Source: Myxococcota bacterium
GTDB lineage: Bacteria; Myxococcota_A; UBA796; GCA-2862545
Length of the DNA stretch: 22,748 nucleotides
Assembly: GCA_039208735.1 (NCBI GenBank)
Contig: JBCCQY010000152.1
Coordinates: 1-22,748 of the forward strand
Direction of reading: 5' to 3'
The notes beneath the pieces are model-generated. The model was not told the DNA's origin. It was given only the letters and a program-made list of their open reading frames with translations, and ran no database searches. This document shows positions 1 to 22,748 of the stretch, in pieces. Position numbers and translations under genes: made by a program. Within the stretch, counting starts at the first letter, position 1. Every line of letters begins with the position of its first letter.

Positions 1-1
1 A

Positions 2-274
2 GACGCTGTGGCCGTCGACGCCGTATTGCCGAGTGCGCCACGCTGGTGGATTCTCGAGGTCTACGACGAAAACGACGTGCTGCGGCTGCACGAACGAGTG
101 GCCGCCTCGGGGGTTGCGGGGGTGCTTCAGTGGGATGGCCGTGATGATGCGGGCATTGTGGTGGATGCAGGCTCCTACACCCTACAGATTGGGGCCGAAG
201 ACTGGGATGGCCAGCGCTCCGGAACTTGCGACCGGCTGGTCATCGTCGACCACGGGCCGCAGGACCCATCGTGA
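2..274 (+). CDS. 5'-truncated protein ending in a FlgD Ig-like domain
   Basis: Frame is open from the window edge. LQWDGRDDAGIVVDAGSYTLQI matches the WDGxDxxG..v..G.Y pattern of FlgD Ig-like domains. The stop overlaps the next start (GTGA, 271-274). Confidence 0.6.
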   Translation, partial: DAVAVDAVLPSAPRWWILEVYDENDVLRLHERVAASGVAGVLQWDGRDDAGIVVDAGSYTLQIGAEDWDGQRSGTCDRLVIVDHGPQDPS

Positions 275-972
275 GCAAGTCCTCCCGTGAGGATCCCACC
301 CGGGCGGCTGCCGCTCTCGCCCATGAACTTCGCCAGCCGCTGTTTGCTCTTCGGGGGCGACTTCAACTCCTTCATGGGGGCGAGGGTCCGGTGAACGATG
401 AGGTGTGGAGCGAGCTGCAAGTCCAGCTCGATCACATCGAGTCGCTACTCGATCACTATGGTCAGCCTCGTCAGGATCTTCCGGCGGCGCCATTCGATGT
501 GCGAGAGCCGGTCGGACACGTTCTGCGCATGTTGAAGTCCAAGGCGGATGCCGCGGGCGTTGTCATGTGCGTGGACGCGCCGCACGAACCTGTGTGGGTT
601 GAGGGAGAGGCCATTGCCGTACGGCAGATCGTCGCGAACTTGCTCCAGAACGCCATCGACGCGGTGTCGCCGGCGCGGGTGCGCGAGATCGTGGTGCGCG
701 TGATGCTGACGGACCATGAGGTGACGATCACGATCGAGGACTCGGGCGTGGGGGTGCCAGATGACCTGCGGCCCCACCTCTTCGAGCCGTTCGTGACCAC
801 GAAGCCCCCTGGCGAGGGCACAGGCCTGGGACTGTTCATCAGCCAACGACGGGTCGCGGAACTCGGCGGGCAGGTGACCATCGAGCCTGGTCCCACCGGG
901 GGGACCCGTGCGCGAGTCGTTCTGCCTCGCGTTACCGCCCCGACTGCCAGATCAAGTAGTTCTGCAGGGTAA
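271..972 (+). CDS. Histidine kinase (HisKA + HATPase_c) with no sensor domain
   Basis: H-box AHELRQPL, N-box NLLQNAIDA, G1 EDSGVG, F-box LFEPFVTTK, G2 GEGTGLGL. GTG at 271 chosen because it is coupled to the upstream stop. Confidence 0.9.
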   Translation: MSKSSREDPTRAAAALAHELRQPLFALRGRLQLLHGGEGPVNDEVWSELQVQLDHIESLLDHYGQPRQDLPAAPFDVREPVGHVLRMLKSKADAAGVVMCVDAPHEPVWVEGEAIAVRQIVANLLQNAIDAVSPARVREIVVRVMLTDHEVTITIEDSGVGVPDDLRPHLFEPFVTTKPPGEGTGLGLFISQRRVAELGGQVTIEPGPTGGTRARVVLPRVTAPTARSSSSAG

Positions 973-1612
973 AGTACCCCGCCAACAAGAGCAGGAAGGT
1001 GCGGCCGCTCGTCCAGGCCCAAGCAATGGCGAAAGCCCCGATCGTCAACCCCACCATGGCCGTGATCTGCCGTGCGCGTTGGCTGTCACGTAGGTTCAGC
1101 GTCAGCATGGCGAGCAGGGCGTTGCCACCGTCGAGCGGGCGCATGGGCAGTAGGTTGACGAGGCTCCAGACGATGTTCACGAACAAGATCTGGGACAGCA
1201 CGATGAGTTCGGGCGACAGGTACCAAGGTCCCGTCCACATGAGCTTGAACGGATCGTAGCCGAGGGCTTGGGTGGCGAAGATGGCGACCAAGCCCAAGAG
1301 AATGCCCGCGCCGGGGCCGGCGAGGCTGATGAGCAGTTGGCGTCGCGCATCGGAGCGGCCGGTCGTCACATGACCGCCGAGCCCATGTAGTTCGATGTCG
1401 CCGACCGGAACCTTGAGGTAGCGAGCGGTGGCTGCATGTCCGAGTTCGTGCCACACGATCGAAAGGAAAATCACGATGGGCCACGACACCAGCGCAATCA
1501 GTGGCAGCTGGGCCTGGAGGCCCATGAGGACGTACAAGCCCGCCAGGACCAGAAACGACATCTGCACATTGATGCGGAACCCGAAGGCGCGGAAAGACCA
1601 GGACTCAGTCAC
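932..1612 (-). CDS. Site-2 protease family (peptidase M50) intramembrane metalloprotease
   Basis: HELGH zinc motif, SLAGP and NLLPMRPLDGG (NxxPxxxLDG), with several hydrophobic segments. Confidence 0.92.
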   Translation of the reverse strand: MTESWSFRAFGFRINVQMSFLVLAGLYVLMGLQAQLPLIALVSWPIVIFLSIVWHELGHAATARYLKVPVGDIELHGLGGHVTTGRSDARRQLLISLAGPGAGILLGLVAIFATQALGYDPFKLMWTGPWYLSPELIVLSQILFVNIVWSLVNLLPMRPLDGGNALLAMLTLNLRDSQRARQITAMVGLTIGAFAIAWAWTSGRTFLLLLAGYFTLQNYLIWQSGR

Positions 1613-1680
1613 GAGAGGACTCCGTCAGCGGACGATACCGCCTTACTCGTCCCTTATCGACCGCGCAGCGCGACGACCCG

Positions 1681-2196
1681 TCATGTTCTGACGCCCACCC
1701 ATGCAAGGGGCCCCAGGGCCGCCTCGAGGCGGGTCACCATGGCCTCTGTGGGGCGCAGCGCTTCGGCGTCAATGGTTTGCACCGCGAGCCTGGCGAATCG
1801 AAACGGGGGCTTGCCGATGGTCTCGGCCAACGTGTGGGATTCACCACACGCAGGACAGAGGAAGCGGAACTGATCGGGACGTTCGGTGCGTCGAGCATCG
1901 GCCATGGCGGTGGCGAAGGCGGCGGTGATCGCCTGGTCAGGCATGACCGGGCAATGGACGCGGAAGCCCCCCTGTCGATTCGCATAGAGCGTGATCGGTT
2001 CGGGGAGGTCGAGCCGAAGGCCGGCGAAGCCTTGGGGCATCCAGCGTGCGGCCTGGGGCCCCGGCCGACCACGAGGATTGATCACCCCCTCGTCCACGAG
2101 GTCGGCCATCAGTTGTCGAATGGCTTCGATCGGTCCGGCATTGGTGTCGGCTGGCACCGCCAGGATGTCCAGACGGTGAGATGGGCGGGGACTCAT
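1681..2196 (-). CDS. Hypothetical protein with possible zinc-binding motif
   Basis: ATG at 2196 overlaps the ABC1 kinase stop (ATGA). 171 aa, containing FRVHCP and FLCPACGESH. Confidence 0.7.
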   Translation of the reverse strand: MSPRPSHRLDILAVPADTNAGPIEAIRQLMADLVDEGVINPRGRPGPQAARWMPQGFAGLRLDLPEPITLYANRQGGFRVHCPVMPDQAITAAFATAMADARRTERPDQFRFLCPACGESHTLAETIGKPPFRFARLAVQTIDAEALRPTEAMVTRLEAALGPLAWVGVRT

Positions 2197-3539
2197 CGGG
2201 CTGCTGACTCGAGGTGAGGCCGCATGCGCACGGGCCAATCTTCGGTGACTTCGAGTTCGCGCATCATCGTGTAGAGCCCACCGAGCGTGCGATGCAAGAA
2301 CAGCAGGTGGCGTGGGCCGCGGATCTCTGCGAATTGCCACATGCGCTCGGTCACCGGGCGAACGCGTTCGAGCATCCGGTCCTCATGACCAATCGTGTAG
2401 GGACCGTCCCGCAGTGGGGCCATCACCGCATCACAGAAGTCGACGATCACGTCTGCGGCCTCGGGCGAGTCGCCCGTCCAGGCGCCAAGTTCCCGGGTCG
2501 CATCGAGAATACCGGTGCGATCGCCATCGACCGCGGCAAGCACCAATCGGGCGTAGATTCCGATCCATGCTTCGTCGAAGTGCTTCACGCAGCCGAAGTC
2601 CAGCAGCCCCACGCGGCCATCGGGGGCGAACAGGAAGTTGCCGGGATGCGGGTCGGCGTGAAGCACCCGATGGCGGAAGGCCGATTCGAAGAACAGATCG
2701 GCCAGGTTGCGGCCTGCCGCATGCCGGGCCTCGGACGACGCTTCAGCCACGAAGTCCCCGATAGGCTTGCCAAGGACCCGCCCCATCGTAAGAACTCGGG
2801 CCGTGGAAAGGTCTCGGTGGACGCTGGGAATGTCGAACCGAGGATCGTCGGCGAACCGTTGGCCGAACATCTCGAGGTTGTCTGCCTCAAGGGCGTAGTC
2901 CAGCTCTTCGCGCAGATGTTCGGCAAGCTCGTCGAAGAGATCCTGGGTCTCGTCCCGACCCCGCCCTACGAGCCGTCCCGCCCCCATGATGGCCTTCATA
3001 GCGAGCAGGTCGGCCTCTACGGATTCGTCAATGCCGTGGTGCAACACCTTGACCACGACCGCGGTGCCGTCCTGCAGCGTCGCGGCGTGCGCTTGGGCGA
3101 GGCTGGCGGTTCCGAGTGGGGTCTCCTCGATGGTCGCGAACGCATCGAGCGAGCTGCCCAGTTCGGCCTCGAGCGCGTCTTGGATGACGTCCCAAGGGAC
3201 CGGCTCGGCCTGCGAATGCAGCTTTGCGAGCTGCTCTTGCACCTCATCGGGCAGGTCGAGGTTCGACGCCAGGAGCGCAGCTTGCTGACCAAGCTTCATC
3301 GCCGCGCCCTTGAGCTTGGACAGGCCCGAGACGAGTTTCTCGGCGCGGCGTTGTTGGGCGCGTTTGGCGGCACGGAGGCGTTCGACAGGCGACCGTAGGG
3401 CATTGGCCACGGATTCGGCGACCGCATCCCCCGCCAGCTTGCTGGTGAGTTCTCCGAGCTTCGCCCATCTCGACACCGGCATGCGACTCCTCCCGATCGG
3501 TCCGTATGGCTGGACGGCACCTGCCGCCATGGGGGTCAC
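2193..3539 (-). CDS. ABC1/AarF/UbiB-family atypical protein kinase
   Basis: KGAAMKLGQ (KxGQ), ASLAQAH, VVVKV, EELDY, HADPHPGN and LLDFG motifs. Start overlaps the upstream stop. Confidence 0.93.
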   Translation of the reverse strand: MTPMAAGAVQPYGPIGRSRMPVSRWAKLGELTSKLAGDAVAESVANALRSPVERLRAAKRAQQRRAEKLVSGLSKLKGAAMKLGQQAALLASNLDLPDEVQEQLAKLHSQAEPVPWDVIQDALEAELGSSLDAFATIEETPLGTASLAQAHAATLQDGTAVVVKVLHHGIDESVEADLLAMKAIMGAGRLVGRGRDETQDLFDELAEHLREELDYALEADNLEMFGQRFADDPRFDIPSVHRDLSTARVLTMGRVLGKPIGDFVAEASSEARHAAGRNLADLFFESAFRHRVLHADPHPGNFLFAPDGRVGLLDFGCVKHFDEAWIGIYARLVLAAVDGDRTGILDATRELGAWTGDSPEAADVIVDFCDAVMAPLRDGPYTIGHEDRMLERVRPVTERMWQFAEIRGPRHLLFLHRTLGGLYTMMRELEVTEDWPVRMRPHLESAAR

Positions 3540-4357
3540 CGCAGCCGAAGGTCGCGCTGCTGCGCCGCCTCGTCCACGAGGGCCTGAACTTCGTTACGGA
3601 CGTGGAGCTCTTCGCCGCGAGCCGGGACCGGGCGTGGGGCTCCAATGCGAACCGAGACGTAGGTCTTCGGGTTGGCTGCGTTGCGCATCAGGTGGCGACC
3701 GAAGGGTTCATCGACGAACTCGCACCCGGCGTCGTACGCGAGCCCCATGGGCAGCACCCGCACGGCATCGAGGCCTCGGGCGGCCGCAAAGGCTCCGCCC
3801 TGAAACGGCCGGACGTCATCTCCCGCGAAGGTGTTGCCCTCGGGAAACACGATCACGTTGTGGCCGTCGCGCAAGTGACGCCGCATCGAACGCACGGCAT
3901 TGGCCCCGCTGACACGGTCTTCCTGATCCACGAAGATCGTGTCGTTGACGCGCGCGGCATTCCCCACCACCGGGATGCTCGCGACCCCGTTGTGGGCGAG
4001 TACCACTCCACCCACCAGGTGCAGGCCCAACAGGATGTCGATGGGCGATCGGTGGTTGCTCACCACGAGGTACGGTCCGCCATCGGGCACCTCGCCCTGC
4101 ACTTCGAGATCGACCCCAAGGAGCGGAACCACGCCCTTCGCCCACCGCGCAACCGCACGTTGACGTCCCTCCCAGGTGCGGCTCTGAGCGTGTAGGCGAC
4201 TCCACGCTCGGTAGGCCGCCACCGAAAGTGACGTCCATGTGCCAAAGGATGCAGCCCGAAACACGGCTCGGCCCATGCGAAGCGGTCCCATCGGTGCGGA
4301 AGTAACCTCGCGCGCCCAGACAGACTCCTCCTCGTGAAATGACCAGCTCTCGATCAT
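3536..4357 (-). CDS. Lysophospholipid acyltransferase (PlsC-like)
   Basis: NHRSPID (HX4D), TIFVD and VFPEG acyltransferase blocks. The true start may be a downstream Met. Confidence 0.9.
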   Translation of the reverse strand: MIESWSFHEEESVWAREVTSAPMGPLRMGRAVFRAASFGTWTSLSVAAYRAWSRLHAQSRTWEGRQRAVARWAKGVVPLLGVDLEVQGEVPDGGPYLVVSNHRSPIDILLGLHLVGGVVLAHNGVASIPVVGNAARVNDTIFVDQEDRVSGANAVRSMRRHLRDGHNVIVFPEGNTFAGDDVRPFQGGAFAAARGLDAVRVLPMGLAYDAGCEFVDEPFGRHLMRNAANPKTYVSVRIGAPRPVPARGEELHVRNEVQALVDEAAQQRDLRLR

Positions 4358-4386
4358 TGCAAGGGTTGGGAGCTTGCTTTAAGGTT

Positions 4387-4402
4387 GGGCACTGCTAATG
4401 CC
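4387..4402 (+). promoter_or_regulatory. Candidate sigma-54 (-24/-12) promoter
   Basis: GGGCACTGCTAATGCC has GG (4388-89) and GC (4400-01) separated by 10 nt, about 50 nt before the lipoprotein start. It deviates from the TGGCAC-N5-TTGC consensus. Confidence 0.3.
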
Positions 4403-4453
4403 ACGCTTTGCGCCTCGCAATCAGGTAGACTCCCGGAATTCCTGGAGGAATCA

Positions 4454-5299
4454 ATGCGAGTGTTTTTGCCCTTCCTGATGCTGGCCACCACGGCGTGCAC
4501 TGGAGACGACGACAAGGACGAATCGGGCATGGTTGAAGAGACGGGGCCCGCTGAGGAAACCGGTCAAAAGAAGCAGCCTGTGACCTACAGCATCCAAGCC
4601 TCGGTGCTTGACGCGGTCACCCAAATGCCGGTGGCCGAAGGCCTCTGCGCAGGCCTGCTCGATCCCACCCCGGTGATCTCGGGCGATGACGCGGTCACGC
4701 TGGGCACCGGCACGACCGACGCAAACGGCCAGGTCACCTTCGCTGACATCACCGCCAAGCCGACCCTCGGCCTGCTGGTTCAGGTGGACGACTGCCCGGA
4801 TAGCACCAAGGATCTCGTCGGCATCCCCACCAACACCGGTGTCCTTCCCGCATCCTATGCGGATGCCAAGGACGGAGAGACCGTTCAAATCCCCACCTTC
4901 GCGATCGACGTGGCGACGATCGGTGGCTTCGCGGCCAGCGCGCCCGCGGCCGGCTACAAGGGCGACCTGACCATGGGTGGCTTCCTGTTCGGCTTCGTGC
5001 TCGACGGCAACAACGCGCCCATTGGTGGTGCGACCGTGTCGACCGAGACGGGTTCGCCCACGTACCTCTACGTTGACGCGGATGCGAAGGACGGCGGCTT
5101 GTTTGCCTCGATCAAGGGCAAGGCTCCTGTCGCGAACACCGCGACCGATCCCCTGACCGGTGGGTTCCTCGTCGCTGACGCGGACATCGGTCAGTACGCC
5201 GCGTCCGCGGATGGCTTCACCTTCGAGCCCACGCTCATCGGTGGCTTCCCCGGTCAGGCAGTGGTGATCGCGTTCATCGGAACGCCTGCGTCGATGTGA
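4454..5299 (+). CDS. Lipoprotein, probably beta-sandwich / carboxypeptidase-regulatory-like domains
   Basis: GGAGG RBS before ATG 4454. Signal MRVFLPFLMLATTA-C, then an acidic linker. GFVLDGNNAPIGGATV resembles CarboxypepD_reg-like starts. Confidence 0.75.
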   Translation: MRVFLPFLMLATTACTGDDDKDESGMVEETGPAEETGQKKQPVTYSIQASVLDAVTQMPVAEGLCAGLLDPTPVISGDDAVTLGTGTTDANGQVTFADITAKPTLGLLVQVDDCPDSTKDLVGIPTNTGVLPASYADAKDGETVQIPTFAIDVATIGGFAASAPAAGYKGDLTMGGFLFGFVLDGNNAPIGGATVSTETGSPTYLYVDADAKDGGLFASIKGKAPVANTATDPLTGGFLVADADIGQYAASADGFTFEPTLIGGFPGQAVVIAFIGTPASM

Positions 5300-5306
5300 G
5301 TCCATC

Positions 5307-5330
5307 GGCTCCGACCCCAGGGTCGGAGCC
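5307..5330 (+). terminator. Hairpin after the lipoprotein gene (terminator or mRNA stabiliser)
   Basis: GGCTCCGACC-ccag-GGTCGGAGCC, a perfect 10-bp stem 7 nt after the stop. No U-tract. Confidence 0.55.
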
Positions 5331-5368
5331 CCATTCGAGCCGCGTGACGAAATCCGCGAAGGAAACTG

Positions 5369-6469
5369 TTGTGTTGCACGAATGAGAAGGTACGGTGTCG
5401 GTCAGGAGGTGCGCGCCTGGTTCACCGCCCGGCCACCCTGGCCCAATGGCCACGGCGACCACGTCGGTCGCCATGGCGCTGGGTCGTCTTCGTTGCCTTA
5501 GCCCTCGTCGGAAACGTCGTGGCGGCAGGCGCGGTCTATGCTCTCGCCCTGCTCTACCCGAAGTCCGATCGGACGACATCGCTTCGTCGTCCCGTGCAGT
5601 TGATGATCGTCGAGCCGCCCGAAGAGACTGAAAAAGAGCCGCCGAAGCCCCCCGAGCCCGAGTTTCGTGGGCAGATCGTGGAGCTGGCCCCTCCCGAGGA
5701 AGAGGAAGTTCCCCTCGAAGCCGACTACCTGGCCGCTGCGGATCAGCGGGTCGAGGAGGAGACTCGCACCGAACGGGTCACCGTGAATCCCGAGGTGTTG
5801 GCTCCGCAGTTCAGCGAAGAGCAGCGAGCCGAGAGCGAAGACGTGGTGGATCTCAACGTGACCAAGCGGTCGACGGGAGCCACTGTAGGGAATCGACGCT
5901 TTGATCCTACGGTGGATGGTTCGCTCGCTTCGATGCCTTCGCCGTGGCAGCGGACCAATCGGCCTGGGCCTGCCGACCCCATTCCGGCCGCGGCGCTCGA
6001 GGCGCGACTGTCGGGAGCCCCCCAGAACGACAAGCTCGATGAGAAGATCGGGGATCGAGTGGCGCTCAATGCCCGTCGGTACCCGTATGAAGCTTACATG
6101 CGGCGGATTCGTCGGCAGGTGAACTTCTGGTGGGAGCAGCGGCTCAACAACCTTCCGTCGGGGCTTCGCCTGTCCAAGCTCACCTACATCACGGGGGTCG
6201 AAGTCATCCTCGATGACAAAGGGAACCTCAAGAGCATTCGGGTGATCGAGGAGAGTGGTTCGATGCCCATCGATCAGGCCGTAGTGACGGCCTTCGAACA
6301 AGCGCAACCTTTCGACAATCCCCCATCGGGGCTCATCGACGACGAGGGTGAAGTCCACCTGCCGGTTTTTCGATTCGAGCCTACGTTCGGCGTGGGTGAG
6401 GCCCGATACGAAGGCATTGACCCCCGTGCGGGCGTGCAATTTCCGGGCATCCTGAAGTCGCCGCGTTAG
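5369..6469 (+). CDS. TonB/TolA C-terminal-domain protein
   Basis: One N-terminal TM segment, a Pro/Glu-rich spacer (EPPEETEKEPPKPPEPE), and C-terminal YMRRIRRQV..W / ESGSMPIDQAVVTAFEQAQPFDNPP typical of TonB_C/TonB_2. Start is uncertain (TTG 5369 or CTG 5417). Confidence 0.8.
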   Translation: MCCTNEKVRCRSGGARLVHRPATLAQWPRRPRRSPWRWVVFVALALVGNVVAAGAVYALALLYPKSDRTTSLRRPVQLMIVEPPEETEKEPPKPPEPEFRGQIVELAPPEEEEVPLEADYLAAADQRVEEETRTERVTVNPEVLAPQFSEEQRAESEDVVDLNVTKRSTGATVGNRRFDPTVDGSLASMPSPWQRTNRPGPADPIPAAALEARLSGAPQNDKLDEKIGDRVALNARRYPYEAYMRRIRRQVNFWWEQRLNNLPSGLRLSKLTYITGVEVILDDKGNLKSIRVIEESGSMPIDQAVVTAFEQAQPFDNPPSGLIDDEGEVHLPVFRFEPTFGVGEARYEGIDPRAGVQFPGILKSPR

Positions 6470-6505
6470 ACCCGCGCGGGCGAAGGCCCAGTGGAGACCC
6501 CAATC

Positions 6506-6928
6506 ATGGCGTCCATCCGGCAGCAGATCAACATCGCAGCGCCCTCGCGAACCGTATGGAACATGCTGACGAGCGCAGAGGGCTGGAAGCAGTGGTGGGC
6601 TGAAGAAGCCCGGCTTGAGGCCCGAAACGGCGGCCGCATCGTGCTCACCATCGAGGGCGACGACGGAGAGCCTGTCGAAGAGCGCGGCGTGTTCCACGAG
6701 GTCCGGCCCACCCGGAAGCTCGAGATTGCATGGGACGCGAACAGCCCCGCCAAGACCAAAGGCACGCGGCTGTCGTTCAGCGTGGCCCGCGATGGAGATG
6801 AAACGCGGGTCTCCCTGATCCACTCAGGCGGTGGCATCCTCGACGATGAAGAGGCGCGTTCCGAAATGGAAAAGGAATGGAAGAGCGGACTGAAGGCGCT
6901 TCGAACCAGCCTTGAGGGCCCATCCTAG
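6506..6928 (+). CDS. SRPBCC / AHSA1-like domain protein
   Basis: IAAPSRTVWNMLT..EGWKQWW, EVRPTRKLEIAW, TRVSLIHSG and a C-terminal helix WKSGLKAL. GGAG precedes ATG 6506. Confidence 0.88.
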   Translation: MASIRQQINIAAPSRTVWNMLTSAEGWKQWWAEEARLEARNGGRIVLTIEGDDGEPVEERGVFHEVRPTRKLEIAWDANSPAKTKGTRLSFSVARDGDETRVSLIHSGGGILDDEEARSEMEKEWKSGLKALRTSLEGPS

Positions 6929-7053
6929 GCGTTCCAAAGGCGCAAATTCCCCTAGACTGAACGCCTGACGTCAGGTAAAGTGCGGGTTCTGGAGCCGATA
7001 TGGTTTCTCGACCCAAGCCTCCCTTGCTTCGTCATCCAATATGCGCTCGATCC

Positions 7054-7446
7054 ATGAAGGAGTTGAAGTCCTTCGGGTCGTTCCGTGAGGTTCGGGGGTT
7101 GATCCAAGAACGGCTCGGGGAGCAGCTTCGGATTCGAGCCCGTGGATGGAAGGATCTTCTGAGACTCCTTTTCGACCTCCGATCGGGCCTTCAGCTTGAT
7201 GGTGAGTTCTACGTCTCGCGAGAGGCTGAGGTCATCCATGCGCTGTTGCACCTGAACGGTGAACTCAAAGAGCGCGCACTTGGCCTTTCGCTTCGCCACT
7301 TCTCCAACGTGAAGCTGGCTCGCGAGTGGCGCGATGAGATGGCCCTGTTGGTTCATCCCGACCGTTGTCATCGTCCAGACGCCGCGAAGGCCATGGCTGC
7401 CGTTCAGCGGATCTACAACCGGATGATTCGGCGCCCGAACAAGTGA
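7054..7446 (+). CDS. Small protein with a C-terminal J-domain-like (HPD) segment
   Basis: ALGLS..LAREWRDEMALLVHPDRC...AAKAMAAVQRIYNRM aligns by eye with J-domain helix II-HPD-helix III. Start is 7054 or 7000. Confidence 0.6.
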   Translation: MKELKSFGSFREVRGLIQERLGEQLRIRARGWKDLLRLLFDLRSGLQLDGEFYVSREAEVIHALLHLNGELKERALGLSLRHFSNVKLAREWRDEMALLVHPDRCHRPDAAKAMAAVQRIYNRMIRRPNK

Positions 7447-7530
7447 AGCGGCACTCGCCTTTCCTCGAAGCGAGAGCCCGAGCGGAGCAGACCTAACCGT
7501 CAAGGTTAGTCCATCCGGCGGAGGAACTTC

Positions 7531-10175
<2,645 letters not shown>

Positions 10176-10176
<1 letters not shown>

Positions 10177-11030
10177 TGCTTCGGTATCCCCGGGACCGGG
10201 CCTTCATCGCTCGGGCCATCGATGAGGATCTCGGTCACGGCGACCTGACGACGGACGCCACGATCGACCCTGGATCGACGGGCACCGGTGATCTTCTCGC
10301 GAAGTCGGATTTGGTGGTGTCGGGACTGCCGATCGTCCAGGACGTCTTCGACGAAGTGGGCCGACGACTGGATGCGTCCGTTCGAGTCACCCCAAGCCAT
10401 GCGGAGGGCGCAGCCGTCACCGCGGGCACGATCATCGGTGAGGTCACTGGCGATCTGCGAACGATCGTGATCGGCGAACGGGTCGCCCTCAACCTGCTGA
10501 TGAAGTTGTGTGGCATTGCCACGAACACGCGCCGCTTCGTGGAAGCCGCCGGGAACGCAGGCCTCACCGTAGTCGACACCCGTAAGACGACGCCCGGCCT
10601 TCGGGCGCTCGAGAAGTACGCCGTGCGGTGCGGGGGAGCCAAGAACCATCGGCATGCCCTGTTCGACGGGGTGATGGTCAAGGACAACCACATCACCGCG
10701 GTGGGCTCGCTCACCGAAGCAGTTCGTCGGGCTCGCGCCGCAGTCCACCACCTCGTGCGGATTGAGGTCGAAGTGGCCTCGCTTGCCGAACTCGATGAAG
10801 CGTTGGACACGGACGCGGATGTCATCCTGCTCGACAACATGGACAACGACACGCTGGCTAAGGCGGTCCAGAAGGCTCGTGCGGCTCGCACCGTACTCCT
10901 CGAAGCGTCGGGGAACATGACGCCCGAGCGCATCGCGAGCTTGCGGGACCATGGCCTGGACTTTGTTTCGGCAGGAGGCTTGATTCATCAGGCCACATGG
11001 GCCGATCTGTCGCTCAAGTTGCGGCGATGA
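10176..11030 (+). CDS. nadC: Quinolinate phosphoribosyltransferase (nicotinate-nucleotide pyrophosphorylase)
   Basis: ERVALN, DTRKTTPGLR, NHR, VKDNH, IEVEV, ILLDNM and EASG motifs. TGATG coupling to valS. Confidence 0.98.
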
Positions 11031-11794
11031 ACACCCCGCTCGATCGTGCGCGGCTCGAAACGAGCGGAGAGGTCGAGTTGCACGACGTCCTGGTTTCGAC
11101 GCAGGCACGCGCCAAGGAGGCGGCGCGGTCGGGCGCCCCCCATGGGTTTGCCGTCTTCGCCGAGCGGCAGGAGCAAGGCCGGGGTCGCTTGGGTCGAGTC
11201 TGGGAAGCGCCGTCTGGGGCCGCCGTGTTGGTCACGATGGTTCTGCGGCCAACGATGGCCGCCTCCCAAGCCCCGTTGCTCTGTCTCGCAGCGGCCGTCG
11301 CAACCGTCGAAGCCATTGAAGCGACCCGCGAGGTGGGCATCGCGCCCTACGGCATCAAGTGGCCCAACGACGTCCTCGCGCCGGATGCACGCAAGGTGGC
11401 CGGCATCTTGGCCGAGGCGGACCCTCGCCGCGACGGCACGCTGGCCTATGCGTTGATGGGGGTGGGCATCAACGTACACGCCGCCCCGCCGCTGGATTCG
11501 GCGACCTGCCTCGATGATGTCGAAGGCGCGCGGCGGGATCGGACGGGGTTAGCCGTTGCGCTGATGTCGTCCATGCGGGCATGGGCGGACCGGTTGGCCG
11601 CTGCGCCCCAGACGGTCCTCGACCGGTGGCGACGGGATCAGATCACGCTTGGGCGTCGGGTCCGCATCGGTTCGGTGGCGGGCACCGCGGTAGACATCGA
11701 ACCTAGTGGCGCGCTGCTGGTGCGCGACGTGGGTGGCACGTTGCATCGCATCACCACCGGAGATGTCGAGATGGTGGGTCGAATCAGTTCTTAG
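11027..11794 (+). CDS. birA: Biotin--protein ligase, monofunctional (no N-terminal HTH)
   Basis: QEQGRGRLGRVW, IKWPND, KVAGIL, GVGIN and a C-terminal SH3-like segment. ATGA coupling to nadC. Confidence 0.95.
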   Translation: MNTPLDRARLETSGEVELHDVLVSTQARAKEAARSGAPHGFAVFAERQEQGRGRLGRVWEAPSGAAVLVTMVLRPTMAASQAPLLCLAAAVATVEAIEATREVGIAPYGIKWPNDVLAPDARKVAGILAEADPRRDGTLAYALMGVGINVHAAPPLDSATCLDDVEGARRDRTGLAVALMSSMRAWADRLAAAPQTVLDRWRRDQITLGRRVRIGSVAGTAVDIEPSGALLVRDVGGTLHRITTGDVEMVGRISS

Positions 11795-12261
11795 CGTTCG
11801 AGCTGGTCGACGAGCACGCACAGGGCATCGTGGACCGTGTCGAGCGTCTCTCGGCCCACCGCCTCGCGCCACGGCGCTTCGAGGGCGCGGAACACGCGAA
11901 GTCCCTCGAGCATGAGCGCTCGGCCCGTCTGCGTCCAGCGAACCAACCGAGCTCGGCCGTCGGCGGGGTCAGGAACTCGCTCCACGACCCCCCAATTCAC
12001 AAGATCCTGGATCAAGGGCGTGATCGCCTGCTTCGTGACTCCAAGGTGGTCCGCAATCTGCGTGGCGCGCACCCCTTCAAAGCGAATCAGGGGAAACAGC
12101 CGCGTATGAGCGGGCCGCACGTTGGGGCTTCCTGGAAAGGCCCGGATGCGTTCGAGGGCCCGCTCGTCGAACAACCGGGCCGCCTTCAACAGCATGAGGC
12201 CCACGTTGGCCCGTTGCGCAGCATTGAGGGCGTCGTCACCGAGGTCGTTGCCATCAGCCAT
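11791..12261 (-). CDS. MarR-family transcriptional regulator
   Basis: HTH ATQIADHLGVTKQAITPLIQDL and wing GVVERVPDPADGRARLV (DxR). Confidence 0.92.
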   Translation of the reverse strand: MADGNDLGDDALNAAQRANVGLMLLKAARLFDERALERIRAFPGSPNVRPAHTRLFPLIRFEGVRATQIADHLGVTKQAITPLIQDLVNWGVVERVPDPADGRARLVRWTQTGRALMLEGLRVFRALEAPWREAVGRETLDTVHDALCVLVDQLER

Positions 12262-12279
12262 GTTTCGCTGCAGGGCTAT

Positions 12280-12328
12280 TGGTCAACCAAGATTGACTAG
12301 TTACGGATCGGTTCATCATCCTTGACCA
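12280..12328. promoter_or_regulatory. Two candidate MarR operator palindromes
   Basis: tgGTCAA-ccaaga-TTGACta (12280-12299) and a degenerate cgGTTCA-tcatcc-TTGACca (12309-12328) lie in the 85-bp divergent spacer. Confidence 0.55.
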
Positions 12329-12346
12329 TATGCCTCGGAGGTTGGC

Positions 12347-13204
12347 ATGACCGCTGTTCCCGCTTGGCTCGACCGTTCGCGTTGGCCCCATGACGTGCAC
12401 TCCTACACCGATCCCGACGGGACGATGGCCTTTGTCGACGTCGGACCGCCCGACGCGGCTCCCGTCGTGTTCGTCCATGGTACGCCCACGTGGTCCATCG
12501 AGTGGGCCGCGCAGCTCGAGGGGTTGCCACAACGGCGGTGCATCGCCGTCGATCACCTCGGATTCGGGTTGTCCAGCCGCCCTGATGTAGGGTACCGGCC
12601 CGAGGACCATGCCGCTCGGTTTAGCCGGTTTATCCAACACCTTGGCTTGTCCGACGTCACGCTCGTGGTGCATGACTTTGGCGGACCCATCGCCCTACCT
12701 TGGGCCATCGCGAATCCCGATCGGGTGCGCCATCTCGTCATCGTGAACACGTGGGGATGGTCGCTCGACGACGTCGCCCACGTGGCCCGGCCGGCGCGGG
12801 TGTTTGGCACCGGGTTCGGGCGCTGGCTTTACGGCACGTTCAATGTGAGCATCGAGCTGTTGGCCGCGACCGCGTGGACCGATCGCCAACGCTGGCGGCA
12901 GCTCCTCGACCAGATCCGCCCAGTGTTTCCCGACTACCGCAGCCGCACTCAGGTGCTGTGGGCGCTTGCGAAGTCATTGCTCGGCTCTTCTTCGCACTAT
13001 GCGTCGATTGAGGCAGGGTTGTCCGAACTCTCGGGGGTGCGCCGCAGTGTGTTTTGGGGCACGGAGGACCCGGCGTTTCCCAAGACGTTTCGGGACCGCT
13101 GGCTCGAACATTGGCCGGACGCAGAGCGCATCGATGTGGCAGCCGGACACTGGCCCCACGTCGAAATGCCCGCTCCCCTCATCGAGCATCTACGTCAGAA
13201 CTGA
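12347..13204 (+). CDS. Alpha/beta hydrolase, haloalkane-dehalogenase/OleB-like (Asp nucleophile)
   Basis: HGTPTWS, DHLGFGLS, VHDFGG, WGTEDPAF and AGHWPH motifs. GGAGG RBS. Confidence 0.88.
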   Translation: MTAVPAWLDRSRWPHDVHSYTDPDGTMAFVDVGPPDAAPVVFVHGTPTWSIEWAAQLEGLPQRRCIAVDHLGFGLSSRPDVGYRPEDHAARFSRFIQHLGLSDVTLVVHDFGGPIALPWAIANPDRVRHLVIVNTWGWSLDDVAHVARPARVFGTGFGRWLYGTFNVSIELLAATAWTDRQRWRQLLDQIRPVFPDYRSRTQVLWALAKSLLGSSSHYASIEAGLSELSGVRRSVFWGTEDPAFPKTFRDRWLEHWPDAERIDVAAGHWPHVEMPAPLIEHLRQN

Positions 13205-13578
13205 TCTTCGCGGACGTACTTCTCTTCGAGGGTGTCTGCCACAGCGGCAATCCGCGCCAGCAAGAAGTCGAAGTCCTCGAACACAAGGTTCTCGAGCAGC
13301 ACGTTGTAGATGACGAGGTAGACATCGCCCGACAGCGCCACCGTGGCCAACGGCAGGCGTGCGTTGTCGTGCAACAGGACCTCGGGCTCGACCTGGCCTT
13401 TGCGGGCGAAGGGGCTCTTGAACTCCAGCATCTCGCGGTCCGCCGCCTGGAACCTACGCACCAGGATGCGCTGCTTGCGGTTGTCGTCGTACGACCACAC
13501 CATGCTCATCATGTCGGGTTGGTCGTCATGCAGGCGGTACTTGGCCCGCATGTGCGTTCGGATTTCGTCCCACGTCAT
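13195..13578 (-). CDS. Small cytoplasmic protein, YbjN / type-III-chaperone-like fold
   Basis: 127 aa with GGAGAGGA upstream. The alpha-beta pattern ends in an amphipathic helix, IAAVADTLEEKY..EDQF. Confidence 0.6.
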   Translation of the reverse strand: MTWDEIRTHMRAKYRLHDDQPDMMSMVWSYDDNRKQRILVRRFQAADREMLEFKSPFARKGQVEPEVLLHDNARLPLATVALSGDVYLVIYNVLLENLVFEDFDFLLARIAAVADTLEEKYVREDQF

Positions 13579-13604
13579 GTTCTTCTCGCGTCCTCTCCGA
13601 GGCT

Positions 13605-14288
13605 CTAGCTCGGCGATCGGGATGCGGTGAGCGCCGGCTCAGTCCAGGTGGGGTCGGGAACGGGCAAGGTGGTTGCAGGGCCGGTGAATCCGTAGTGATG
13701 GAGGTAGAACGTCAGTCCTTCGGGGGCATCGCTCGGTGTGGGTCCGCCTCCGTAGAGTCGGTCACCGCGGATGGGAATGCCCAAGAACGCAGCGTGCAGG
13801 CGGATCTGATGGGTCACTCCGGTCTGGATCGTCGCCTCGACGAGGTGGCCACCCAGTACCCGAAAGCGGGTACGGGCGGAAAACCAGCGTCCTCGGTGCG
13901 GTGTGTTCGCCGAGCGCTGAACGACCATCCGTTTTTTGTGGCGGCGGTCGTGGGCGAGGGGGCGGTCACACTCGTGTGACACCCAGCGGGGGGGCCGGGC
14001 GGCCCACAGGGCGTACCGTTTGCGGAGTCGATGGTGCGCGAAGCAATCGCGCAGGAATGCGAGCTGTTCGAGGTCTTGGGCTACCGCCACCGCTCCCGAG
14101 GTGGAGACATCCAGCCGATGTGCGAGTCCTCCGGCAAATCCCTCGGGCCAGGCCACGTTGCGGCGCCACGGCTCCGCCTCGTAGAGCCGCGCCAACACAC
14201 AGTCACCTTTTGGGTCGTGATGCGGCGGAAACACGGGAATTCCCGCAGGTTTGGGCCAACTGTCGACCGTCAAGCTGGGGGTGCCCAC
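13605..14288 (-). CDS. RluA-family RNA pseudouridine synthase (no S4 domain)
   Basis: KPAG, HRLDVSTSG (catalytic Asp), TGVTHQIRLH and GDRLYG motifs. Confidence 0.92.
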   Translation of the reverse strand: MGTPSLTVDSWPKPAGIPVFPPHHDPKGDCVLARLYEAEPWRRNVAWPEGFAGGLAHRLDVSTSGAVAVAQDLEQLAFLRDCFAHHRLRKRYALWAARPPRWVSHECDRPLAHDRRHKKRMVVQRSANTPHRGRWFSARTRFRVLGGHLVEATIQTGVTHQIRLHAAFLGIPIRGDRLYGGGPTPSDAPEGLTFYLHHYGFTGPATTLPVPDPTWTEPALTASRSPS

Positions 14289-14403
14289 TTGCCGGCCGCG
14301 GAGAGCTTGTCGGGCTGGTTACGAGGAGACAGGGAGCAGGACGAAGGCATCGGGCCGACTATCGCCCGGCCGGTCCATCGCCCACCCCGCAAAGGAGAGG
14401 CAC

Positions 14404-14991
14404 GTGGCCGACGAAACCAACGAGACCCCCGACGACGACACCCCTGGGTCGAAGGGCCCGTTCGGCGGCTTCCGCATCGAGATCGACCCCGAGAAGGTCG
14501 AAGATGCACTCAAGACGGTGCAGGAACGAATCCGTGAGTCCATCGAGGCAGGCCGCTATACCAAGGTCCGCTTGTCTTACCGAGGCAAGGCCCTGGGCCC
14601 GGACATTCCGCTGCCGGTGTTTCTCGCCGCTGAAGGGGTGACGTTTTGGGTGTTGTCTCCGCTGGCCGCGCTGTTGGCGAACCTCGGTGCGCGAGCGATT
14701 TTGGACGTTCAGTTCATTCACGAGGCCGATGAACTCGTGCAGCAAGGCCAGGCCGCCTACCTCGAAGGTGAGCTTGAACTTGCGGAAGAAAAGTACCGGC
14801 AGGCCTTGGACCGTCGTGCCGAAGACCCAGCTGCACTCTTTGCTTTGGCGACACTTCTACGGGTTACCGACCGGTCCGATGAGGCGCTCCTTCTTTTGCG
14901 AAAGGCGGCAATGGGTCCCGAGGGGCATCCCGACGTGAAGCGAGCGGCAGAGGCGATCGAACGAATGACCGCAAAGGGCAAGTCTCTCTGA
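14404..14991 (+). CDS. DUF4342-like domain plus TPR protein
   Basis: AAGGAGAGG RBS before GTG 14404. EAGRYTKVRL..DIPL plus a hydrophobic stretch, then TPR-like GQAAYLEGELELAEEKYRQAL. Confidence 0.75.
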   Translation: MADETNETPDDDTPGSKGPFGGFRIEIDPEKVEDALKTVQERIRESIEAGRYTKVRLSYRGKALGPDIPLPVFLAAEGVTFWVLSPLAALLANLGARAILDVQFIHEADELVQQGQAAYLEGELELAEEKYRQALDRRAEDPAALFALATLLRVTDRSDEALLLLRKAAMGPEGHPDVKRAAEAIERMTAKGKSL

Positions 14992-15221
14992 GCGTTGTTC
15001 ACGATCGCTCGCCTTCGCGGGATTTGTGACGTCCGAAAGGCCAGGTGCGGTCGGTAACGGATGCCCAGACTTTGTGAGAGCCGCTGGCCCGTGTTGACTT
15101 GACCCCGCCGAGGGGCTCTTATGTCGCCGGCAAGGGGAACCCCTCGCCTCGGACGCTTGCGACAGCTCAGTGTCCGGCCTGAAAACACGTCGAACTTCCT
15201 CGACGTGGAGTGGAGACATAC

Positions 15222-15371
15222 ATGCGCATCTGGAACATCCTGGCTCTCGCGGCTTCCATGGCTTTCGCAGTTGGCACGGTCGGCTGCACCGGTGACGACA
15301 AGACCGACTCGGCCGAAGAGGCGGACGCGGACGCGGATAGCGACGCCGATAGCGACGCGGACGCCGAGTGA
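15222..15371 (+). CDS. 49-aa Asp-rich lipoprotein (absent from the ORF track)
   Basis: GGAG 6 nt before ATG. Translated by hand as MRIWNILALAASMAFAVGTVG-C-TGDDKTDSAEEADADADSDADSDADAE*. A hairpin follows. Confidence 0.8.
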   Translation: MRIWNILALAASMAFAVGTVGCTGDDKTDSAEEADADADSDADSDADAE

Positions 15372-15411
15372 TCTAAACCGCATCGCTGACCATTACGGTC
15401 ATCGACGCACC

Positions 15412-15460
15412 ACACGGACGTCGGAGCACCTCGTTTCAGAGATGTTCCACGTCCGTGTTT
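15412..15460 (+). terminator. Long hairpin, probable terminator of the small lipoprotein gene
   Basis: ACACGGACGT (15412-21) pairs with ACGTCCGTGT (15449-58), with an imperfect inner stem and a short T-rich tail. Confidence 0.6.
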
Positions 15461-15608
15461 CCGTTTCGGATTTGACATAGTTGGCCATCTGCCGCGTTGT
15501 GGCCTCAGGGGATGATCCGAGGGCTAATTGAAACGGGTTTTCATTTTCATGATCCAGTGAAAACCTGGAATAAAAGCGTACTTAGAGGCATTCTAAACGC
15601 AGCCAAAA

Positions 15609-15653
15609 ACGTCACTTCTGGGTCCGTGCACCGTCACCGCCTGCCTCTAGTCT
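15609..15653 (+). promoter_or_regulatory. Candidate Pho box plus -10 element of phoX
   Basis: GTCAC (15611), GTCCG (15622) and GTCAC (15633) repeat at an 11-bp period. TAGTCT (15648-53) starts 10 nt after the last unit. Confidence 0.55.
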
Positions 15654-15682
15654 CGTGCGGAACCCAAGGAGTGACACCTCAC

Positions 15683-18013
15683 ATGCGCTCATCTCTTCTC
15701 TTCTTCGCGCTCTTCGGCCTTGCGGCCTGTGAAGGCCCTGCTGGCCCCGCCGGCCCCGAAGGCCCCGCGGGCCCCTCCGGTCCGGCTGGTGAAGACGGAT
15801 CGAACGGCGAGAACGGTGCGAATGGCGAAGACGGCCAGGACGCGACCGGCCCCGTCGCGGACGCGAGCATCCCCGCCTACGTCAAGCGCCTCGTCGACGA
15901 GTACGCGGCGGGCACCATCAATCCCGATCTTCAGTTCCCGCTCGCCGATGCCTGGACCGACACGGTTCGCACCATCGAAGGCATCCAATCGAACGTCGTC
16001 GTGAGCTGGCTCGACCCGATCACGACCGACGGCAGCCTCGTGTGGGGCTCGAACAACGACTACATCGCCTACGTCGGCGACGGCTTCGAGTTTGGCGTGA
16101 CGGACGGCCCCCAGGTCGCCGGCTCCTCCAACTCGGGCTGGATCTGGTCGAACTTCGAGTACATCTCGACCGCCTTCCCGTTCGACACCCCCCGCGTTGG
16201 TGGCGCACCCACCAGCCAGGCCCTCACCCTCGCGCTGTGGATGCAGCAGAACGGTGAGTTGAACTTCGACGTCACCGACGACGCCAACTGGGATCAGGCC
16301 GCGGTCGACACCTACGTCGTGCGCGCGCAGCAGATGCACGGTGGCGCCTGGGTGCGCGTGGTTCAGGATCCGGCCACCAAGGAGTGGACGATCGACCTGA
16401 ACGCGGGCAACGTCCGCTACGACTCGACCAGCGACACGCTTTCGCGGGTCACGGGCGTCGGTGGCTTCACCGGCCGGACCGACATCACCGATGACAACGG
16501 CAACGTCCTTCCCGACGGTGTCGTGCCCGGCATCACGGGTGACTGCTCGGGCGCTCTGTCGCCTTGGGGCACCGTCATCACGGCCGAAGAAAACGTGCAG
16601 TTCTACTACGGCGACCTCGAGGCCGGCTACAGCAGCCAGTTCCTCGACCCGGCGGGCTCGCACAACTTCGTGCCCGGCGCCAACGTGGTCCTCGACACCA
16701 CCGCGGACACCACCAGCACCTTCTCGAAGCACAGCGACCCCAATGTCGGTGCCAAGCCCCGCGACATCTACGGCTACCTGACCGAGATCGACGTCGGTGC
16801 CCCCGCCAGCCTCGCGTACGACAGCGCGACCGGCAACGGCCACATGAAGATCGGTTCGATGGGCCGTGCCCGTTGGGAGAACGCCGCGTTCGTCATGGAC
16901 ACGGACTTCAACCTCATCGACGGCCAGCCCGTGGTCATCTACGGTGGTAACGACCGTCGGTCCGGCCGCGTCTACAAGTGGGTTTCGTCCGCCAACTACA
17001 CCAACGGCATGACGAAGCAGCAGGTCCGCGCGCTCCTCGAGACCGGCCGCACCTACGTCGCGCACTTCGCGGACCTCGACAACAACACGGGCTTCACCGT
17101 GGGTGGTCAGGACCCGATCGACCAGGCCGGCCGCCTCGGCACCGGTACCTGGATCGAGATGAGCATCAACAACACCACCGACACCCCGCCGAACTTCGGC
17201 GCGGCTGGCCTCGTGAACCCCGCCAATGCCATGACGGTCGGCGCGGCGCTTCAGGACGTCGACTACAACAACATCGGTGGCTTCGCGAGCGACGACGACG
17301 TCCTCCGCGCCCTCTACACCGCGGCGAACAAGCTCGGCATCAAGGAGCTCAACCGCCCCGAAGACGTCGAATGGAACCCCTTCGACCAGCTGCTCTACAT
17401 CGCGTTCACCGGCCACACGGATGACACCGGCCTCGACGAGAACGGCGTTCTCGCGACGAGCCGTGGCGGCGCCAACCCGCCCAACGTCAACGGTGACAAC
17501 CGCCGCGAGCCCCACAATGGCACGCTCATGAGCCTCCGCGAAGGCGATCAGGCCAACCCGGCCGCCTCGTCGACCTTCGAGTTCTTCGTCTTCGGCGAAG
17601 ACACCAACAGCGCGCCCACGCGCGTCGCAACCGGTGTTGCGGCTGATGCGAATGGTGTGTTCTCGTGGCGCGCCATCGACAACATCATGATCGACACCGA
17701 CGGCGGCGTCTGGTTCGGCACCGACGGCAACCCCGGCGGCAACTCGGGCACCGACTCGCTGTACTACTTCGACAACAATCCGGCGCACGGCGAAGGCCAG
17801 CCCGGCGTCGTGAACCCGACCTACGGCCTCGCCTTCCGCGTTGCCGCCTTCCCGTCGGACTCCGAAGCCACCGGCCCGCACATCGTTCCGGACGGAACCA
17901 CGATCTTCGCGAACGTCCAGCATCCGGGCGAAGACGACTTCTCGACCTTCGCCTCGGGCACGGTCGGCACGCGTCCGCTCTCCTCGATGGTTGCGCTTAC
18001 TCTGAACCAGTAA
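15683..18013 (+). CDS. phoX: PhoX-family (DUF839) alkaline phosphatase, lipoprotein with collagen-like stalk
   Basis: AAGGAG RBS and LAAC lipobox. Motifs NFEY, DCSGALSPWGTVITAEEN, GRARWEN, NRPED, IDN, GTDG, SEATGP and NVQHPGE match the PhoX metal-ligand blocks. Confidence 0.9.
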   Translation: MRSSLLFFALFGLAACEGPAGPAGPEGPAGPSGPAGEDGSNGENGANGEDGQDATGPVADASIPAYVKRLVDEYAAGTINPDLQFPLADAWTDTVRTIEGIQSNVVVSWLDPITTDGSLVWGSNNDYIAYVGDGFEFGVTDGPQVAGSSNSGWIWSNFEYISTAFPFDTPRVGGAPTSQALTLALWMQQNGELNFDVTDDANWDQAAVDTYVVRAQQMHGGAWVRVVQDPATKEWTIDLNAGNVRYDSTSDTLSRVTGVGGFTGRTDITDDNGNVLPDGVVPGITGDCSGALSPWGTVITAEENVQFYYGDLEAGYSSQFLDPAGSHNFVPGANVVLDTTADTTSTFSKHSDPNVGAKPRDIYGYLTEIDVGAPASLAYDSATGNGHMKIGSMGRARWENAAFVMDTDFNLIDGQPVVIYGGNDRRSGRVYKWVSSANYTNGMTKQQVRALLETGRTYVAHFADLDNNTGFTVGGQDPIDQAGRLGTGTWIEMSINNTTDTPPNFGAAGLVNPANAMTVGAALQDVDYNNIGGFASDDDVLRALYTAANKLGIKELNRPEDVEWNPFDQLLYIAFTGHTDDTGLDENGVLATSRGGANPPNVNGDNRREPHNGTLMSLREGDQANPAASSTFEFFVFGEDTNSAPTRVATGVAADANGVFSWRAIDNIMIDTDGGVWFGTDGNPGGNSGTDSLYYFDNNPAHGEGQPGVVNPTYGLAFRVAAFPSDSEATGPHIVPDGTTIFANVQHPGEDDFSTFASGTVGTRPLSSMVALTLNQ
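15734..15841 (+). repeat. Collagen-like (Gly-X-Y)12 coding repeat
   Basis: GPA GPA GPE GPA GPS GPA GED GSN GEN GAN GED GQD, directly after the lipidated Cys-Glu. Confidence 0.9.
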
Positions 18014-18074
18014 CCAGCTTGCAGGAGCGTAAGCGACGAAAGCTGGCCGCGTAGGCCTGCAGGCGCGCAGCGCC
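18014..18074. repeat. Two REP-like palindromes related to the terminal tandem array
   Basis: 18052-18074 is the exact reverse complement of 22638-22660. 18014-18046 (CCAGCTT..AAGCTGG) encloses a variant of the same core. Confidence 0.75.
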
Positions 18075-18091
18075 ACTGCAATGAGCGAACC

Positions 18092-18120
18092 GCGGGTGCC
18101 CCACGTTGAGGGGCGCCCGC
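18092..18120 (+). terminator. GC-rich hairpin between phoX and the di-haem gene
   Basis: GCGGGTGCCCC-acgttga-GGGGCGCCCGC (one G-U pair), followed by T-rich sequence. Confidence 0.55.
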
Positions 18121-18167
18121 TCTGATTTCGATGTGTTGATTTTTCGGCTCAAACCATGGAGACCAGC

Positions 18168-19859
18168 ATGTTCCGTTTTCTGGCTGCATCCGGTCTAGTT
18201 GTGGCCGCTTCCTGGCTGTCGGCCTGTGGTCAAGCCCCTGAAGAGGTGGCGACACCCCCGTTCGAGGTCTCAACCGCCCCGCCTGCGGACTATGACCCGC
18301 TCGCTCTCGCGCTGCTCGACGACCATCTGACATGGCGCAAAGGGAACCGCGAAGCTTCGATTCCCGTCATGTGCTACACGGAGACGGCCGGCACCTCCAA
18401 TCCGTGCTGGGTCTGTCACACCCAAGGCAATCCCCCGGTGGCCTGGTACGACGCGAACCTGCAGCTGACCTACGCTTTTAGCGACGAAGCGCTGACCAAC
18501 AAGTGGCAAAACCTCTTCGAGGACCGCAGTGCGCGTGTGGCACAAATCTCGGATGAGGCGATTCTCGACTACATCCGGGTTGACAACTACACGCCGCTGA
18601 AGACCGCGATGGAAGCGCGCGGCGAGGAATATCCCGGCTACGTCCCCGATTTGGACTTCTCGAAGGGTTTCGACGGCGAAGGGTTCGCCCGCGATGGCAG
18701 TGGGTGGCGGGCACTTCGCTACAAGCCGTTCTTGGGTACGTTCTGGCCCACCAACGGCAACACCGATGACGTCATGATTCGGCTCCCCGAAAAGTTCCGG
18801 ACCACAACGGAACTGTACAAGATCAACCTGGCGATTCTCGAGCATGTGATCACCCTCGATCCGCGAAATCTGCAGTACAAGACCGCCACGCGTGAAGTCG
18901 AGCCCATCAGCGAAGTCGTGGCGGGCTTCGATCTCGACGGAGATGGCGAACTCGAACCCTCGATCACCACGATTGTCGGGGTGCCGCCTCACTACGCCGG
19001 GGACGCAGCGGACGTCAAAGCGGCGGGCTTCACGTACCCAGAGGGCGTGGAGTACTTGCATTCGGTTCGCTACGTGGATCCGGACGCCCCCAACTTGCTG
19101 TCCGAACGGATGAAGGAGCTGCGCTACTCCTCGAACTACACCGCCATCCCCGTTGACCGTCGCTACTCGCTGCACGAAAAAGAGCAGGACGAGCGGGAAC
19201 TTGGCAAGTTGCCCAAGTACTCGGGCTCGGCGAAATCGGGGATGTCAGGGTTTGCGGTCTGGAAATTCCAGGGCTTCATCGAGGACGAAAACGGTTGGCT
19301 GCGCTTGCAGAACCACGAAGAGACACGGTTTTGCATGGGATGCCACGGAGCGCTTGGCGTCAACGTGGACGGTACGTTCACTCTGTCGCGCAAGCTACCG
19401 GGAGCCGAAGGCTGGAAGTACCAGGATCTACGTGGGATTCAGGACGCCCCACAAGCAGGGCACGCCGACCCCGAGTACCTGACCTACTTCGCTCGCAACC
19501 GTGGGGCCGATGAGCTTCGTGCCAACGACGAGATGCTTGAGCGGTTCTTCGAAGAAAGCGATGGCCTTTACGAGCCCAAGGAGGCGGAAGTGCGTCGGGC
19601 CGCGATTGGGGGCGACAAGGACCTCGCCTGGCTCCTCACGCCTTCGCCCGAGCGCGCCCTCGCCTTGAACAAGGCCTATCGGGTCATCGTGGAAGATCAG
19701 GACTTCGTCCACGGCCGCGACGCAACGATTACCCCACCGGCCAACGTGCACCGCACCATCGAGAATGGCAGCACCGAGAATGGGGGCACCGGCCTGTTCT
19801 TCGATGACGGCAAGCTCACCCTCGATTGGTCCACGGGATCGGTCGCCAATGACGGTTAA
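18168..19859 (+). CDS. Uncharacterised lipoprotein with two c-type haem motifs
   Basis: GGAG before ATG 18168 and LSAC lipobox. CWVCH (18405-18419), CMGCH (19332-19346) and a DLDGDGELE Ca-binding-like loop. Confidence 0.8.
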   Translation: MFRFLAASGLVVAASWLSACGQAPEEVATPPFEVSTAPPADYDPLALALLDDHLTWRKGNREASIPVMCYTETAGTSNPCWVCHTQGNPPVAWYDANLQLTYAFSDEALTNKWQNLFEDRSARVAQISDEAILDYIRVDNYTPLKTAMEARGEEYPGYVPDLDFSKGFDGEGFARDGSGWRALRYKPFLGTFWPTNGNTDDVMIRLPEKFRTTTELYKINLAILEHVITLDPRNLQYKTATREVEPISEVVAGFDLDGDGELEPSITTIVGVPPHYAGDAADVKAAGFTYPEGVEYLHSVRYVDPDAPNLLSERMKELRYSSNYTAIPVDRRYSLHEKEQDERELGKLPKYSGSAKSGMSGFAVWKFQGFIEDENGWLRLQNHEETRFCMGCHGALGVNVDGTFTLSRKLPGAEGWKYQDLRGIQDAPQAGHADPEYLTYFARNRGADELRANDEMLERFFEESDGLYEPKEAEVRRAAIGGDKDLAWLLTPSPERALALNKAYRVIVEDQDFVHGRDATITPPANVHRTIENGSTENGGTGLFFDDGKLTLDWSTGSVANDG

Positions 19860-21109
19860 GCGGGCGGCCAGTCGAGCGTAACGATGAGGCCGCCGTCTTC
19901 ATGATTGGCAAGACGGACGGCCCCGTCATGTAGATCGACGACCTGCTTCACGATCATGAGCCCGAGCCCGAGTCCCGTCGGGCTCTGGGCCTCGTCTCCT
20001 CGGACAAAGGGGTCGAAAATGGTAGCAAGCTTTTCGGAGTCGATGCCGGGCCCGTGGTCGCGGACGGTAACCCGAGGGCCGTCGAGGAGGATCTCCACAG
20101 GACCCTCGGGCGCGTGCCGGCGGACGTTCTTCAACACGTTCGCCACTGCGCGCGTAGCGAGTTCAGGATCGACAAGCACCGTCGCCCCTTGTCCGATCAC
20201 GGTGGTCCGGGACGGGTCGAGGTCCGACAGCGTTTGAGCCTCGGTCACCAAGGCGGACAGGGACATCGGCTTGGGATCCAGCCGGAAGCCGCCGAGCTGG
20301 AGCCGCGACAAGGTGACCAGTTCACCAACGAGGCGGTTGATTTCGGCCAGATCGGCCCCAAGATCATCGATCCGTGGATGGGCCCCGATCTCGTCCTCAA
20401 GCAGCTCAAGCCGTAGCCCCATGCGCGACAATGGGGTGCGAATCTCGTGGCTCACCCCAGCGACGAGCTGTCGGTCGGCCCGGGTGAGCGCGTCGAGGCG
20501 CTCCGTCATGCGATGAAAAGCCTGGGCAACCTGCTGAAGTTCCGGTGGACCGTCTTCGGGAATCCGATGGTCCAGATCGCCATCGGCCACCCGACCCATG
20601 GCCTGCAAGGCGGTGTTCAGAGGCCGGAGGCTCGCGCGGACCACCCATCCGCCCACGACCACCACCAGCAACACGCCGCCAAAGAGGGCCAGCCCGAGGT
20701 TCTGGCGAGGACGTTCAAGGTCCAGATCACGACGTACCACCACCCAGCCCCGGTCCGTCCGAATGTGCACCCGCTCACGGGGGCCTTGACGGTAGCGAAT
20801 TTCGCGGCCGTCGCGCAGCACCTTCACGACGGGCTTTGGACCTCGCAGCCATCGGGGAGGGGGCCCTTCGCCGGCTCGGAACGCAGGCCGAAGGTGAACT
20901 TCGAGGCCCATCCGTCGTCCGACACGATCGGGAGGGACCCCTTGCTCAACCTGGTCGGCGACGTAGATGGCCTGGTCCAGATAGGCGTCGAACACCTGGT
21001 CATTGAACGGACCGAGCACGCCACGCCCGGTAGTGAGGAAGCCAAGGGCGGCCGTCGCGACCACAACAAAGGCAATGCCTAAGACCAAACGCCATGACAG
21101 CGGCATCAT
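19856..21109 (-). CDS. Membrane sensor histidine kinase (2 TM, HAMP, HisKA, HATPase), CpxA-like
   Basis: Two TM segments, HAMP (RPL..GDLDHRIP..ELQQVAQAF), SHEIRTPL, RDHGPGI and GLGLGL. Confidence 0.93.
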   Translation of the reverse strand: MMPLSWRLVLGIAFVVVATAALGFLTTGRGVLGPFNDQVFDAYLDQAIYVADQVEQGVPPDRVGRRMGLEVHLRPAFRAGEGPPPRWLRGPKPVVKVLRDGREIRYRQGPRERVHIRTDRGWVVVRRDLDLERPRQNLGLALFGGVLLVVVVGGWVVRASLRPLNTALQAMGRVADGDLDHRIPEDGPPELQQVAQAFHRMTERLDALTRADRQLVAGVSHEIRTPLSRMGLRLELLEDEIGAHPRIDDLGADLAEINRLVGELVTLSRLQLGGFRLDPKPMSLSALVTEAQTLSDLDPSRTTVIGQGATVLVDPELATRAVANVLKNVRRHAPEGPVEILLDGPRVTVRDHGPGIDSEKLATIFDPFVRGDEAQSPTGLGLGLMIVKQVVDLHDGAVRLANHEDGGLIVTLDWPPA

Positions 21110-21804
21110 TCCTCCGCGTCGGGGCGTTGGGGCACCGAGTAGCCGACCCCGCGCACCGTCTTGATGAAGCGGGGGGTTCGGGAATCTTCGCCGAGTTTGC
21201 GGCGTAGGTGGCTGATGTGGACGTCGACGGAGCGATCGAACGAGGCGTAGTCTTCCCCCCGCGCCAACTCCATGAGGCGGTCGCGAGGGACCACGCGACC
21301 GGCGCGTTCCACGAGCACCCGAAGGATCTCGAATTCGGTGGTGGTGAGTTCGATGGAAACGCCGTCGAGGATCACCTGACGTCGGTCGGGGTCCACGACG
21401 AGTCCTCCCGCGCGCAGGGTCTGGCCTGAAGTTGGCGGAGGACCGTGGGTGCGGCGAAGTACGGCCTGCAATCGCGCGACCAGTTCCCTCGCATTGAACG
21501 GCTTGGGCAAGTAGTCATCCGCGCCGAGCTCGAGCCCTACGATGCGATCGACGTCGTCGCCTCGCGCGGTGAGCATGATCACAGGCACCTGACTCGTTGC
21601 GCGCAGCCCTCGTAGAACCCCGATGCCATCGAGCCCAGGGAGCATCACGTCGAGGATGACCGCGTCAAACTCGGGTCGTTGAGCTGCTTCGAGGCCTGAA
21701 GGGCCATCGGCCGCCGTGTGCACATCGAACCCACGACTCCCGAGGTATTCGGCGAGGAGTTCCCGAAGGCCAGGATCGTCGTCGATGACGAGCACACGGT
21801 GCAT
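21106..21804 (-). CDS. OmpR-family response regulator, CpxR-like
   Basis: IDDD, LDVMLP, MLTA, GADDYLPKPF and wHTH DRSVDVHISHLRRKL..IKTVRGVGY. Confidence 0.96.
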   Translation of the reverse strand: MHRVLVIDDDPGLRELLAEYLGSRGFDVHTAADGPSGLEAAQRPEFDAVILDVMLPGLDGIGVLRGLRATSQVPVIMLTARGDDVDRIVGLELGADDYLPKPFNARELVARLQAVLRRTHGPPPTSGQTLRAGGLVVDPDRRQVILDGVSIELTTTEFEILRVLVERAGRVVPRDRLMELARGEDYASFDRSVDVHISHLRRKLGEDSRTPRFIKTVRGVGYSVPQRPDAEE

Positions 21805-21813
21805 GGCGTTGCC

Positions 21814-22335
21814 CTAGAGTGTGGTTGGAGCGTGACGACCGCGACGCCCGCGGCCCCGGCGCTCGGCGGCGTGCTGCTCGATGGTGGTCACCCACTGGGT
21901 GCGCTGGTCATCGGACAGGGTGGCGTGGAACGCCAAGATCTGGTCGAGCGCCTCGTGAGCGGCCTCAGGAGCCTTGCCCCGCGGGGTATCGTCGATGGCC
22001 GCGTGCAGGGCCGCCGCATCGGGTGTGGACTTGGCCAGTTCGTTCAGGATGAGGGCGCGCTTCTGCTTGCGAGCCTCGTGATGCGCCTCGCGCGCTTCAG
22101 GCGTGGGACGGTTTTCAGGGCGCGGATGCACACCCTCATGGCCCTTCCGGGTCGGCAGGGTCGCGACCATCTCGTCGAGCTGAGCCTGCTGGGTCTCGGT
22201 CAGCTCTACCGATTCCAGGGACTTCACCAGCCCACGAAGCGGGCCGCGGGGGCCACGGGGACCGTCCTGGGCAAAGGCGAGAGGGGCTGCGGCGGCGAGG
22301 CCGAGCGTGGCGACGATGAGGAGTCGGCGAATCAT
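21814..22335 (-). CDS. Periplasmic Spy/CpxP-like accessory protein
   Basis: GGAGG RBS, signal peptide ending AFA-Q, LTxxQ-like motifs LTETQQ and LSDDQR, and a His/Arg-rich composition. First gene of the RR-HK operon. Confidence 0.75.
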   Translation of the reverse strand: MIRRLLIVATLGLAAAAPLAFAQDGPRGPRGPLRGLVKSLESVELTETQQAQLDEMVATLPTRKGHEGVHPRPENRPTPEAREAHHEARKQKRALILNELAKSTPDAAALHAAIDDTPRGKAPEAAHEALDQILAFHATLSDDQRTQWVTTIEQHAAERRGRGRRGRHAPTTL

Positions 22336-22500
22336 GGTACCTCCGTGTTCGTTGGTGTCCTTGATTTAGACCGCGCCCTTGTCGTCTTCGTTGGCTCCCG
22401 CCAAGGGTTCGTTCGATTGTGTGAAGGAACCTTAAAAGGCCCCGCCACACCAAGGGGTGACGGGGCCAAGACATTGCCTTCAACCTATCGAAGTGACGAT

Positions 22501-22748
22501 CGCTGGCCTTCGGCGCTGCGCGCCTGCAGGGCCTAGGCGGTTCATCGTGCAGGTTCGAACAACCACTGGCCTTCGGCGCTGCGCGCCTGCAGGGCCTAGG
22601 CGGTTCATCGTGCAGGTTCGAACAACCGCTGGCCTTCGGCGCTGCGCGCCTGCAGGCCTAGGCGGTTCATCGTGCAGGTTCGAACAACCGCTGGCCTTCG
22701 GCGCTGCGCGCCTGCAGGGCCTAGGCGGTTCATCGTGCAGGTTCGAAC
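22501..22748. repeat. Tandem array of a 63-bp palindromic unit, about 4 copies, truncated by the window end
   Basis: Units start at 22501, 22564, 22627 and 22689. Copy 2 has one substitution and copy 3 a 1-bp deletion. Confidence 0.97.

Follow-up and report, generated by a model that had tools for sequence, protein, structure and literature searches.

What does a di-haem c-type protein do beside a secreted phosphatase? The question is raised by two lipoprotein genes on contig JBCCQY010000152.1 of a Myxococcota bacterium, analysed here over 22,748 nt (the window; all features below lie on its forward strand). A preliminary description had reported them as co-oriented and 154 bp apart, and both genes are real. 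The upstream gene, phoX (15683..18013), starts at the ATG at 15683, with AAGGAG 10 nt 5′, and reaches its stop at 18013. Its 776-aa product matches Pfam PhoX (PF05787) with an E value of 3.7e-48 (165 bits against a cut-off of 24), and all nine active-site positions are kept in an alignment to Pseudomonas fluorescens PhoX (PDB 3zwu), in agreement with the PhoX motifs noted earlier. Residues E159, C288, E303, E399, D424, R558, E560, D666 and E728 correspond to P. fluorescens E90, C179, E194, E273, D292, R385, E387, D479 and E532, which we take to be the Fe/Ca ligands, Cys included. The product is a predicted phosphatase of the PhoX family. It differs from the P. fluorescens enzyme (E only 2e-21) in its large inserts, in a collagen-like tether (linker residues 18–52) and in its N-terminus, which by sequence pattern carries a lipobox (Cys16) of Sec type and no twin-arginine, unlike the Tat-exported canonical PhoX.

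A Pho box upstream of phoX, claimed in the preliminary description, is supported by its geometry. The promoter region (15611..15653) contains three half-sites at 11-bp spacing (GTCAC at 15611, GTCCG at 15622 and GTCAC at 15633) and, 10 nt on, the −10-like hexamer TAGTCT. In the Escherichia coli phoA promoter, too, direct repeats of 11 bp stop 10 nt short of the −10 element, the arrangement expected of the Pho regulon, and binding of the phosphate regulator PhoB is predicted here. The pattern GTCAY-N10-NANNNT precedes 10 of 22 de-duplicated phoX genes of the clade, compared with 0.17 in shuffles and 16 of 1838 upstream regions of the same genome, an enrichment that is somewhat inflated because the pattern was picked after inspecting the same sequences. 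Matches to PstS-like proteins in the same genome were not strong enough to provide a control for the Pho box, and a sigma-70 scan detected no promoter. Genes for PhoU, a PhoB-like regulator and a kinase are clustered on C176; pstC was not found in the assembly (93% complete). Regulation by the adjacent two-component genes was rejected: they look Cpx/OmpR-like, with a CpxP-like gene, and the set does not recur beside homologues.

The 154-nt gap between the genes holds an 11-bp, GC-rich hairpin with a weak U-tract (18092..18120; folding z of the region −2.84), possibly a partial terminator or mRNA stabiliser. The hairpin reported earlier is real. In the clade, the median gap between phosphatase and haem gene is 4 nt (75 loci) and co-transcription is, judging from gene spacing, near-certain.

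The downstream gene (18168..19859) starts at the ATG at 18168, with GGAG 5′, and encodes a 563-aa lipoprotein (lipobox Cys20) with the haem motifs CWVCH (residues 80–84) and CMGCH (residues 389–393). The second CxxCH is present in 237/237 homologues and the first in 235/237 (2 gaps), while Cys69, encoded together with haem site 1 (C80, C83, H84) at 18372..18419, is found in 231 (5 gaps, 1 Gly). Conserved CxxCH motifs, an export signal and maturation genes (three PF01578 matches in the genome) mark the product as a predicted c-type cytochrome with two haems. The two motifs had been recognised in the preliminary description, which could not place the protein in a family; precomputed Pfam annotation labels it, and all 120 matches listed, as Aq_1262 (PF27085), and the Atlas gives the same assignment (0.98, TM 0.90). 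Aq_1262 is an uncharacterised family. Neither PF27085 nor aq_1262 is named in any of the openly available papers covered, and by title none of the papers retrieved on PhoX and cytochromes concerned the gene pair. The protein itself had no sequence match in NCBIfam, the PDB or our local Pfam copy, from which the PF27085 model is absent. Homologues share dozens of invariant non-haem residues, and the many invariant Arg and Lys include R205, K316, R319, R379 and R408. In two homologues the fusion partner is a propeller of the cytochrome d1 type, not a phosphatase.

Weak but consistent comparisons of the modelled structure place haem 2 inside a cytochrome P460/c′-beta-like beta domain. The predicted core (19035..19346) comprises a YPxG strand with His298, the invariant Glu317 and Arg319, and haem site 2 (C389, C392, H393). 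A fold search of 48161 chains returned P460/c′-beta proteins as the top five of six matches listed and a second search returned them in 12 of 12 listed, with Z only 3.6–5.1; the best aligned 129–134 residues at an rmsd of 3.3–3.6 Å with a weak Z of 5.0–5.1. Alignment by hhalign to P460/c′-beta was likewise weak (40%), PF16694 matched 9 of 30 scanned proteins, all under the cut-off, and Foldseek against the PDB gave the haem protein no match at E ≤ 0.001. A model of residues 40–151, folded alone, reached only pLDDT 46 and was set aside, so the fold comparison bears on the haem 2 domain and not on the region of haem 1 or the C-terminal end. Cytochromes P460/c′-beta (PDB 6hiu, 9hrk, 7s5o, 6hih and 2je3; PF16694) share with this predicted domain a beta-sheet followed by CxxCH, the YPxG strand and a GW-x-x-GF strand, but they are mono-haem dimers of ~140 aa, whereas here the domain spans residues 150–415 of a 560-aa di-haem protein. 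The P460 cross-link Lys, five residues past the YPxG glycine, is absent from Aq_1262, which has His in 227/237 homologues and Gln in 9/237; the register of His298 is uncertain by one residue either way, and the flanking residues are Leu and Ser/Thr, never Lys. His298 is predicted to lie close to the cross-link position, where P460/c′-beta proteins have Lys or Phe, and close to an invariant Arg. No conserved residues other than Cys69 and His298 are predicted candidates for sixth ligands.

Linkage of homologues to phoX or other phosphorus genes, on which the preliminary description had staked its proposal, is extensive. A phosphatase gene adjoins the Aq_1262 gene in 55/66 genome loci and in 57/80 metagenome loci (17 of the 23 lacking one extend <1 kb upstream), and PhoX adjoins in 56/60 loci sampled from two gammaproteobacterial orders. 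The PhoX clade of the window occurs in 4/301 genomes, with the haem gene adjacent in all four. Aq_1262 is fused to PhoX in P0273 and P0290 and to a phosphoesterase in P0185, and a chance neighbourhood was rejected. Phosphorus-scavenging enzymes also fuse to each other, as in locus L126, with no maturation link. Partners belong mostly to three PhoX clades, the remainder being phosphoesterase, PhoD, purple-acid-like, choice-of-anchor I and PhoA enzymes. On a homologue tree built with FastTree, haem-protein clades follow PhoX clades (11 partner changes versus 47 when shuffled), and partners switched from PhoX to an unrelated fold at least five times ("no partner" loci left out).

The coupling has boundaries that revise the earlier proposal. 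Where visible, partner N-termini carry signals of the Sec or lipoprotein type, judged from sequence pattern and by eye, as had been suggested. None of 17 canonical PhoX loci has Aq_1262 or any two-CxxCH ORF within ~4 kb, but 23 other Sec-type PhoX-like loci also lack a neighbour that is an intact Aq_1262 gene or has two CxxCH motifs (a small fragment is present in one); 17 of these 23 lie in 15 genomes without an Aq_1262 match. The haem protein is therefore not a general requirement, and an obligate maturase for every Sec-type PhoX was rejected. So was a role tied to the Cys ligand of PhoX, which the preliminary description had mentioned: the PhoX-B clade, partnered and also fused, has Asp in its place. 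Some partners, moreover, are phosphatases that have no di-iron centre. PhoA, a Zn/Mg enzyme, is the only phosphatase in one locus. PF04185 phosphoesterases, which according to PMC9837106 rely on a single divalent metal and have Ser/Thr as nucleophile, are partners in 17 loci and one fusion.

Two precedents sharpen the comparison. In Flavobacterium, phoX shares an operon with a Pi-induced gene for a MauG-like protein, and PhoX alone was inactive in Pseudomonas putida, according to PMC8812569 and PMC8115612; the former suggests the MauG-like Fjoh_2477 as redox partner or helper, which amends the earlier statement that PhoX has no established redox partner. The F. johnsoniae pair (fjoh_2478/fjoh_2477, PF03150) resembles ours in joining a lipoprotein PhoX to a c-type haem protein. 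There, both genes are Pi-induced and a helper role is proposed; here, the partner is an Aq_1262 protein with no PF03150 or bCcP/MauG match in sequence or among fold-search matches listed. In Burkholderia, the available text of PMC6405878 states that bthA always adjoins a putative purple acid phosphatase (PhosA) and that both rise anaerobically, again setting a di-haem c protein beside a secreted metallophosphatase. BthA has the bCcP/MauG fold with a His-Tyr haem; Aq_1262 has a predicted P460-like domain and an additional Cys and His that are conserved, and its partners are mostly PhoX enzymes. The beta character of the modelled haem 2 domain argues against a bCcP/MauG fold.

Our preferred explanation, to which we give a little less than an even chance, is that the Aq_1262 protein is a convergently evolved oxidant, acting outside the cytoplasm to activate or maintain the phosphatase. 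The two genes would form a phosphate-starvation operon pairing a lipid-anchored PhoX with a di-haem oxidising helper. One haem would accept peroxide or oxygen equivalents and the other relay electrons, so that the pair might oxidise Fe(II) to Fe(III) in the metal centre of a phosphatase folding only once exported by Sec, or re-oxidise that centre, help that would be most useful at low oxygen. The linkage and fusions, the parallel between haem-protein and PhoX clades, the absence from canonical PhoX loci, the two precedents and the peroxidase-like activity of a c′-beta with a distal Arg (PMC11928373) speak for this reading; the Sec-type PhoX-like loci without the gene, the partners with other metals, the PhoX-B clade, the d1-type and enzyme-to-enzyme fusions and the weak P460 match speak against it. 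Aq_1262 would then be a third, structurally independent answer to the job suspected for Fjoh_2477 and BthA.

A rather unlikely alternative makes the di-haem protein a phosphorus-scavenging enzyme itself, catalysing the two-electron oxidation of phosphite, hypophosphite, phosphonate or thiophosphate. Cys69 would be a ligand of the catalytic haem, as in TsdA and SoxA, and a shared Pho response would explain clustering with any phosphatase. The partner switches to unrelated folds suit this reading, as do two haems for a two-electron step and the many invariant Arg/Lys residues for an oxyanion site; phosphite oxidisers also remain unidentified in many bacteria, according to the accessible part of PMC12704751. 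Yet the family avoids canonical Tat PhoX and follows certain clades of Sec type, a pattern for which co-regulation is not enough, and inspection of neighbour clusters revealed no recurring ptx, htx or phn genes. No TsdA/SoxA fold match appeared either, in a comparison that barely covers the relevant part of the model.

It is improbable that the protein is instead a Pho-induced peroxidase clearing H2O2 near iron-containing phosphatases while leaving the enzyme itself untouched. BthA turns over H2O2 (available text of PMC6405878), c′-beta with a distal Arg is peroxidase-like (likewise PMC11928373), and partner choice is independent of phosphatase fold, but fusions and translational coupling suggest a closer tie. 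Aq_1262 is, moreover, frequent (37/121 genomes) in an order whose lifestyle is largely low-oxygen. The anaerobic rise of bthA points the same way. More improbable still is a role in carrying electrons at the surface or in sensing phosphate or redox state, for instance the reduction of Fe(III) minerals to free bound phosphate. With Cys69 and His298 as ligands, both haems could be six-coordinate (His/Cys and His/His), and the lipoprotein location and the S-layer-like or dockerin-like tails of some members would fit; the loci, however, contain no recurrent porin, quinol oxidase or multihaem partner, and the many invariant non-haem residues look more enzyme-like.

We consider it possible, at somewhat under even likelihood, that Aq_1262 is a new di-haem enzyme class with a P460-type domain and a His/Cys second haem, which either matures the iron of Sec-exported phosphatases or acts as a periplasmic oxidase of reduced phosphorus. 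The family would also carry the P460/c′-beta fold into large di-haem proteins, and the gene pair bears directly on the question of two papers, the job of di-haem proteins beside secreted phosphatases. If the second branch is true, Aq_1262 would be a widespread oxidase filling the gap left by rare PtxD; if the first is, three unrelated di-haem solutions would show that the biogenesis of phosphatases includes an oxidative step that has gone unrecognised. PhoX ranks among the commonest phosphatases of soils and of the sea, and it is regarded as a stand-alone, iron-limited enzyme. Should whole PhoX clades depend on a haem oxidant, activity would be overstated by gene counts, failed heterologous expression would be explained and phosphorus release would be tied to redox state.

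The lipoprotein gene phoX (15683-18013, + strand) is followed, after 154 nt on the same strand, by an ORF of 563 amino acids (18168-19859) encoding a di-haem c lipoprotein. The co-oriented lipoprotein pair of the preliminary description was borne out: lipoprotein-type signals open both proteins (Cys16 in PhoX, Cys20 in the haem protein), ribosome-binding sites precede both genes, the phoX product scores 165 bits against Pfam PhoX, and both CxxCH motifs were confirmed. Alignment of this PhoX, which carries a collagen-like linker, with P. fluorescens PhoX (3zwu) revealed that nine positions are kept, Cys288 among them, which we take to be the Fe, Ca and substrate ligands. The genome holds one copy of the haem gene, four PhoX loci and cytochrome c assembly genes; it also encodes phoU and a regulator resembling PhoB, whereas pstC was not found in the 93% complete assembly.

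Upstream of phoX, three half-sites with 11-bp spacing are followed by 10 nt and then TAGTCT, a full pattern that is unique in the genome. The Pho box proposed earlier holds as a putative regulator site, with a core pattern, picked post hoc, occurring in 10 of 22 related promoters (vs 0.17 in shuffles and vs 16 of 1838 upstream regions of the genome). Two of eight gammaproteobacterial upstream regions match this core, and three more display 11-bp GTCA/GACA repeats. Just 5′ of the promoter lies a 49-codon ORF (15222-15371, +) whose product has a signal of lipoprotein type and a tail of Asp/Ala/Ser repeats. Across 75 loci of the same PhoX clade, with gene starts chosen by rule, the gap to the haem gene has a median of 4 nt and is ≤30 nt in 56, so co-transcription is the clade norm. 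In the window, to which the earlier caution on co-transcription refers, an 11-pair intergenic hairpin with a weak U-tract is real. This hairpin may keep the haem gene at a lower level, as might be expected for a helper that acts catalytically. Convergent with the haem gene are a CpxP/Spy-like gene, an OmpR-family regulator and a HAMP kinase (19856-22335, −), the kinase stop overlapping that of the haem gene; a 63-bp GC-rich repeat in four copies, 97% alike, occupies 22501-22748 and reaches past the contig end.

The haem protein retrieved no match in NCBIfam, a local Pfam copy or PDB sequences. Newer Pfam labels assign it to PF27085 (Aq_1262), an uncharacterised family; the preliminary description had been unable to place it in a characterised cytochrome family. 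A homology search yielded 2344 proteins at E ≤ 0.001 among 7998 scored, with names from Myxococcota, Planctomycetota, Gammaproteobacteria and others. Across 237 aligned homologues, both CxxCH motifs are invariant, two gaps aside, and Glu317, Arg319, Trp365, Glu372, Arg379, Glu385 and Asp401 are kept in all; no conserved Met was found. Cys69 (231/237, with five gaps) and His298 (227/237, with Gln in nine) are candidate sixth ligands or distal catalytic groups.

Foldseek with the confident AlphaFold model (pLDDT 90) gave no significant match. Comparison with 48161 chains placed P460 or c′-beta proteins in the top five of six rows listed (123-137 residues aligned at Z 5.0-3.6, within about 150-415 of the model), and in a second comparison these were the sole family among the matches listed. 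PF16694 was weakly matched at the second haem site (C389, C392, H393) in 9 of 30 proteins scanned, and a profile comparison with the P460/c′-beta type gave 40% and E 3e-4. Because these values are middling, the P460/c′-beta-like fold around this haem is a prediction. In Methylococcus c′-beta, Phe61, described as corresponding to the cross-linking Lys70 of P460 (PMC11928373), lies five residues past the YPxG glycine. The same count in the haem protein leads to His298 (hhalign moves the register by one), ruling out a cross-linked P460.

Directly upstream of the haem gene, 66 genome loci encode PhoX of the window's clade (39), other PhoX (4), a PF04185 phosphoesterase (11), PhoD (1) or no phosphatase (11). 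PF04185 enzymes are described as single-metal with a Ser/Thr nucleophile (PMC9837106). Among the best 80 of 588 metagenome loci, the partners are PhoX (46), PF04185 (6), purple-acid/metallophosphoesterase (2), choice-of-anchor I (2) and PhoA (1), with none in 23, 17 of which carry <1 kb of upstream sequence. Both sets over-represent close relatives and repeat some genera. Less biased are two gammaproteobacterial order samples, in which Aq_1262 occurs in 37/121 and 38/301 genomes. The neighbour count suggested in the preliminary description returned frequent linkage there: of the 60 best loci from these samples (two repeating earlier loci), 56 have PhoX adjoining the haem gene, and PhoA lies on its other side in four. 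In the first sample, some PhoX is present in 36/37 carriers vs 27/84 non-carriers, kin not being independent. In L010, L019 and L131 there is no phosphatase neighbour, and the haem gene precedes an 810-850 aa lipoprotein without a Pfam match. Cation-efflux/SPFH genes follow it in L024, L061 and L216 and an MntP-like gene in L046, a possible metal-handling link. A second Aq_1262-like gene is tandem or adjacent in L003 (5644-9722) and L209, and L137 has a second match.

Within the phylum (301 genomes, few candidates scored per genome), all 4 genomes found to have PhoX of the window's clade carry the haem gene next to it, the counts being lower bounds. Visible partner N-termini are of Sec or lipoprotein type, judged by pattern and eye. 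Canonical PhoX loci (17, of which 12 match a twin-arginine pattern) and the genome's three other PhoX loci have neither Aq_1262 nor a two-CxxCH ORF within about 4 kb. An intact neighbour of this kind is also missing from another 23 Sec-type PhoX-like loci (one has a small fragment), 17 of which lie in genomes without any Aq_1262 match. The haem protein is therefore nearly always with a phosphatase, whereas Sec-type PhoX is not always with the haem protein. In the partnered, once-fused PhoX-B clade, Asp replaces the Cys ligand; L011, L170, L174-L176, L180 and P0273 include such a clade and another with Lys for the active-site Arg. On a FastTree of 92 rows excluding partnerless loci, partner type is clustered (11 changes vs 47 shuffled), with five replacements of PhoX by another phosphatase. 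The partner varies in fold yet remains a phosphatase.

Aq_1262 is fused with PhoX in P0273 and P0290 and with a phosphoesterase in P0185; other fusions involve TolB-like or cytochrome d1-type propellers. In the clade of P0162 and P0274-P0290, an additional CxxCH is present and a TolB-like PD40 propeller follows the Aq_1262 domain; P0290 has PhoX in front as well. In P0130 and P0141 the domain joins a cytochrome d1-type (NirN/NirF-like) propeller, which suggests that it serves more generally as a redox module. In L126 (3-5801), a 1933-aa fusion of PhoX, 5′-nucleotidase and choice-of-anchor I domains is encoded 5′ of the haem gene.

The present pair would work like two published ones. Flavobacterium phoX is reported as always co-operonic with a MauG-like gene and inactive alone in P. 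putida, the partner perhaps being required (PMC8812569); Pi depletion induces both (PMC8115612). The di-haem peroxidase BthA, its function given as unknown, always adjoins a putative purple acid phosphatase gene (PhosA), both raised anaerobically (PMC6405878). The present haem protein, however, lies outside both the MauG-like and BthA families. Literature on the Aq_1262 name and on PhoX with P460 returned nothing about the haem protein-PhoX pair.

Since the haem gene keeps to certain Sec-type clades, also occurs fused to them and parallels these two published pairings, we tentatively favour a convergent oxidising helper of secreted phosphatases, at somewhat less than even chances. An independent phosphorus-redox enzyme is distinctly less probable; many phosphite oxidisers are described as unidentified (PMC12704751). 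A guard against peroxide is more doubtful still, and an electron carrier or sensor is the least likely role. The phoX-haem gene system is real and conserved. Di-haem/phosphatase pairings, themselves still unexplained, were known beforehand; new here is an uncharacterised di-haem architecture beside a phosphatase.
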